A stretch of DNA of 57,058 nucleotides from a virus (taxonomy: Duplodnaviria; Caudoviricetes), in the IMG/VR virus record IMGVR_UViG_3300032236_000596, positions 1 to 57,058 of that record. One strand, 5' to 3'. The translations under genes were made by a program, and so were the position numbers. Below are positions 1-57,058 of this stretch, one piece after another. The notes beneath the pieces are model-generated. The model saw only the letters and a list, made by a program, of their open reading frames with translations, searched no databases and was not told the DNA's origin. How positions within the stretch are numbered: the first letter of the stretch is position 1; each line of letters starts with the position of its first letter.

Positions 1-171
1 ACCACAGAAGCCACACCAATCGAAGCCGAGACAGACGAGGATGCGATGTTTTCGGCTGTCGCCAAGATACTGAACCGTGCTCACGAGAACCCAGAGGGCG
101 TTTGGGGCAAGGGTGAAATCACCCTAAAGGATGAAGCAGGCGACACCGTAGCAGAAATGGCAGGTAAATAA
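1..171 (+). CDS. Partial small acidic protein (5' end outside window)
   Basis: Frame 1 is open to TAA at 169-171 (TTEATPIEAETDEDAMF...) and has the EA-x-x-(E/D)-(E/D)-A motif seen in neighbouring genes. Confidence 0.6.
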   Translation, partial: TTEATPIEAETDEDAMFSAVAKILNRAHENPEGVWGKGEITLKDEAGDTVAEMAGK

Positions 172-172
172 G

Positions 173-379
173 ATGATTAGAACCTATGACGACATATCAA
201 ACGCCGTAGACCACTGGGCGCTAGAAATCTTCAGGTCATACCCACTTGATAGGCTTGTGAACCTCAAGGCCGTATTCAACAAGCAAAAGCACGAGGCCGA
301 GCGTAATGGGGATGAGAAGGGCGCATTTGGCTCTCTAATCCTCGAACGCCTAGTTATCAGGGTTATTAGCGAACGATAA
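173..379 (+). CDS. Hypothetical protein
   Basis: 68-aa ORF directly after the upstream stop, followed by a terminator. Confidence 0.65.
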   Translation: MIRTYDDISNAVDHWALEIFRSYPLDRLVNLKAVFNKQKHEAERNGDEKGAFGSLILERLVIRVISER

Positions 380-391
380 CTAAAAACCCGC

Positions 392-433
392 CAGAGCGCC
401 TCACAGGGCTTCCTGTGGGGTGTTCTGCTTTCT
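392..433 (+). terminator. Intrinsic terminator-like hairpin
   Basis: cagagcgcctcacagg-gctt-cctgtggggtgttctg followed by ctttct. Confidence 0.6.
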
Positions 434-471
434 CAGGGAACTGGCAGAAAACTCACAGCAAACTCACAGAG

Positions 472-557
472 TTGTTGGGTTGGGCTGTTTATAAGTGCTG
501 TTGTGTGCCTACGCAAAAGCAGCTACGGCTACAGCTTTAAACAGCCCAACCCAACAA
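472..557. repeat. Palindromic element, copy 1
   Basis: Perfect 20-bp arms ttgttgggttgggctgttta (472-491) / taaacagcccaacccaacaa (538-557), extendable inward with bulges. Confidence 0.9.
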
Positions 558-577
558 ACCTGGGAACTGGCTGGGAA

Positions 578-596
578 CCTGTGAGTATCCTGTGAG
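578..596 (+). promoter_or_regulatory. 11-bp-phased CCTGTGAG direct-repeat pair
   Basis: CCTGTGAG at 578 and 589, with an inverted pair ACTCACAG at 451 and 462. The same pairing recurs at 1872/1883, 2609/2620, 3190/3201, 3912/3923, 3931/3942, 5627/5638 and 6023/6034. Confidence 0.75.
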
Positions 597-697
597 TTAT
601 CGAAAATAGGCTTGCCAGACTTGCGAGAGAGAGGGCGGTTTAGTAAGTTTGTCTTATCGGCACAGATGTTGCCGTGTAAGAGATAGGAAAAAACAAG

Positions 698-1699
698 ATG
701 GCCCACGCCCTCGAAATCAACGAAGCAACAGGCGAAACCGCATTTGCGCTACGCGGTGAGCCTGCATGGCACAAACTAGGCACCGTATTCGATGCCAACG
801 CCCACATCACCACCACCGAGATGCTAGAGATGGCACACCTCAATGACTGGGATGTTCGCCTAGAGGAACTGACCGTTCCCGAGGGCTACCGCTCAACAAC
901 CAAGCAACAGATGGTTTTGCGCACAAACCCGTTTGACCAAGGAACCGATGTTCTGGCAATTGTAGGCAACCGCTACAATGTCGTGCAGAACGAACACCTG
1001 TTTGCATTCGCCGACAACATCCTAGACGGTGGCGCAGACTGGGAATCGGCAGGCTCAATCAAGAATGGCAAGGTTGTTTTCGGTAGCCTTGTAGTTCCGC
1101 GAGAGTTCACCCTTGACCCAGAGGGCGCGAACGACAAGACCAAGACTTATCTGGTTGTTCACACCTCTCACGATGGCTCAACCGCGGTGCAGGCCAACAT
1201 CACGCCTGTGCGTGTTGTCTGCCAGAACACCCTGAACATGGCAATTCATGGCTCCAAGCAGTCTTTTAAGATTCGCCACACTGCAACCGTAGACGGCCGA
1301 ATCGATGAAGCGCGCCGAGTCTTGGGCTTGACTTTCGGCCACATGGATAAGTTCGAGGAGATGGCGCGCCAGATGTTCGAGACCGCAATCACCGATGCCC
1401 AGTTTGATAACCTTGTAAAGTCAATTTACGAGGAGCCAGAGCAGGGTTCGGCTAAGAGCGCGTTCACCGTTTGGAACGACAAGGTAGACCTGATTCACGA
1501 ACTCTACTCGAACGGAATCACCAACCAGAACATCACTGGAACCGCGTGGGGCGCGCTCAACGCCCTGACCGAGCGCATCGATTACTACCGAATCGGGCGC
1601 AAGGGTGGGGAAGCCATCGTTGCCGCGGCCTCGGGCTTTGACCCAGTGGTAAACGCCGAAAAGAACCGCATCCTCAACGCGGTTATGGCGATGGTCTAA
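698..1699 (+). CDS. DUF932 / TIGR03299-family phage-plasmid protein
   Basis: PAWHKLG, SHDGS and RVVCQNTL motifs; C-terminal GTAWGALNALTE; upstream SD. Confidence 0.85.
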   Translation: MAHALEINEATGETAFALRGEPAWHKLGTVFDANAHITTTEMLEMAHLNDWDVRLEELTVPEGYRSTTKQQMVLRTNPFDQGTDVLAIVGNRYNVVQNEHLFAFADNILDGGADWESAGSIKNGKVVFGSLVVPREFTLDPEGANDKTKTYLVVHTSHDGSTAVQANITPVRVVCQNTLNMAIHGSKQSFKIRHTATVDGRIDEARRVLGLTFGHMDKFEEMARQMFETAITDAQFDNLVKSIYEEPEQGSAKSAFTVWNDKVDLIHELYSNGITNQNITGTAWGALNALTERIDYYRIGRKGGEAIVAAASGFDPVVNAEKNRILNAVMAMV

Positions 1700-1710
1700 A
1701 CAACCGCCAG

Positions 1711-1741
1711 AACCCCTCCTAGCCTCGCTAGGGGGGTTTCT
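1711..1741 (+). terminator. Intrinsic terminator
   Basis: aacccctcctagc-ctc-gctaggggggtt followed by tct, directly after the DUF932 stop. Confidence 0.65.
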
Positions 1742-1764
1742 GCGTTCCCAGGGAACTCACAGAT

Positions 1765-1846
1765 TTGCTGGGTTGGATGCCTATTAGCCTAGCGATGCGA
1801 AGCGCGCAAAAAAGGCCCTTAGGCTAATAGGCATCCAACCCAACAA
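1765..1846. repeat. Palindromic element, copy 2
   Basis: 27-bp arms 1765-1791 / 1820-1846 with one mismatch in the outer part; 28-nt loop. Confidence 0.9.
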
Positions 1847-1904
1847 GCCTATTATCAGCAAACTCCCAGTTTCTGTGAGGTTCCTGTGAATAGGGCAGAA
1901 ATGC

Positions 1905-1933
1905 TTGGTAGGCGTGTCTAACTGCCCTACTAT
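1905..1933 (+). promoter_or_regulatory. Sigma-70/SigA-type promoter
   Basis: TTGGTA-N17-TACTAT downstream of the CCTGTGA pair. Confidence 0.55.
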
Positions 1934-1970
1934 GGAGATACATAGGAAACGCAAACAGAAAGGCAAGACT

Positions 1971-2411
1971 ATGTGGGAGAACCAAGAGAACAACGAGAAC
2001 CAGACCGAGGCCGAGGCCGAGGTTATCAAGCCAACTTACGAGCAGTTGGAGGAGGGCTACAAGACCCTCGAACTACAAATCAAGATGTTGACCGAGGGCC
2101 GAGATGGGTGGCGCAACCGCTACACCGAGGCATCGGGCAGGGTTGAGGAACTCAACACCTACCTGACCGACAACTGGGAGGAACTGGGCGACCACGCCGA
2201 GACCATCGCAGACATCTTCGGTCTGGAAACCACGATTACCAAGACCGTTCGCTGGTCTGTGGAAATCGAGATGAACATCTCGGCCAGCCGCAACTTCGAC
2301 TTCGACAGCCTTGACGAGGGCGACTTCTACATCGATGTAAGCAACCGAGGCGGAAACGACATCGAAATCGAAGATGTCGACTGGTCAGGCACGGACATCT
2401 CGGTAGATTAG
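1971..2411 (+). CDS. Hypothetical acidic coiled-coil protein
   Basis: ATG at 1971 follows an AGAAAGG SD; the longer ORF-track start at 1905 overlaps the promoter. Confidence 0.75.
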   Translation: MWENQENNENQTEAEAEVIKPTYEQLEEGYKTLELQIKMLTEGRDGWRNRYTEASGRVEELNTYLTDNWEELGDHAETIADIFGLETTITKTVRWSVEIEMNISASRNFDFDSLDEGDFYIDVSNRGGNDIEIEDVDWSGTDISVD

Positions 2412-2467
2412 CAAGATTGGTAAGGGGCGGGCCTAGGTCTGTGAGCCTAGCGCCCCTTATCTCCCTT

Positions 2468-2511
2468 TCCCCCGTAGGAGCACCCCCTCGCTCCTACGGG
2501 GGATTTCTTTT
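2468..2511 (+). terminator. Intrinsic terminator
   Basis: tcccccgtaggagc-accccctc-gctcctacggggga followed by tttctttt. Confidence 0.75.
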
Positions 2512-2592
2512 GCTGGGTTGGCTGTCTATTGCTGTAGCGGGCCGTTTTCCGCTCGCATAGCTCTTTACAGCAATAGACAGCCAACCTAACAA
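2510..2592. repeat. Palindromic element, copy 3
   Basis: 27-bp arms 2510-2536 / 2566-2592 with a perfect inner 15 bp; 29-nt loop. Confidence 0.9.
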
Positions 2593-2699
2593 GTCTGTTA
2601 TCCCCAATCCTTAGAGTTTCCTGTGAATTGGTCTGCGCAGGTGGCTTTTAGAGAGAGGCCGTGTAATGTAGTAATACCACCCACGAGAGAGGAAACCAA

Positions 2700-3188
2700 A
2701 TGGGATTGGACATGTATCTATCGGCACGAAAGTATGTTGCCAAGGTTGATTGGGAACAGACACGCAAAGACCCTGATAGCCCTTATGTAATCACCGAGGA
2801 TTACAAGGCTGTTATGGCACTAGCACCAGAGGGAATTGACGAACTCGCCGATGTATCTGGCGCAAACATAGAGTTCCCTATCGGGTATTGGCGCAAAGCC
2901 AATGCTATCCACGGCTGGATTGTTGAGAACTGCGCTGGTGGCGAGGACAACTGCCAACCAGTTCGCCTGCCTCTTGGCAAGTTGATGGAACTATCTGCCC
3001 TTGTTGATGAGGTCTTGGAGTCAAAGAACGCAGGCCTATTACCTCCTGCCGAGGGCTTTTTCTTCGGCACTTACGAGATTGACGAGTGGTATTTCTCTTA
3101 CTTAGAGAAAACCAAGGCTATTATGGACAAGGCCAAGGTTCTTGCCGACAGCGCACAATACGACATCTACTATCAGGCAAGTTGGTAA
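2700..3188 (+). CDS. Conserved phage hypothetical protein (MGLDMYL...YWRKAN family)
   Basis: MGLDMYL start, GYWRKANAIHGW, GFFFG and YYQASW end; AGAGAGGAAA SD. Confidence 0.8.
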   Translation: MGLDMYLSARKYVAKVDWEQTRKDPDSPYVITEDYKAVMALAPEGIDELADVSGANIEFPIGYWRKANAIHGWIVENCAGGEDNCQPVRLPLGKLMELSALVDEVLESKNAGLLPPAEGFFFGTYEIDEWYFSYLEKTKAIMDKAKVLADSAQYDIYYQASW

Positions 3189-3258
3189 TCCTGTGAGTTC
3201 CCTGAGAATTGACCTCGACACGCTCAAAATGTCGCACCCCACTAATAAGGTAGGAAGT

Positions 3259-3585
3259 ATGAAAACACTAAACAGAAACGGTATCGCCAAGCGATACGGG
3301 GTAGATTACTCAACTGTGTTCGGCTGGACTAAGGACACCTCGTTCCCAGCCTCTATTGGTAAGCGCAAGCACGGGGCGTTGTTTTGGAACGCCAATGAAG
3401 TCTATGCTTGGGTATCAACCAACCGCCCTCATAACAAAATGGTTAAGGTAATCAAGGTGGCAACACCAGTAGAACCTATCCAGCCTGTTATCCAGCCAAG
3501 CACCACCACCTTGGAGGTAATCAACCTCCTGCTCAAAGACGACAAGGCCAAGCAGCGTCTGGTCTTGGACTTGCTACTAGACTAG
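3259..3585 (+). CDS. Xis/AlpA-like winged-helix DNA-binding protein
   Basis: IAKRYGVDYSTVFGW...FP...W...EV..W pattern; ATG at 3259 after a TAAGGTAGGA SD. Confidence 0.7.
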   Translation: MKTLNRNGIAKRYGVDYSTVFGWTKDTSFPASIGKRKHGALFWNANEVYAWVSTNRPHNKMVKVIKVATPVEPIQPVIQPSTTTLEVINLLLKDDKAKQRLVLDLLLD

Positions 3586-3594
3586 GGGGTGAGT

Positions 3595-3672
3595 ATGGCA
3601 ACTCCAAAGACCCCAAAGCCTAAGCAAGGCAACGGCGCAACAATTAGGATTACTGACGGCAGACGAAAGTAA
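3595..3672 (+). CDS. Putative 25-aa basic micropeptide
   Basis: MATPKTPKPKQGNGATIRITDGRRK with a GGGGGTGA SD. Confidence 0.4.
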   Translation: MATPKTPKPKQGNGATIRITDGRRK

Positions 3673-3813
3673 TCTGGCTAAACTCCCCGCCCGCCCACTC
3701 GCGAACACGAAAGCGGGCGGGGGTTTCCAGCCCCCACAGGCTCACAGCGTTGGAGACGCCTCACTTATTGAGGCTTCGATGCGTGAGACCTGTGGGGGTT
3801 CTCCTTATCAGGC

Positions 3814-3894
3814 TTGTTGGGTTGGCTTCTATTCGGCTATAAAGCTGTTTTTGTGGGCATGGCCCTCATAGCCGAATAGAAGCCAACCCAGCAA
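3814..3894. repeat. Palindromic element, copy 4
   Basis: 27-bp arms 3814-3840 / 3868-3894 with one T.G pair in the outer part; 27-nt loop. Confidence 0.9.
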
Positions 3895-4035
3895 GTTTAT
3901 TATCATGCTTACCTGGGAGTTCCCTGAGAACCTGGCAGTTTCCTGTGAATGTGTCGCAAGAGGTGTCGGGAACTGGCATTTGCCTATCTAAGAGAGTAAT
4001 GTCGTATTTGTAATCCCAACAGAGAGGAAACCTAA

Positions 4036-4248
4036 ATGGGAAAGCGGTATGTAATCACCAGCACTATCGAGTTCGGCTACGAAAGCGACCACGGCGAGTT
4101 CGCCAGTATGGAGGAGGCAGAGGCGTTCGCAGGCAACTACGACAACCTTATGTATTACGCCGTAGACAGCCAAGACATTGAGGAAATCGAAACTTGCGAC
4201 GACTGCGAGCAGGACTTGGATGCCTGCGACTGCGAGGAGGAGGAGTAA
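4036..4248 (+). CDS. Small acidic hypothetical protein
   Basis: AGAGAGGAAA SD; C-terminal CxxC...CxC. Confidence 0.75.
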   Translation: MGKRYVITSTIEFGYESDHGEFASMEEAEAFAGNYDNLMYYAVDSQDIEEIETCDDCEQDLDACDCEEEE

Positions 4249-4427
4249 TGGCTACCTTTGTAGTTCAGGTAAACGAACTTATTATCCACACAACAGAGGT
4301 GGAGGCCAGCACCGAGGAGGAGGCTCGCCAACTGGGTATCGGCATTATCCTTGACGGGCCAGACACCCTTTACAACACCGACAGCGATGGTATCCAGGCT
4401 ATTTATGTATACGGGGAGAACGACTAA
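4248..4427 (+). CDS. Small acidic protein, DpnD/PcfM-like
   Basis: TAATG stop-start coupling; TEVEASTEEEA motif. Confidence 0.7.
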   Translation: MATFVVQVNELIIHTTEVEASTEEEARQLGIGIILDGPDTLYNTDSDGIQAIYVYGEND

Positions 4428-4681
4428 TGCGCGATTACTACCCATACTGCGAGAGGTGCTTGGAGAAACCAGCACCAGACGCCAAAGAGTTCTACGACTA
4501 CCGCTTTGATAAGCCTATTTGTCTATCCTGCGTTGAGGAGTATGGCTTAGAGCCAACTTCTTGTGGACACTCTAAGTTGGAATGCCCTAAGCACGGAGGC
4601 GCATTTGATTGTACGCCGTTCTGCCAAGTATGCGAGGGCAATCAGGAATACTGCCCGTTCTGCGATTACAAGGCGGAATAA
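4427..4681 (+). CDS. Cys-rich zinc-binding hypothetical protein
   Basis: Multiple CxxC motifs; TAATG coupling. Confidence 0.7.
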   Translation: MRDYYPYCERCLEKPAPDAKEFYDYRFDKPICLSCVEEYGLEPTSCGHSKLECPKHGGAFDCTPFCQVCEGNQEYCPFCDYKAE

Positions 4682-4830
4682 TGAATATCAAGCCTAATAA
4701 AGTCAATGTAATCGTCTGCCCAGCCTGTAAGGACACGGCAGAGATAGATACCCGAAACGGCGGTATCAAGATAACGCCCTGTTCCTGTGTAATTGCTGAG
4801 GAACTAGACAACTACACCACCAAGCAGTAA
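4681..4830 (+). CDS. Small zinc-ribbon protein
   Basis: CPAC...CSC; TAATG coupling. Confidence 0.6.
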   Translation: MNIKPNKVNVIVCPACKDTAEIDTRNGGIKITPCSCVIAEELDNYTTKQ

Positions 4831-4855
4831 AGTAATCACAGAGAGGAAACACGAA

Positions 4856-5089
4856 ATGGAATACGAAGTACAGCAAAAGGCCACCGTTTGGTACAAGATT
4901 ACGGTGGAGGCTAATAGCCCTATTGAGGCTATCGAGAAAGTACAAGAAAGCATCCACCTTACTGATGCGGAGAACGCCTCTTGGTGGCTTATCCAAGACA
5001 GCGAGGAGTTCCAAGACGAGTACTGGACAGAGGAAACTGGCCTCTACGATGGCAAGACTGGTACATACGAAAATCAGGCGGATAACTAA
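4856..5089 (+). CDS. Small acidic protein, DpnD/PcfM-like
   Basis: ITVEANSPIEA motif; AGAGAGGAAA SD. Confidence 0.75.
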   Translation: MEYEVQQKATVWYKITVEANSPIEAIEKVQESIHLTDAENASWWLIQDSEEFQDEYWTEETGLYDGKTGTYENQADN

Positions 5090-5254
5090 ATGGGTAAGTT
5101 CTTGATACAAAAGCGTGTCTTTGAGGACTACGAGGCAGTCGTTGAGGCGGAAAACGAGGATGAAGTCTATGACCTTGTTGCCAATGACGAAGTTGAGTGG
5201 CAGTTCATAGCCAGCGATGATGACGGGCTTATTATCGAGGAGTACAATGAGTAA
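5090..5254 (+). CDS. Small acidic protein, DpnD/PcfM-like (54 aa, not in ORF track)
   Basis: MGKFLIQKRVFEDYEAVVEAENEDEVYDLV..., directly after the previous stop. Confidence 0.7.
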   Translation: MGKFLIQKRVFEDYEAVVEAENEDEVYDLVANDEVEWQFIASDDDGLIIEEYNE

Positions 5255-5342
5255 GCACAGATACCCAATAAGCCCATTAGAGGTAGTAATTTCGGCCCTT
5301 GGCAGGATTATTATCCGCCTTACAGAGATACACGCAGTCCTA

Positions 5343-5371
5343 TTGACTAGACAGGGTAGAAAGAGTAGGAT
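5343..5371 (+). promoter_or_regulatory. Sigma-70/SigA-type promoter
   Basis: TTGACT-N17-TAGGAT. Confidence 0.65.
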
Positions 5372-5377
5372 GTAGTA

Positions 5378-5490
5378 AAGACTTGCGGTAGCGGACCCCT
5401 TCCCCCTACCGCACCAACGCTGGGCTTCTATCCTTTCTGTGCCCAGCCGAGAGCCCCCAGGTGCCCCCTATCCGCCTGGGGGCTCTCTTT
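5378..5490 (+). ncRNA. Candidate three-hairpin small RNA
   Basis: Follows the promoter. Stems at 5384-5391/5406-5413, 5419-5425/5441-5447 and 5449-5463/5473-5487, then TTT. No SD-led ORF. Confidence 0.55.
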
Positions 5491-5491
5491 A

Positions 5492-5507
5492 TGTTTCACG
5501 TGAACCA
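5492..5507. promoter_or_regulatory. parS-like site
   Basis: TGTTTCACGTGAACCA, a 15/16 match to the parS consensus TGTTTCACGTGAAACA. Confidence 0.65.
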
Positions 5508-5529
5508 AAACAAGCCTATTACGCCGAAA

Positions 5530-5612
5530 TTGCTGGGTTGGAAGCCTTTATGCCTAAGAGCCGTTTTTGCTCGCTCCGCACCGCATAGGCATAAAGGCTT
5601 CCAACCTAACAA
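5530..5612. repeat. Palindromic element, copy 5
   Basis: 27-bp arms 5530-5556 / 5586-5612 with a perfect inner 15 bp; 29-nt loop. Confidence 0.9.
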
Positions 5613-5663
5613 GTTTATTACGGTTTCCTGTGAATTCCCTGTGAATACGGCGTGTCGGCTTGA

Positions 5664-5959
5664 CCATAGAGAGAGGAGAGAGTAAGCTACGCCGGCCAGG
5701 GGCTCGAATTATAACGATTTGATAACGGGGGTTGCCATTTCCCCATAGAGAGAGTAAGGTATGCCACCCCGCCATAGAGAGAGGAGATAATAGGGCTGTT
5801 TAGGCTACTGCCTAGAACTTAATAGGCTTGCGTAGGGATAAGGCCAGATTTACAGCCTGTTTCGGCTGAAACATAGTTGCTATGACTATTGACTTATCGG
5901 TCTCTATGGTGTAAGTGCTACAACCAATATAAACCCTCTCTCTAGATGTATCTCTATGG
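5664..5959. repeat. CCATAGAGAGAG repeat cluster
   Basis: Direct copies at 5664, 5743 and 5772; inverted partial copies TCTCTATGG at 5901 and 5951. Confidence 0.75.
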
Positions 5960-6143
5960 ACTAGAGGTGGAATTAGTAATGCGCCCTTTCCCTTTCCTGA
6001 TGAGCAGGGCTATGCGAGAGAACCTGAGAGTTTCCTGTGAGATACAGAAATGCCTTGTTCTAATACCTGAATAACCCACTAAAATCGAGAGGTGGCAGAA
6101 AGTCTGCCCAGACCGCACACAGAAAGCGAGAGTGAGAGCGATT

Positions 6144-7535
6144 ATGAGCATCGCCCTACTTATCCAAAGCAACACCGATAACGGAGTTCTACAGACTGTT
6201 ATCGTTCCTACTAACCGAGAGGTCCTTACGTTCCACCGCCTCTCTACGGGCTTGCGAGGTCGTGCCTCACGCTGGCAGACCGCAGACCTAGACACCTTGC
6301 CAAGCGCACCTACCACCTACGCACCTGTAAGTGTCGTGCTATCGCCTAAAGATGTCGCAAACGCCGAACTGGGCAACATCACCGCCCTCTCGGTCAAGTT
6401 GCTCGGTATCCCTACCGACAGCGGAATTGACCCTGTGCCTCACAATGAGCAGGTGGCAGAACTTGTTGAGGCGCTATTCTCTGGCGACAGCGACTTGCTA
6501 AACAAGTTTGTTAGCGACAACCGCCGAAAGAACCCAATGGTGTTCGACCCTATCGGCGAACTGACCACCGCCTACTTTCCAGCAATCGCACCCGTAGAGG
6601 AAACCAAGCCTGTTATGGCAGAACCAGCACCAGCGCCAATTCCTGACCCAGCACCAGCCAAGACCTCGGTGGCTATGCCTACCGAACTTGCTAAAGTGCC
6701 AGACAGCAAGTGGGCAGAGACCTACCTCCACCGAGACGTAGTGAGCAAGGTTAGCGAGTTTGCTATCTATGACGTGGCTATGGCGAACCACCAGAACGTC
6801 ATTATCGAGGGTCCAGCAGGTTCGGGCAAGACAATGAGTATCCTCGCCTATGCGAGTGAGCGTGGCTACCGCTACTACAACGTATCGGCGAACGTAGGAC
6901 TAGAACCAAGCCACCTATTCGGCGCTTGGACACCTACCGAGACCGCTGGCGTATTCACTTGGCAAGACGGACCAGTAACCGACCTCGTTCGACACGGAGG
7001 CGTGCTGTTGCTAAACGAAATTGACTTTATGCCCGAGCGAATTACTACAGTCCTATTTGGCTTGCTAGATGACCGCCGAGAAATCCAGTTGCTTGAGCGT
7101 GGTGGCGAGGTAATCAAGGCGCACCCGAACCTCCTAATCGTGGGCGACCACAACCCGAACTACCGAGGCAGTCGCCCGATGAACCAAGCGTGGAAAGACC
7201 GCTTTGCCCACAAGTTGTCGTTTGGATACGACAAGTCAATCGAACGCAAACTTATTAAGTCCAAGACCTTGCTTGAGGTCGCCGACAAGTTGCGCCAGTC
7301 GCACGACAAGGGCGAAATCGACACGCCAGTATCGACCAGAGGTTTAATAGCCTTTGTAAAGAACGTTGAGAACCTCGGTCTCGACTACGCCCTGACCTCC
7401 TACGTCAATGGCTTTGGCGTAGACGAGCGTGAGGGCGTGAAGTTGGTGCTGGACACCTTTAAGGCAGGTCTCGGCAAGGACTTTGGCGTTGAGGTCAAGA
7501 CCAGCACCAAGCAAGCAGACGAGGACCAGAACTAA
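6144..7535 (+). CDS. MoxR/CbbQ/CobS-family AAA+ ATPase
   Basis: Walker A GPAGSGKT, Walker B LLLNEID, WQDGPV, NPNYRG and AWKDRF. Confidence 0.9.
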   Translation: MSIALLIQSNTDNGVLQTVIVPTNREVLTFHRLSTGLRGRASRWQTADLDTLPSAPTTYAPVSVVLSPKDVANAELGNITALSVKLLGIPTDSGIDPVPHNEQVAELVEALFSGDSDLLNKFVSDNRRKNPMVFDPIGELTTAYFPAIAPVEETKPVMAEPAPAPIPDPAPAKTSVAMPTELAKVPDSKWAETYLHRDVVSKVSEFAIYDVAMANHQNVIIEGPAGSGKTMSILAYASERGYRYYNVSANVGLEPSHLFGAWTPTETAGVFTWQDGPVTDLVRHGGVLLLNEIDFMPERITTVLFGLLDDRREIQLLERGGEVIKAHPNLLIVGDHNPNYRGSRPMNQAWKDRFAHKLSFGYDKSIERKLIKSKTLLEVADKLRQSHDKGEIDTPVSTRGLIAFVKNVENLGLDYALTSYVNGFGVDEREGVKLVLDTFKAGLGKDFGVEVKTSTKQADEDQN

Positions 7536-9631
7536 TGGCTAAGAGCGTTCGACAAGGCGAGGGCGACCAGTTTGATTACTGGAACTCTTGGCAAGCCTAT
7601 ATACAAGAATACGATATCAAGCCTGTTTCGACTGGCGTTCAGGCTGTCGCAGAGCGTATGCGTGAGGCAGGGCTGACCGAGGAACAAGCCCGAAAGGAAC
7701 TAGCGGAGGAATACTACGCCCAGCGTGAGGAGGCGCAGAAGTATGGGCGCACCCTCCAAGCCCGAAAGGACCAAGAGGCGCTCGTTCGCAACAACGAACT
7801 GGACAGCGCTTGTGCGGTCTATCAAAAGGCAGACCGTATCTTGACTGGCAAGCCTATTAACGTGTTCCTTAATGACGTAGATGAACCTACGCCAGCGTGG
7901 AACGACGGCGTTAATATTACGTTTAACGTTAATGCCATTAAGACATTAACCGAGAACCACCTACTCGCTCACCACGGGCTGAACTACCACGAACTAGCGC
8001 ACCTGTTCTACACGCCTCGTATCGGTTCTGCCCTCGGTAAGTGGGTAATGGAAAACAAGACTGTTAAGAACGAGCACGTTCGCCCTACTGTAGCGGTTGA
8101 TGAAAGTGGCGAACTTGTCTATGGCACCGAGACCTACTACACCGAGCAAACGGAACTGGTGGATAATCGCCGACAGACTGCCTTTAACATATTGGAGGAC
8201 AGTCGTGCCGAATATTACCTCATTACGAAGTTTCCAAGCGCTCGCCCGTTCTTGGTCGCTACTATCGGCGATTACATAGCCAGCAATGCTGACGACATAG
8301 TTAATAACTTTATGTTGCTCGTAGGTCGTAAATACTTTGACCTTGACGTGCGAATTATGTCGGCGCAGGGCTATGCCCGTGTCTATGGCGAGGACAATGC
8401 TAAGGCTATTTACAACGTAGTTGCCGAGTATCGCACCCTCGTATTCCCTCGCCAGTTTGACCGAGCGAAAGAACTAATTACCAAGTTAGTTAATCTCTTG
8501 CCAGAGGACTACCAGCCGACCAGCCCTAAGCACCGAGACGGCAAGGGCAACCAGTCCTCGCTTGGACCGACTGGCTGTAGTGGTCGCCCTCTTATGAGGA
8601 ACGGAAAGGTTGAGAGCGAGAAAGCCCAGAACGACCTTATGGACAGCGCCGACAAGACTGACCAACTTGGCGAGGCTATCGATGTCGGCAAGGGCGCAGA
8701 CAACAACACGGGCAACGCCCAGAACCCGAACTGGGAAACTGTTGAGGCTGAACTTACCGAGAAAATTAACCAGTTAGTTGAGCAAGCCAAGCAAGACCCA
8801 GCGGTCAAGCGCAAGGTCGTGGACACTATCAAGGCTATTAACAAGGACACCAGCACCAAGTCTATGCTCGGCAAGGCAACCGCCGAGAGCGTAGAACCGA
8901 CAGCGCAGGACATTACTGCCAGCCGACTGTTCGCCCAAGAACTTGAGCGTATCCGTATCGACAGCGACCCAGCGTGGGAACTTGAGCGACCAACTGGCAA
9001 ACTGAACGTTCGCAGGGCTATTAACGCCGACATTAACGATATCGGCAGACTGTTTGACCGCTGGACAACTGGCAACGACAACCACGAAATCGAGGCGACA
9101 GTCCTCCTCGATAGGTCTGGCAGTATGTCGCACAGTATCGGCGCAGTCTGTCGCTCGGCTTGGATTATCAAGCGTGCTATCGAAAAGATATCAGGGCGAG
9201 TATCTGTTCTCTCGTTTAGTGATGTTAGCCGAGTGCTTTACAGCGCAGACGAGAAAGCAGGGGCAACCGCTAAGGTCGTCAATGCTAACGGAGGCACAGA
9301 CCCGTTCTATTCGCTTAAGGAAAGCGAGAGGGTGCTGACCCAGAGCAAGGCTAAGACCAAGTTGCTGTTCTTGCTGACTGACGGAGGGTTTAGCGAGGCT
9401 GGTAATGACGACATTATCCAGCGCCTCCAGCGTGAGGGCGTGTATGTCGTGGTCGTGTTCTTGTCTTACCCACAATGGCTAGAGCAGATACTAAGCGACC
9501 CTAAGGCAGTCGAGAAATACGGACACGGGGCAGACCTGTTCAGGGCAATCGGCGACCCACTAGACCTCGTTAAAATTGCTAAGAGCGTGGTCAAGGCTAT
9601 GGCTGGTAATAAGAACCGAGCAGTCGCATAA
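7535..9631 (+). CDS. vWA-domain protein with N-terminal HExxH motif (CobT-like MoxR partner)
   Basis: YHELAH...FNILED; MIDAS DRSGSM, GGTD and LTDG; coupled to the ATPase gene. Confidence 0.88.
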   Translation: MAKSVRQGEGDQFDYWNSWQAYIQEYDIKPVSTGVQAVAERMREAGLTEEQARKELAEEYYAQREEAQKYGRTLQARKDQEALVRNNELDSACAVYQKADRILTGKPINVFLNDVDEPTPAWNDGVNITFNVNAIKTLTENHLLAHHGLNYHELAHLFYTPRIGSALGKWVMENKTVKNEHVRPTVAVDESGELVYGTETYYTEQTELVDNRRQTAFNILEDSRAEYYLITKFPSARPFLVATIGDYIASNADDIVNNFMLLVGRKYFDLDVRIMSAQGYARVYGEDNAKAIYNVVAEYRTLVFPRQFDRAKELITKLVNLLPEDYQPTSPKHRDGKGNQSSLGPTGCSGRPLMRNGKVESEKAQNDLMDSADKTDQLGEAIDVGKGADNNTGNAQNPNWETVEAELTEKINQLVEQAKQDPAVKRKVVDTIKAINKDTSTKSMLGKATAESVEPTAQDITASRLFAQELERIRIDSDPAWELERPTGKLNVRRAINADINDIGRLFDRWTTGNDNHEIEATVLLDRSGSMSHSIGAVCRSAWIIKRAIEKISGRVSVLSFSDVSRVLYSADEKAGATAKVVNANGGTDPFYSLKESERVLTQSKAKTKLLFLLTDGGFSEAGNDDIIQRLQREGVYVVVVFLSYPQWLEQILSDPKAVEKYGHGADLFRAIGDPLDLVKIAKSVVKAMAGNKNRAVA

Positions 9632-9653
9632 TTTAATACCGCATTAAAGCATT

Positions 9654-9682
9654 AAAGCCAGCCCGAAAGGGCTGGCTTTCTT
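9654..9682 (+). terminator. Intrinsic terminator
   Basis: aaagccagccc-gaaa-gggctggcttt followed by ctt. Confidence 0.85.
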
Positions 9683-10005
9683 GCTATCTGCTGAACGTGT
9701 ATGGCAGTCGGGCGGGTGGAGTGCTAACCGGAGTGAGCAGGAGGGCGCAGAACCACCTCTGGCTAATACAGAACTGTATTTAAATAAGCCCATAATCCTA
9801 TTCTGTTAATACCTGTATGCCGAAATAATCGTGCCGGCACAGATTAACCGAAGGGCTACGAAGGTGAATTGGCTGCCGGCAGCAAATGAAGGCGACCACA
9901 GAGCGCAGAGCGTTAATACATAAATACATTAAGACGAGGCAAGCCCTAAGCCCTCCTGCTGACCCACCGACATTATTGTTTCTGGCAGAAATATTGCTGG
10001 AGGAC

Positions 10006-10058
10006 TTGACCACTAGATGTAGTGGTGTATGCTCGTTCCTACCACTAGATGTAGTGGT
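10006..10058 (+). promoter_or_regulatory. Promoter overlapped by tandem NrdR boxes
   Basis: Identical ACCACTAGATGTAGTGGT at 10009 and 10041 (32 bp apart); TTGACC-N16-TATGCT. Confidence 0.75.
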
Positions 10059-10076
10059 CCTGAGAGAGGAACTACT

Positions 10077-10502
10077 ATCCAAACTTTCTTACCTTATGCC
10101 AACCCAGCAAAATCGGCTGAGGCGCTGGACTACAGGCGCTTGGGCAAGCAACGCGTAGAGACATACCAGATACTCAACAGCCTGATAGGGGCGAGCAACG
10201 GGTGGCTGAACCACCCAGCGGTGAAGATGTGGGCAGGATATGAGATAGCCCTAGCCGACTACGGGCTGGCGATGTGCGACGAGTGGATAGCCAGAGGCTA
10301 CAAAGACACAACGAGAGATAAGATACTGGAGATTAAGAGAGGGCTGGTCGCTGGGGGAGAGGGCGGAGAGAACCCCTGGTGGCTGGGAGAGGAGAACCTC
10401 CACCTATCGCACCAGAGCAATCTACTACGCAAAGACCCTATTTACTATGGGCAGTTATTTATAGGAATACCTGACGATATGCCCTACGTCTGGCCCGTTT
10501 AA
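10077..10502 (+). CDS. Pyrimidine-dimer DNA glycosylase / endonuclease V family (MSMEG_6728-like)
   Basis: QTFLPY...LDYRRLGKQRVE, HPAVKMWAGY, SHQSNLLRKD and YVWP. Probable start is ATC at 10077; the ORF-track ATG at 10029 lies inside the -10 box. Confidence 0.85.
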   Translation: MQTFLPYANPAKSAEALDYRRLGKQRVETYQILNSLIGASNGWLNHPAVKMWAGYEIALADYGLAMCDEWIARGYKDTTRDKILEIKRGLVAGGEGGENPWWLGEENLHLSHQSNLLRKDPIYYGQLFIGIPDDMPYVWPV

Positions 10503-10531
10503 ACCCTCCGCAGTGTAGCGCTCAAACTGAG

Positions 10532-10600
10532 GAGAGAACTTTTTGAGAGAGCGTTTTTTGAGAGAGAACTTTTCCAAAGAGAGCACTTTTTGAGAGAGTG
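10532..10600. repeat. Degenerate GAGAG-N2-3-TTTT tandem repeats at the strand switch
   Basis: gagagaactttttgagagagcgttttttgagagagaacttttccaaagagagcactttttgagagag. Confidence 0.7.
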
Positions 10601-10632
10601 CCAAAACAGACCTTTTTTGCCACTCATAGTTA

Positions 10633-12084
10633 CTATGAGTTGGGCGGGTCAATCTGCTTAATAACCTCATTAACTTGGCTTTCGTTGAGGCCGCCATTAG
10701 GCAATTCGTTCAGGATTTGCGCCCTATCACCGAACAGCGCAGACATCACGCCAGCACTTCCAGAGCGTTCTACAGTCATTCTAATAGTCTCTTTTGACTG
10801 GTCCATCTTGGCAATTTGCTCAAGCATTTTAAAGAAACGGTCCATCTCCTGACCCACGTTAGGGTCTGGATAACCACCATTTAGGTCCTCGGTAAACTTG
10901 GCAAATGCCACTCGCTGCCCTTGTATTTCAAGGAAAGTGTTAATAAGCGCCTTAAGTTGGTCCTTGGTCTTTACCTCCAGCGGGAGATTAAACGCACACG
11001 CGTTGTCTGGCACAAACGCAGGGCAGTTATCCCTGACGAAACAGGTATTACATTGACGTAGGCTATTGCCAGTAGAGCGAGCAACAGGCACGTCTCTTAA
11101 TACATCAACACCATTTTCGTCGGTCTCGATACTGCGCGAAAAGTCGATACCGATGACCGGCAGCGGGCGAATTTCGTCCGGTTTACGTGCTACAACTTTC
11201 CGCTTCTCGACCCCCCTCATGGTAACATCAACAGGGGTAGTTTCCGCTTTTTCGGGGGGTAGCATATCGTCACTCATAGTTACTATGTCCGTTCGGTTAT
11301 TCCACGCTTCTAACTGCTGGTAGGACCAAACTGCTAGTTTAGATACCTCAATAGCGTCATCGGCTAATATCTTATCAAAGTCCAGCCCTGCCTGCTGATA
11401 TACAGCACGATAACGGCTTCTGGCTTGGTCTTTCATACGCTTCGGGTAACGGGTTAATGTATTAGCCTGCCATACAATCGTCTCGCCCCTCATCATTGGC
11501 GACAGCCACGCAAGGGTGGCGGCCGTAACGAACGGCGACTTACGCAGGCCCTCAAGTTTAGCCATACCTAGCGCGTGGAACTGTGTTCCGTGCTGGCTGC
11601 TGAACTTACGCATCTGGGCTTCCAGCGAAGGGTCTTTCTCTATTAAATCGCCCTGAATACAGACGTTTAAATATCTAGTTGCTAGGCTTTCTAGGTTTCC
11701 ACCATTATAAATAGCGGCGAACTTCTCGTCAGGCACGTCGTCCCAAGCGCCCTGGCGCTGCGCCTGGATGAACTCATCAGAGGCGCTAGGGTGGTTAATC
11801 TCAGTAAATAGGCTAATTCTATTTAGGTTAGTAGCAATAAAGTCCTCGTAGTCCGCTGCGAACTCCTCCAGCTCATCAGCGGTCATCTCCTTCGAGGACG
11901 GGATGCCAGGGTAAACGTGTATATGAACGCCCTCGGTGAAATAGTTTTCTAGCAAATACGTCTTGGTTTTAGGCAATCCACGGCGGACTAGGCCCCAGTA
12001 ACTTACGCCGACGTGGGTGGCGCTCTGCTGCTCAAGGATTAGGCGGTTGCTTGGGACCTCGGCCCCTAGGAATACAATATTCAT
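10633..12084 (-). CDS. Degenerate TGT/DpdA-like barrel protein with C-terminal Cys cluster
   Basis: Motif order VSYW, DYEDFI, FHALG, PFVTAATLAW resembles phage TGT-like proteins; CNTC..C..C near the C-terminus. Confidence 0.55.
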   Translation of the reverse strand: MNIVFLGAEVPSNRLILEQQSATHVGVSYWGLVRRGLPKTKTYLLENYFTEGVHIHVYPGIPSSKEMTADELEEFAADYEDFIATNLNRISLFTEINHPSASDEFIQAQRQGAWDDVPDEKFAAIYNGGNLESLATRYLNVCIQGDLIEKDPSLEAQMRKFSSQHGTQFHALGMAKLEGLRKSPFVTAATLAWLSPMMRGETIVWQANTLTRYPKRMKDQARSRYRAVYQQAGLDFDKILADDAIEVSKLAVWSYQQLEAWNNRTDIVTMSDDMLPPEKAETTPVDVTMRGVEKRKVVARKPDEIRPLPVIGIDFSRSIETDENGVDVLRDVPVARSTGNSLRQCNTCFVRDNCPAFVPDNACAFNLPLEVKTKDQLKALINTFLEIQGQRVAFAKFTEDLNGGYPDPNVGQEMDRFFKMLEQIAKMDQSKETIRMTVERSGSAGVMSALFGDRAQILNELPNGGLNESQVNEVIKQIDPPNS

Positions 12085-12539
12085 TAGAGGCGGTCATCCT
12101 CCATTTTCATAGTAATCTGGCGGTCTAACTCGCCTACCAGCGCATCCCAACTCTTACGGCCTTCGCGCCCATCTGGGCGGAACTTGGCTGACTGGTAAAT
12201 TGGGTGTAGAAATAGCAAAGTCTTTACGCCATTTGCCATTAAGGTAGTTGCGACATCAACGTCGGCTGTAATAACGAAGTGAACTACGCCCTGCGCCTGC
12301 TGGTGCTGGACCTTGAGAAGGGGCTTATCTTCGTATTCGCCAATGGTTTTATCCGAAATAAAGGCATCAACATCATTAAGGTTGTGCTGTTTACACCAGC
12401 GCTGCGCTTCTTCTGCATCGTCGCAGGCTAGGGCTACTGTGCCATTGGCGTTAATGGCTTTATACAGTGAAATGCCCTCATAGATAGGTACTTTACTGTT
12501 ATTACGAATTACGCCGTCCATAAATACGACTATTGCCAC
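12084..12539 (-). CDS. HAD-like fold protein (degenerate)
   Basis: N-terminal VVFMDGVI resembles HAD motif I but lacks the first Asp. Confidence 0.5.
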   Translation of the reverse strand: MAIVVFMDGVIRNNSKVPIYEGISLYKAINANGTVALACDDAEEAQRWCKQHNLNDVDAFISDKTIGEYEDKPLLKVQHQQAQGVVHFVITADVDVATTLMANGVKTLLFLHPIYQSAKFRPDGREGRKSWDALVGELDRQITMKMEDDRL

Positions 12540-12551
12540 GATGTTGTCTTT

Positions 12552-13445
12552 CTATTGGTTATATGTTGCTGCTCGCCTAATTAGCGTATTAGTATCAGGG
12601 AACTCTGATACACCGTAAGTCTTTTTCAGCGCCTCTGAGTCCCGCTGCTCCATCTCGGCCTTTAGGCTACGAAGGGCCTGAATAGCGCCTGTTCTTTTAC
12701 CAGATTGCCAGCGGTAATTATTAAAGTCCGAGTATCCAGCGCCAGTTGCGCTGAACGCCTGAGAACGGTTCTCATGTACCTCGCGGTACAGGGCGTCGGC
12801 CTGAGCAGCCGAGACTCTCATCTCAGCCGAGGCGTTGGCCTTTAATGCGTCATTGCTTGCTTGTTCGTATTTGTTTCTAGCGGCAATGAACCGAGTAATG
12901 ATGCTGATAGTGTTCTGGCGGTCACGTTCTACTGCTGGTTCCCATTCAGCCACGGTGGTTTGGGCGGTAGGAACTGGCGGAACTACCCACTCATCGGTGG
13001 TCAGCGAGTAAGCAGCGTAAGGCTTAATTTCCAGAATACTCGGGCTTACAATAGCGAAAAAGGTCAGCTCAAACGAGCCGAGGAACAGCTCTGTCTTAGG
13101 GTGCAGCAGCTCTCTGAACCCGTCGTTGAGCATATCTGATATATCTTTATCGCTCAGGCCGCGGAATCTGCTATTTGATTGACGGAAACTGGTGTAGTTA
13201 ATCGCCAGGAGGCAGTCCAGGTCGCCTGGTTCTCTGTGCGCGGCCCACTGGTACGATACGCCAGAGCCAGCCAGGTATGCCGTTGTCCAGGCTTCTGCGC
13301 CTGTGTAGAGGGCGTTTAAATGGTTTAGTAGCAACTGGAGGATAGCAGAGCGCACCGAACTATCTAGTCGGCCATTGCGAAACAGCCGCGGGTCTAGTCC
13401 TGCGGCTGGAACGCTAAAGTATGAAGTCTCTGCTGGTTGTAGCAT
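12552..13445 (-). CDS. Pol-beta-superfamily nucleotidyltransferase
   Basis: LAGSGVSYQW...GDLDCLL (GS...DxD) and a downstream acidic strand FELTFF. Confidence 0.7.
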   Translation of the reverse strand: MLQPAETSYFSVPAAGLDPRLFRNGRLDSSVRSAILQLLLNHLNALYTGAEAWTTAYLAGSGVSYQWAAHREPGDLDCLLAINYTSFRQSNSRFRGLSDKDISDMLNDGFRELLHPKTELFLGSFELTFFAIVSPSILEIKPYAAYSLTTDEWVVPPVPTAQTTVAEWEPAVERDRQNTISIITRFIAARNKYEQASNDALKANASAEMRVSAAQADALYREVHENRSQAFSATGAGYSDFNNYRWQSGKRTGAIQALRSLKAEMEQRDSEALKKTYGVSEFPDTNTLIRRAATYNQ

Positions 13446-13654
13446 TAATCCTCGTCGTCTTCAGTAAAGGCCTTCGGCTTAAACGCCGTGGTGTCTCTGC
13501 GAGTTGACTGCGGTTGGTCCGTATTAACTGGGGTTACAAATCCGCACTGTACGTGAGCCTCTACAAATCGGTTGGTCATCAACATCGTGTAGGTGTCGTT
13601 TAGGCCTTCCAACTGCATCAGGGCTCCGCACTTACATGACATCTCAATAAACAT
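13445..13654 (-). CDS. Hypothetical protein
   Basis: Coupled ORF with CxC and HxxC. Confidence 0.65.
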   Translation of the reverse strand: MFIEMSCKCGALMQLEGLNDTYTMLMTNRFVEAHVQCGFVTPVNTDQPQSTRRDTTAFKPKAFTEDDED

Positions 13655-13703
13655 GACAGGCTCCAGAATGCTATTTAGGAAAATATCCTAATACAAGCAT
13701 CCC

Positions 13704-13973
13704 TTATTCTGCGTCAGTTTGTGGGGCATTTGCCGAGAAGTTTTGGGCCAATAGTGTAACTACATTGGCGGCAATGTCCTGCTGGTTGATGATGTTGGTG
13801 ATTTCCTGGCAGCCTAGGCGGATATCCAGTCTGGTTGCGACCTTGGCGACCTGGAACTGGGTGGTTAGGTCTGTAGTTACACGCCATGCGCCGTCGGCCT
13901 CTTGGACCATAAGGAACGCGGTAGGGTAGGTAGGAACTTCTGGGGTCTCTGGGGTAGTGGTTTCGTCTGACAT
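13704..13973 (-). CDS. Hypothetical protein
   Basis: ORF with an AAGGA SD. Confidence 0.7.
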   Translation of the reverse strand: MSDETTTPETPEVPTYPTAFLMVQEADGAWRVTTDLTTQFQVAKVATRLDIRLGCQEITNIINQQDIAANVVTLLAQNFSANAPQTDAE

Positions 13974-14003
13974 TATTTATTCCTTAATTTTTATACTAGA
14001 TTG

Positions 14004-14516
14004 CTATTTATATAGTCCGGAGGCCTCGTTGTGCTTAGCCATGTTGTAGCTCTTAACTGGGCAGAAATCGCACAGGTAAACCTTTGGTCCGTTGCCGATG
14101 CTTGGTAGGCCAGCGGCTCTACGCTCTTGTTCGGTCTTTGGGGATAGCCACTTCTTCTCTGACTTGTAGTCAGCGCACTGGCCCTTAGGACGGTTGTGCA
14201 TCGAGTAGCAGGACATCGCGTCCTCGGCGAACTGGCTCTTGGTCTCGTAGAACTGGGTTCCGAACGAGTTAAGGCCCGAGCCCACCTTGTCGTGGATTTG
14301 CTCGATTACGGCCTTCTTCATCTCTGGGGCCATCCAGATACCCTTAGGCACGTTCCATAGAACGCCGAAGTGGTTGTCGCTGTGACGCTCGGCTGCGATG
14401 GTTAGCAGGACATCCTGCGGGTCCTCGTTAGCGCCAGGCAGCTCCTCAATGGTTGAGCAGGTGCGGCAGACGAGTAGGCGGAAGTGGGGTTCTTGCTCGG
14501 CAAGTGGGTTACTCAT
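14004..14516 (-). CDS. Cys-containing hypothetical protein
   Basis: CRTC and CDFCP; AGGAG SD. Confidence 0.75.
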   Translation of the reverse strand: MSNPLAEQEPHFRLLVCRTCSTIEELPGANEDPQDVLLTIAAERHSDNHFGVLWNVPKGIWMAPEMKKAVIEQIHDKVGSGLNSFGTQFYETKSQFAEDAMSCYSMHNRPKGQCADYKSEKKWLSPKTEQERRAAGLPSIGNGPKVYLCDFCPVKSYNMAKHNEASGLYK

Positions 14517-14571
14517 ATTATGCTCCTAATGGACAGGCAACAGCCTATCACTATTTGTCAAGTAGTGGTAT

Positions 14572-14787
14572 TTATTTTTCTTCTGTTGGTGCGTTTGGGT
14601 GAATACCCTTTAGTACGTCAGTCTGGCAAGCGCCGCACTCTGGCACGTAAGTGTCGTAGGTGTGGTGCTTGTCGTAATTCCAAGCGCGTCCGTGCTGGCG
14701 ACCGAAGGTAGACTGCGAGTCAGCCTTAGCGGCCGCACGGGCTGCGTCAGCGCTGCCCTTAAACTGGCGTGGCTTCTTTTCGTCCAT
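14572..14787 (-). CDS. Hypothetical protein
   Basis: In a tightly packed - strand run. Confidence 0.6.
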   Translation of the reverse strand: MDEKKPRQFKGSADAARAAAKADSQSTFGRQHGRAWNYDKHHTYDTYVPECGACQTDVLKGIHPNAPTEEK

Positions 14788-14789
14788 TA

Positions 14790-14996
14790 CTACTTACCTG
14801 GGTTTACCTTGTTTGGGTCTTCGCTGTTGATGAAACCGTAGTTAAAGTAAGGGTGCAGACCTGCGCGGTTCTGCTGGACTGTCTGGTCTCCCATACCTGC
14901 CTGTACTTCGGTATTTGGGCGACGCTTGCGGTACTTGCCGTCAGTAGCGCCATCGAGCAGCGCCTTGTTCTCTGAACGTGACTTGTTAACTGCCAT
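14790..14996 (-). CDS. Small basic hypothetical protein
   Basis: GAGGAG SD; packed operon. Confidence 0.7.
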   Translation of the reverse strand: MAVNKSRSENKALLDGATDGKYRKRRPNTEVQAGMGDQTVQQNRAGLHPYFNYGFINSEDPNKVNPGK

Positions 14997-14998
14997 GA

Positions 14999-15451
14999 TT
15001 AGACTCCTCGGCCTGTAATCTTTTTGCTTTTGTACTTTGCTTTTGTTTCTTTAGCGGTCTTGATTGCGGTCTTCTTTAGGTTTGGGTCAGCCCCCATCTC
15101 GGTGGCCCACTCAGACGTAGAATAGCCTGGCTCATACGATGGGACAACAAAATGGTTATAATCTTCGCGCAAGTTGTCGACTGCCTGCTTAGTTTCTTTT
15201 TTATTCAGCTTAACTTTTGGCTCTTTGCGGTTATTGGTGGCTGCGGTAGGCTGCTTAAATGCCTTACGAACGGCTGCCTTTGGGCTGCCCGCCTTAAATA
15301 CCTCACCAGTGTAGTAGTTAGTGGCCTCTACGCCGCTATCAGTCTTTGCTACGTTAGACCTTGGGACCCCGTCGTTCCAGCGCATTCCGAGGTCCTTGGA
15401 CTTAAAAGTTCTGCGCGAATCGCCTGAGCGGTCTGGTACTGAATCTGCCAT
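14999..15451 (-). CDS. Basic hypothetical protein
   Basis: Packed operon; Lys-rich. Confidence 0.7.
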   Translation of the reverse strand: MADSVPDRSGDSRRTFKSKDLGMRWNDGVPRSNVAKTDSGVEATNYYTGEVFKAGSPKAAVRKAFKQPTAATNNRKEPKVKLNKKETKQAVDNLREDYNHFVVPSYEPGYSTSEWATEMGADPNLKKTAIKTAKETKAKYKSKKITGRGV

Positions 15452-15667
15452 TTATGCCATCCTATTTCTTACTTGGTTTGCTGCCTTACGCTTTGAACAG
15501 CCAGGGCATAGGTCTGAACCTAGGGCTATTACTGGTGTCATCAAGACGCCGCACTCATCACAGCCCTTGCTGCCATTGTACACGGTCTTGTCCAGGCCCT
15601 GTGGAAACGGCGCTGGGTACGCGGTACCGTCGCCCGAAGGGTCTACAAAACCTAGTTGAACAGCCAT
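15452..15667 (-). CDS. Small zinc-finger protein
   Basis: CDEC...CPGC. Confidence 0.7.
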   Translation of the reverse strand: MAVQLGFVDPSGDGTAYPAPFPQGLDKTVYNGSKGCDECGVLMTPVIALGSDLCPGCSKRKAANQVRNRMA

Positions 15668-15676
15668 TTAATTATC

Positions 15677-16033
15677 TTACACCGTGCCTAGGTCGTTGCG
15701 CGCGGTAGACTGCATCGCATATGGAACCTGGCTAAAGTCGGTTCTTTCATTAGAACGGCCATTAACCTGTACAATTTCGCCAATTGTGTAGGCGTCCTTG
15801 ACGTACCCGAATCGCTTTGGGAACAACTTAACCTGTGGCAGGTTAGGGCGGACATACTCCTGGACCTCGGCTGGGGTCATCTTGGCGACCTCTAGGGCCT
15901 GTGTAAGTAGGCGCTCCTGGTTGCTGGCAAATGGGCCGATGTACGCCTGTGGCGGGTAGGCTGCTTGAGCAGGGGACACAACTGGGTTATCCCATGCTCG
16001 CATACCATACTTGCCATTAGGCGTATTAGGCAT
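15677..16033 (-). CDS. Hypothetical protein
   Basis: Packed operon. Confidence 0.7.
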   Translation of the reverse strand: MPNTPNGKYGMRAWDNPVVSPAQAAYPPQAYIGPFASNQERLLTQALEVAKMTPAEVQEYVRPNLPQVKLFPKRFGYVKDAYTIGEIVQVNGRSNERTDFSQVPYAMQSTARNDLGTV

Positions 16034-16316
16034 TGTCGTCTTTTCTGCCTAGACCGGCCACGAAGTGGGCGGTACGGCCTACAGCGCCAACAACTGCGTC
16101 CTTGACTACTGGTGCGGCTGTCTTAATGCCCTGTGCGGTAGCATCGTACACTTTACCAACTACCTCGTCGGTCTTGCCCCCGAACGAAGGTACACCGGCG
16201 CCCTTAACAGCAGCCTGGGTGATGTCCTTGCCAGTACCGCCGTTCTTAGCGGCCTTGAGGCCTGCTGTTACTGCGCCTATGGCTGCGGTGTGGGCGCTGA
16301 ATCTAATCTTTCCCAT
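16026..16316 (-). CDS. Gly/Ala-rich hypothetical protein
   Basis: Packed operon. Confidence 0.65.
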   Translation of the reverse strand: MGKIRFSAHTAAIGAVTAGLKAAKNGGTGKDITQAAVKGAGVPSFGGKTDEVVGKVYDATAQGIKTAAPVVKDAVVGAVGRTAHFVAGLGRKDDNA

Positions 16317-16319
16317 TAT

Positions 16320-16853
16320 TTATCCCCAGGTTGGTTTCATATTACGCAGCTGCGACTGTCGCACCTGGTTCATCTGATAAGGCGAATCTGATTTAGCAAC
16401 TGGGCCGGCCTTACCGTCGTTTGGTAGGTGCGGCGCTGGTGCTAGTTTAATATTTGGCGCGTAACGTGGAACTGGCATACCCTGTCGGGCGGCCGCCATC
16501 TGGCGCTTGATGCCCCGGTCTGCGGTCAGACCAGTAGGCAGGTAGTAATCGTTCTGGTCGATGCGCTCACCACGGTGGACGCCGCGCTGGTATCCGCGCT
16601 GGGTCTGGCGGACCTTCAGGCCCTGCATTACCTGCTCAGATACGCTATTAGGGCGGCCGCGGTCATCGCGGCGGGTGCGGATTGTGCCTAGGTAACCGTC
16701 TGGATATTCTGCAGATGGTTCGCGGCCCACGCCCATACGTAGGTAATCGAGCTCAGAACGAGCAACAGCCGTGCCACCGCCACCGTAGTTGGTATAAGTA
16801 CCGTATAGGCCGTTAGCGCCTAGGGACTGTATATTCTGGTGGGTGGCTGGCAT
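16320..16853 (-). CDS. Arg-rich hypothetical protein
   Basis: Packed operon; EYPDGYLG. Confidence 0.75.
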   Translation of the reverse strand: MPATHQNIQSLGANGLYGTYTNYGGGGTAVARSELDYLRMGVGREPSAEYPDGYLGTIRTRRDDRGRPNSVSEQVMQGLKVRQTQRGYQRGVHRGERIDQNDYYLPTGLTADRGIKRQMAAARQGMPVPRYAPNIKLAPAPHLPNDGKAGPVAKSDSPYQMNQVRQSQLRNMKPTWG

Positions 16854-16870
16854 ATCACCAGTTTATTAAC

Positions 16871-17890
16871 TTATTTAGGTAATTGCGCCCTAAACTCACG
16901 GCCCATAAATACGGCCCACTCGTCAATAATTGGCACTGATAGCAGGGTGAATTCGCCGCTGTCTTTGTACCAGGCGAATCCAATACCCTGCTGCCAGTTC
17001 TCCCAGTACTTTACTGGCGTCTCGTTTGGCGTTACGCCGCCCTTAACGCTAGGTACTGAGCCATCTACTCGGCACAGGCATCCAGGGCTGAACGCTGCGT
17101 TTCTAGCGGGGCCCGTGCTCGTATGGTTTGTGTGGTACAGCATCTCAATACGGTGGATGTGCCCGTAAATAACAGACACGTGGTGGTTGGAATTAATGTA
17201 TTTCATCGCCGTGCTACCGCTGGAATTTACGCGGTCGCCGTGGATGCAACGCAGGTTCTCGTTCAGCCAGTACTCGCCCGCTGGGTATCCGCTTGCGTAC
17301 ACGATGTTCAGCTCGTCCATGCGCAGCAGGTGCGGCAGGCTGTTGACTGGGTGTGCATCTGGCGTCTCTCCAGCACGGCGCATGTTGGCTACGGCTGGGG
17401 CGTTCTCCGACAGGTACTTATAAATACGGCAGTCGTGGTTTCCTTCTAGGAATACGATTTCCGCATCTGGCACTGTGGCTCGCTGTTGGGCCAGGTACTC
17501 GTACGCGCGCTGAATGGCGATGTTGGTCGAGTTTTGGAACGCGATTTCCTGGTGGTGTCGGCTCTGCGCTGGCAGGTCTAGGGTGTCCCCTAGGTTTACA
17601 ATTGTGTCCACTCCGAACTGCTCATTTGCGTATGCCACTATTTGCATTGCGATATCAATGGCGCGCTCGTCATGGAACTCTATTACGGAACCGTCTTCGT
17701 AAACACGGTACCCAATCTGTGTGTCTGGCAATAGGGCCGCCAGTTTCCAGCCGTCGTTCTTCTTCGGCTTACTAATGGTTGATGGCTTAATTACCATCTT
17801 CTCAGCCTGCTTTGCAACTGGCTTAGGGTCGTAAGGGTCTTGCTCTAGGGCCTTACGCAGTAGTTCGGCTAGGCTTTGGGACATGCGCAT
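16871..17890 (-). CDS. Calcineurin-like metallophosphoesterase
   Basis: PDTQ, LGDTLD, GNHD, HGD and GHIHR motifs. Confidence 0.85.
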   Translation of the reverse strand: MRMSQSLAELLRKALEQDPYDPKPVAKQAEKMVIKPSTISKPKKNDGWKLAALLPDTQIGYRVYEDGSVIEFHDERAIDIAMQIVAYANEQFGVDTIVNLGDTLDLPAQSRHHQEIAFQNSTNIAIQRAYEYLAQQRATVPDAEIVFLEGNHDCRIYKYLSENAPAVANMRRAGETPDAHPVNSLPHLLRMDELNIVYASGYPAGEYWLNENLRCIHGDRVNSSGSTAMKYINSNHHVSVIYGHIHRIEMLYHTNHTSTGPARNAAFSPGCLCRVDGSVPSVKGGVTPNETPVKYWENWQQGIGFAWYKDSGEFTLLSVPIIDEWAVFMGREFRAQLPK

Positions 17891-18108
17891 ACGCCTCTCA
17901 TGTGGGCTCTAAACGCAGTCATTTTAAATGGCACGTCAGTGTGCGATGTAATTAGTAGGTATGCGTTCTTTAAATTTAGCGTTGCCTTTTTACGCAACTC
18001 AGTAAACACTTCTTGCAGGTCCGAGTCCTGGGCAAATACCCACTGTCCGACTACGCAGCCTTTGTGGTCTGGCCCACTGGCTAACGCCCGCAGTTCGTCA
18101 ATTAGCAT
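17869..18108 (-). CDS. Hypothetical protein
   Basis: ATG at 18108 after an AGGAGA SD; overlaps the phosphoesterase start. Confidence 0.65.
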   Translation of the reverse strand: MLIDELRALASGPDHKGCVVGQWVFAQDSDLQEVFTELRKKATLNLKNAYLLITSHTDVPFKMTAFRAHMRGVCACPKA

Positions 18109-18204
18109 GTCTCTCCTAAGTAATGCTGTTGATGTGTTTACTGTATCACACAGCATCGCGATTGTACACAATATCTCGCGAGTATTTATTTACGCCCAGG
18201 AAGC

Positions 18205-18228
18205 AAAAAACCCGCCATCTCTGGCGGG
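18205..18228 (-). terminator. Intrinsic terminator
   Basis: cccgcca-N4-tggcggg followed by T6 on the - strand. Confidence 0.75.
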
Positions 18229-18246
18229 CTCTTTGAAGGGCTATTG

Positions 18247-18561
18247 CTAGTTGTGGTCTACAATACCCGAGTCGAAGTTTGGCTTCGTGCGGTTGACTGC
18301 AGCGGTGAACAGGCGACCGTTACCCTGAACTGGACCGATGTGTGGGTCTTTCCAGGCTGGCATGCTGGTACGGATACCGTACGATGCGCCAGTGCGGTGC
18401 TTTACGTTCTTGGTTGCAGGCTTTGCTTCAGTAGTAGGGTTACCGCTAGCGGTGTTGCCCTTCTTGACTAGCTTATTAGTGGTGCCCTGTGCCGATTCAT
18501 TTACGGCAGTAGTAGCAGCACTGTTTCCCATGGTTGGGAACTTGCTCTTTGGCTTGTCCAT
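18247..18561 (-). CDS. Basic hypothetical protein
   Basis: GAGGT SD; followed by a terminator. Confidence 0.7.
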   Translation of the reverse strand: MDKPKSKFPTMGNSAATTAVNESAQGTTNKLVKKGNTASGNPTTEAKPATKNVKHRTGASYGIRTSMPAWKDPHIGPVQGNGRLFTAAVNRTKPNFDSGIVDHN

Positions 18562-18615
18562 TATTTACCTCTTTGGCCTAAAGGGTGGATACTTCAACAG
18601 TACAGGGTTTTGGAC

Positions 18616-18897
18616 TTATTTTACGGACTTAACAGTAAAAATCATGGCGCTAATCTTGTCGCCTTTACTGTCAATTGAGGCGAAACCTGGGATGCAGACG
18701 ATACTAATGCCTCTAGGGGCGGTGTATCCACTGGCAATTGCAATCGCCTTTACGGTCTGGTTTACCGCTCCAGCGCCAATGGCGCGTAGGTTTACGGTCC
18801 CGTGCTCATAAATAGCGTGGGCAATCGCCGAGGCGACTGAAATCGGGCTGCTGCTTGCGCTGACGCGCAGGACGTTATCTTCTAGTGATTCAGACAT
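18616..18897 (-). CDS. spoVS: Stage V sporulation protein S (SpoVS) family
   Basis: LRVSASSSP.SVASAIA...AIGAGAVNQTVKAIAIA. Confidence 0.88.
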   Translation of the reverse strand: MSESLEDNVLRVSASSSPISVASAIAHAIYEHGTVNLRAIGAGAVNQTVKAIAIASGYTAPRGISIVCIPGFASIDSKGDKISAMIFTVKSVK

Positions 18898-18976
18898 TAA
18901 ATACCTTGTTGTTAGTTGATTCTCCCGATACTAACACTATAAAGGTATTCAGGCCCAGGATTTGTGGTAAATGGCC

Positions 18977-19366
18977 TTATTTTTCTGGCCAGTTACCGTC
19001 CAATACCATCAGGCCGATGACCGCATAATTGGCTAGGTCTAGGAAGCTGTCGCGCAGGCTCTCGTTATCTGGGGCCTTGCCGCTGTCTACGAGGTGGTTG
19101 ATGCGGGCCAGCTTGTCCCACATACGTACGCGTAGGCCGTTCAGCGGACTGCCAGGGGCCTGTGCGATGTTCTTTGGTCCGTAGTCTGCGTGCTTGCGTA
19201 GCAGGAGGTCCTTGAGCTCCTGGTACTTGTGCTGTAGGGCGTCCTCAAACTGGGTGTCCTTGCTTCCACGGATGCTGGTCAAGGTTACTGGCGCTACCGA
19301 GTTAAGGTCGCCTAGTGGGCGGGGGTCCTGTGGCTCAGACATTGGGATTGTCCACTCTTCTGACAT
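18977..19366 (-). CDS. Nucleotide-modification-associated domain 1 (DUF1599/Nmad1) protein
   Basis: KHADYG, RMWDKLARI and ESLRDSFLDLANYAVI. Confidence 0.8.
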   Translation of the reverse strand: MSEEWTIPMSEPQDPRPLGDLNSVAPVTLTSIRGSKDTQFEDALQHKYQELKDLLLRKHADYGPKNIAQAPGSPLNGLRVRMWDKLARINHLVDSGKAPDNESLRDSFLDLANYAVIGLMVLDGNWPEK

Positions 19367-19521
19367 TAGATTTTTCCTTTTGGTTTTCGTGGTGTTGGTT
19401 TAGTTGGTGTTGATACTTCTCCGCTGTGGCACTCACAGATGCAGGTACGCTCTGGCGCGGTCTGTACTGGACAAGTGGTGTGGTGGCCTGTCAGACACCA
19501 GCCGCTAGGGAGCCTGCTCAT
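19366..19521 (-). CDS. Small Cys/His-rich protein (51 aa)
   Basis: SGWCLTGHHTTC...CICECH; coupled stop-start. Confidence 0.6.
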   Translation of the reverse strand: MSRLPSGWCLTGHHTTCPVQTAPERTCICECHSGEVSTPTKPTPRKPKGKI

Positions 19522-19772
19522 ACCCGGCAATAAAGAACGGGATACTGGTAACCAGTAGGAGCCCGCCGGCTGGATTAGTTGGGTCTAGAAACAGGCCTAG
19601 TACTCCAGTTAGCACCAGCGCTTTTCCTACTGCTCGTAGCATAAATCTAATCATCTACATACTCCTCAAACTCTTTGTCTGTTACAGGGCCTAGGAATAC
19701 GCCCAGCAGTAGTACTACAAAAAAGGCAACGGCGGCTATACCCATGAACAATAGCAGTGTCTGGATGGTCAT

Positions 19773-20363
19773 TTATTTCTCCCTGTATTTGGGGTCTTGT
19801 ATATTGTGATATATCTCGCGCTCGTATGTCAAGGCGCCTTTGCCAGCAACTAGGTGCGCTAGTGCGTACGAGTCAGCGGCGTTGTCGTCGTTAAACTCAA
19901 CGCCCCACTTCTTAAATACGTGCAGCAGGATTTGGTTCTTCTGCACGCCCGTGCCCTTGCCGGTCACATACTTCTTTAATACAGTCGGCGGGATAATATA
20001 TGGATACCGGCCGTGGTACTTGTGGAATAGGTCGCGCAGCTGCAGCTTTACGGCTGCTCCCAGTTCGCCGGCCATGTTGGCCATCTGTGAACCGAAGGCG
20101 TATCCTTCCATTGCTACGACTACGTCAGTTGCCCGTGCTGGTACGTGGGCGTCAATCAAGGTGCCCAGTTTCTCCGAAATATCTACCAGTCGGTCTACGC
20201 CGATTCCGTCGCCCTTGAACACGACTGTGCGGTAGGCGCCTGACTCTACGTCCATGAACGTGACGCCGAATCCCGAGTAGGACTGGTCAATGCCAATCGC
20301 TACCTTTTTTACCTTGTCAGTAAACCCTGGGCCGAACGTTTTAACCGTGGACTTCTTTGCCAT
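19773..20363 (-). CDS. RuvC-like Holliday junction resolvase
   Basis: IGIDQS, MEGYAFG, LKKYVTGKG and DNAADS. Confidence 0.85.
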   Translation of the reverse strand: MAKKSTVKTFGPGFTDKVKKVAIGIDQSYSGFGVTFMDVESGAYRTVVFKGDGIGVDRLVDISEKLGTLIDAHVPARATDVVVAMEGYAFGSQMANMAGELGAAVKLQLRDLFHKYHGRYPYIIPPTVLKKYVTGKGTGVQKNQILLHVFKKWGVEFNDDNAADSYALAHLVAGKGALTYEREIYHNIQDPKYREK

Positions 20364-20866
20364 TAGACATTGAACTTTCTACTACGGGTCTTGAAATTGT
20401 CGCCTGAGGTACGGCGGGTCAACTCACGGCTGCAGACGGCGCTGCTTCGCTCGCAGTTGTTCGCCATGGTCTCTAGCACCTTGCGGTAGGCATACTTGTT
20501 CATGTGCTCTTGCTTTAGGCCTTTGATACTGCTGTCTGAATCTACCATGGCCTTGAGGGCGGTTACGGTTGTCTTTGGATTGTCCGACTGCAAACGCAGC
20601 ATGGCCATCGACTCCTCGTAATCTACCTGGCGCTCCAGTTCTTTCTCGTCTACGATGGCGCACGACAACTGGGTGTTTACGAAGTCGCTGTAGGCCGAAA
20701 ACTGGGTGTACAGAATCATCAACTCTTCGTCTCCGAGGGCGGTGATATCTTCTGGCATGCTAGGGCGTGTCAGTTCGACCTCGCGGTCGATTGGCAGTCC
20801 CTGCTTGTCTAGTGAATCGAGGACGTACTTGCTTACGTCATCCGTGATTAGGGTGCTCTTACTCAT
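20363..20866 (-). CDS. Helical hypothetical protein (possibly UvsY-like mediator)
   Basis: Coiled-coil composition with an SRELTRR end; lies in the recombination cluster. Confidence 0.55.
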   Translation of the reverse strand: MSKSTLITDDVSKYVLDSLDKQGLPIDREVELTRPSMPEDITALGDEELMILYTQFSAYSDFVNTQLSCAIVDEKELERQVDYEESMAMLRLQSDNPKTTVTALKAMVDSDSSIKGLKQEHMNKYAYRKVLETMANNCERSSAVCSRELTRRTSGDNFKTRSRKFNV

Positions 20867-21737
20867 TAAATCCCTCGCATTGCTTGCACTTGTGCGCTCC
20901 ACCGACGTTGCAGTCTGGCGCAATATTCTTACTCAATGACTCTACCACGAGTTTGGCACCATCGATAATATGCTGGATGGCCCAGGTGTCTCGGCGGACG
21001 ATAAACTCCTTGACCGCCTGCGTTGGCTTTGCCTCGTACAGGACGACGGCCTCGTTAGGAACGTCTGTAACTCCCGCTAGGTTTAGCACTTCCATGTACA
21101 ACTGAATCTGGGCGATGTGCGACTCGAACGGCGAGGTTAGGTTCTTCCACGCAGTGTCGAAGTTCTGCTCGTTGGCGAACCACGCGCCCTTGTCTAGCCA
21201 CATAAATGTACCAGCACCCACCGACTTAATCTCAAGCATCAGGTCGTCGCCGAATCCCTTGAGCCAGCCATCCGAGTGACCAGTAATCATCAGCTCGTCT
21301 AGCTGGATTGGCACCTCTCGGTACTTCAGCGCGGTGCTGTCGCACGATGGGCAGTTAGATGGGCTCAGTGCCATCCAGTAGTGCTTACACGCCTTGCACT
21401 GCCAAGCGCCGTACAAGGTACCCATCTCCCAGAACCAGGTCTGCCACGTGTCGTGGATGGCGTGGCCCTGCGCGAAAATCAATTCGCTGCTGAACTTGCG
21501 TGGGGATGGGACTGGGTGATTACCCTTGAGGTGGAAGTACGATGCGCGGTGGCACCAGAACTTACTCACAATGGCCGATGGGTGTAGCCCGTCAAATGAC
21601 CGTGAGTTGTCTACGGGCTTGGACAGAACGTGGCGTTCTACCTTACCTATCACGCGGGTATTTGACTTGCCCGCGTCTACGAAATCCTTTAACTTACCTT
21701 TTTGCAGTTTTTGCAGTGCGCCTGTTTTATTACTCAT
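20859..21737 (-). CDS. Cas4-like PD-(D/E)XK exonuclease
   Basis: HPSA..C.R, GHSDG, EIKS, QIQLY and terminal C..C..C. Confidence 0.8.
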   Translation of the reverse strand: MSNKTGALQKLQKGKLKDFVDAGKSNTRVIGKVERHVLSKPVDNSRSFDGLHPSAIVSKFWCHRASYFHLKGNHPVPSPRKFSSELIFAQGHAIHDTWQTWFWEMGTLYGAWQCKACKHYWMALSPSNCPSCDSTALKYREVPIQLDELMITGHSDGWLKGFGDDLMLEIKSVGAGTFMWLDKGAWFANEQNFDTAWKNLTSPFESHIAQIQLYMEVLNLAGVTDVPNEAVVLYEAKPTQAVKEFIVRRDTWAIQHIIDGAKLVVESLSKNIAPDCNVGGAHKCKQCEGFNE

Positions 21738-21760
21738 GCCGACGACACTAGCACACTTAT

Positions 21761-22150
21761 CTACGGTTGTCTACTCGCTTTTTTAGCAAGTTCTTCCAAG
21801 GTAGTTTTCTGGCGAATGGCCTTGCGCTTTAGGGCCGCGCGCTCGCGGTGGCTCATGCCGCCCCAGATGCCGTGGACGTAATCGTTCTTATCGGCAAACA
21901 GTAGGCACTGCATACGTACAGGGCACTCGTCGCGACCATCCTTACCAAAGCAGATAGCCTTGGCCTTGTCGGCGATTGGCTTGTATAGGTCTTTATCGCG
22001 GGGAGGGAACCAGAGGTCTGGTGGGTACACATTCTGCGGAGGCTTGGTGCCCTCGACGGTCTCAGCGCATTTACCCTTTGTCATCCAGTCATTAGACTGC
22101 GAGTAAAAGTTGTCGTCTCCGGTGGACGTTGGTTCGTAAGGTGAATGCAA
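21761..22150 (-). CDS. whiB: WhiB-family transcription factor
   Basis: Four Cys (C, AKAIC, CPVRMQC) and GIWGG. Confidence 0.88.
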   Translation of the reverse strand: MHSPYEPTSTGDDNFYSQSNDWMTKGKCAETVEGTKPPQNVYPPDLWFPPRDKDLYKPIADKAKAICFGKDGRDECPVRMQCLLFADKNDYVHGIWGGMSHRERAALKRKAIRQKTTLEELAKKASRQP

Positions 22151-22171
22151 GTAAGCTCCGAAAAGTAGTGG

Positions 22172-22237
22172 TTACTCTTCGCCCGTGTGCTCCTCGATAC
22201 AGTGTAGCAGATGTTCTCTAATAGTCAAGAAGTCGTT
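22172..22237 (-). pseudogene. Stranded original 3' end of the 22718-23065 nuclease gene
   Basis: Reads NDFLTIREHLLHCIEEHTGEE*, against the gene's present end NDFLTMREFIIECLENHTLGDK*. Confidence 0.75.
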
Positions 22238-22692
22238 TCTTCTGCAAACCGGCCACCCCATTGACCGCGCTCTTTTGTCCTAAGTCTGTGGCAATTAGCG
22301 CAAACTACCTCGCACTTGTCAATTTCTGCTTTAATAACTGACTTAGGTCTACGCATATTTACCAAACGAGGGACACCAGCTGACTTTATGTATTCAGGCA
22401 AATGGTCAAAATCCATAACATAAGGCGGGTATTTAACGCCACAGTCCGTGCAGGGAACATCTTTAAACGTATCTACCCAGTCGGCTAATGTGTGCCGTTG
22501 TTTACGCGCACTGTTATTAACTAATTTGGCATTTTTTCTGCCCCAGTCAGTATGAGCTTTAGTCAAACAGGTTCTGCAAGCTACGTGAAGGCCGGACCTG
22601 CCCTGTTTAATTTCTGAAGGGTAGTAAGGCCTAAAAAACTCTTCGGTGTTTGGCTTTTCTTCTTTGCATCGAGTGCATGTTTTTGTATTCAT
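22225..22692 (-). CDS. Free-standing HNH (homing) endonuclease
   Basis: CTDC, DFDH and CANCHR; N-terminal zinc finger; visibly AT-richer DNA. Confidence 0.85.
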   Translation of the reverse strand: MNTKTCTRCKEEKPNTEEFFRPYYPSEIKQGRSGLHVACRTCLTKAHTDWGRKNAKLVNNSARKQRHTLADWVDTFKDVPCTDCGVKYPPYVMDFDHLPEYIKSAGVPRLVNMRRPKSVIKAEIDKCEVVCANCHRLRTKERGQWGGRFAEETTS

Positions 22693-22717
22693 AAATACAT
22701 AATAGTATATTTATAAA

Positions 22718-23065
22718 TTACTTATCACCTAAAGTATGATTTTCTAAACACTCGATTATAAATTCTCGCATAGTCAGGAAATCATTTTCGTCTAAAATAC
22801 AGTAGTTGATGTCATTCAAACTTATGCCCAGAACCGGCGTTCTTCCGTCCAGAATGGCCTCAGTGGTAATCTTTTCCAGCACCTCGGACTTCATGGTAAA
22901 CGACTTTTTGCCGGTCCACTTGTGCTCAATTAGCAGGTCCTTGGACCGCACGTCGCCCTTGCGGTGCCAGAAGGCGCCGGAGGCAGCATTACGCTGACCT
23001 CCGACGGCCTTGGCTAGGCGCTTCTCGTGCTTTAGGGATTGCTTCTGGCCCTCTGATTTAGCCAA
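22718..23065 (-). CDS. Hjc-like PD-(D/E)XK resolvase/endonuclease
   Basis: HEKRLA, ASGA...GDV...IEHK. Confidence 0.7.
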   Translation of the reverse strand: MAKSEGQKQSLKHEKRLAKAVGGQRNAASGAFWHRKGDVRSKDLLIEHKWTGKKSFTMKSEVLEKITTEAILDGRTPVLGISLNDINYCILDENDFLTMREFIIECLENHTLGDK

Positions 23066-23252
23066 TCTTTAGCTCTTTCTTAACGAAGTTCCAGAAGTCG
23101 TCGTAGTCAAACGGCTCAGGAACTGGGCGTCGGTTCTGGTTAGGGTTGAACTTATCGCGGTTGGCGTGCATATAGCATCGCTTGCAATAGCCTTTCGCAT
23201 AGTGTTCTCCACCGCACTCTTGGCATGCTCTTACCGTACGTGGCCTAGCCAT
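23058..23252 (-). CDS. Small zinc-finger protein
   Basis: CQEC...AKGYCKRCY. Confidence 0.65.
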   Translation of the reverse strand: MARPRTVRACQECGGEHYAKGYCKRCYMHANRDKFNPNQNRRPVPEPFDYDDFWNFVKKELKIG

Positions 23253-24268
23253 TATGCTCCTAGGCGTAGGGTACCCAGCACGTCCTTTTGCAGGACTTCC
23301 TGCAGGTCTACCTCTTCACGGATAGATGCAACCAACGCATCCGCGCCCTGCCACTGGCGGTCAGCGTAGCGGTAGTAGGCACCTGCTCTGGTAATAATCT
23401 TGTTGATAATACCGAGGGCCACAATCTCCTTGGCGTAGTCGTAGTCTCCCTTGTCTACGCCGCCACCGTCGTCAAAGTAGAAGTCGGTGTAGGCTACCTG
23501 GCCTGGAGGGGCCGACTTGTTCTTACGAGTGGTGAACTTGATGGTCTGTCCGACCTTGTGCTTCTCCTGGCCAGTGCCTGCCTCAATCCACTCGTCGCGC
23601 TTAACTTCTACGCGGGTGAAGAAAAAGTAGTTCTTGGCCTCTCCACCTGGGGTGGTGCGAGGGTCGCCGTACATGACGCCAATCTTGGAACGCCACTGGT
23701 TAATAATTAGACCAACGAACGGGCGCTCTCCGCCGATGATGCTGCGCTTACCGGCCTTCTCCATCTTGCGGAAGAACTTGCCCATGAGCATGGCTCCACG
23801 ACCAACGGTGAACTCGTCCATTTCCTTCTCGTCCTCAGCAGTTGGGACTAGGGCAGGCAGCGAGTCGATGACCACGCAGTCTACCTCCTTGGTCTCAATA
23901 AACTCTAGGACGGCGCTTAGGGCGACCTCCATTACGTTAGAAGTAAATACGTGAACGCGCGACGAGTCTACGCCACACATCTCTGCGTACTCTGGTACCC
24001 ACTGCTCAGCAGCAATCCAGATGGTGGTGAAGTTAGGGTCCAACTTCTGGTTAGCGGCAATCGTCTTCAGGGCCAGCGCGGTCTTGCCGTTGCTTGCCTC
24101 ACCGATAATCTCGTGCCACTGGTTAGTTGGCCAGCCTCCGCCCAGAATCATGTCAAGCGACAATGACCCTGAGGTGAAGCGGGTAGGGGCAGCAACCTCC
24201 GAGGCTAGGACAATGGTGTTCTCGCCTAGCTTCTTGTTGATGTTTGCTAGAACCTTCTGAAGTGACAT
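23252..24268 (-). CDS. recA: RecA-like recombinase
   Basis: SGSLSLD.ILGGG.P, GEASNGKT, VIDSL, INQ.R.KIGVMYGDP.TTPGG. Confidence 0.95.
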   Translation of the reverse strand: MSLQKVLANINKKLGENTIVLASEVAAPTRFTSGSLSLDMILGGGWPTNQWHEIIGEASNGKTALALKTIAANQKLDPNFTTIWIAAEQWVPEYAEMCGVDSSRVHVFTSNVMEVALSAVLEFIETKEVDCVVIDSLPALVPTAEDEKEMDEFTVGRGAMLMGKFFRKMEKAGKRSIIGGERPFVGLIINQWRSKIGVMYGDPRTTPGGEAKNYFFFTRVEVKRDEWIEAGTGQEKHKVGQTIKFTTRKNKSAPPGQVAYTDFYFDDGGGVDKGDYDYAKEIVALGIINKIITRAGAYYRYADRQWQGADALVASIREEVDLQEVLQKDVLGTLRLGA

Positions 24269-24633
24269 TAGCCAAGCTTTCCGATAATGGTCTGTGGATT
24301 GAAGTTGTTTGCGGTGCTAATCTGCGTGGCCGCTACGGTGTTGCCGTTAGACGGCAGGTGTACGCCCGGCATACCAGTTCCTGACTGGGTAATTGGGTAT
24401 CCACAGTCGTAGCAACGTGGGCGTGACTCAGGCGTTGCACCGCCGTAGTTGCCGCTACCACAGGCTGGACAGCGGGAGGCCGTCATAGCGCTCTGTGGGA
24501 GCACCTGAGGCTGCTGAGGGGCCTGTGGGACCGGCTGAGGCTGGTATACAGGGCGCTGGTAAGGCGCTAACTGCTGGGACTGCTGTGGAGGCTGCTGGCC
24601 GTTTAGTTTATTGGTCCACCATGAATTACTCAT
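24268..24633 (-). CDS. Gln/Pro-rich zinc-ribbon protein
   Basis: CPACGSGNY...CYDCGYP. Confidence 0.75.
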   Translation of the reverse strand: MSNSWWTNKLNGQQPPQQSQQLAPYQRPVYQPQPVPQAPQQPQVLPQSAMTASRCPACGSGNYGGATPESRPRCYDCGYPITQSGTGMPGVHLPSNGNTVAATQISTANNFNPQTIIGKLG

Positions 24634-25063
24634 CTGGGTCTCCTACTCCGGTGAGGGTTCCCTCGCCATGTACTACCCCGAGCTCTATTGCGCCCGAGAA
24701 GGTTGTGATTAGTGCTGCCATTGCAATCTGGCGGTAGAACCGCATGATTTCATCGGCCTCTTTGTCTACCTTGTCCTTGACTAAGTCCGACAATGCGCCA
24801 ATCTCTGACTTCTGCATCTCAAAGATGTATTGTGCAGTCATATTAGCGTATAGGTTCAGGAAAGGCAATAGCCCATCCAGGCGGTCAGTTCTCGTCTCCG
24901 AGTCCTCGCGCTCTTTATCGTCACCCTCGTCGCTGACTGGCGTGAGGTTAAAGATGTCCACGTGCTTGTTTGGCTCGTCTGTGTGCATGTCATACATGAA
25001 CCAGCGGTATAGCGTGCTAAGCGGAACCTTGGTAAGCGCGCCGTCTTCTTCGTCGTGCCTCAC
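24626..25063 (-). CDS. Hypothetical protein
   Basis: Coupled to the polymerase stop. Confidence 0.7.
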   Translation of the reverse strand: MRHDEEDGALTKVPLSTLYRWFMYDMHTDEPNKHVDIFNLTPVSDEGDDKEREDSETRTDRLDGLLPFLNLYANMTAQYIFEMQKSEIGALSDLVKDKVDKEADEIMRFYRQIAMAALITTFSGAIELGVVHGEGTLTGVGDPDE

Positions 25064-27042
25064 TTGGCCTCACCCCAGCGGTCTACAATCTTTACGTCAG
25101 CAATTAGTGGCACTTTCAGCACCTGAATCTCCTCCATGGCTTGACGCAACTTCTCTGCGGTCTCGTCGGCTATTTCTGCTGGAGTGGTCAGCACCAGTTC
25201 GTCGTGAACTGTAAGGATTATCTTACTACCTTCTGGGAGCATCTTATGCGCACGCACCATAGCTATTTTAATAATGTCGGCGGCGCTTCCCTGAATCTTA
25301 GTGTTAAAGGCTTGACGCTCTGCGCCTGCGCGCAGCCCGTTGTCGCGCGACATAATCTCAGGTAGGTAACGGCGACGACCAGTCAGGGTCTTTACGAATG
25401 CTACGGGCTTACCCTGACGAGTAGCGCCAATCACTTTGGCGCGGTACTTCGAGATGGAACTGAACTCGGCAGCAAAGCGGTCGAGCAGGTCTCGGGCCTC
25501 AGTCTTGGTACAGCCAATCTGGCTTGCAATCTTGTCTGGGCCAACGCCGTACGCCATCGCGAGTACGAGTACCTTACCGGCCTTACGGTTGACGCCCATG
25601 GTGTCACCGACAGTAGTATAGATGTCCTTGCCGTTTAGGTAGTTGTCCATCATAATCGGGTCTTCCGAGAACGAGGCAATAACCCGAGGCTCAATCTGCG
25701 AGTAGTCGGCAACAACCAGCTTGTGCCCTGGCGGGGCTACGAATAGGTTACGGATGGCCTTGCCATGTGGCGTGTGTGGCGCTGGGACGTTCTGCAGGTT
25801 TGGGTTACGGCTTGAGAAGCGGCCGGTCTCTGCACCAATCTGGATAAAGTCTCCGTGGATTTTACCGTTGATAAGGATGCTTTCCTTGGTCTCGGTCTTA
25901 GTCTTTCCACCGACAGTCTTTTCTACGTCACCGCCAAGGTATGGGATTACGTAAGTAGACAGCAACTTGTTGTAGTCGGCGTACTGGAGCAGTGCGGTAA
26001 CTAGCGGGTCCTTGTCGCGGTAAGGCTCTAGGGCCTCGGCTGAGACCGAGTAGTCAGACAACGCCAGCTCCTCGTCTTCCTTGTCCTTTTGGTTACCCTT
26101 TGGGGTAAGGACCTTAGCCTTTAGGCCGCGGCCTCCCTCAGACTTAGGGCCGTACAGAAGCATCTGCTTCTCTTGGTTGGAGTTGATGTTGAACTCACGA
26201 CCAGCGGCTACGTAAATCTGGGCCTTGGTCTCTTCAACCTTTGCCTCTAGGTCTACCTTGAGTTCCTTGAGCGCCTCCATGTCGATGTCTGCTCCTGTAA
26301 GTTTCATGTCGCACAGAACACCGAGGACATCCATCTCCAGCGACATAACGCGGTTGAGGTCAGCGGCCTCTAGCTTTGGCACTAGCGACTTCCAAAGCAG
26401 GAACGTGTACTTAGAGTCTAGGTATGCGTACTTGGCTACAGTGTTGAAGTCATACGCCTCAACCTCTTTACCAACTCCCTTGGCCATCTCGTAACCGAAC
26501 TCTCGCTTGAGGCAGTCAGCCAGACCGCACTTGTTCTTGTTTCGGTTGTCTGAGATGAACGAGGCGACCATGGTGTCGAAGTACGGGGCCGATGGAACTC
26601 GACCGCCGTAGTACTTGGCAATCGAGGTGAGGTCGAACGCGAGGTTGTGTCCGATAGTGAGGATGTTTGGATTAAACATCAATGGCTCCAGCGCCTTAAA
26701 TACCTCGGCAGGGAATAGCTGCTCTGGGGCTGGGCCGAATATCTTGGTGGCTTTCTTGGCGTCACGGCTGTAGTCGCTAGGGCGTAGTGGCAGTCCCTTT
26801 TGCTTGCGTACTTCGCCCTGACCAGTCAGCGGGAAAACTTCTTCGATGAAGTCGCCGTGTGGGTGGCCCATAGGGATTACGTCACAGCGGCCGTGGGTGG
26901 CGAGGGTAATCCAGAGGACTTCGTTAACCGGGGTCAATCCACGGAACGGGCCTACAGTTTCAACGTCGTAGGCAAACGCGTCTTGAGTGAGGTAGAACTC
27001 TACCATCTCGGAAAGTTGTTTCGATGTAGTGATGATATTCAT
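25060..27042 (-). CDS. polA: Family A DNA polymerase with 3'-5' exonuclease
   Basis: DVET, HN..FD, TGRFSS.NPNLQN, DYSQIEPR, QGSAAD and VHDE. Confidence 0.95.
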   Translation of the reverse strand: MNIITTSKQLSEMVEFYLTQDAFAYDVETVGPFRGLTPVNEVLWITLATHGRCDVIPMGHPHGDFIEEVFPLTGQGEVRKQKGLPLRPSDYSRDAKKATKIFGPAPEQLFPAEVFKALEPLMFNPNILTIGHNLAFDLTSIAKYYGGRVPSAPYFDTMVASFISDNRNKNKCGLADCLKREFGYEMAKGVGKEVEAYDFNTVAKYAYLDSKYTFLLWKSLVPKLEAADLNRVMSLEMDVLGVLCDMKLTGADIDMEALKELKVDLEAKVEETKAQIYVAAGREFNINSNQEKQMLLYGPKSEGGRGLKAKVLTPKGNQKDKEDEELALSDYSVSAEALEPYRDKDPLVTALLQYADYNKLLSTYVIPYLGGDVEKTVGGKTKTETKESILINGKIHGDFIQIGAETGRFSSRNPNLQNVPAPHTPHGKAIRNLFVAPPGHKLVVADYSQIEPRVIASFSEDPIMMDNYLNGKDIYTTVGDTMGVNRKAGKVLVLAMAYGVGPDKIASQIGCTKTEARDLLDRFAAEFSSISKYRAKVIGATRQGKPVAFVKTLTGRRRYLPEIMSRDNGLRAGAERQAFNTKIQGSAADIIKIAMVRAHKMLPEGSKIILTVHDELVLTTPAEIADETAEKLRQAMEEIQVLKVPLIADVKIVDRWGEAK

Positions 27043-27105
27043 TTTGGCATTCTGGCATTAGTGCGAAAGGCGGGGGATTGCTCCCCCGCCAGTCACTTGG
27101 TTGAC

Positions 27106-27765
27106 TTAGAGCAGGTCTTCGGCAATCTCGTCAAGTTCAGCAAGCGAGTGCTCCTTGATGAGGTTGCGCGAGTAGACGTCCGAAGACGATACTACAGATG
27201 CCGCCTTGTCGGCGTCAATCTTCCAGTCGTCCTGGAGGTCGCGCTCCTTGATTGCCTGCACGGTGTACATGGTCTGTGGACCCTTACCGAGACGGACAAT
27301 CGACCAGTAGCCGTTAGTCAAAGGGCCCTGTGGTGAGTAGTGTGCTGCGTGCAGGGCCTGGTAAAGACGTGCACCAGAAATCAACATCTGACGCTGCATT
27401 CCCTGCTCACCGTTAAGGGTGACAACAGTAAAGGCGCGCTTGTTTTCTGGGCGGTCACCGAGCTTGATGCACAGTGGGCAGTCTGCTCCGATGCAGACAT
27501 ACGAGCGCTTACCGCTGGTCTTCTGCTTTAGGAAGTGCTGCTTGTAGATGGCGAATGGGCCATTCTGGTCTAGGAACTTGAAGACCAGGTGCTTTCCCTC
27601 TTCGAACTTTACCTCAGTAGGGAAGTCCGTGTTAGCGGTGAAAGTGTCCGCCGCATCCCAGCCTGAAAGGACTGAGGTTGACGAAGCAGTGGTCTGCTCT
27701 GGGCGGTCGTCAATGTCGTCGGCAACGTAGCTGGCGGCATCTGGGGCATTTTGCTGAATTGGCAT
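27106..27765 (-). CDS. Single-stranded DNA-binding protein (probable)
   Basis: Next to the polymerase; H...C...CPLC zinc motif; acidic termini. Confidence 0.6.
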   Translation of the reverse strand: MPIQQNAPDAASYVADDIDDRPEQTTASSTSVLSGWDAADTFTANTDFPTEVKFEEGKHLVFKFLDQNGPFAIYKQHFLKQKTSGKRSYVCIGADCPLCIKLGDRPENKRAFTVVTLNGEQGMQRQMLISGARLYQALHAAHYSPQGPLTNGYWSIVRLGKGPQTMYTVQAIKERDLQDDWKIDADKAASVVSSSDVYSRNLIKEHSLAELDEIAEDLL

Positions 27766-27772
27766 GTTTTCC

Positions 27773-28237
27773 TTAATTGTCTATTTGCATTTCTTCTGCG
27801 CGGATTGTTTCCCACGCCTCGGCTATCTCTTTAGTGAGGTTCCGGTGTGTAGTCCATTCTACACGGTCTACATCCGAAAGTCTATACCTAGAAAAAATAT
27901 CTACTAGGGCCTCGACCATCGCCTTACTATAAAGACGCCTACCAGCATACACCTGACCGTTTACACCAGTGGTATCTGGCATTCGGTACGGTGATGCTGG
28001 AAGCTTTCCTTGCTCAATCCAAGCTCGTAGGGTCTTGGTCGAGCGGTTTAACGCTTTAGCTACAGAGCCTAGCGTGTACATCTGAACTTGTCTACCATTT
28101 GGTAGAACTTTTGTAAAGAAGCCTGACTCCCATGAGGTGTCCTTTGGCTTAGGCTCTGGGGCTTCTTTACGCTTACGGCGGCTACCTGGATAGTACTTAT
28201 CCAGTTCTGCGAAGGTCTCTTCGAAGAAGTCGCTCAA
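27773..28237 (-). CDS. MerR-like HTH DNA-binding protein
   Basis: YTLGSVAKALNRSTKTLRAWIEQGKLP...RRLYS. Confidence 0.75.
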   Translation of the reverse strand: MSDFFEETFAELDKYYPGSRRKRKEAPEPKPKDTSWESGFFTKVLPNGRQVQMYTLGSVAKALNRSTKTLRAWIEQGKLPASPYRMPDTTGVNGQVYAGRRLYSKAMVEALVDIFSRYRLSDVDRVEWTTHRNLTKEIAEAWETIRAEEMQIDN

Positions 28238-28389
28238 TTAAAACTCATTCCATTGTTGTGCTTAGGCATATTATCTTTACCACACTTTGTGCAGGTAAGC
28301 AACTGGATGCCTGTTACTGGGCAACTAGCGCCCTTGATTACTTCGTGTCCTCTCAGGGCACACCACTTAGCCTTGAGCCAAGGCTTCAC
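28234..28389 (-). CDS. Mini-gene (51 aa, Cys/His)
   Basis: GTG start inside the junction repeat; C...GH...C...CTKCG. Confidence 0.6.
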   Translation of the reverse strand: MKPWLKAKWCALRGHEVIKGASCPVTGIQLLTCTKCGKDNMPKHNNGMSFN

Positions 28390-28535
28390 TTGTCCTCTCC
28401 CTTAAGCACACGAAAATTGTGTTCGTGGATTTGTGCGACCTCTGCCAGTGTTCTTAGCATTTTTCGGTGTTCACGCAGGGTCAGCGTAATAGTGATAATT
28501 GAGCCTGCTAGAAGCCCAAACCATAACCAGTTCAC
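28386..28535 (-). CDS. Mini-gene (49 aa, N-terminal hydrophobic, ends KGEDK)
   Basis: Bounded by junction repeats. Confidence 0.6.
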   Translation of the reverse strand: MNWLWFGLLAGSIITITLTLREHRKMLRTLAEVAQIHEHNFRVLKGEDK

Positions 28536-28765
28536 TTGTTCTCTCCCTTGATAAGTTCGATAGCGTGTTCAAATCCTGCTTGGTAAGCACGAGAACCATC
28601 CGCTTCTGGGCAGGTTTCATCGTGAACGTGGTATTCAATAGGAACAGGTTTCCATTGCCTAGGCTTTGTAAGCATTGACCAAGCAAGTTTGAAGCCCCAC
28701 TCACGCCAGTTGTATATAAACAAACTGACTTTTCCTGTTGGCACTGTGTAGTTATTTTCGCTCAC
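28532..28765 (-). CDS. Mini-gene (77 aa, ends IKGENK)
   Basis: Bounded by junction repeats. Confidence 0.65.
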   Translation of the reverse strand: MSENNYTVPTGKVSLFIYNWREWGFKLAWSMLTKPRQWKPVPIEYHVHDETCPEADGSRAYQAGFEHAIELIKGENK

Positions 28766-28932
28766 TTGTTCTCTCCCTTGCTGCGGTCAATAGTTTTCTC
28801 AGTTCCGCTGTCAGTGCCGATGTAGTTTTTACCCGACATTTGCTGAGTTTTGGTTTGCGTGCCAAACTTCATAGTTTCCTCGGCGTAGGTCATTGGTTGC
28901 CAAAGACGCTTCCACCAACGAATAAGCCTCAC
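28762..28932 (-). CDS. Mini-gene (56 aa, ends KGENK)
   Basis: Bounded by junction repeats. Confidence 0.6.
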   Translation of the reverse strand: MRLIRWWKRLWQPMTYAEETMKFGTQTKTQQMSGKNYIGTDSGTEKTIDRSKGENK

Positions 28933-29138
28933 TTGTTTTCTCCCTTGATAAGAGCGATGGCAACGTTAAGAGCATCTACCTTTATGGCTGTATTTTCAGC
29001 CCATGACTCACTGGGAGTGTTTGCCATCTGCAGTACGTGGTCAATTAGCAGATTTCTAATGCGGTCACGCTCGGCTAAGGTAGCCTCACGCTTAATCTCT
29101 TCAATACGACGTAGGTAATCGTCAAACCCCGTGGTCAT
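28929..29138 (-). CDS. Mini-gene (69 aa, ends IKGENK)
   Basis: Ends in a junction repeat. Confidence 0.65.
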   Translation of the reverse strand: MTTGFDDYLRRIEEIKREATLAERDRIRNLLIDHVLQMANTPSESWAENTAIKVDALNVAIALIKGENK

Positions 29139-29397
29139 CCTTTGCCTCCAGGCTGTGAATGTATTGGGCCAGGCTCTTAATCTTTTCGTGGCGGTAGCCT
29201 GACCACTTTTTAATGTCTGTTACTACGATTGGTGCAGCCAGCAAACCTTCTTGCTTAAACTGCTCGGTCAACTCTGGGTGTTCCCGCAAGTCTACCTGAG
29301 TGTATTCAATGCCTAGTCTGTCCAACTCGCGTTTCGTCTGGTTGCACTGCACGCATGCAGGGCCAATGTGGTGGACGGTTACTGGGACTTTAGGCAT
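29122..29397 (-). CDS. nrdH: NrdH-like glutaredoxin
   Basis: CVQC, AAPIVV and WSGYR. Confidence 0.88.
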   Translation of the reverse strand: MPKVPVTVHHIGPACVQCNQTKRELDRLGIEYTQVDLREHPELTEQFKQEGLLAAPIVVTDIKKWSGYRHEKIKSLAQYIHSLEAKDDHGV

Positions 29398-29445
29398 GGA
29401 ATTCTCCTTGGTAGACTTGCGGGGTACTCAGTGTACCAAAGAGAT

Positions 29446-29700
29446 TTAGCTAGTTCGCCGAGACGAACTCAACTCCAGTGTGATACGGCTGACGAAAGTG
29501 CTTATTCCTAGAATCTGTGCTGACACAGACAAGGCAAGCAACTGATTACCTTGACGGTCGTGCTCTTCCATGTCTGCCTGCAACTTAGCCATAAGTTCTT
29601 TAGCAACTGATGAGACCATCTCAAGACCATCTGCGCGTCCCTGCTTGTAGGAGTAGAGGTCAGTAACGCCCTCTGCGTGAAGTTCTGCCATCTTGCTCAT
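29446..29700 (-). CDS. Hypothetical protein
   Basis: TAATG-coupled ORF. Confidence 0.65.
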   Translation of the reverse strand: MSKMAELHAEGVTDLYSYKQGRADGLEMVSSVAKELMAKLQADMEEHDRQGNQLLALSVSAQILGISTFVSRITLELSSSRRTS

Positions 29701-30134
29701 TACTTCTTCTCCAATACGAGTGCCCAAGTAACCTTCTCAGGAAACATCTGCTCGATGTCTGAGTCAGTCAACTTGCCCTCATAGTAGGCGCCCATTACTG
29801 CGTCTTCATCGAGAACAGTAATGGTCTTGAGGCACGCCTCAGCGAGGCCGCGGTCTGCGAGGATTTTGTTTGCAGTGTCTTCATCAAACTGCTTGGATAC
29901 ACGGCGCTGCTTTACAACTGCAGTGGTGCCGGTGCGCTCGTCTCCCACAGGTAGCACAAGGCTGCCCTTTTCGTTTGGGGTGCCGAGGTCTTCGGCGTAC
30001 GAGATGAGTCGCTTCTTGATAGTAGTGACTCGGTCATTGATTGACTCCGCCTCGTCTTTCAGCGTGACATACTGCTGAACTTCTCGGCGGATGTTGTCCA
30101 GATTCTGGTCTGGCTCGTCCTTGATAACTGGCAT
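29700..30134 (-). CDS. Hypothetical protein
   Basis: 144-aa ORF with SD. Confidence 0.75.
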   Translation of the reverse strand: MPVIKDEPDQNLDNIRREVQQYVTLKDEAESINDRVTTIKKRLISYAEDLGTPNEKGSLVLPVGDERTGTTAVVKQRRVSKQFDEDTANKILADRGLAEACLKTITVLDEDAVMGAYYEGKLTDSDIEQMFPEKVTWALVLEKK

Positions 30135-30198
30135 GTATTCCTAAATTAGACTAAACCCTCTTGAGGGTTGCTAACGATTAGCAATACACACAGTAAGC

Positions 30199-30363
30199 CT
30201 ATTCGGCTACGTTGTCAAGTTTCTCGGCAACAAACTTTTCTAGGGCGTCTAGGATGACGCTAGTTACGGTTACACCCAGCGAGGCGGCCTTGGCCTGGGT
30301 GGCGGTCCACAGCTCGTCAGATACTCGAACGGTTCTGGTTGGGGTCTTAGGCGCATTTGGCAT
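30199..30363 (-). CDS. Ribbon-helix-helix DNA-binding protein
   Basis: TRTVRVSDELW...AASLGVTVTSVILDAL. Confidence 0.7.
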   Translation of the reverse strand: MPNAPKTPTRTVRVSDELWTATQAKAASLGVTVTSVILDALEKFVAEKLDNVAE

Positions 30364-30435
30364 GTCCCAATTATAGCAAAAACCCAAGGCGCATCATCGG
30401 TGTACCTTGGGCTTTGCTCTATGGTATCAGGTTAC

Positions 30436-30972
30436 CTACTTGATGTCAATTACCTTAGGCTTCTTTTCCTCAGGCAATTCCTTCTGGAAGGTAACAGTCA
30501 GAAGGCCGTTATTTAGAGCCGCCCCGTTTACCCGCCAATACTCGGCAATAGCCAAGCGGAGGGTGAAATCACGGGCTGCGATTCCCTGGTAGACTACCTC
30601 GCCCTCGGGCTTGTTCTTCTTGCCCTTTTTGCCGGTAATTACTAGGACGCCGTCCTCAACGGTGACGTGCAGCTCCTGCTTAAAGAAGCCGGCCACGGCC
30701 ACGTTAAGCAAGTTGGTCTCCTCGTCAATCTTGACGATATCGTAAGGAGGATAGGCAGGCTTCTCGGCAGTAATCTGCTTGAGGCTGTCTAGGATTGGGG
30801 ACCAGCCAATGGTCATGCGTCCCAGGTGAGGGAACACATCAAAGATGGTGATTGGCTTTGGTTTTACGGTTTCCCACTGGTGCTTCTTCTCCAGAGGAGG
30901 GCTCCAGGGCTCTTCGTGGGGACGGTTTGGGTAGTAGTCGCTGCTGCTGAAATCAGGATGTGATTTTGACAT
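30436..30972 (-). CDS. Hsp20 / alpha-crystallin small heat-shock protein
   Basis: YPPYDI, AVAGF, YQGIAARDF and NGLLTV. Confidence 0.92.
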   Translation of the reverse strand: MSKSHPDFSSSDYYPNRPHEEPWSPPLEKKHQWETVKPKPITIFDVFPHLGRMTIGWSPILDSLKQITAEKPAYPPYDIVKIDEETNLLNVAVAGFFKQELHVTVEDGVLVITGKKGKKNKPEGEVVYQGIAARDFTLRLAIAEYWRVNGAALNNGLLTVTFQKELPEEKKPKVIDIK

Positions 30973-31116
30973 GTTATCTCTTTCGACGATAACTGTGCCC
31001 TAGGCATCCCTGCCCGAAGCACAGGTTAATTTATTTGCACCCAATTGGCGTGCAGTAGAAGTATAGCAAAAATGCAAAAACCCCGCCATATAGACGGGGC
31101 TCTTGGCTTTAGATGA

Positions 31117-31497
31117 CTAGCTGAGGTTAGCCTTGAGGTCCTGAAGGCTTGCGATAACTGCGTCGATTGCCGAAGCAGCGTCGAAGTCGGTTGAGTCGTC
31201 AACAGTGTACCAGTCAGCGTCTACTGAGTCGTCAGCTACGGTGTCGTCAGCAACTGGTGCGTCGTCAACAGCTGGGGCAGCGTCAACTACTGGGGCAGCA
31301 TCAGCAACAGGTGCTGGAGCAGCGTCAGCGGTAACAGCAGCTGCAACTGGGTCAGCGGCTGGAGCGGCAACAGGCGCAGTAGCGTCTGCTGCTGGGGCTA
31401 CGGTTGCATCTACCACTGGGGCAGCAACAGAAGCGTCGGTAGCAACAGGTGCAGGAGCTGCAGCGGGTGCGTCTGGGGTTACAGTCTCGTCAGACAT
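31117..31497 (-). CDS. Low-complexity acidic Ala/Pro/Asp protein
   Basis: Repetitive APVADA composition; followed by a terminator at about 31076-31100. Confidence 0.7.
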   Translation of the reverse strand: MSDETVTPDAPAAAPAPVATDASVAAPVVDATVAPAADATAPVAAPAADPVAAAVTADAAPAPVADAAPVVDAAPAVDDAPVADDTVADDSVDADWYTVDDSTDFDAASAIDAVIASLQDLKANLS

Positions 31498-31709
31498 GTT
31501 TATTCCTAACGTTAGGGGGGATAATAAAACAATAGCAGGCGAGGGACTTATCTGGAAGACATAACGCAAATTAGTCGGATTGTAAATACAAACCAGGTAA
31601 GCTCCCCGCCCGCTAACGTCAAACGAAGAATTCGATATTAAGTTATATTGTTTTCTCTGCGTCTCAGAGGCTTATATTTCACCACGACGCAGGAGCACTT
31701 GTCAAGTCC

Positions 31710-32141
31710 CTACTGGGTATTTTTTATGTGCTCGTTTAGTTCTTTGTGAAGCCTGTGAATCTTCTTAGTTAAGGCATGAGTCTTTCCGGCCAGATTAAGA
31801 ATCTGGTTGTTTACGCCAGAGTTCCTAGTCAGTTCATCGTACTCAATTTGGTAATCGCGCTCTGACTTTAGCTCAGCCATAGCCGCCTGACGGTTCTGCG
31901 CAATCATTACAAACGTTGACAGGAAGATGGCCTCTAGGCTCACCATCATTGTCAAGAAGTTGTAAGGGTAAGGGTCAAGCCCAAATAGACCTGTGGCTGT
32001 CCACACCGCAAAGATAACGATGTGTAGGTACACAAATGCCATTGAGCCAGCAAACGCCGTAATAACCTCGGCGATGCGGTCACTAATCGTGATGCCTTTA
32101 GTTTTCTTTTTTGTTGCTACGTCTGGGAGTTTGGTTTCCAT
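31710..32141 (-). CDS. DUF1003 membrane protein
   Basis: DPYPY.FL...SLEAIFLSTFVMIAQNRQ. Confidence 0.85.
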   Translation of the reverse strand: METKLPDVATKKKTKGITISDRIAEVITAFAGSMAFVYLHIVIFAVWTATGLFGLDPYPYNFLTMMVSLEAIFLSTFVMIAQNRQAAMAELKSERDYQIEYDELTRNSGVNNQILNLAGKTHALTKKIHRLHKELNEHIKNTQ

Positions 32142-32213
32142 ATGCCTCCTAACGCAAATAGAAAACCCGGAGAGCAGTTTTATGCTGCATCTCCGGGCTC
32201 TTGTCTATTTAGT

Positions 32214-32753
32214 TTACAGTGTTTGTACTAAACGCACAAACTTAACGCTGCTTCCTTTAAACGAAGGGTCGTTGAGCGAAATAATTTGTGTAGTGGTTCC
32301 CTTTTGGAAACCAGAGTGAATCACTTTTCCGTTACCAATGTAGATAGCGGCGTGGTAGTAAGACGTGGACTTACCATAAGCCCATACCACGATATCCCCA
32401 GGCACAGGGTCTTTTACACCCTTGTTGAGGTGTCCCAGCTTATTCGCTGAATGCGGGACATTGATTCCTAGTTGTTCGTATGCCCACATGACGAGACCAC
32501 TACAGTCCCACCCTGCGGGAGTGTCGCCTGAGAACACGTACCAGGTTTTGCCGATACGGTGTCTTAGTTGACGGATTACAGTCTGGACCTTCTGACCCTC
32601 AGCCATAAGGCTGATTTTGGTCATCATGTCAGGCTGCGCAGGTTCCACAACCTGCTTAACGGCTACTGCACTAGCCTTCTGGACAGTCCCAATACTTGCG
32701 GAACATCCTGTCATTACCAGTGCTATAGCACCAATTGCAATGAGCTTTTTCAT
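32214..32753 (-). CDS. NlpC/P60 peptidoglycan hydrolase with lipoprotein-like signal
   Basis: WDCSGLV, GDIVVW and HAAIYIG; MTGC lipobox-like sequence. Confidence 0.9.
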   Translation of the reverse strand: MKKLIAIGAIALVMTGCSASIGTVQKASAVAVKQVVEPAQPDMMTKISLMAEGQKVQTVIRQLRHRIGKTWYVFSGDTPAGWDCSGLVMWAYEQLGINVPHSANKLGHLNKGVKDPVPGDIVVWAYGKSTSYYHAAIYIGNGKVIHSGFQKGTTTQIISLNDPSFKGSSVKFVRLVQTL

Positions 32754-32857
32754 TTAGCGACCTACCTTTCCTTGTTAGTTAGTACTCGGTCGTTTATTGT
32801 CAAAGTGACATTGTTACCAATATTCAGTTGTAAGAAAAACCTTACCACAGAATACAG

Positions 32858-32930
32858 TGCCCTCGGCTGGAATCGAACCAGCGACTAAGAGATTAGAAGG
32901 CTCCTACTCTATCCACTGAGTTACGAGGGC
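32858..32930 (-). tRNA. tRNA-Arg(UCU)
   Basis: GCCCTCG/CGAGGGC acceptor stem, anticodon loop CTTCTAA, GGTTCGATT T-arm; no encoded CCA. Confidence 0.92.
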
Positions 32931-33156
32931 GTCGTTACAGAAAGTAACGTAACACACCCGCCGGTGTATCGCAACTTTGTAGTTCACCCTGCTAAATCCG
33001 GCGTAATGACGGAGAATAGAGTAGTCCAAGAACTACTGTCGTACACGACTTTCCGCGCCTGCCCGCAAGGGCTCATACATATAACCGCCGCATAATCTGG
33101 GGACTCCAAACACTTAAACCTGTATTGCCGCATCCGCGGTAAGAAAGAAGGAACTC

Positions 33157-33738
33157 ATGGTGGCAATTACTGCTCACGATGCAATCCACAACTTCAAAAC
33201 CTTTGTAGGTAAGCAGCGCGAGGAACTGCCTTGGCTGAACGGTACCGTAAAGGGCTTCCCTAACCGTGTCCACGGCTTCTACGACTGTGCACTGGGCTAC
33301 TCGTACTTCTCGGGTCTCCGTCCAGTAATCGTCTCGTGCCACGTCCTCCGCGACTTCTGCATCCACAACAAGACCTGGACCACTGACCTCCACGAGGTTC
33401 TGCCTGGTGACTGCGTCATCTTTGACTGGGAGTCGAAGAAGGGCCTCGGCAAGAACACCAACACCGACCACGTCGGCATGGTTATCTCTGTTGACCTCAA
33501 GAAGAGCACCGTTACTTACGTATCGGCTGACTCGACTAACCCATGCCCTGGCCTGGTAACTGTAAACACCATCAGCACTCTTTGGATTGCTGGCTTTGGT
33601 CGTCCAGTCAAGTTCCTTGAGACCCCTACCGTTATCCCAGCGGCTCACCCTGACCAGCAGGCACAGCACAACGCGCCTGCTCCAGCAATTCCACCGCACG
33701 ACCTTCCAGCGGGCCCAGAGGCCCCTGTAGCCCTCTAA
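33157..33738 (+). CDS. CHAP/NlpC-like cysteine amidase (putative endolysin)
   Basis: YDCA, PGDCVIFDW and DHVGMV. Confidence 0.7.
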   Translation: MVAITAHDAIHNFKTFVGKQREELPWLNGTVKGFPNRVHGFYDCALGYSYFSGLRPVIVSCHVLRDFCIHNKTWTTDLHEVLPGDCVIFDWESKKGLGKNTNTDHVGMVISVDLKKSTVTYVSADSTNPCPGLVTVNTISTLWIAGFGRPVKFLETPTVIPAAHPDQQAQHNAPAPAIPPHDLPAGPEAPVAL

Positions 33739-33744
33739 GGAGAA

Positions 33745-34161
33745 ATGATGCTAAGCAAATTGAAAAATGTTCTAAAGCGTTCCGTAGGTATTCTTATCTC
33801 GTCGTTCATCCCTGGAATGGCCGCTGGTGCACCAACCGTCGGCTGGTTCCTCGGTGGCGTCACTGGTGTTCTCACCGTATTCTCGTCTGTCCTTATTTAC
33901 TTCGGCGTTCAGCTCGCTTGGGATGCAACCATTAGCGAGGCCGACATCGAAAAGGGCTTCCGCACTGCGGTTGCTAAGCAGGCAGAAAACAACAAGGATA
34001 TCAAGGCTGCTCTCGATGAGACTGAGGATGTTCCTGCCGCTCCTGTTGCAGAGGCTAAGGACTTTACCTTGACCACTCCTGCTGCCCCTGTAGTTGAGGC
34101 TCCAGCTGCTCCAGCACCTGCTGCTCCAGCTACTGGTCTTGCACCAGACCCATTTGCATAA
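33745..34161 (+). CDS. Putative holin / membrane protein
   Basis: Two hydrophobic segments; directly after the endolysin. Confidence 0.55.
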   Translation: MMLSKLKNVLKRSVGILISSFIPGMAAGAPTVGWFLGGVTGVLTVFSSVLIYFGVQLAWDATISEADIEKGFRTAVAKQAENNKDIKAALDETEDVPAAPVAEAKDFTLTTPAAPVVEAPAAPAPAAPATGLAPDPFA

Positions 34162-34178
34162 TTAGCAAATAAAATATT

Positions 34179-34215
34179 AAAAGCCCCATGCAGCTGAACG
34201 TTGCATGGGGCTTTT
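34179..34215. terminator. Bidirectional intrinsic terminator
   Basis: aaaa-gccccatgca...tgcatggggc-tttt between convergent units. Confidence 0.8.
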
Positions 34216-34225
34216 ATTATTTAAG

Positions 34226-34298
34226 CTGACCGAGCAGGGCTCGAACCTGCGACCTAGAAGTTAACAGCTTCCCGCTCTGCCATCTGAGCTATCGGTCA
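34226..34298 (-). tRNA. tRNA-Asn(GUU)
   Basis: TGACCGA/TCGGTCA acceptor stem, loop CTGTTAA, GGTTCGAG T-arm; no encoded CCA. Confidence 0.92.
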
Positions 34299-34307
34299 AT
34301 GTAACTA

Positions 34308-34436
34308 TTACTTAGTTACAAGTCTGCGCTTGATTGCATCAAAAATCTTAGGGCGCTTCTTAGACGCCTTGCCATTCTTGCGGCCGTCGTTGTCGCTCTT
34401 CTTTGGGGCTGGTGCCCCGCCTTTACCTTTGGCCAT
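34308..34436 (-). CDS. Small basic protein (42 aa)
   Basis: MAKGKGGAPAPKK... with an AAGGAGA SD. Confidence 0.6.
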   Translation of the reverse strand: MAKGKGGAPAPKKSDNDGRKNGKASKKRPKIFDAIKRRLVTK

Positions 34437-34444
34437 GTTTCTCC

Positions 34445-34615
34445 TTAGTTGCTGCTTCCCCAGCCGCCACCTTTAAATGATACCCCGCCAACGCGGAATA
34501 CGCGCTGAAGAGGCACCACGCAGTCAGTGCAGGCTGGCTTTGGGTGGTCGGTCATGGAGTGAGTGATAGCAAATGTTTTGTTGCACTTTGGGCAACGATA
34601 CTCGTATGTCGGCAT
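34445..34615 (-). CDS. FmdB-family zinc-ribbon protein
   Basis: MPTYEYRCPKC...CTDC...FKGGGW. Confidence 0.85.
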   Translation of the reverse strand: MPTYEYRCPKCNKTFAITHSMTDHPKPACTDCVVPLQRVFRVGGVSFKGGGWGSSN

Positions 34616-34623
34616 CTCTACTC

Positions 34624-36207
34624 CTAGACTGACGTATCCAATAGGAAAGCACGTAGCGTTCCAATTGTCAAGTCTACTCCGCCCTTATCATTAATGCCCT
34701 CGCCGTCAATTACGGCTGCGGCTACGGCGTTCTTCTGCTGTAGAGCATCGAACTGGCGGACCTCGATTGAGCCGTTAATCAGGAAGTCCTGAATTACAAT
34801 AGTCTTCCACTCTGAGCTAGCTCGGCGAATACGACCATTGCGCTGAGTAGCCAAGCCAGAAGACCACGGTAAATCGTAGTTGATGAGCATGTTTGCTGCC
34901 GGTAGGTCAACACCATACCCGCCAGCGTCGCTAGATACAATAACGCGAGTGTTGGGGTCATTGTTGAGGGCATTCTTGTGCTTCTCCTTGGTCTTAGCGT
35001 CCAGTTGACCAGTGTAGGTAACGGTGATGTCTCGACCAATTCTGTCGGCAATGAGGTCTACCATGTCTACATACGAACAAAATACCACCAGCTTATTCTT
35101 CTCATCTTGCTCCAGAAAGTCTCTCACATAAGCAGCGAAAGTGTCCAGTTTGGTATTAGGTAGTCCGTCTAAGAGTTCCTCTTGGTCCAGCTGGTACGTG
35201 TAGGCCGAGCCCTCGCCATTACCCTCGTAGAACTTCTTGGCGCTGACCTTTAGTAGCTCTGGCGAGCAGGCAAGCATCTTAAGCGCGCCTACCTTGGACA
35301 TGACCTGACCCTGCAGCTCGTCGGCCGGGCCACCCCACGACTTCTCGTAGCCGTAGTGAGCCATAATATTAAACGACTTGCCGAACAGCTGCTGGGCGTT
35401 GTCCAGGTCGAGAAGCAGGTCATCCACGATGCGCTTGTAAAGCTTGGCGGTCTTGCGGTCGAGGTGAACCAGCACTGGGTCCTTGTGGATGGTGGACGGC
35501 AAGAATGGGGCTACGTCTGGGTCTTTCTGAGCCTTACGTACCGAAGCCTCTTTCATCTTCTCGTGGAGGATAGGCAAGTTACGGTAGCGGTCTACGCCGC
35601 CCCAGGTGTTGCGCACGATGAACGTAGAGTCAAACTTGTCAAAGCGCCCCAGTACCTGGTCGTCCACAAACTGCATGATACTGTAAAGCTCTTCTGGCTT
35701 GCCGTTTTCTACTGGCGTTCCAGTCAGGGCGAAGCGGTACTCGCAGGTAGCCAGCTTCTTTACGGCCTTGGCTCGCTTGGACTTGAAGGACTTAATAGCC
35801 GTAGCCTCGTCTAGGACGATAAAGCCGCGGGGCAGTTTGCTGACGTACTCCCAGTCGTTGACTACCTGCTCGTAGTTCATAATGATGTAGTCCACGTTAG
35901 TGGAGCGCCACTTCATCGCGCGGTCGTACTGCTTCTTGCGCTGCTCTGGCGTACCATCGATAACCAGCGGAGTAGAGCCGTTGGTGAACTTCTTGATAGA
36001 CGCGGCCCACTGGTACTTGAGGCTAGACAGGCAGATAACCAAGCCCGGCTCAGTTACCTTCTCCTCGTCCATCAGGCGCTCGACAGCGGCGATGGTAAGA
36101 ACGGTCTTGCCAAGGCCTAGGTCGTAGGCTACCAGCATCTTGCCACGGTCGCACATCTTGTCTACAGCCTCAGGCTGATATGGCAGAAGCGTGCCAACGA
36201 AACTCAT
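34624..36207 (-). CDS. SNF2-family (SF2) helicase
   Basis: DLGLGKT, LDEAT, LTGTPVEN and QRNGRIRR. Confidence 0.92.
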   Translation of the reverse strand: MSFVGTLLPYQPEAVDKMCDRGKMLVAYDLGLGKTVLTIAAVERLMDEEKVTEPGLVICLSSLKYQWAASIKKFTNGSTPLVIDGTPEQRKKQYDRAMKWRSTNVDYIIMNYEQVVNDWEYVSKLPRGFIVLDEATAIKSFKSKRAKAVKKLATCEYRFALTGTPVENGKPEELYSIMQFVDDQVLGRFDKFDSTFIVRNTWGGVDRYRNLPILHEKMKEASVRKAQKDPDVAPFLPSTIHKDPVLVHLDRKTAKLYKRIVDDLLLDLDNAQQLFGKSFNIMAHYGYEKSWGGPADELQGQVMSKVGALKMLACSPELLKVSAKKFYEGNGEGSAYTYQLDQEELLDGLPNTKLDTFAAYVRDFLEQDEKNKLVVFCSYVDMVDLIADRIGRDITVTYTGQLDAKTKEKHKNALNNDPNTRVIVSSDAGGYGVDLPAANMLINYDLPWSSGLATQRNGRIRRASSEWKTIVIQDFLINGSIEVRQFDALQQKNAVAAAVIDGEGINDKGGVDLTIGTLRAFLLDTSV

Positions 36208-37157
36208 GCAAAAATCCTCATACCGTGCACGCTGTGCTTAGCCGTCTCAAGTCCCTTGAGAATCTCGGCCTTGCTCATGCCGCCCACGTCTTTCATGTCG
36301 ATGCCCTCGTAGTTAAAGAACCTAACTTCGTAGCCGTGCTTAATGCTGCTCTCCAAGATTGCCTTGGAGGCGTTAACGCCAGACTCGTCGTTGTCTAGGG
36401 CAAATACAATCTCGTCAGCCTCACGGATGAGGTTTAGCTGAATGTTCGAAATCATCGAGCCGTAGGTGGATACGCCGCCAGTGATTCCCACTGACTCTAG
36501 GCGTACCACGTCCAACGGAGATTCTACTACAATCATGCGTCCGCCGCGATACTGGTTGAGTCCAAACAGGGTGCTGGACTTCTTTACTCCCGCTGGGTAG
36601 TTGTTGAAGTAGCGACGGCTAAATCCCTTTTCCTGCCAACCTAGCAATTTGTTCGTGTGCGGGTCGCGGATGGTAGTAATCCAGTTGGAGTGCTTTGGGT
36701 CCCACAGGAGCTCCTGCTTGTCCGCTGCCTGCACGGTAAACCCACGTGCCTTGAGCGCGTGCTCAGGCGGCAATGTAAACAGGGCTAGGCGCGACTCGCC
36801 AATCTCCGTAACCTCTTTGAACACAGGCTCGTCGTCCTGGTCGTCATCCTGGGATAGCAGGCTAATCCCATCGAATGACAGGTAGAACCAGTCCTTGGCG
36901 TCTGCATAGTCCAGTAGGCCGTTGGCATCCTTGAGCCCCTGCACGGTTGCAATAAGCGACCAGATGTTGCCCTTGAACCCGCAGGAGAAGCAGATGTGTG
37001 CGCCAGTCTCGGCGTTAATCCACCACGACGGCGTGCGGTCCTCGCGGCCAGTCAGTTCCTTGTGGCCAGGGCACAGCGCCAGAATCTCGTCACCGCGCTC
37101 TTGAATCGGCTCAATGTTAAGGCGGGTTAGTACCCGCTCCATCTCGTCTATTCTCAT
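36204..37157 (-). CDS. DNA primase (CHC2 zinc finger + TOPRIM)
   Basis: CPGH...CFSC, VVES.LD and LDNDESG. Confidence 0.9.
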   Translation of the reverse strand: MRIDEMERVLTRLNIEPIQERGDEILALCPGHKELTGREDRTPSWWINAETGAHICFSCGFKGNIWSLIATVQGLKDANGLLDYADAKDWFYLSFDGISLLSQDDDQDDEPVFKEVTEIGESRLALFTLPPEHALKARGFTVQAADKQELLWDPKHSNWITTIRDPHTNKLLGWQEKGFSRRYFNNYPAGVKKSSTLFGLNQYRGGRMIVVESPLDVVRLESVGITGGVSTYGSMISNIQLNLIREADEIVFALDNDESGVNASKAILESSIKHGYEVRFFNYEGIDMKDVGGMSKAEILKGLETAKHSVHGMRIFA

Positions 37158-38380
37158 ACGTCGTCCGTAGTCATTTCGCGGAACGTACCTGAAGCCCAAT
37201 CCCACATAAGCGACGCTTCTACGTTACCGCTGTTACGAGCAGCCATAACCTTTAGGATACGGGTGTCGTCCACAGTCTCATCTTCGCGCTCAAGGCCGAA
37301 TACAACGTCGGCGTCCTGTAGGAACGATGACGAGTAACCAATCGAGTCAGTAGAGACCTTACCCTTTTTGGTTTTCCAGTTCAGGGCCTGAGTAGTGATA
37401 ACGATTGGACGGTTAGTTCTCTGAGCTAGTCGCTTCAGCGAGCGCGTAATGTTAGTCAGCGCCTGCGGGGTATTCGACTCGCCAGTCTGCTCGTCCATCA
37501 TCAGGTAGACACCATCGATGACTACGAGGTCAGGCTGCAGGGTCTGAATCTTGCTTTGGATAGCCGAGACGGTGATTCCGTGAGCCGAGTCCACCAGCCA
37601 GAAGTTGGTGTCCACCTTAGACATCTCGTCCAGGGTCTCCTTGTATCGCTTCTCTTCATCCGAGGTCAGGTTACCTGTGATGAGGCGGTTGTGCGAGACC
37701 TTGGCGCGCATGGAATCGTAGCGGTCTTGCTGCTCACGGTTAGACATCTCAAACGACTGGAACATCGCCGAGAAGCCCTGCTGGTGCACGTTGTCCGAGA
37801 CCTGCATGGCCAAGGTCGACTTACCAGTCTTTGGAGTTGCGACAACCACAATCAGCTGGCCCTTTTGCAAGCCGTTGGTGACGGCATCGATGGTAGGAAA
37901 GCCGGTGGCGATGCCTAGCAGGCCAGGGTTGTTCTTGCGGAATATGTAGTCTTCCCAGCGAGACTCGGTGGTCGTAATCAAGTTCACGTCCGAGGTCTTG
38001 TTTAGGCCCTCGTCCTCGAGCCGTACGATACCGCTCTGCATAATCATCAGAGCCGACTCGTGGTTGTTGTTCTGCTGAATCTCGTCCACGGCGGTGCGCA
38101 GGGTACTTACGATGGAGTTCTTGCGGCGCTTGTCGATTAGGTCATCGAGCAGGAAGTCCAGCGAGTCGGTGATTGGCTGGATGGTGTAGGTGGGGAAGTT
38201 TTCCTTGACTACCTCAGGGCTAGGGCACTCTGCGTACTTCGAGAAGTGATTGCGGAGGAACTTCCAGACGCGCTGGTCCTCGTCGTCCGTAAACCACGCG
38301 TCGGATACGTTGTGCTCGAACAGGGTCGACAGGTCGCGGACCTGTATGACCGTGCTGAGCAGTTTTGATTCAGTACTCAT
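37154..38380 (-). CDS. DnaB-like replicative helicase
   Basis: TGF..ID, PKTGKS, SFEM, VIDG and QDADVV. Confidence 0.92.
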   Translation of the reverse strand: MSTESKLLSTVIQVRDLSTLFEHNVSDAWFTDDEDQRVWKFLRNHFSKYAECPSPEVVKENFPTYTIQPITDSLDFLLDDLIDKRRKNSIVSTLRTAVDEIQQNNNHESALMIMQSGIVRLEDEGLNKTSDVNLITTTESRWEDYIFRKNNPGLLGIATGFPTIDAVTNGLQKGQLIVVVATPKTGKSTLAMQVSDNVHQQGFSAMFQSFEMSNREQQDRYDSMRAKVSHNRLITGNLTSDEEKRYKETLDEMSKVDTNFWLVDSAHGITVSAIQSKIQTLQPDLVVIDGVYLMMDEQTGESNTPQALTNITRSLKRLAQRTNRPIVITTQALNWKTKKGKVSTDSIGYSSSFLQDADVVFGLEREDETVDDTRILKVMAARNSGNVEASLMWDWASGTFREMTTDDV

Positions 38381-38787
38381 AGTGAAGGAAAGTCCAATCC
38401 CCATCGGCCGTATCTCAACTGGCGCGATGGAATATCAATAACACCTAGAACTTCTGGACGGAAAGGTAGTTCTGCAACTAGCTTTTCGACCGACTTGTAG
38501 GACGAGCCGTAACGAAAGGGATTCGTGCCAATCTTGTCCAAGTGAAGCATTAGCTTAGCGACTTCTTCCTCAGAACGAGTGAAGTCGACCAACTCTAAAG
38601 TTACTTCGCGTTTTGTAGTGTACATGTACAGATGACTAAGCACCAAACGGTTGTACTCTAACTTCTTTGCTTTGACCGGAATTACCTTGAGCACTTTCCT
38701 AGTGGACTCGTACTCATCGGTAATAACGTCAGTCGTTACTAGCACTCGCCGAGGCATGGCGTTGCTGATGTCGTTGCCCTGCATCAC
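38377..38787 (-). CDS. Hypothetical protein
   Basis: Coupled within the replication operon. Confidence 0.75.
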   Translation of the reverse strand: MMQGNDISNAMPRRVLVTTDVITDEYESTRKVLKVIPVKAKKLEYNRLVLSHLYMYTTKREVTLELVDFTRSEEEVAKLMLHLDKIGTNPFRYGSSYKSVEKLVAELPFRPEVLGVIDIPSRQLRYGRWGLDFPSL

Positions 38788-39074
38788 ACTACCTCGACTT
38801 TGGCATTAGCGACTATGAATGACCGGAAAGCATCTTCGTCTTTCATAGCGGCGTTGAACTCTTTAGGCTCGATGTCCTTAATCCAGTTGAACGGGTACTT
38901 ACCGTCGTGGATGTCCAGCTTGTCGTGCACGTAGGTCGTGTGCTTGCATACCCCGCGTGACACGTAGCCGGGGCAGGTGCAAGTCAGCATCTCTTCGGTG
39001 TCGATGTTGACCTCAAAGATTGATGGGGTGTCTGACTTGTAGCTCATAAACACCTGTAGTAGTCGCTTACCCAT
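38784..39074 (-). CDS. SWIM zinc-finger protein
   Basis: CTCPG...CKH. Confidence 0.8.
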   Translation of the reverse strand: MGKRLLQVFMSYKSDTPSIFEVNIDTEEMLTCTCPGYVSRGVCKHTTYVHDKLDIHDGKYPFNWIKDIEPKEFNAAMKDEDAFRSFIVANAKVEVV

Positions 39075-39766
39075 TAGGCCCTCAAATCTTTCGCCGAGTT
39101 CATGTTTACCCACAAGAACGCTTCCTGAATAAATGATTCGGTTGCGGCACCGTAGTGAGTGCCCCAATCGTTTAGCGCCACATTTGTGGTAACCACCGTA
39201 GGCAGTCCGTTGTTGTAGCGGGTGCGCAGGACGTGGTGAAGCATGTTCTTCTGCCAGCCTGAGGCGCTTGAGTGCTCCTTGCCAACGTCGTCTAGGACTA
39301 GCAGGCGGACGTTGTAGGCGTCATCGGCTGCCTCGCCCAGAAGGCCGTTGTAAAGCAGCTCGTCGCTAGGGTCGTGGTCCTCCATAATCGACCCCTTTAG
39401 GTCTAGGAGGCCGTTGTAGGTGATGAAGTAAGCTGGGCGTGGAACGGCCTTCCCCGGCCCCATACCGACCACAGACGGGTCTACGAGGCGGATTACGTCC
39501 TGGATGAGGGCGTTGGCCAAGGTGGTCTTACCGCGCCCTGGGAGGCCGTACAGCATCATTCCGAGGCCGCAGGTCTCTTTACCCTCAGCACGGACTATTT
39601 TGCCCGCATAGAGCGTTTTGAGCCATTTGGAGATGATTCCCATAGGCTCTGGGTCCACGTCCTTGCAGTCGTCCAGAGTCCAGCCAATCTTGCCTGGCGG
39701 GACGGCAGCGGTCTTAACCCAGGTCCTGCGGCGCGCAGGGAGTTCGTCAGGCTTAAACATCGTCAT
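39074..39766 (-). CDS. DnaC/IstB-like helicase loader ATPase
   Basis: GLPGRGKT, LVLDDVGKE and PTVVTTN. Confidence 0.88.
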   Translation of the reverse strand: MTMFKPDELPARRRTWVKTAAVPPGKIGWTLDDCKDVDPEPMGIISKWLKTLYAGKIVRAEGKETCGLGMMLYGLPGRGKTTLANALIQDVIRLVDPSVVGMGPGKAVPRPAYFITYNGLLDLKGSIMEDHDPSDELLYNGLLGEAADDAYNVRLLVLDDVGKEHSSASGWQKNMLHHVLRTRYNNGLPTVVTTNVALNDWGTHYGAATESFIQEAFLWVNMNSAKDLRA

Positions 39767-40610
39767 CCTCCAAAAGGGCTAGCTTCTTGGACACACGGGC
39801 GCTGTCTTCAACGATGGCGGTCTGGATGTCCTCTGCCGATACTACCTGCTCGCGCGCAGATTGCAAGAGCATCGGCGCTTTGTACATGAAAGCGTGCCAC
39901 AAGTGGTTGCCGTCCTTGTACTTTTCGGCCTTGAGAGTCGAGAAAAACATCTCAATCATCTTGAGCTCGAGCGCGCCGTTGGTGTCGTGCTGCTTGCGAA
40001 ATACTCCGAGAGACTGCACAAAACGCGACTGGGTCACGCTGAACGGAGCAATGCTCCAGAAGTCTGCCATGCGAGTAGCAAACTCGTAGGCAACGTCCTT
40101 GCTGGTCCAGTGCAGAGGTTCAACCTGTGAGCGGTGAGTGTTGCGCTTGTCGGCGGTCTTAGCCTTTGCCTCTGCGTACTCAGCCTTCTTCTGAGCCATG
40201 TGCTTTTCGCGCTCGCGGATTAGCTCGTCATCACCAGAGGACGTGCTATCAAAGAAATCGTAACCCACGCTTTTGCCTTCCTCTCCGACCTCGTCGGAGA
40301 AATATGTAGCATTTCTGCTAGTACTAGCAATACTGCTATTGTAAATACTGCTTATTGGCTGTACTGCTACTACAGCTATACCAGACGTTACCACTGTGGT
40401 CACGTCGGACGTTACCAGTTTGACATTGGTTCCGCCGCCAACAAGCTTCACAATTTTGATGTGATTGTGCTCTCGTAGCTCCTTTAGGATGGCCAGACTT
40501 TTTCGTCTGCTAACTCCTTTTTCCATCAGGGTACGGTAGTTAATCCGAACGTGCGGATTTTGGGTAAAGTAAACTAGCCAGTCCATAGACTGGCGGCTGA
40601 GTGCCGGCAT
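39753..40610 (-). CDS. Putative replication initiator (N-terminal wHTH)
   Basis: Upstream of the DnaC-like gene; HTH-like N-terminus; internal short DNA repeats. Confidence 0.55.
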   Translation of the reverse strand: MPALSRQSMDWLVYFTQNPHVRINYRTLMEKGVSRRKSLAILKELREHNHIKIVKLVGGGTNVKLVTSDVTTVVTSGIAVVAVQPISSIYNSSIASTSRNATYFSDEVGEEGKSVGYDFFDSTSSGDDELIREREKHMAQKKAEYAEAKAKTADKRNTHRSQVEPLHWTSKDVAYEFATRMADFWSIAPFSVTQSRFVQSLGVFRKQHDTNGALELKMIEMFFSTLKAEKYKDGNHLWHAFMYKAPMLLQSAREQVVSAEDIQTAIVEDSARVSKKLALLEDDDV

Positions 40611-40611
40611 T

Positions 40612-41286
40612 TTACTGTAGGCCCTTGAACTTCTCTACGAGTTCCTCAGCGACCTTATTAGCGAAGATGGAAGCCATCTCCTCAATAAGCGCCTTTAGCA
40701 AGTCACCAAGGTCGTCAATAACCTCGGCCGACTCTTCCTCGTATTCCTCGGCTTCGGCCTCTTCATCAGCCGCGAGCGCCTCTTCAATCGTTGCCTCAAG
40801 GTCTTCAAGGCTGATTCGGCGACTGCGTGAGGGCTCTGATACAGGCGGGGTAATAGGCTCATCGCTAACCTGAGTCTCTACCTCAGGGATGTCTGCCACT
40901 ACAGGCTCAGCAATAGGGGCTGAGTTGAGAGCAATCTTCATAAGCCCGTCGGTCAGGTCGTAGGCTAGGATGTTGTTTTCCTGAGCCACCGAGGCCGCCA
41001 ACTGGCAGTCTGGGTCTTCGTCTGACCAGAGCATAAAGAACTTAATCTCGCTGTCTTTGTGCTCTTTGAGAAGGGTCTTGTAGTCGTTGCTATCGTAAGC
41101 GACCCACGGGATGTTCTTTGATTCTGCAAGCTGCTGGGACCATACCTGGCCATCTGAGGGCTTGTCTTTATACACGGAAGCTAGGGCTACGGAGTCCATA
41201 GCCTCTACCATGTCAGTGATTAGGGCCTCTACGTTAGCCCTGGTTGTCTTGCCATTTCCAATAACCGCGATGGTTACTCGTCTCAT
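40612..41286 (-). CDS. Hypothetical protein (Rossmann/SLOG-like N-terminus, acidic tail)
   Basis: IAVIGNG start; AAAGGAGGA SD. Confidence 0.6.
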   Translation of the reverse strand: MRRVTIAVIGNGKTTRANVEALITDMVEAMDSVALASVYKDKPSDGQVWSQQLAESKNIPWVAYDSNDYKTLLKEHKDSEIKFFMLWSDEDPDCQLAASVAQENNILAYDLTDGLMKIALNSAPIAEPVVADIPEVETQVSDEPITPPVSEPSRSRRISLEDLEATIEEALAADEEAEAEEYEEESAEVIDDLGDLLKALIEEMASIFANKVAEELVEKFKGLQ

Positions 41287-41336
41287 GATTTCCTCCTTTG
41301 ACGGAGATTTCATAGTAGGCCTAAGTTAGGGAGTTG

Positions 41337-43370
41337 TCAACTAACCGAGATTCCAACGAACAAAGCGTATGGCGCGCCCAGCGGTAGATAGTCAGGAAGC
41401 ACCGTGCTTAGTCGCTTGGTGACTGTCGTACGGTTGCGGTAGTAGAGGCTACGGCCGTTGGTTGCATCGCCGTTTTCCCAAAGCAGGTCGTCAGTCTGGT
41501 AATAACCTGTAGAGCCGTCAAAGTAGTCCTGAACGTACGAGGCAACCTCAAACAAAACGGCATCCAGGTAGACTAGGTGAGTGTTAGCCGTAGTGTAGGT
41601 AAACTCAATCTTTGCTTTTGTAGCGTTAGAAGGCGCAGTGCTCAGTACAGATACTCGCTCCCAGACGCCCGAGGCTAGAGTAACTGAGGTTCCAGTTGCC
41701 GTAGAAATCAGAGTGTCCGAGGAGTCGTAGTACAAGACCGAAGCGACTACTGAGTCCGTGGCCGGGCCCTGGGCGTACGCGCTTAGAGCGTACGGTGCTC
41801 CACCTACTACTGAGATTAGAGATTCGCTCTGAGATACCACGGCAGAAGTACCCGAGGCGGCTACCTTTAGCGCGGTAGTGCCGACCTGGCTGGTCATGGT
41901 GTTTACAGACAGAGTACCGCCAGTAGCAGCCCAGTTGGTGGTTACGCTAGCAAAGCTAGGATTCTTAGCAAGATTAATACGGTTAGCGCCCATGTAGATA
42001 TCAATACGGCGGGCGTCTACGTAGTTAGTGGCCGACGAGCTCGCCTCAAACTGAGCGGCGTCAAAGTAGTGAATCTCCCCGCTGGCTGCGCTAGTGATGG
42101 TGATGGAAATACCTGCGTAAACAGCGTTAGAAGGCGCGGTGCCTGTAACATACGCCCTAGTCCAAGCGCTAGTCGAGTTGGTGGTTGCGTGCGCCCCAGA
42201 GTCGCTGATAAGACTGCCTGAAGAGTTATACCAAGAAATGTCCAGGCTTACTGAACGCGTAGTAGTTTTAGCGCGAGAATAAATACTGAAGGTGTAGGCC
42301 GTGCCGGCAACTACAGGAATACCGGCGGTAACTGGGTAGTCCATGCCTACACCAAACTTAGTAGTGCCCGAGCCGCCTACAGCCTTAAGAAGACCATTAG
42401 TTCCGTTAGGGTAGTTGGCCGGAGACGTTGACTCTAGGTACGGGGTTACCGCCGGAGATTCTCCAGCGCCGCTGACGGAGGAAATGGTGCCGCTAACTAG
42501 CGTCCCCCAGTTACCTACAGTGTTCTCAAATGACGAGTCCTCTACCGTGAGCATCAGGTTTTTAACTGAGCCAAGATAGGTGTTATAGCCAGAGAACGCA
42601 GAGGCGAAGGTTTTTAGGCCGTCAATAGAGCCGCGCTTCAAGTAAATATTAGCCGCGTTTTGCAAGAGGCGGCGGCCCTGCTGGATGCCCATCTCGGCTT
42701 CATAGGTAAAGCCAAACTCGTTCATTAGAGCAGGTATCAGTCTGCCATTAAGATTGGCAATATCGTATCGGCGCTTAACATTTTCTGCGTCAGTCTTAAA
42801 CGCGTCGTACTCAAAGGCAAACATGGAAATGAAGTTATAGAGGTCTGAGTTAACTTCGGCAATAGGGCTGCCAGCGGCGTCTAGGCCCAGGCTTCTATAA
42901 ATGAACGGCAGATATGAATACATCAAGTCAGCAGTGCCGTAGTTCTTTACAACCGTGCCGATTACAGAAGCGGCGTCAAACCACTTGCCGTCGCTAGTCC
43001 TGCGCACAAAAATACCGTAGTAGTAATAATGACCTTCGACCAAAGGAGAGGCGGTCGAGCCAACATCCCAGTACGAGTTACCGGCAGCTCCGGGCTCCGC
43101 AGACAGAAGAAGAGACCCATCATCTGGAGTTACAGGAAGTCCAAGAGGGTTACGGACAAGGTGAAGCAGGTCCCAGTCTCCGGTAGGCGTTGACCAAGAT
43201 AGGCGTATGGTGGATACCTGAGTAGAGTCAGCAATTTTAGATGGGTATACTAATCCATCTTTAAGAAAACCAGGAGCAGACTTAGCGGTGAAAGGGCGGG
43301 CGTCAAACTCAATAAGAGCATCCGGACCGTATTTAAACAGTCCGTAAAAACCATTGCCGTAGAGCGCCAC
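41337..43370 (-). CDS. Baseplate wedge / tail protein with carbohydrate-binding-like repeats
   Basis: YLKRGSIDGL (P2 gpI-like) and two CBM-like domains (..SFE..W..YFDAAQFE). Confidence 0.7.
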   Translation of the reverse strand: MALYGNGFYGLFKYGPDALIEFDARPFTAKSAPGFLKDGLVYPSKIADSTQVSTIRLSWSTPTGDWDLLHLVRNPLGLPVTPDDGSLLLSAEPGAAGNSYWDVGSTASPLVEGHYYYYGIFVRRTSDGKWFDAASVIGTVVKNYGTADLMYSYLPFIYRSLGLDAAGSPIAEVNSDLYNFISMFAFEYDAFKTDAENVKRRYDIANLNGRLIPALMNEFGFTYEAEMGIQQGRRLLQNAANIYLKRGSIDGLKTFASAFSGYNTYLGSVKNLMLTVEDSSFENTVGNWGTLVSGTISSVSGAGESPAVTPYLESTSPANYPNGTNGLLKAVGGSGTTKFGVGMDYPVTAGIPVVAGTAYTFSIYSRAKTTTRSVSLDISWYNSSGSLISDSGAHATTNSTSAWTRAYVTGTAPSNAVYAGISITITSAASGEIHYFDAAQFEASSSATNYVDARRIDIYMGANRINLAKNPSFASVTTNWAATGGTLSVNTMTSQVGTTALKVAASGTSAVVSQSESLISVVGGAPYALSAYAQGPATDSVVASVLYYDSSDTLISTATGTSVTLASGVWERVSVLSTAPSNATKAKIEFTYTTANTHLVYLDAVLFEVASYVQDYFDGSTGYYQTDDLLWENGDATNGRSLYYRNRTTVTKRLSTVLPDYLPLGAPYALFVGISVS

Positions 43371-43381
43371 TTAAAGGTCCT

Positions 43382-43852
43382 TTAGCCGAATACGTAGTTG
43401 AGAACGTATAGGTTATTGATGTCGTTGGTAAGCTTGGTGTCAACTAAGCCGCCGGCAGGGGTTACGTAAGCAACTGCTGTGCCAGCAGAGTTTTGCCACT
43501 CCTGTAGGTTAGCAGACTGGCTAGCCGCGCCCTTGATTACGAGGCCCTTAACGCTAGATGCCGACGAGGTAATAGTCTCGCCCCCAGCCTTCTTAATGTA
43601 CTGAGTGTGCGAATCAGCAACGATACCGATTTCAATATTGGCAAGGCGAGCGTTGAGGTCGGTGAACTGGTTAGATAGCGCATTAAATGAGGCGCTAGGA
43701 TTTGGAGTAGTAGACGTAAATGGGTTAAGGCCTAGCGCAGTGCCGATAGCGATAACCTCATTCTGAATAAGATTAGGGTCAGACGCCTGAACAACAGTAG
43801 TGCCGTCTACCTTAGTGGTAAACGTAATTGGTGAGTTAGGATAATTTGCCAT
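43382..43852 (-). CDS. Minor tail / virion protein
   Basis: In the baseplate operon; NLIQNEVIAI..ALG. Confidence 0.6.
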   Translation of the reverse strand: MANYPNSPITFTTKVDGTTVVQASDPNLIQNEVIAIGTALGLNPFTSTTPNPSASFNALSNQFTDLNARLANIEIGIVADSHTQYIKKAGGETITSSASSVKGLVIKGAASQSANLQEWQNSAGTAVAYVTPAGGLVDTKLTNDINNLYVLNYVFG

Positions 43853-43860
43853 TTTGCTCC

Positions 43861-45573
43861 TTAAGCAATTCCGCCAACAGGGGTAATAACGAAGTTACCG
43901 GCCGTAGGAATCTCATTAACGTTGCAGATGATAGTTTCTACAACGATTGTTACGGCGTTGGCGGCTCCGCTAGGGGTGGTGCTGGTCAAGTCTCCGCCAA
44001 TGCTGGCGTAAGAAATAGTGGTGCTTCCCACCGCAGTTACCACGGCAGACGTAACGTCTACGTTGCTGCTGCCATTTGCTGTGTTAGTAACTCGAATGTT
44101 TTGCCCTACGGTCACATTGTGAGCGGCCGAGGTCGTAATAGTGGCTACGTTAGAGGTTCGCGTGTAGCTGTTCACCGTGAACGACTGCTCTAGGGTTTGC
44201 TTGCGTAGTCGAGTAACCACAGAGTAATCAACTCCAGGTACGGCAGAAATTGCATTTAGAATGTATTGAACAGGAATACGGTCAGCAAAGAATGAGTTAT
44301 CCTGAGAAACCAGGTCCTTTGCCGCGGCCATTGCTGCGGAGGTTACGATGTCCTGTCGATACTGCGGCAGTACGTTAACCGTAACTTCTAGGTCAATTGG
44401 AACGTAAGTTGGCTGGGTGATGGTCAAGGTGACGTTTGGAGCCACTTTGTCCACGAAGTATGCGTAAACGTCATTAGCAATGCTTGTGAAGGCGGCGCTC
44501 GGACCACCTACATTGTCTACACCTGAGTCTCCAAATGGAGCCATGTACAGGGTCACGCTGTTAAAGGTAGAGGCGGTAGCCACTGCTTTAGCAACCCCGC
44601 TAACCTGTAGAGCAAGGTAAGCGTAGTCCTTAAGAGAAACTGCGCGACGAAGGGCGCGCATAGCAAGCGGGGCATTGTTGCGGATAGAGTCAGTAGACTC
44701 CTCATCAGCGCCTCCAGCTGCTGCAACGTTGTTGGATACAAGAACTCCGCCAGTAACGTTACTCAAGAAATAGGTAAGAGAACCAGCAGCTACGTTACCC
44801 GCAGCGCCTGCGCCTACTCTATAAGTGGCAGTAATGGTTCCAGCCACGGGAGGAATACGTCCACCGATGCCGTCTCCAAAGACTACATAGGTATAACCAT
44901 CCGCGTCGTTGACTACGGTAAATACTGGGTCATAGATGTTGTTCTCAATTAGAGAAGAGCTATAGCTGTAAGGAACGCCGTTGACAGATACCTGGATGCT
45001 GTTCCAGATAACCGGAGAATTAAATAGCTTAAATACCTGACTAGGTGCACCAGTAGATACGCCCAAAGGCTCATCAGCAATTGTGTATCCCTGAGTAGCG
45101 TTAACCGATACAGTTCCATTGACGCCCCCGGCCGCCGCAGGTACTGTGGCGTCGGTATCCGTCTCAAAGATAACCTGCGTAGAGATGCCGTCTACAACAG
45201 TAGTGGTTGCAATTTGAGTTCCTGCCGGAACAACAACGTCAGCCCCGGTTGTGTTAGTAAAGGTCAGAGATACTATTGCCGCAGAACTTGGCGTAGGAGT
45301 GTAACCAAGAAGTGACGCCATTTGCAAGACACTCTCGCGCTGGCTGGCCGTAGAAATAAAGCCTTCGTTGGTAGCGCGGTCGATGTAAAAGTTAATAAGG
45401 TCGCCCATGTATGAGAACAGGTCAACCATGGTAATGCCAAAATCGGCAGGGTCTCTGGTAGTCCACGCCGGGTTGAAGGCCGGAATTAGATTTATCAGGT
45501 CCTGGCGAATAGACGTGTAGTCGCGAGAAGTGTAGTCAATCTGCGGAACGTAATTAATCTGGTTATTAGCCAC
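43861..45573 (-). CDS. Baseplate J/gp47 wedge protein
   Basis: DYTSRDY, FGDG..GRIP, GGADEES and RAVSLKDY. Confidence 0.9.
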   Translation of the reverse strand: MANNQINYVPQIDYTSRDYTSIRQDLINLIPAFNPAWTTRDPADFGITMVDLFSYMGDLINFYIDRATNEGFISTASQRESVLQMASLLGYTPTPSSAAIVSLTFTNTTGADVVVPAGTQIATTTVVDGISTQVIFETDTDATVPAAAGGVNGTVSVNATQGYTIADEPLGVSTGAPSQVFKLFNSPVIWNSIQVSVNGVPYSYSSSLIENNIYDPVFTVVNDADGYTYVVFGDGIGGRIPPVAGTITATYRVGAGAAGNVAAGSLTYFLSNVTGGVLVSNNVAAAGGADEESTDSIRNNAPLAMRALRRAVSLKDYAYLALQVSGVAKAVATASTFNSVTLYMAPFGDSGVDNVGGPSAAFTSIANDVYAYFVDKVAPNVTLTITQPTYVPIDLEVTVNVLPQYRQDIVTSAAMAAAKDLVSQDNSFFADRIPVQYILNAISAVPGVDYSVVTRLRKQTLEQSFTVNSYTRTSNVATITTSAAHNVTVGQNIRVTNTANGSSNVDVTSAVVTAVGSTTISYASIGGDLTSTTPSGAANAVTIVVETIICNVNEIPTAGNFVITPVGGIA

Positions 45574-45973
45574 GGGTCAACTCCAAAATCAGGTCTCCCG
45601 AGCGACTAAAGATAGCGGTGTTAAAAGTCACGGTATCAGTTTCTCCAGAAGGCAGTGTGTACAGCAATGTCACTTCTAGGGTGCCGGTTGTATAGTCATA
45701 TACGGGGGTTATACCCTTTAATTCTAGGGAACTTAGCCACTTATTGAAGGCGATACTGATTGTTTTGGTAGCAATCTCAGAGGCCAAATCAGCGTTTTCA
45801 AACACCGTAGACGCGATATCACTGCCAAAGCTAGGTATCATCAGGCGCTCGCTAAAGCGAGTAAGCAGCACCATCAGCACTCGGTCGCGCCACATGGTCT
45901 TGCTATCGATAGTCGTGTTTACCTGCCCGAACTCGTTAAATTTAAAGGGCAAAGATACTACTGAGCTGTTCAT
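45566..45973 (-). CDS. gp25/GPW-like baseplate protein
   Basis: LLTRFSERLMIPSFGS. Confidence 0.85.
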   Translation of the reverse strand: MNSSVVSLPFKFNEFGQVNTTIDSKTMWRDRVLMVLLTRFSERLMIPSFGSDIASTVFENADLASEIATKTISIAFNKWLSSLELKGITPVYDYTTGTLEVTLLYTLPSGETDTVTFNTAIFSRSGDLILELTRG

Positions 45974-46004
45974 GCTAGTCCAATCACTAATGGTAAGTTC
46001 ATAA

Positions 46005-46856
46005 TTAAGCCGTCGTGTCTCCCATAATTATCCAGGAATTTGAGGCGATTTTTACTAGAGACGCGGCCGAATACTGGGCGCGCAGCTTGTTTCCTGGGGT
46101 TCCGTAGACGACAGCGGGGCTGGTGGCCGAGATGGTTACCTGACCAGTACCCAGCTGTACAACGTCTACAACGCTACCTACGGAGAATGACACGCTGTCA
46201 GTAGGGACAACCAGCGATATCGCGCTAGAGTTTGTAAGAGTAACTAAGCCGCCTAAATCCGTAGTTGCCAGGGTGTATGAGGTACCCGACTGAGCATTAA
46301 TAGACAAAACAGGGCTTGCTGAAGGGCCCGTAGGACCGGTAGGCCCAGTTGGGCCAGTAACCGTAGAGGCGGCTCCAGTAGGCCCTGTAGGGCCGGTGGC
46401 ACCTGCTGGTCCAGTAGGCCCTGTAGGGCCGGTGGCACCTGCTGGTCCAGTAGGTCCTGTAGGGCCGGTGGCACCTGCTGGTCCAGTAGGTCCTGTAGCG
46501 CCAGCCGGTCCAGTAGGTCCGGTTGTTCCACCACCGCTAGAGCCGGCTGGTCCTGTAGGCCCAGCAGGGCCTGTAGGGCCGGCAGGGCCAGTAGGGCCAG
46601 TAGCCCCGGACCCAGACGAGCCGCTAGATACAGACCCTGTCCACAGGGGGTAGTTAGGGTCTCCGCCTTCAAATGCGGCCCAAATGGAAGTACCGACAGC
46701 AGGATTAGAAGCGCCTTTAAGGATGGGCCAGGCCCAGTCCGTAGTGCTTTGCCCTAGGACCTGAGGAATCATTAGGCGCAATCTGCTAAAGCCTTCAGGG
46801 TCGTGGTTATCTACTACAACGGCCCTATAAAATCCGGAGTACTTAGCCTCGTGCAT
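46005..46856 (-). CDS. gp5/VgrG OB-fold spike protein with collagen-like repeat
   Basis: [25 protein letters not shown], then Gly-X-Y repeats. Confidence 0.82.
46320..46610 (-). repeat. Collagen-coding tandem repeats
   Basis: About three near-identical 36-bp units plus 9-bp periodicity. Confidence 0.9.
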
Positions 46857-48159
46857 TTTGTGACCCCGCCTTGATAACAGATGCAATAGACCTTCCTACA
46901 GGCGGCTTAGGCGGAGTTAGGTTAGCTACCGTACCCTTCCATATAGCCGCTGATACAGCCTTGTCAGACGGGGCGGCTCTGTTAACGCGCTTAACCAGCT
47001 GGCTAGACTTAGATGGCTTTAGATTAAGTAGCGGAGTCTTCAATGTCGTGCTTGGCTTAATACGTGTATTACGGACGTTAGGGATAATCTGCCGTACTTG
47101 TCTATTACCTGGCGCAGAGTTTGCCGTGGTCCCATTGAGGGCGCCCAGGGAGTCGGTACCAACAGTTACAACGCTGGTGTAGGTTTGGGTGTTTATTGAC
47201 TTCTCCATTACCTGGTGTTCTACGCCTAGAACTGACCAGTACCCAGAGTAAAGGTTTCCGACGCCGGCTAGATATACCGGCATTCCAGGGCGGAGTACGC
47301 CTCTGCCATAGACCTCAGCAGTAGCGGTGTAAGGGAACACGGTGTTGTGCTCTGCGCTAGTTGCCTCGTGGATAGCTGTCGTGTAGCTGTTTGCAACTAC
47401 AGTAGTAGCGTGGCGGTCAAACAACTCAGCGTTTGATAGCTGCCTGGTAGTTGCTGAGCGGTTCTGCTTAGTGTACTTAAAGTACTGCCCTGTGGTCGGG
47501 TCAATACCGGCCACAGAAGTAGCGGCCTTTTCAAAGCCGTTAGTAGATAGACTCTCGCCAACTATAGGCCTAAAGTTATAGATAGGGTTCAGAGGCATAA
47601 AGCCGGCGTCAACCTTGGTGAAAGACAAGGCTTCGCTAATAAGTTCTGTAAAGTCCTGAAGCAATGGCTGGAAATACAGCGCCGTATTCTCAGCGCGGAG
47701 CGAGTAGCCTGCCTGCTTGGCAAGCTTAACCATAAACTCCCAGTCAGTAAGGCCGGCCTGAGCCACCTGCTTATACACGCGAGGGTGCGGGGTAGCCCTA
47801 TACGAGAAACCGTAGCGCTTTGCAATGTCCGTAATAATCTGGTCTGCGGTGGTGTTGTAATAAACCCTCTGGCTGGACTGGCGCATTACGTAAGATGCCC
47901 CAATAAATCCGACCTCAGTTACGTGCATCTGCGCTTCCTGGTAATTCTTAATGTCATGCACGTAGCCGTAGAACTCCTTGCCGTCTACAGTTACGTGCAT
48001 CAAAGAGCCAGGCTTAACCGCGGCGGGACTGACGCCCCAGTCGCGGAAAGTAAAACGACCGTAGTCATGCTCATACATGCGCTGCCTAAAATTAACGCTG
48101 TAAATCCTAGTTAGCTGTATATTGCTATTAGGAAAGGTTACAGAAGCAAAGCTAGACAT
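46843..48159 (-). CDS. GPD/gp27-like baseplate hub
   Basis: [26 protein letters not shown] and YSGYW. Confidence 0.82.
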
Positions 48160-48433
48160 TAGGTATCCTAAGCACCTTGCCGGCCGGGATGTTCTGATGG
48201 TCGTCTATCTCAGGATTGTATTCGGCGATAAGCCACCATCTCTCAGGGTTTGAGTAGAAGGTCATAGCAACCTGGTCCAGTCGGTCTCCGTCTTTCCAGG
48301 TGTAGGTCTGGTAGTTAATAAGCCCGATGTCGCTGAACTCGTAAAACACGATAGGCGCGGCATCCTGTGAAGGGGTAAAGGACACGAAGTCCACTACAGA
48401 ATCTTCATATCTAGAACCTAGGTAGATGGTCAT
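48152..48433 (-). CDS. LysM/tail-X-like baseplate protein
   Basis: GDRLD.VA..FY.NP..WW.IA..N...G..LRIP. Confidence 0.85.
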   Translation of the reverse strand: MTIYLGSRYEDSVVDFVSFTPSQDAAPIVFYEFSDIGLINYQTYTWKDGDRLDQVAMTFYSNPERWWLIAEYNPEIDDHQNIPAGKVLRIPNV

Positions 48434-48445
48434 TACTTATCCTTT

Positions 48446-49891
48446 CTACTTAACTGGAGTTGTTGCCGTAGAGGTGGTTGAGGCTGAGGTGTCAATAGGA
48501 GCCGCAGTCGTTGCGGTTACCGTGGCCTTCTGAGCCTGGTTCTGAATACCAGCAGTAGCCAGGAGCTGTAGAGACATAGTTACATCCGTGCTGATAGGAA
48601 TCATGTCCACGGTAAACATCTTGTGAGTAACGCTAAGGTTATTTACGTATCCGGCGTACGACAGAGGACCAATGTCAATGTTGACAAGTGTAGGCTGTAG
48701 GAAGCCGATGTCGGCGGTCTTTTGTCCGCGGCCATTTACCCACGCCTGAGTAGTAGAGCCAGCCGGGCCAACTCCGTTAATAGTTCTGTACAGGAACTCA
48801 AGGTCAGCGATGGTTCCGCGCTGGAATAGGTCCACGAGCTTGTCTTGCATGTCAATTCCTCCGACGTTAGTGCTGGAGGTAAATCCAGTTCCCTGGGTGT
48901 AAAAAGGAATAAAGTCTTGGACCTGGTCGCGAGTTACAAAAGGAAGCAGAGTCTTTCCATAGGCAACTTGAGAGTTAGGGTTGTTAGTGTCAGTGTTTGG
49001 AGTACTAAGCTTCGAGGCAGCCGCCGCAAAGTCGTTAGTTCTGTCCAAGTGGATGGTAATAGTAATGCTCTCAGTTCCTGGGAAGAAGCCAGCGCCGCCG
49101 AGGAAACGGTCACCAGCCGACGGTGTAGAGTCCATTTGGACCGATACAGCGGTATTAAAGTCAGTAGGGTTCCATAGGAACTGGAATCCAAACTGAGTGT
49201 TATTTCCGTTCTTAGTGGTAATGTATTTATCGGTAGCTCCGCCGCCAGCGTTCTGAGTCAGCTGGATGCTAGGGTCATTCCACTTCCACCAAATACGGCC
49301 ACGGCGGTACATGTCACTGTGCTGTTTTAGCGGGGCGCTGCTAAAGTCGTTTCCGCTTAGGGTCCTAGGCAGGCTCCACTTGTGCGGAGGAAGATTCCAC
49401 GACCACTTGTTAGGGTCAACAGTTTCTGGAGGAGTGGCCGGAGGGGTAGGAGTGGTGCCCTTCGGGCCCTTGCCTGTTTTTTTACCCGTGCTTGGCGGAA
49501 CAGGGGGCGCAGGAAGCTGGAAGTAGCCCTTGTACCAACTGGCGTTGGGGTCTCCGGCGACCTTTAAACCAATGTTTTGACTGTTGTTAAATGTAGCGCC
49601 CTTTGCAGAATAAGCCTGGCGGGCAGCCTGGCTGTTCTCTACAAAAGTTCCAGTAAACTGGCCCTTAGAATTGAGCACAGGAATCTTAGTAGTGGAGTTA
49701 ATTTCGTAGACAATATTAGGGTCAGTAATAGTAAATATTGTACCGTCAGCTGCGTTCTTGGCTTCCCTATTCAGCTCATTCTGAGCAATAGTCTGGCCAT
49801 CAGAGGTAGTAAACGAAACAGTAGTAGTACCATTACTGTTTTTTCCTGAGCGCCCTGAAGGGTCACTGCTTGTATTACCAGTATCTGCCAT
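48446..49891 (-). CDS. Tail tube initiator-like protein
   Basis: FQFLWNP and GYVNNLSVTH.MF...MIP; between the tape measure and LysM genes. Confidence 0.6.
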   Translation of the reverse strand: MADTGNTSSDPSGRSGKNSNGTTTVSFTTSDGQTIAQNELNREAKNAADGTIFTITDPNIVYEINSTTKIPVLNSKGQFTGTFVENSQAARQAYSAKGATFNNSQNIGLKVAGDPNASWYKGYFQLPAPPVPPSTGKKTGKGPKGTTPTPPATPPETVDPNKWSWNLPPHKWSLPRTLSGNDFSSAPLKQHSDMYRRGRIWWKWNDPSIQLTQNAGGGATDKYITTKNGNNTQFGFQFLWNPTDFNTAVSVQMDSTPSAGDRFLGGAGFFPGTESITITIHLDRTNDFAAAASKLSTPNTDTNNPNSQVAYGKTLLPFVTRDQVQDFIPFYTQGTGFTSSTNVGGIDMQDKLVDLFQRGTIADLEFLYRTINGVGPAGSTTQAWVNGRGQKTADIGFLQPTLVNIDIGPLSYAGYVNNLSVTHKMFTVDMIPISTDVTMSLQLLATAGIQNQAQKATVTATTAAPIDTSASTTSTATTPVK

Positions 49892-52308
49892 TATCTAGTC
49901 ACCGCCATATTAATGTGGTCCTGTTCATCTAGAATGCGCTTTACTTCGCGCGCGAGTTTCTGCTCATTTACAACCGAGCCGGTAGGCAGGTTAATATTTA
50001 CAGTTACATTTCCGTAGTTAGCTCCTGAAGAGCTGGCTACTACGCTGCTGTTTCCAGCGCCGCCGCCTGCAGGAGTAGTAGGCACGTTAGAGAACGCCGA
50101 GGCTCCGCTGCCAAACAGGGAGGCGCCTTGAGTCTTAAACAACTGGTGTGTAGCTGATGTGGCTGAAGAAGCAGTAGCAGTAGGTGCTTGTCCGCCTCCA
50201 CCAAATAGCGTCATAGGGTCGTAGACGTTGCCCTTAGGGTCCTCTAGAGCAAGGTGCAAGTGAGCACCAGCAGGGCCGGCAGGATACACTCCACCGCTGT
50301 GGCCGCTAATACCGATAGGGTCTCCAGCGTTTACAGTTTGGCCATCACCAACGAGTTGGTTAGTCAAGTGACCATAAACCGTAAGGCTTCCGTCACCGTG
50401 GTCAATACGGACCATGTTGCCGAGGTCTCCCTCAACACCGGCCTTCTTAACCTTTCCAGGCTTTACTGCATAAACAGTTGTACCGTCTGCCGCACGGAAG
50501 TCCACGCCTCGGTGCCAGCCGCCATGGCGGAAAGCGGCGGCATTGTGGAACTCACCGTTCTTATTAATAATAAGTTTGCCCTGTAGCGGGTCATATACGC
50601 TAGACATTGGCTGGCTAGAGTCACCAACACCAACAGGGGTTCCAGGGCCTGCACCTGAGCCCATACCGTTGCTTCCGCTACTAAGTGGGTATTCCTTTTT
50701 CCACTTAGCCAGCGTTTCTGGATTTCTAAGACCCAATGCGGCTCTAGGAGAAGATGAATAGTCTTTAAGCCATGCCTTGTAGTTGATACCAGCAGCTGTA
50801 AATGCTTTTTGAGTTTCACTACCTACCCACATAGACCCTGCATAAAGTACTGCTGCGCCTCCGGCAAGTACCGCTGCTGGAGCTGCAACAGACGCAACAG
50901 CAGTTGTAGCCGCTACGCTCTCAGCAGCAGTTCCGGCGTCTAGGGCGGCTGAGGTTTCAGCTGAAGCGGCGGAGGCGCTTGCCACCCCTTTAAACAGGCC
51001 ACTTAAAGCACTTCCTACAACACTGCCAAGACCAGAAAGCAATGTGCCTATTGAGTTATTAAATCCAGCCGAGAAAGTTTTAAGGAATGCGAGGTCGTGT
51101 ACAAGACCACCAAATTCTTTAACGTGAGCAGCAAACAGGTTGGCCGCTGCGGTTAGCCCGTTGTTCGCATCGATTACTCCAGAAACGCCGCTCTGGGTAT
51201 AGGCGTTAACAGCGTTGTATTGAGCTGAATATAGGTTGCTGTATGACTGAGCAACTGCAGAGCTTGCGCCTGTAGCAACAAGAGAAGACTTACTTAGTGT
51301 CCCGCCGCTGGCCTTTTGTAGAAGAGCCGCTACAACGCCTTGACGCAGAACAGGGTCGTTACCGAAATACTGGTTAAGCATGCCATCGAGCGAGTTACCA
51401 GGCTGAAGCGAAAACTCGATGTCAGAAGTTTTAATGGCTCCGCCAGGTCCCTTAATCTTATTTAGGTATTCCCAAACCTGGTCGGCAATTTGCTGCGGGC
51501 TGTTCATGGTGCCGTTAGAACCACGAACCTGGATGCCAAGCATACGAAGTTTATTTACAGACTGGGCCTGGTTAAGGGCTACAGTTGCCTGCATACCGCC
51601 CTCAAGGCCTGCTCCAGGCATAAGATTAGAGAACATTTGAGCGCCGGCAGATACGTTATTGTATCCTGGAGCTCCAGGCATCATTCCGCTACTAGCACCC
51701 ATCATTACAGCGCGAGCAGCGTCTAGCGGGTCAGTAGCAGTTCCGCCGTTCATCATGCTTTGGAATAGCTTGCCACCGGCCACAAATCCGGCGTTGCCGC
51801 CCGTGCCCATGTAGAACCCTGCACGGCGGGCGGACATGTCATTCTCAATGTACTGCTCTGGCTGAATAGCCTGAAGAGTGGCCATTGCCCCTGCGCCCAG
51901 CAGTGTTTTTGCGGCTCCCCACAACGCGCTTCCAAAGGTGTTACCGCCGCCACCGTTATTGGAGCCGCCTCCGCCGCTTTCTTTTCTAGCGGCCTGCTGG
52001 ATAAATCCGCTAGGCGAGCGGTCCCCGACAGCAACGGTGCCCTGGTCCATAAAGGTAGCTATGGCCTTAGAGCCAGTAGCTCCCGTAGCAGCGGTTACAG
52101 GGGTTGTAGAGAAGGTGTCCGGGGACATCGGGTTTGCGGCACCGCCGCCGCCCTTGATGCCCTTCATGTTGGTCAGGATTTCGGCAGAGAGCTTCTTAGT
52201 CTTCTCAAGTGAGATATTGAGCTGCTTAACGGCATCGTTAAGGTCGACAATGATGCGCGTGCTCTTGCCGCCCTTGCCCCCCATGTTCATGTCGCTAAGC
52301 GTACTCAT
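49891..52308 (-). CDS. Tape measure protein with M23 peptidase domain
   Basis: Ala/Gly-rich; HRGVD, YGHL and HLH; follows the chaperone gene. Confidence 0.82.
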   Translation of the reverse strand: MSTLSDMNMGGKGGKSTRIIVDLNDAVKQLNISLEKTKKLSAEILTNMKGIKGGGGAANPMSPDTFSTTPVTAATGATGSKAIATFMDQGTVAVGDRSPSGFIQQAARKESGGGGSNNGGGGNTFGSALWGAAKTLLGAGAMATLQAIQPEQYIENDMSARRAGFYMGTGGNAGFVAGGKLFQSMMNGGTATDPLDAARAVMMGASSGMMPGAPGYNNVSAGAQMFSNLMPGAGLEGGMQATVALNQAQSVNKLRMLGIQVRGSNGTMNSPQQIADQVWEYLNKIKGPGGAIKTSDIEFSLQPGNSLDGMLNQYFGNDPVLRQGVVAALLQKASGGTLSKSSLVATGASSAVAQSYSNLYSAQYNAVNAYTQSGVSGVIDANNGLTAAANLFAAHVKEFGGLVHDLAFLKTFSAGFNNSIGTLLSGLGSVVGSALSGLFKGVASASAASAETSAALDAGTAAESVAATTAVASVAAPAAVLAGGAAVLYAGSMWVGSETQKAFTAAGINYKAWLKDYSSSPRAALGLRNPETLAKWKKEYPLSSGSNGMGSGAGPGTPVGVGDSSQPMSSVYDPLQGKLIINKNGEFHNAAAFRHGGWHRGVDFRAADGTTVYAVKPGKVKKAGVEGDLGNMVRIDHGDGSLTVYGHLTNQLVGDGQTVNAGDPIGISGHSGGVYPAGPAGAHLHLALEDPKGNVYDPMTLFGGGGQAPTATASSATSATHQLFKTQGASLFGSGASAFSNVPTTPAGGGAGNSSVVASSSGANYGNVTVNINLPTGSVVNEQKLAREVKRILDEQDHINMAVTR

Positions 52309-52310
52309 AC

Positions 52311-52466
52311 CTAATTACTCCTGTTTCTACCAGCTCTGGCTATCCAATTCATACGTTCTCGCATTGACATGCCGCGGATATCGGCAAGCGTCCATCCAGT
52401 AAATGCGCGAGATAGTATTTCGTATTGGTCCAGTAAGTGCTCGTAGTCTTCTTTTCTATAGACGAA
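52311..52466 (-). CDS. Frameshift extension of the tail assembly chaperone
   Basis: Open +1 frame FVYRKEDYEHLLDQYEILSRAFTGWTLADIRGMSMRERMNWI... with no start codon or SD of its own. Confidence 0.65.
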   Translation of the reverse strand, partial: FVYRKEDYEHLLDQYEILSRAFTGWTLADIRGMSMRERMNWIARAGRNRSN

Positions 52467-53256
52467 ACAAGTCTGACAACGACAGCGGCATAGGAATGTC
52501 CTCGCCGCATGCCTCGCAGGTCGTCTTCACCTCCCCGAGGCGTGGGCCCGGGTTACGCTTAAGAATCTCAGCGACAATCTTTTCACGGTCTGCCATGCCT
52601 AGGCGTAGAACGCTAGACGCTCCTATTGACGGCACGCCATTGATTGACTCAATGCAGCCTGCCAGCAGAATGGTGTTTACCTCAGCAGGGGTCTTGTCGA
52701 GGTTCTCGATAAGCTTCTTCTGAGTTAGGCCGTTAGGTAGTCCGACAACAATGATGCCGCTCTTCTCTGAGGTGTAAGTAAACTTACGTCCAGAGATAGG
52801 GTCATCCAGGCCAATGACAGGTACGTCAGTGCTCAGGTTTACGGATACCGAGAGGTCGCTCTTGCAGTGTGGGCATGGGAACTCAAAGTCCACGTTGTCA
52901 CCAAAGGTGGCTCTGCGGATACCGATAAGGATGGCGTCGCGGTCTCCACTGAGGAGCTTGTCGAAGTCGTCCTTGCCCGGCTTTTCCATGCCGATTGAAA
53001 CAAGCCCGCGCTGCAGCATTACAATGAGGGCTCTACCTGGGGACCCGGCTTTAGAGATGGCTTCTTCGTCCAGCCCGTTTAGCTCGCGTACTTCGGCGTA
53101 TTTCACGAGGCTACCGTCCCCGGCGATAAAACCGCCGGGGAGGGTAACGTCCGTGCTTGATGGAGGAACAGTCTTAATTTCGACTGCCGGCTCCGTGGTA
53201 ATTTCTTTAGTTAGCTTCTCGATGACCGATGGGTCAGTTACCGTATATTCAGACAT
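52456..53256 (-). CDS. Tail assembly chaperone / T4 gp26-like hub assembly protein
   Basis: VRELNG.DEE, GDRDAILIGIRRATFG, CPHC and CEAC; between the tube and tape measure genes. Confidence 0.75.
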   Translation of the reverse strand: MSEYTVTDPSVIEKLTKEITTEPAVEIKTVPPSSTDVTLPGGFIAGDGSLVKYAEVRELNGLDEEAISKAGSPGRALIVMLQRGLVSIGMEKPGKDDFDKLLSGDRDAILIGIRRATFGDNVDFEFPCPHCKSDLSVSVNLSTDVPVIGLDDPISGRKFTYTSEKSGIIVVGLPNGLTQKKLIENLDKTPAEVNTILLAGCIESINGVPSIGASSVLRLGMADREKIVAEILKRNPGPRLGEVKTTCEACGEDIPMPLSLSDLFRL

Positions 53257-53312
53257 TTAGTACTCCTAGTTAATTATTTAAATAATACCACGAGGTATTA
53301 TCTGCTTATTTG

Positions 53313-53930
53313 CTACTTAGTCAGGTCTACGTTGTCACCAGCAAGGGTGAACGAAAGGCCTTCGTGTGCAAGGGTGATGGTCTCCATCATGACTTCGTTG
53401 CCCTGAGCGTTCAGGTCAGTGAAGTTCAAGGTGGTGATGAACGCGTTGTAGACGTTAATCTGCATCTTGTATGCCGATGGGTCAATCAGGTCGTTGTTTG
53501 CCAGACCAGGGGTTCCGACCAGTGGGTGGTCCAGAACGTAGATGGTGAGGTTGCAGCGGAAGGTCTGACCGGTGGTCAGAGGAACTCCCTCGCCCGATAC
53601 TGCGGCGAAGAGGCTCTTCATCCAGTTGATTGACTGGTCCTGGCCGTAGATAACACCACGGGTCAGGGTGATAGGGCTGAACGAGGTCATACCAGGAATC
53701 TGGTGCAACGTGGTGTTCATGCCGCCTTCACGGTAACCAATAGCGTTGGTCGAGATAGAAAGACCCGACACCGAGGTAAAGCCGCCGCTGAACTTCAGCG
53801 GAGCATCGACGGTGCTGCCTTCAGTAGTGGTGAATTCCACAATGAACCGGAAATTTCTTAGCGGGTCAGTTTGGATAGTAGAGAAGCGCTTTAGAGTGCT
53901 CTTCGCTGTGGTTGAAGGTTGAGTTGCCAT
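53313..53930 (-). CDS. Tail tube protein (T4 gp19-like)
   Basis: DPLRNFRF, YREGG, ITLTRG and ETITLAHEG. Confidence 0.92.
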   Translation of the reverse strand: MATQPSTTAKSTLKRFSTIQTDPLRNFRFIVEFTTTEGSTVDAPLKFSGGFTSVSGLSISTNAIGYREGGMNTTLHQIPGMTSFSPITLTRGVIYGQDQSINWMKSLFAAVSGEGVPLTTGQTFRCNLTIYVLDHPLVGTPGLANNDLIDPSAYKMQINVYNAFITTLNFTDLNAQGNEVMMETITLAHEGLSFTLAGDNVDLTK

Positions 53931-53940
53931 TATGGGTCTC

Positions 53941-55452
53941 CTAGGCGATAGTTACAACAGCGCCGCTGTCGTACTGGCTAATACGGATAACTACGAATTC
54001 AGCAGGGCGCTGTAGGGCGACACCAATTTCGATGTTTACTTCGCCGTTGTCGATAGATGCCGAAGTGTTGTTCTCGGCGTCGCACTTAACGAAGAAGGCT
54101 GCTGATGGGGTAGCGCCACGGAGGCCGCCCTGACTCCAGAAATCAGTCAGGAATGCGTTTACCGAAGCGGTGATTCGACGCCATAGACGGAAGTCGTTTG
54201 GCTCGAAGATTGCGAACTGGGTGAGGTCGCTGAGTGCCTTGTTCAAGTAAATCAGGCTGCGGCTGACCGATACATAGCGGTCTGCGTAGCCAGGCTTAAT
54301 TGTACGAGCGCCCATAATTACGATGCCTGAGCCAGCTACGTAACGGATTGCGTTAACAGGGGCGTAAACGGTGCCGTTGTAGGTTCCACTGTTAAGAGCG
54401 TCCAGGTCAGCGTTGGTCAGCGGAGCTACCGAGACAACACCCGAGATGCGAGTGCCCAAGCCTGCAGGAGACTTGAATACGCCGCGCGAGGCGTCGGTTG
54501 CAACAATCTGGCCAACTACTGCTCCACCAGAAGGTACAACCTTAGTTGCGCCAACTGCCGAAGTGGTAGGGTCTGGAATGGTCAGGCTAGGGTAGTAGAC
54601 CGCTACCTGCGATGAGGTAGTGTAGGCTCCAGCCAGGGTGAGCTGAGCCGATACGGTGTCCACGATAGGGTCAACTACCAGGAAGATATCGTTACGAGCG
54701 TCGATGTAAGTAATAACGCTGTTGATATCAGTCGAGTCGGTTAGGCCAGGGATGTTCAATACCATCGGGGTGTTGATGGTGTCAAACGCGCTCACGCCGG
54801 CTGCAATGTTTGCAGTGGTAAGAGCAGTTCCGTTCGAGCCGCTAGATAGCGACAGGTTGCTAGCAGTAGCAGGGTTGTCGGTCGACTGGTAGCTGTCGCT
54901 TGCGTTTGCGTCTGAAGCAGTCAGGTACGCAGACGAACCATTGATTACGTGGATTGCGTAACGGGTGTCTGCGACGTTCATGCTGATGTCAGTAAAGCGC
55001 TCTACGATGTTGGCCGCGCCGCTGCCGCCGCTGTAAACTACGAGGTCAAAGTAGTCTGCACCGAGGGTCGAGGCAAGGATGCTGACGTTGAGGGCATTGC
55101 CCCAAGCGCCTACGCTCTTTGCGGTCAGGGTCAAAGTAGCTGCTGGCGAACCGTTAGTGTCATTAAAGGTACGGTGAGCTGCTACAGCATCGCTAGCTAC
55201 TACACGGGTAATGTAGCACTGGCTTCCGCCGTTCGAGAAGAACAAGTAAACAGCGGTGGTTACGTCATTGTTGGTGCCCCACGAGCCGAAGAGGCTAGTG
55301 TATTGCGACCACGATGATACTAGGGTAGGAACGGTAGGGCCCTTGTCAGTTGCGCCCATGAAGGCTGCAACAGAGGTAGAGGCTGAACCGGCTACTGGCG
55401 GAATAAGGTTGAGGGATTCCTCAACGTATACGCCTGGACGTAGGTACGTCAT
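53941..55452 (-). CDS. Tail sheath protein
   Basis: RPGVYVEE, GVFKSPAG, FEPND and PAEFVVIRI. Confidence 0.95.
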   Translation of the reverse strand: MTYLRPGVYVEESLNLIPPVAGSASTSVAAFMGATDKGPTVPTLVSSWSQYTSLFGSWGTNNDVTTAVYLFFSNGGSQCYITRVVASDAVAAHRTFNDTNGSPAATLTLTAKSVGAWGNALNVSILASTLGADYFDLVVYSGGSGAANIVERFTDISMNVADTRYAIHVINGSSAYLTASDANASDSYQSTDNPATASNLSLSSGSNGTALTTANIAAGVSAFDTINTPMVLNIPGLTDSTDINSVITYIDARNDIFLVVDPIVDTVSAQLTLAGAYTTSSQVAVYYPSLTIPDPTTSAVGATKVVPSGGAVVGQIVATDASRGVFKSPAGLGTRISGVVSVAPLTNADLDALNSGTYNGTVYAPVNAIRYVAGSGIVIMGARTIKPGYADRYVSVSRSLIYLNKALSDLTQFAIFEPNDFRLWRRITASVNAFLTDFWSQGGLRGATPSAAFFVKCDAENNTSASIDNGEVNIEIGVALQRPAEFVVIRISQYDSGAVVTIA

Positions 55453-55496
55453 TGGGGTTTCTCCTTGTCAATAGGGTTAAGAGGGGGTAACGAATA

Positions 55497-56108
55497 TTAA
55501 ATTGGTTGTAGGTCGATTGGGATATGAGTCGGGTTGTTGTTGATGACGACGGTCTCAGCGACTCCTAGCTGGGCGTAGGCTGCTGCGTTTCCTTCGCTGG
55601 TCACAGAAATCGTGAACACATTGCGGTACAGGCGCTTCTCGTCCTGGACCAGGTCCCGTTTCTGGAACTCTTCCAACATCATGTGACGGTAAGTCACGTT
55701 GGTACCCGCGTCATCTGGGATGGGCAGGTAGCCTTGCTTTGCTGGAAAAATGTTATTAAGAATGTATGCCGAAATCTGGCGGTCGTGGACCGGGTGGCGA
55801 GAGTAGGTAACTACCTGGTACATGATGTCGTAGGAGACAGGAACCGAGTAACGGTATACAACGCCGTCTGCCTCAACCTGGGTGCCCTGCTTGGTGGTGT
55901 CATAGACCACGCCAGACATCTGGCGGTAGTTAGCCCAGTTGACATCCAGCATCTCAATAGTGATAAATGGGAAGGTCTGGGCACGGAGCTCAACGTCAGG
56001 AGTAGCAAACCAAACGCCAACCGAGCGGTTGGAGTTCTTTTCATCGCTGACGGTGATGCCCTGAAGAACTGCCTTGAGGGCCTCATCTTCGCTGAGTAGG
56101 AAACTCAC
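55497..56108 (-). CDS. Tail completion / terminator-like protein
   Basis: Upstream of the sheath; FPFITIE and YDIMYQV. Confidence 0.6.
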   Translation of the reverse strand: MSFLLSEDEALKAVLQGITVSDEKNSNRSVGVWFATPDVELRAQTFPFITIEMLDVNWANYRQMSGVVYDTTKQGTQVEADGVVYRYSVPVSYDIMYQVVTYSRHPVHDRQISAYILNNIFPAKQGYLPIPDDAGTNVTYRHMMLEEFQKRDLVQDEKRLYRNVFTISVTSEGNAAAYAQLGVAETVVINNNPTHIPIDLQPI

Positions 56109-56428
56109 AGTAGACCCCCGTTATCGTCTAGGTAGCTGACTGCCATCTGAGCCAGTGAATCTTCTACAGCGCCCGAATTATTATTAAAGAACTTTCTGAA
56201 CACCGACGCCGCAGGGGTAGAGATTGTGCCGTACTCCAGGTCCTCTACCTCTTTGGTAATTGACTCAGGGTAGGAAATACTAATGGCCGATTCGGTAACT
56301 ACGACGCTGAGCTGAAGAACAATGTTGGCAGGCCAGTCTGCAGCGAGCGCGGCGGCGCGTAGAGCATCAGTCAGAGACTTTTCAATCTCTGCTGCGTTGG
56401 GGATTGTGCCTTTGCCAAAGCCGGTCAT
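56105..56428 (-). CDS. Hypothetical virion protein
   Basis: Coupled ORF; DLEYG. Confidence 0.65.
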   Translation of the reverse strand: MTGFGKGTIPNAAEIEKSLTDALRAAALAADWPANIVLQLSVVVTESAISISYPESITKEVEDLEYGTISTPAASVFRKFFNNNSGAVEDSLAQMAVSYLDDNGGLL

Positions 56429-56592
56429 TTACCAGCCTTGCGCCCAGATGACTTACCCACAATAAAACTGATTGCCAGCCCTGCTAGTAGCGATGCGCCA
56501 TTGGCTTTACCAGCCGCTGATTGCGCGAACCCGCGGATGAAGTCCGCCTCGGTAGGCTTAGAGACCTTACGGTCTTTGTCGTTATTCGACAT
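56425..56592 (-). CDS. Small hydrophobic protein
   Basis: ATG at 56592 after a GGAG SD; coupled to the next gene. Confidence 0.55.
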   Translation of the reverse strand: MSNNDKDRKVSKPTEADFIRGFAQSAAGKANGASLLAGLAISFIVGKSSGRKAGK

Positions 56593-56718
56593 TTCAGTCT
56601 CCAGTGGAGTAAGCAGGGTACAGCGCAAGGGTAGAGCAGCCTCCGCATGAGGCTAATACCAGAATAAAGAAAAACCCCCGCTATTTATGGCTAAACAGCG
56701 GGGGCTTGGGGGCTTTAT

Positions 56719-56928
56719 TTACTTCTTGCCCATGACCTTCTTGGCGAGAGCCTTGTCCTTCTTCTCGTCCTCAGCCTTGGACATCTTCTTGTTCTTGTCC
56801 ATCTTCTTGTCGCCCTTTTCAAAGGCGGCCTTCTGCTTAGGGGTCATGCTCTTCTCAAGCTTCTTGTCGGCCTTCTCGTCAGCCTTTGAGCCAGCCCAGG
56901 CCTTCTTGGTGTCTTTCTTAGTTGCCAT
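56719..56928 (-). CDS. Lys/Asp-rich small protein
   Basis: AAGGAG SD; followed by a terminator at about 56670-56705. Confidence 0.7.
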   Translation of the reverse strand: MATKKDTKKAWAGSKADEKADKKLEKSMTPKQKAAFEKGDKKMDKNKKMSKAEDEKKDKALAKKVMGKK

Positions 56929-57058
56929 TGTTTGGCTCCTTTTCCTTGTTCTTACCGCAGGTGCAGTTTCCGTTGCACATACCTTCTCCTAGTTGTCGAA
57001 GTCTTCTATTGCTTTTTTGATTACTGCTGAACGGGTGTTCAGGCGCTTATTTGCTGGG

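Follow-up and report, generated by a model that had tools for sequence, protein, structure and literature searches.

The early genes of the window (the whole 57,058-nt stretch of phage DNA analyzed here) are punctuated by five palindromes of 81–86 bp, and the question raised by this locus is what these elements are and what they do. All five were re-found at the places and with the lengths given by the sequence-only reading that had pointed them out (Table 1). At no more than one mismatch, TTGYTGGGTTGG matched the window 12 times compared to 0.67 times in shuffled sequences, with none of 100 shuffles containing 12 matches; 10 of the 12 were arms of the five elements. The inner 15-mers had been quoted correctly and pair perfectly in copies 2–5, the loops of which fall in the claimed range of 27–29 nt. 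Comparison of copies 2 and 5 stem to stem returned the four differing inner positions described earlier, all mirrored in the opposite arm. Element 1 is atypical in its interior, with an inner stem of 8 bp and a branched centre of 46 nt. In the closing helix, element 2 carries a single C-A mismatch at position 4, element 3 a C-A mismatch at position 4 and a G-T pair at position 6, and element 4 a T-G pair at position 4. Predicted folding of the elements as RNA gave −46 to −59 kcal/mol (z-scores −6 to −11, both strands) and as DNA −27 to −32 kcal/mol (z-scores −7 to −11). A covariance model run over the whole window found no copy beyond the five. By eye, the loop of element 5 appears inverted relative to orthologous copies.

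Table 1 Palindromic elements and neighbouring features of the window.
Feature	Position	Strand	Details
Terminator-like hairpin upstream of element 1	399..433	+	T-rich tail; stem from CCTGTG/CACAGG
Element 1, type A	472..557		86 bp; closing helix perfect over 12 bp
CCTGTGA-type direct-repeat boxes after element 1	578..595	+	11-bp spacing
Terminator-like hairpin upstream of element 2	1713..1746	+	T-rich tail; after DUF932 gene
Element 2, type A	1765..1846		82 bp; inner stem 15 bp perfect; loop 28 nt
CCTGTGA-type boxes of the same kind	1872-1890, 2609-2627, 3190-3208, 3912-3949, 5627-5645, 6023-6041		
Intrinsic-terminator-like site adjoining element 3	2468..2513	+	14-pair stem; tail TTTCTTTTGC
Element 3, type A	2510..2592		83 bp; inner stem 15 bp perfect; loop 29 nt
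Two consecutive hairpins upstream of element 4	3675..3800	+	GC-rich; T-rich tails
Element 4, type A	3814..3894		81 bp; inner stem 15 bp perfect; loop 27 nt
Terminator-like hairpin upstream of element 5	5449..5496	+	Tail TTTATGTTT
Element 5, type A, last copy	5530..5612		83 bp; inner 15-mers pair perfectly; loop 29 nt
Inferred right boundary of collapsed direct terminal repeat	5729..5771		From contig depth; flanking CCATAGAGAGAG repeats

The surroundings of the elements were as originally described: a GC-rich terminator-like hairpin with a T-rich tail can be read from the sequence before every copy, and CCTGTGA-type boxes lie downstream of every copy. Under a strict scan in which the T-tract must abut the element, copy 3 alone passed in the window, its left arm directly continuing the T-tract of the terminator upstream. 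Of 59 copies considered, 58 had, in the 60 nt upstream, a hairpin with a folding energy of −17 kcal/mol or lower, and a T-rich tail abutted the element in 25/59 upstream flanks compared to 7/59 by the same test on downstream flanks. Downstream of the copies come direct-repeat boxes and promoter-like sites. Each early unit comprises one to seven genes and is equipped with a promoter-like site and a terminator-like hairpin of its own. Copies occupy the short interval that separates the terminator-like hairpin of the preceding unit from the operator-like boxes and promoter-like site of the one that follows.

The family is also present in related uncultured phage contigs, and 60 distinct copies were gathered from the sources scanned. 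In all copies, a conserved 12-bp closing helix (TTGYTRRGTTGG paired with CCAACYYARCAA) surrounds one copy-specific hairpin, or two in some relatives. The inner stems of the 60 copies contained 836 Watson–Crick pairs out of 837, one G-A mismatch and neither G-T nor A-C. Relatives also carry a second architecture, type B, in which the 12-mer is flipped in the same context as type A; this point is absent from the sequence-only reading. The closing helices were Watson–Crick at 423 of 444 pairs in type A (12 A-C, 7 G-T and 2 other) and at 276 of 276 in type B. In an alignment of 19 copies from six genomes, 97.5% of cells were paired compared to 78.6% after shuffling, and both sides had changed in 86 cells compared to 25, neither value being matched by any of 500 shuffles. 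The alignment and the 60-copy counts bear out the claim of copy-specific, covarying stems: this is a real family in which both sides change together.

Conservation differed between the parts of the element. Between two relatives, the 12-mers were identical at 119 of 120 positions, compared to 87.8% in the shared flanking block, most of which is coding, while element interiors in the same block were identical at 211 of 266 positions with changes mirrored in the opposite arm. The 12-mer is kept by its letters, and the interior only as a perfect palindrome that diverges faster than the flanks. The proposal that structure rather than sequence is maintained thus holds for the inner stem, where pairing is kept and letters are not, but not for the closing helix. 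The 12-mer is present across genomes of 44% to 52% G+C. Because element length varies without steps (75–94 bp in type A, 66–106 bp in type B) and type B is flipped in the same context, the folded form matters rather than linear spacing. Loop orientation, too, seems by eye to flip between copies, and single 12-mers occur outside the array (four exact in G008, five in G002).

The element had gone unrecognized before, and no Rfam family matches it; in the literature searched, the 12-mer was absent from any relevant context. The elements appear to be an undescribed family of DNA palindromes, which we call junction hairpins, carried by uncultured freshwater myoviruses of one clade, the hosts of which are probably actinobacteria.

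We infer their function, and tentatively prefer to view them as DNA palindromes that fold in vivo, are recognized through the 12-bp box, mark and insulate the joints of early units and serve as recombination joints. In vivo, the two arms would base-pair on the same DNA strand, forming a hairpin in single-stranded DNA or a cruciform, and one arm would be corrected against its partner; this would account for the lack of mismatches and wobble pairs. A putative conserved factor, probably phage-encoded, would read the 12-bp box; comparison of the gene content of element-bearing genomes with that of the element-free G011 named no plausible DNA-binding protein. The physiological role of the elements would be to demarcate and insulate neighbouring early units that are under separate control, so that neither transcription nor supercoiling carries over from one to another; as a by-product, the shared boxes would act as joints for the gain, loss and swap of cassettes. 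The lack of G-T wobble in 837 pairs favours a DNA hairpin or cruciform over a purely RNA structure, in agreement with the single-stranded hairpin or cruciform suggested earlier. A non-palindromic centre, here of 21–46 nt, would be expected to disfavour spontaneous cruciform extrusion from duplex DNA, and the DNA may therefore fold only when single-stranded. Templated correction in the course of replication can also produce perfect arms in the absence of any selection on structure.

Comparison of related genomes bears on the recombination part of this reading. Homology of the window to the relative G003 runs up to the right-hand edge of element 2 (1847), beyond which G003 has an extra 178-aa gene and an element. 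G007 has one gene-plus-element unit more than G009, a comparison in which loops were also seen to have been exchanged among elements. Some cassette gains and losses thus end exactly at elements. In the close strains of runs X2 and X4, 3192–3595, 4245–4422 and 5078–5246 are missing or replaced at element-free gene borders, and gene turnover is not tied to elements. Gene content thus changed at element boundaries in two cassette gains or losses, and away from them in the three single-gene gains or losses of the close strains.

Mean contig depths, which are not copy numbers, halve at 5729–5771 in run X1 (24.1 and 23 compared to 11) and run X2 (42.3, 38.8 and 30.1 compared to 20.5), and the depth of run X4 fits the same halving. 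These depths point to a long direct terminal repeat, collapsed in assembly and ending near 5.75 kb, with all five copies inside; that the array apparently lies wholly within such a repeat is a point absent from the sequence-only reading. In agreement with this, 10 of the 24 related loci have a contig end no more than 600 nt upstream of the AAA ATPase gene, and the relatives' equivalent of the last element lies 460–650 nt upstream of that gene. Contigs also break in or at element 4 in two runs. In whole relatives, all perfect hairpins of at least 16 bp, terminator-like ones aside, were in the array, showing that copies are confined to it.

A rather unlikely alternative is that the elements serve terminal-repeat metabolism, the hairpins forming when the repeat is single-stranded (for example during end resection, repeat annealing, strand-displacement copying at packaging or DNA entry) and then acting as priming, pausing or protection sites. 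Every copy is within the doubled-depth region, the last about 150 bp from the boundary (element 5 lies about 120–160 bp inside it), and 9 to 12 copies fill about 9 kb in the two near-complete relatives scanned. Symmetry and perfect Watson–Crick pairing would suit a signal able to act on either strand of the DNA, and there would be a parallel with the conserved palindromes and inverted repeats of the long terminal repeat of phage T5, which are linked to the T5 injection stop signal. The exact placement of each copy from terminator to next promoter is left unexplained by this alternative, and the repeat itself is deduced from contig depth. Moreover, similar genome plans do without elements: none was found in G011 (complete, about 50% protein identity), in the first 30 kb of Streptomyces phage BRock or in the first 14 kb of Karimac, taken to include the terminal repeat. 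The elements are therefore dispensable in related phages.

Action as RNA is also unlikely. Here, transcription would read past the terminator, and the resulting perfect RNA duplex of 25–31 bp would be cleaved or bound by a factor specific for double strands, either RNase III or a protein of the phage that reads the 12-bp helix. This would part the upstream RNA from the downstream RNA, on the model of the RNase III sites found between phage T7 early genes. The elements are very stable as RNA on either strand and lie between tandem early genes downstream of possibly leaky terminators, and a duplex that only has to fold would account for both the need for a palindrome and a 12-bp helix facing either way. 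However, G-U pairs are nearly neutral in RNA helices, and none was found among the 837 inner-stem pairs; on the sense strand of the closing helix, A-C mismatches outnumber G-U pairs (12 compared to 7). The terminator T-tract abuts the element in 25/59 copies, so that most transcripts should stop before it, and the apparent flipping of the loop likewise speaks against action as RNA.

It is improbable that the elements are a selfish or near-neutral palindromic repeat, similar to MITEs or REPs, that spreads or persists with cassettes, has its arms kept perfect by replication template switching and gives the phage no benefit beyond promoting shuffling. Interiors that evolve faster than their flanks with arms changing in concert, swapped and apparently flipping loops, a copy number of 0 to about 12 among related genomes and the lone 12-mers outside the array all fit such a repeat. 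A 12-mer conserved above the flanking, mostly coding DNA and a constant position relative to terminator and promoter do not, and no integrase, resolvase or Y1 transposase is encoded in the five genomes searched. Nor is the motif enriched in the candidate host genome (1.3 Mb), where three hits outside a phage-like contig compare to about 1.2 expected by a uniform estimate.

The sequence-only reading had also raised an integron-like cassette system, in which the folded single strand would be an attC-like recombination site and an unrecognized recombinase would swap cassettes. The part of PMC5027507 consulted gives the attC consensus as RYYYAAC / GTTRRRY, and the closing helix fits it (ACCCAAC/ACTCAAC and GTTGGGT/GTTGAGT, respectively). 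We estimate that this consensus would turn up in about 1% of random 12-mers. Type B copies have the order and geometry of attC, the variable and sometimes branched interior resembles the attC variable terminal structure, and the two cassette gains or losses stop at elements. The system is nevertheless very improbable, given that six-frame searches of five genomes (three at least 97% complete), which recovered their positive controls and widened the earlier remark that no recombinase is visible in the window, found no tyrosine recombinase, serine recombinase or Y1 HUH enzyme, that the two boxes are in reverse order in the window's five copies, that the stems have neither extrahelical bases nor an unpaired central spacer, that the units carry promoter-like sites and terminator-like hairpins of their own and hold 1–7 genes each, and that the three close-strain changes lie away from elements.

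Several known systems resemble the junction hairpins in part. As with the T7 RNase III hairpins, a handful of hairpins punctuates early genes located at whichever genome end is the first to enter. The T7 sites lie within one long transcript without terminators between genes and contain internal loops, whereas each element described here follows a terminator-like hairpin and has perfect stems. REP, BIME and REPIN sequences and small MITEs of the Correia type are similarly short intergenic palindromes after gene ends that can fold on either strand. These repeats occur at high copy number in host chromosomes, have conserved stems and are frequently associated with a Y1 transposase; the copies described here are phage-specific, their stems vary by copy and no Y1 enzyme was found.

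A parallel in location is with T5-like phages, whose terminal-repeat non-coding repeats and palindromes are kept better than the genes there, according to the part of bioRxiv 10.1101/866236 consulted. In both systems, non-coding palindromic or inverted repeats lie in a terminal repeat of roughly 10 kb that carries the first-expressed genes, are better conserved than adjacent genes, and include a repeat-rich non-coding stretch spanning the terminal-repeat end. As described in that part of the source, the T5 repeats differ in being clustered in three untranslated regions, in including DnaA boxes and a 131-bp inverted pair kilobases apart and in not providing one hairpin per transcription unit, and perfect stems that vary by copy within a shared closing box are not described there.

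Integron attC sites, as presented in the consulted part of PMC5027507, share with the elements a position at cassette borders, folding as a single strand, and conservation of the closing helix around an interior that varies and is sometimes branched; they differ in that the present system has no integrase, the opposite box order in the window and cassettes with promoter-like sites and terminator-like hairpins. A likeness in genomic role is offered by the PeSL (promoter-early stem-loop) of T4-type phages, which the consulted parts of PMC2839356 and PMC4122927 describe as a sigma-70-like promoter plus a terminator or attenuator stem-loop, with G-T pairs marked in a figure legend. Both are small repeated non-coding motifs with a stem-loop that mark the junctions between small, functionally uncharacterized early genes in plastic genome regions; gains, losses and replacements among relatives often end at them, and a part in modular shuffling has been proposed for both. 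Unlike PeSL as described in those parts, the palindrome here is a third part between a separate terminator-like hairpin and promoter-like site, combines a conserved 12-bp closing box with a wobble-free, copy-specific interior in two arm orientations, and is confined to the inferred terminal repeat.

The five palindromes that the sequence-only reading had placed between the early gene units are present as claimed. Allowing at most one mismatch, the shared outer arm TTGYTGGGTTGG has 12 matches in the 57 kb window compared to 0.67 in shuffled sequence, and ten of these matches are arms of the five elements. Each copy reads 5'-TTGYTRRGTTGG, interior, CCAACYYARCAA-3' (type A), so that the 12-mer arms form a 12-bp closing helix (the box) around a copy-specific inner stem and loop. 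Copies 2–5 contain perfect 15-bp inner stems, different in sequence from copy to copy, and loops of 27–29 nt, as had been described, while copy 1 departs from this form with an 8-bp inner stem and a branched center of 46 nt. Folding of all five copies is far more stable than that of shuffles, whether as DNA or as RNA of either strand. Immediately upstream of element 5, the segment 5509–5523 reads AACAAGCCTATTAC, resembles the conserved right flank of the elements and may be a remnant half-site. The novelty suggested for the elements held against Rfam, in which the whole window matched only two tRNAs at gathering thresholds; at permissive thresholds, positions 300–6200 and three related loci gave sub-threshold matches only, mostly to microRNA-precursor families, as generic long hairpins do. 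No description of these junction hairpins, including their four 12-mers as strings, was found in the literature outside subscription journals and supplements. The element is an intergenic junction palindrome of phages, of a family that is apparently undescribed.

Related viral contigs proved to carry copies of the element, which were recovered by pattern scans, a protein-anchored scan and a covariance model; the last of these searches had been proposed together with the elements. Once duplicates were removed, the pooled sources gave at least 60 distinct copies. The covarying stems noticed among the window's copies extend to homologs. In an alignment of 19 copies from six genomes, 97.5% of the cells are paired compared to 78.6% in shuffles, and two-sided changes occupy 86 cells compared to 25, with none of 500 shuffles reaching either observed value. 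Sliding the partner columns abolishes the signal, and all changes in the ten inner-stem columns 25–34 are two-sided. Across 60 distinct copies, which are not independent because many are orthologs, 836 of 837 inner-stem pairs are Watson–Crick, with one G–A mismatch, no wobble pair and no bulged base beside the closing helix. Type A closing helices hold 12 A–C, seven G–T and two other non-Watson–Crick pairs among 444, two positions being tolerant, and wobble is not overrepresented on their sense strand. A metagenome pattern scan returned at least 116 stretches; among the matches listed, only two loci (L047 and L079) contain the hairpin, in a divergent form, and the others resemble chance. A second viral pattern scan contributed at least one new copy. 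Within the 57 kb window itself, the family-built covariance model detected none beyond the five. The same 12-mer closing helix around another interior occurs once in the Bifidobacterium felsineum chromosome (L303), as well as in these two metagenome contigs.

A second architecture, type B, was encountered in relatives (G numbers denote related phage genomes and L numbers loci from the scans). Here the 12-mers are swapped (CCAAC...AACAA, interior, TTGTT...GTTGG) and the loops are shorter, and some copies are compound, with two hairpins within the 12-bp closing helix. Both types occupy the same context and can share one array, as in G008 (four type A and five type B) and G007 (one type A and about ten type B); in G003, a type B copy stands where the window has the atypical element 1. 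Element length varies continuously, from 75 to 94 bp in type A and from 66 to 106 bp in type B, which suggests that the folded form is the relevant one and argues against a protein that bridges two sites at a fixed distance along linear DNA.

Coordinates and sequences of the elements and of associated features
Feature	Genome or locus	Position	Sequence or remark
Element 1	window	472-557	type A, atypical
Element 2	window	1765-1846	type A
Element 3	window	2510-2592	type A
Element 4	window	3814-3894	type A
Element 5	window	5530-5612	type A
Type B or compound copies	L284	737-5485	
Type B or compound copies	L294	769-1697	
Type B or compound copies	L300, L301		reverse strand
Type B or compound copies	G002	601-1647	
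Direct-repeat box	window		CCTGTGA
Direct-repeat box	G003, G005, G007		GTTYACCTG
Direct-repeat box	G001		TCGTTACC
Direct-repeat box	G002, G004, G008		ATCGTTAT or TAACGA
Boxes upstream of each early promoter-like site	window	578-595, 1872-1890, 2609-2627, 3190-3208, 3912-3949, 5627-5645, 6023-6041	CCTGTGA(A/G)T, 11-bp spacing
Three repeats within 5640-6130	window	about 5664, 5743, 5772	CCATAGAGAGAG
MoxR-type AAA ATPase and VWA protein	window	6132-9631	first operon beyond inferred repeat
Queuine-transglycosylase-like gene	window	10633-12084	
Lone exact 12-mer	window	10099-10110	minus strand
Lone exact 12-mers	G008	12590, 34970, 41361, 75219	
Lone exact 12-mers	G002	18305, 24863, 43535, 77018, 77987	

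Conservation is concentrated in the box. G007 and G009 share a block with 87.8% identity beyond its elements, in which the 12-mers agree at 119 of 120 positions and the interiors at 211 of 266; inner arms or loop differ in three of the five orthologous pairs, the arm changes always being mirrored. The lack of wobble, these mirrored multi-base changes against a background of about 90% identity and apparent inversions of loops, judged by eye, argue either for pairing of the two arms on a single DNA strand in vivo or for copying of one arm from the other. Genomes that range from 44% to 52% in G+C retain the 12-mer, whose seventh base is specific to the lineage. Lone exact 12-mers also lie beyond the arrays, four in G008 and five in G002 compared to about 0.01–0.04 expected by a uniform estimate; the majority are intragenic, and their positions differ between genomes. 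In a candidate host bin of 1.3 Mb, the 12-mer has three matches outside the phage-like contig compared to about 1.2 expected by a uniform estimate, and on this lack of enrichment a host Chi-like or host repeat motif was rejected. Given its conservation, its lone copies in phages and its unenriched state in the host bin, the box looks, from sequence comparison, like a phage-specific recognition sequence. Gene-content profiling of four element-bearing genomes (the window, G002, G007 and G008) against the element-free G011 returned about nine small proteins with the fitting pattern, none of a DNA-binding or nuclease family that would make it a candidate reader; a DUF1599 protein is one that fits.

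The surroundings of the elements are similarly ordered. A hairpin of −17 kcal/mol or lower lies upstream of 58 of 59 copies, and a T-rich tail abuts the element in 25 of 59, compared to 7 of 59 when the same test is applied on the downstream side. Within the window, copy 3 alone passes the strict abutting-tail test, and the other four have a hairpin and T-rich tail at a distance of 15–35 nt. Downstream are two to four direct repeats with a spacing of about 11 bp, followed by promoter-like hexamers and a AGAGAGAG-rich stretch. The sequence of the repeats depends on the phage while their place does not, as if a phage-specific regulator co-evolved with them. The boxes of the window were compared by eye with the DnaA box and fit it weakly, at six to seven of nine positions of a consensus drawn in part from bioRxiv 10.1101/866236; those of relatives likewise match at six to seven positions. 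Candidate −35 and −10 hexamers, also picked by eye, lie downstream of the right arm, past the boxes. A consensus promoter scan gave one site at element 2, whose right arm and flank it overlaps (1828–1855), and none at the other four elements. A promoter within the hairpin (−35, TTGYTG; −10 at the stem–loop junction or right flank) was rejected, as the hexamers are not conserved among copies and the scan site occurs at element 2 only.

The window, estimated as 62% complete in the IMG/VR virus record, encodes a contractile tail, DNA polymerase A, RecA, a DnaB-like helicase, a primase, a RuvC-like resolvase and a queuine-transglycosylase-like protein, the last of which suggests 7-deazaguanine DNA modification. 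Among cultured phages, it is closest to the BRock group of Streptomyces myoviruses, with which its proteins share about 40% identity. Early genes occupy the plus strand from 1 to 10.5 kb, and all genes beyond are on the minus strand. The relatives have one gene order in common (DUF932 gene, F1, ..., AAA ATPase, VWA protein), while the content between elements differs; related phages of this order (G000, G002, G007, G008 and G011) range from 40% to 52% G+C. The complete G011, the most AT-rich relative, has no long perfect hairpins, and none were found in the first 30 kb of Streptomyces phage BRock or the first 14 kb of Karimac. A WhiB protein encoded by a relative of 97% completeness and a phage-like contig of 15.9 kb with five elements (L304–L307), binned with an uncultured Rhodoluna, hint at the hosts, which appear to be abundant freshwater actinobacteria; the elements would thus belong to an ecologically important and little studied phage group.

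Assembly depth distinguishes the region of the elements from the remainder of the window. In the probable source run, the contigs spanning 1–3855 and 3872–5729 have depths of 24.1 and 23, and the next contig, of 18 kb from 5766, has a depth of 11. In an independent pond run, which contains a relative of about 93% identity, the depths are 42.3, 38.8 and 30.1 compared to 20.5, with the break at 5766/5771, and the depths of a third run fit the same pattern. One contig reaches 2.2 kb past the left end of the window, still at high depth. Of 24 related loci, 10 have their contig end at most 600 nt upstream of the AAA ATPase gene, and near-complete relatives have the array mid-contig, in a circular-type assembly, or wrapping the contig ends. 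Since mean contig depth is not copy number, we infer from this pattern that a direct terminal repeat, 8 kb long or longer, is collapsed in the assembly and probably ends at about 5.75 kb (depth drop at 5729–5771), with the start of the record inside it. The noncoding stretch of about 500 nt across this putative end (5640–6130) also carries a block that all relatives conserve, as well as boxes of the TATAACGA type, and may contain the end-forming site. In several assemblies, contigs start or stop within element loops (window 3855–3892; starts of L027, L292 and L295), perhaps because the orientation of the loops is mixed or because hairpins are difficult to sequence; in practice, the elements coincide with metagenome assembly breaks.

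The constant place of the elements between terminator and operator or promoter, in a gap predicted to be largely free of transcription, points to a DNA-level boundary or insulator between early units, a reading that we prefer tentatively. The conserved 12-bp box would then be read by a putative sequence-specific factor, and recombination at shared boxes would be a by-product. All five elements would lie inside the terminal repeat, and a role as a signal for the handling of that repeat is rather unlikely. We consider an RNA-level insulator, cut by a putative duplex-specific nuclease, to be unlikely. The elements may instead be near-neutral selfish palindromes, which seems quite improbable. It is very doubtful that the box and hairpins are the working sites of a DNA transaction new to tailed phages, whichever of two versions is considered. 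The first is single-strand cassette exchange at folded sites by an enzyme of an unrecognized family, favored by type B copies holding the attC R-box consensus in attC order. The second is a set of programmed nick or pause sites that split the terminal repeat in stepwise DNA entry or repeat copying, in which the ends left by the paired inverted boxes would fold on themselves. Such a transaction is supported by the factor proposed for the box, by DNA folding in vivo, which is very probable, by the confinement of the sites to the putative repeat and by contigs that begin or end inside loops.

An integron-like cassette system had first been raised from sequence alone. Gene content was expected to change at element borders, and two cassette gains or losses do so: homology between the window and G003 ends at 1847, at the end of element 2, after which G003 has an additional 178-aa gene and element, and G007 exceeds G009 by one unit. 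Three single-gene changes in close strains from two pond metagenomes do not, as 3192–3595, 4245–4422 and 5078–5246 (an excisionase-like HTH gene and two small genes) are absent or replaced with cuts at gene borders that have no element. In close strains, the spacer with element 3 (2467–2608) is also replaced or too diverged for alignment. Units between elements contain one to seven ORFs and are equipped with promoter-like sites, boxes and terminator-like hairpins of their own. The recombinase or HUH nuclease that was to be sought elsewhere in the genome did not emerge from five genomes (the window, G001, G002, G007 and G008). Six-frame searches gave no matches to tyrosine recombinases (PF00589; controls found in 14 of 14 genomes) or serine recombinases (controls positive), and Y1 HUH transposases (PF01797) likewise had none (controls positive); a Pfam scan detected no tyrosine recombinase in 49 window proteins or in the 80 of 102 G002 ORFs covered. 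With no tyrosine or serine recombinase in five genomes, units that carry promoter-like and terminator-like sites and three changes away from elements, an integron-like system is highly improbable.

In large virulent phages, terminal repeats hold the first-expressed genes, and their noncoding architecture is poorly understood. The elements provide a clean case, with a fixed 12-bp box that implies a reader, interiors that record intrastrand pairing in vivo and a fixed place between units. Finding the reader and its action could reveal insulation, timing or exchange of early host-takeover or anti-defense units, and could shed light on the handling of long terminal repeats.

Among known systems, attC R boxes read 5'-RYYYAAC ... 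GTTRRRY-3' on each strand, according to PMC5027507. The consensus 7-mers occur in the 12-mer, but the five copies of the window have them reversed (GTTRRRY ... RYYYAAC), whereas type B copies share the attC order. Extrahelical bases and an unpaired central spacer, present in attC, are missing from the junction hairpins, in which the inner stems are continuous, and attC cassettes are single-gene and promoterless, unlike the units bounded by elements. REP/REPIN sequences with RAYT have a Y1 partner and many copies in host chromosomes, in contrast to PF01797 in none of five genomes and a host bin that is not enriched. RNase III processing sites of the T7 type lie within a transcript and are cut by that enzyme; among the runs listed as containing this DNA, none was of RNA. 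The nearest described elements are the PeSL cassettes of T4-type phages and the T5 terminal-repeat palindromes, and the element fits neither definition. In PeSL, a sigma-70-like early promoter belongs to the repeated motif, whereas the junction hairpins have no conserved internal promoter; the PeSL stem-loop serves the preceding unit as terminator or attenuator. Here a separate GC-rich hairpin and T-rich tail lie upstream and no T-run follows the element. PeSL motifs lie in plastic regions, and gains, losses and replacements between relatives end at them, compared to two cassette changes at elements and three single-gene changes elsewhere. T5-type repeats, still unexplained after decades (bioRxiv 10.1101/866236), contain ordered DnaA boxes, compared to boxes that match that consensus by eye at six to seven of nine positions here. 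Like them, the elements probably lie in a long direct terminal repeat that holds the first-expressed genes, as judged from assembly depth.

Follow-up and report, generated by a model that had tools for sequence, protein, structure and literature searches.

At the 3′ end of a rightward operon in an uncultured phage, a stable three-hairpin fold carries a hairpin whose stem covaries among relatives, whose loop core is invariant, and whose loop is the antisense of a motif found directly upstream of the start codon in several genes of the same phage; in other lineages loop and motif change together. The most likely reading of this sequence pattern is that the conserved loop controls translation of the phage's own early genes by base pairing. 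More specifically, the second hairpin of the element (hairpin 2) would pair with the early-gene start motif and turn down that class of messages, a proposal to which a probability of about 0.55 is attached.

The window, the whole stretch of DNA analysed here, is a 57,058-bp IMG/VR viral contig (IMGVR_UViG_3300032236_000596; completeness 62% by CheckV; G+C ∼52%). Its genes are those of a contractile-tail phage, including tail sheath, baseplate J, family A DNA polymerase and SNF2 helicase. The phage is uncultured, its nearest cultured relatives being Streptomyces myophages for the polymerase and sheath (BRock, LuckySocke and others; ∼40% amino acid identity), and Gordonia Bendigovirus phages and Brevibacterium phage Cantare for the AAA-ATPase (44–46% identity), so that an actinobacterial host is plausible; a search of cultured phage records with the DNA of 5200–5950 gave no matches. 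The first ∼10 kb of the window holds small rightward genes and an AAA-ATPase/vWA pair, the remainder being largely leftward; 'early', applied here to the rightward genes, is a label taken from gene layout alone. Usage of ribosome-binding sites (RBSs) splits by strand, the small rightward genes carrying AGAGAGGAAAC or ACAGAAAGG and the leftward genes mostly (T)AGGAG or AAGGAG. Two tRNA genes lie on the minus strand (32857–32930 and 34225–34298; Arg(TCT) and Asn(GTT)). The early arm is composed of repeated modules with the order stop codon, hairpin with a pyrimidine-rich loop, terminator, ∼90-nt palindrome, promoter-like sequence, then start motif and next gene; the element at 5378–5492 is the module preceding the ATPase block, where hairpin 2 is an additional insert.

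Features of the element, its targets and its surroundings:
1955–1963, plus strand: start motif ACAGAAAGG of ATG 1971 (8 nt from motif end to codon); 9-bp duplex with the loop
4019–4028, plus strand: start motif ACAGAGAGGA of ATG 4036; 10-bp duplex with the loop, one G-U
4838–4847, plus strand: start motif ACAGAGAGGA of ATG 4856, which opens the hairpin-ended operon
5247–5375, plus strand: conserved 42-codon ORF (MSKHRY...), last gene of the operon, GAGGAG upstream
5343–5371, plus strand: promoter-like match TTGACT-N17-TAGGAT (TTGACT 5343–5348, 17-nt spacer, TAGGAT 5366–5371), inside ORF 5247–5375
5384–5413, plus strand: hairpin 1, stem UGCGGUAG/CUACCGCA, C-rich loop; from fold and relatives
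5419–5447, plus strand: hairpin 2, stem GCUGGGC/GCCCAGC, loop 5426–5440; from fold and relatives
5432–5440, plus strand: hairpin 2 loop core CCUUUCUGU, invariant in all 11 aligned sequences; complement of start motif ACAGAAAGG
5449–5497, plus strand: hairpin 3 and U-rich tail, 13–15 bp G+C-rich stem; intrinsic-terminator-like 3′ end
6119–6126, plus strand: start motif ACAGAAAG before the AAA-ATPase ATG 6144, retained there in most relatives
472–557, 1765–1846, 2510–2592, 3814–3894 and ∼5527–5615, no strand assigned: five palindromes of ∼85–90 nt, each just past an operon-end terminator

Fold of the element and position of its start motif

Folding of 5378–5492 gives hairpin 1 (5384–5413), hairpin 2 (5419–5447) and hairpin 3 (5449–5487), followed by UUUAUGUUU. 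The minimum free energy is −62.4 kcal/mol, where shuffles average −34.2 (z = −9.94; equalled by 0 of 200 shuffles). A first-pass annotation of this DNA had described three hairpins and a T-tract, which the fold and the tail bear out, and pyrimidine-rich loops, a description that holds for all three hairpins. The loop of hairpin 2 is 15 nt long (UUCUAUCCUUUCUGU, 5426–5440) and unpaired in the predicted fold. Hairpin 1 has its counterpart in the first post-stop hairpin of the repeated operon-end modules, with stem and loop that vary among relatives. Hairpin 3 and the UUUAUGUUU tract together form a G+C-rich stem-loop followed by a U-rich tract, a layout that recurs in relatives, and are predicted to act as an intrinsic terminator. 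A 22-nt inverted repeat, 73% complementary, also links the 5′ end of ORF 5247 (5255–5276, GCACAGA...GCCCA) to hairpin 2 (5421–5442); it offers an alternative long-range pairing inside one mRNA, and the repeat was not found in relatives.

Known RNA families give little purchase on this fold. Rfam 15 at E ≤ 10 returned no credible match to an sRNA or cis-regulatory family across 4800–6300 of the window (6C, C4 and antitermination RNAs included), and a scan of the whole window at the gathering threshold returned two tRNAs and nothing else. The match to ctRNA_pGA1 (RF00236) at 5423–5501, with 24.6 bits and E 0.029, falls below that family's gathering threshold of 45 bits, which places the element outside the family, and is owed to the shape of hairpin 2 plus terminator. 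The other matches in 4800–6300 were a 15-bit HIV-1_SL3 at 5344–5365, in the promoter-like stretch, weak miRNA-like matches on the adjoining palindrome, and one distant RsmY.

The first-pass annotation had also proposed that the middle loop is complementary to the RBSs upstream of 1971, 4036 and 4856, and this stands, with 9–10 bp at each and a fourth site before 6144; the element thus presents, as would be expected of an antisense RBS occluder, a single-stranded region complementary over 8–10 bp to sequences before ATG 1971, 4036, 4856 and 6144. The number of copies in the window is by itself weakly unusual, marginally above chance (four ACAGARAGG against 1.14 expected, a count reached by 5 of 100 shuffles); setting aside the loop's own antisense, all three ACAGARAGG copies lie 8–9 nt before an ATG. 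Support for the motif comes from this position before ATGs and from the relatives, not from the count in the window. The loop/start-site duplexes are short (8–10 bp, −14.5 kcal/mol); three start sites, at that energy, are among the seven best partners of the loop on both strands of the window, in which two non-start sites form slightly better duplexes than the start sites.

A survey of 12 non-redundant sources (351,728 bases, both strands), in which a start was an ATG or GTG opening at least 40 codons and the region inspected lay 6–14 nt upstream, identified ACAGAAAG as the top 8-mer in that position, with 16 of its 35 copies so placed; 168 same-composition permutations of ACAGAAAG were found at starts in 11.8% of their occurrences. 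Among the remaining 19 copies, 11 are the antisense of hairpin loops. The distance from ACAGARAG(G) to the start codon is ∼5–13 nt, mostly 8–13, and both this spacing and the AGAAAG(G) core fit a Shine–Dalgarno sequence that would pair with the extreme 3′ terminus of a 16S tail of the CCUCCUUUCU type.

In the proposed mechanism, a rightward operon, presumed to be early, would have this element as its structured 3′ terminus on the plus strand, transcribed in the order stop codon, hairpin 1, hairpin 2, terminator hairpin. Hairpin 2 would display CCUUUCUGU in its open 15-nt loop, from which 8–10 bp may form with ACAGARAG(G), a putative private start-associated signal that overlaps an AGAAAGG-type Shine–Dalgarno sequence; the predicted targets are several presumed early genes, among them the gene that opens the hairpin's own operon and, downstream, the AAA-ATPase gene. 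Pairing would occlude the RBS, possibly creating an RNase III substrate, and either a terminator-protected 3′ fragment or the 3′UTR of the intact mRNA would then turn down the early messages that carry the motif, with genes of the other strand, mostly bearing (U)AGGAG sites, expected to escape. Because the hairpin adjoins the terminator, analogy suggests two routes: in cis, with the 3′UTR acting on its own 5′UTR (ATG 4856 carries a site) in the manner of icaR, or in trans through the terminator-protected fragment. From the same pattern we infer a transcribed, stable RNA that pairs with its targets in vivo and represses them rather than activating or stabilising them; repression is the usual outcome of such RBS pairing.

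Conservation of hairpin 2 and co-variation of loop and motif

An ATPase-anchored search recovered 24 related loci, 14 of them with at least 700 nt upstream. Hairpin 2 and its terminator are present in 11 of these 14, with loops that end in CTTTCTGT and stems that differ; the other three (L022, L023 and L025, with L022 and L023 the same in this region) are more distant lineages with ATPase identities of 47–49%. Loop conservation, which the earlier annotation had offered as a check, is pronounced: the core CCTTTCTGT is invariant in all 11 aligned sequences while the stems diverge around it, with compensatory double changes in six of the eight hairpin 2 stem pairs. Hairpin 2 has a covariation score of 0.446; shuffles give 0.194 ± 0.028, with none of 500 as high, and slid registers at most 0.161. 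The G-U pairs of hairpin 3, the terminator helix, are compatible in relatives with the plus strand only. A covariance model recovers the element at 52–92 bits in every contig that carries it and also picks weaker paralogous modules elsewhere in the same early regions; over five whole related records, covariance model R1 gave only weak matches (≤20 bits), and the exact 23-nt loop-plus-stem pattern gave 0 matches in IMG/VR; the distant lineages were recognised by the logic of loop and motif, not by homology. Other operon-end modules have paralogous first hairpins, and the complementarity of their loops to starts is mixed, some reaching 8–9 nt and most 5–7 nt.

At least three other lineages combine a different start motif with a loop complementary to it (ACGAAGGG/CCCUUCGU, UGGGAAGG/CCUUCCCA and CGAAAGGUU/AACCUUUCG). 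The complete 95,795-bp genome G001 (ATPase 47% identical) lacks both ACAGAAAG and CTTTCTGT over the 21 kb inspected, and its early starts carry ACGAAGG(G). Genome-wide, ACGAAGGG has a single reverse copy, in a loop of 23 nt closed by a perfect 12-bp stem; this hairpin stands 5 nt past the stop of the vWA gene and is followed by a second hairpin and a palindrome arm. Of the three forward copies of ACGAAGGG, two are at starts and the third not convincingly so. The L079/L080/L081/L097 clade (ATPase 53%) contains TGGGAAGG twice only, both 6 nt before an ATG, and CCTTCCCA once, in a hairpin loop directly 5′ of a terminator and palindrome arm. L116 (ATPase 50%) likewise contains CGAAAGGTT twice only, both 4–6 nt before an ATG, and AACCTTTCG once, in a 19-nt hairpin loop, with TAACCTTT common to the loop of a second hairpin. 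Weaker cases are G002/L103, where the matches span 7 nt only, and L090 and L105, with one start site each. Complementarity is therefore evolutionarily maintained, as expected of an antisense RBS occluder, in four lineages with distinct motif/loop pairs; part of it would be expected from any anti-Shine–Dalgarno-like loop, because the start motifs of all the lineages share a GAAAGG-like core.

Genome-wide comparison of loops with start regions by a loose screen gave no enrichment (35 loci, against 32, 15 and 61 in controls), and it was in the noisy list from this screen that the new covarying clades were first spotted. A strict screen took hairpins with a terminator-like hairpin within 15 nt downstream (81 loci, 34 distinct loops) and counted as a match any loop 8-mer whose reverse complement lay ≤20 nt upstream of a likely start; 13 of the 34 loops matched, against 2 (reversed), 5 (complemented) and 2 (same) in controls, in a design that postdates the sighting of the candidate clades in the looser list and that calls gene starts crudely.

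Two further genomes carry features of the same kind. In L073 (1548–1583, equivalent to L046 12017–12106, minus strand), the loop of a second hairpin is GAUUUUUCUUUCGUUUCG. Its complement AAACGAAAG stands before two or three other starts, and AACGAAAG is also enriched at starts overall; this may be a second motif/loop pair. Gordonia phage Gray (L060, MK279853), a cultured relative, carries the motif GAAAGGAACGCG(CA) at 8049, 8402, 8893, 10159 and 15815, directly before genes 70, 71, 72 (the AAA-ATPase), 73 and 85, with no reversed copy of this start motif in record 48,780–88,970 (∼40 kb), an observation that speaks against the pairing model.

Transcript origin and alternative roles of the loop

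A separate small RNA gene with its own promoter had been proposed in the first-pass annotation on the basis of TTGACT-N17-TAGGAT. The sequence is present and scores 9/12, yet it is within chance expectation, with 17 promoter-like sites in 1–12000 of the window against 9.2 ± 3.4 in shuffles, and it lies inside the conserved ORF 5247–5375. The start of this ORF overlaps the stop of ORF 5090–5254 (ATGAGTAA), and it ends in TAG TAA, 9 nt 5′ of hairpin 1; tblastn and translation identify homologues in L010, L007 and L011 (38–41 aa) and, in L002, a start of the form MSKHR..., the product (MSKHRYPISPLEVVISALGRIIIRLTEIHAVLLTRQGRKSRM) having a basic N-terminus, a hydrophobic core and a basic tail. With the threshold relaxed, a sigma-70-like match is still missing from the upstream 200 nt of five of nine relatives, and in the other four the matches are scattered, with none at a conserved distance, so that the own conserved promoter that would mark an independent sRNA gene is missing from these nine. 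In ten relatives hairpin 1 begins 0–12 nt past the stop codon of the upstream gene, or overlaps it, whichever gene that is. Because hairpin 1 abuts stops and the promoter match is both unconserved and common by chance, the element is best read as a 3′-UTR or terminator-linked antisense hairpin at an operon end rather than as a free-standing gene. A ∼110-nt sRNA gene starting near 5378 and acting in trans on start sites, which differs from the favoured explanation in transcript origin alone and shares its mechanism, is nevertheless conceivable, if unlikely: the match is well spaced and would place the RNA start 6–7 nt 5′ of hairpin 1, L014 and L011 have a TANNNT hexamer near hairpin 1, and intragenic promoters exist, points that must be set against the location of the match inside a small conserved ORF, the frequency of comparable matches by chance, their absence or shifting distance in relatives, and the attachment of hairpin 1 to stop codons.

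The remaining alternatives concern what the loop is for, and those that invoke a hairpin of the nut or put type, a duplex-DNA site or a passive stabiliser explain fewer of the facts than loop-to-start-site pairing does. The position of an invariant loop on a freely varying stem, 1–5 nt before a terminator and at the boundary to the next gene block, is what a hairpin bound by protein or RNA polymerase would show if it governed the adjacent terminator like lambda N/nut boxB or HK022 put, with the loop as recognition site and read-through into the ATPase region as output; we consider this quite unlikely, since it leaves unexplained both the exact complementarity of loop and start motif and their joint change in at least three other lineages, since no Rfam family, antitermination RNAs included, was matched at E ≤ 10 bar weak hairpin-like matches, and since the equivalent hairpin of G001 lies behind a different gene. 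Mimicry of the 16S tail, the interpretation given in the first-pass annotation, stands in part, in that CCUUUCU is common to the loop and to the actinobacterial 16S 3′ end; it falters on the invariant GU, to which that tail is not known to have a counterpart, and on the loops of other lineages (CCCUUCGU, CCUUCCCA and AACCUUUCG), which depart from any single tail and match the start motif of their own phage. Since these loops follow their own motif, pure mimicry is the less likely account, and the co-variation argues for loop-to-start-site pairing over it. A decoy of this type, which would titrate a tail-binding factor or bind host mRNAs with AGAAAGGA-type sites in the course of host takeover, gains something from the nearest cultured relatives, which infect Actinobacteria (Streptomyces, Gordonia and Brevibacterium; 40–46% amino acid identity), and is still judged very unlikely.

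That the motif might instead be a duplex operator or promoter element, with the hairpin copy as one inverted, possibly cruciform copy, is suggested by the wealth of DNA repeats in the region (palindromes, CATAGAGAGAG repeats and CCTGTGA boxes). The tight spacing between motif and start codon and its overlap with the Shine–Dalgarno-like purine run point to RNA, as do the stem covariation and plus-strand-only G-U pairs, which indicate a single-stranded RNA fold, and the reverse copy is always in a terminator-adjoining loop, making a DNA site highly improbable. Least probable of all is a plain 3′-end stabiliser, in which the hairpins would block 3′ exonucleases and the loop sequence would have no specific role: tandem operon-end hairpins do recur in these genomes, many with loops that lack start-site complementarity, but a 9-nt core invariant over 11 sequences with diverged stems, and a lineage-specific match of loop to motif, are not what such a structure predicts.

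Related systems, implications and neighbouring repeats

Antisense RNAs that mask an RBS are well known. The c4 antisense RNA of phages P1 and P7 is structured, and its loops pair with the RBS region of an mRNA from its own transcription unit; its one target is the icd/ant operon of an immunity region, and it is released by processing from the 5′ portion of its transcript. The window element resembles c4 as a phage-encoded structured RNA with a loop complementary to the RBS region of phage mRNA, and differs from it in its position at the 3′ end, in having a dispersed start motif as its predicted target, and in its lack of an Rfam match. RNAIII of S. aureus is grouped with the sRNAs that have C-rich loops. 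6C and other sRNAs with C-rich loops are reported to act in trans in Actinobacteria, independently of a chaperone (PMC6486639). The window element has no sequence or structure homology to 6C and no Rfam match above threshold, and is phage-encoded, with a specific 9-nt core rather than a generic C-run. A further parallel is the 3′UTR of the Staphylococcus aureus icaR mRNA, where UCCCCUG pairs with the Shine–Dalgarno region, blocks initiation and forms an RNase III substrate (PMC3868564). The anti-start loop of the window is also in a 3′UTR, and the first gene of its operon carries the complementary site; icaR, however, is a single cellular mRNA acting on itself, whereas the window loop matches a motif common to several phage genes and sits in a covarying hairpin beside a terminator.

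The start-associated sequence (SAS) of mycobacteriophages provides a further comparison. In Pope et al. (2011), a 13-bp SAS precedes non-structural genes of Cluster K, its reader, RNA or protein, is left open, and each K1 genome has one reversed copy (PMC3203893); papers from 2024 and 2025 still call its role unknown (PMC11373665, PMC12699233). The words hairpin, antisense, opposite, reverse and non-coding are absent from the available text of the 2025 paper, the available portions of all three SAS papers (PMC3203893, PMC11373665 and PMC12699233) make no mention of a hairpin at the reversed copy, and no antisense partner of SAS was found in the literature searched. Likenesses include a short asymmetric motif that overlaps and exceeds the Shine–Dalgarno sequence, a few nt before the ATG and in one orientation; in Cluster K it is carried by non-structural genes that follow larger intergenic gaps, with a single reversed copy in K1. 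The SAS differs in consensus (GGGATAGGAGCCC), phage group and genome context, and the Cluster K hairpin lies apparently in a separate non-coding region rather than in a stop-adjoining 3′UTR. As the window motif is ACAGARAG(G) at ∼5–13 nt and the Cluster K SAS is the 13-bp GGGATAGGAGCCC at 3–7 bp before starts, the two follow analogous logic and do not belong to the same family.

The reversed SAS of mycobacteriophage Anaya (L047, JF704106) is itself in a hairpin loop. Over record 20,000–60,835 (40.8 kb), 16 forward copies and one reverse copy occur at ≤2 mismatches, and the reverse copy is the apical loop CCUCCUAUCC (39871–39883) of a hairpin GCGCGG-CCTCCTATCC-CCGCGC. This hairpin lies in the 385-bp gap between gp96 and gp97, in a non-coding stretch (39774–39910) conserved in 138 records, of which nine were aligned and seven used for folding. 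The Cluster K consensus has three helices, with seven of 37 pairs compensated and many G-U pairs; the anti-SAS is at the apex of the third helix and an invariant TAGACT lies ∼95 nt upstream of it. Keshu and SirPhilip are without the anti-SAS loop motif. The Anaya hairpin is, as a lead from sequence, a candidate anti-SAS RNA.

Were the arrangement real, it would give a phage a simple RNA-only means of silencing a single gene class, or of timing it, with genes that have other RBSs escaping. The combination of a gene-class start motif with one co-evolving hairpin loop, acting phage-wide, has no description in the literature searched. It is tentatively suggested, at somewhat less than even odds, that many actinophage-like phages run a private translation code, in which a subset of early genes bears a lineage-specific start motif and a single antisense copy in a hairpin loop, displayed where an early transcript ends or else by a small non-coding RNA, serves as a class-wide switch or timer. 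Such a code would explain SAS, whose role in mycobacteriophages becomes directly testable through the reversed-copy hairpin loop.

Palindromes follow operon-end terminators along the early arm. Their outer arms are conserved (TTGNTGGGTTGG/CCAACCNAACAA) and their inner arms vary among copies yet stay complementary; 12 arm matches occur against 1.1 expected, and all five palindromes lie within the first 5.7 kb. Several copies are also present in relatives, and it is ∼400–570 nt before the ATPase gene, at or near a palindrome, that many related contigs end. The palindromes may be RNase III sites, binding sites for a protein, or mobile repeats. Downstream, the gap before the ATPase gene holds three direct and three inverted copies of CCATAGAGAGAG(G) (5664–5792, plus strand; 5901–5964, minus strand), often adjoining TAnnnT hexamers, as in TTGACC-N17-TAAGCT; in relatives, A[CT]AGAGAGAG stands at this position, and AGAGAGAG-N-TATAAACT is found before early genes. 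By sequence, this repeat looks like an early promoter or operator motif. Boxes of TT(T/C)CCTGTGA(AT), either single or tandem, separate each palindrome from the promoter-like site that follows it (∼1863–1892, 2615–2626, 3916–3950, 5625–5650 and 6023–6040), and were not seen in L002 or L010.
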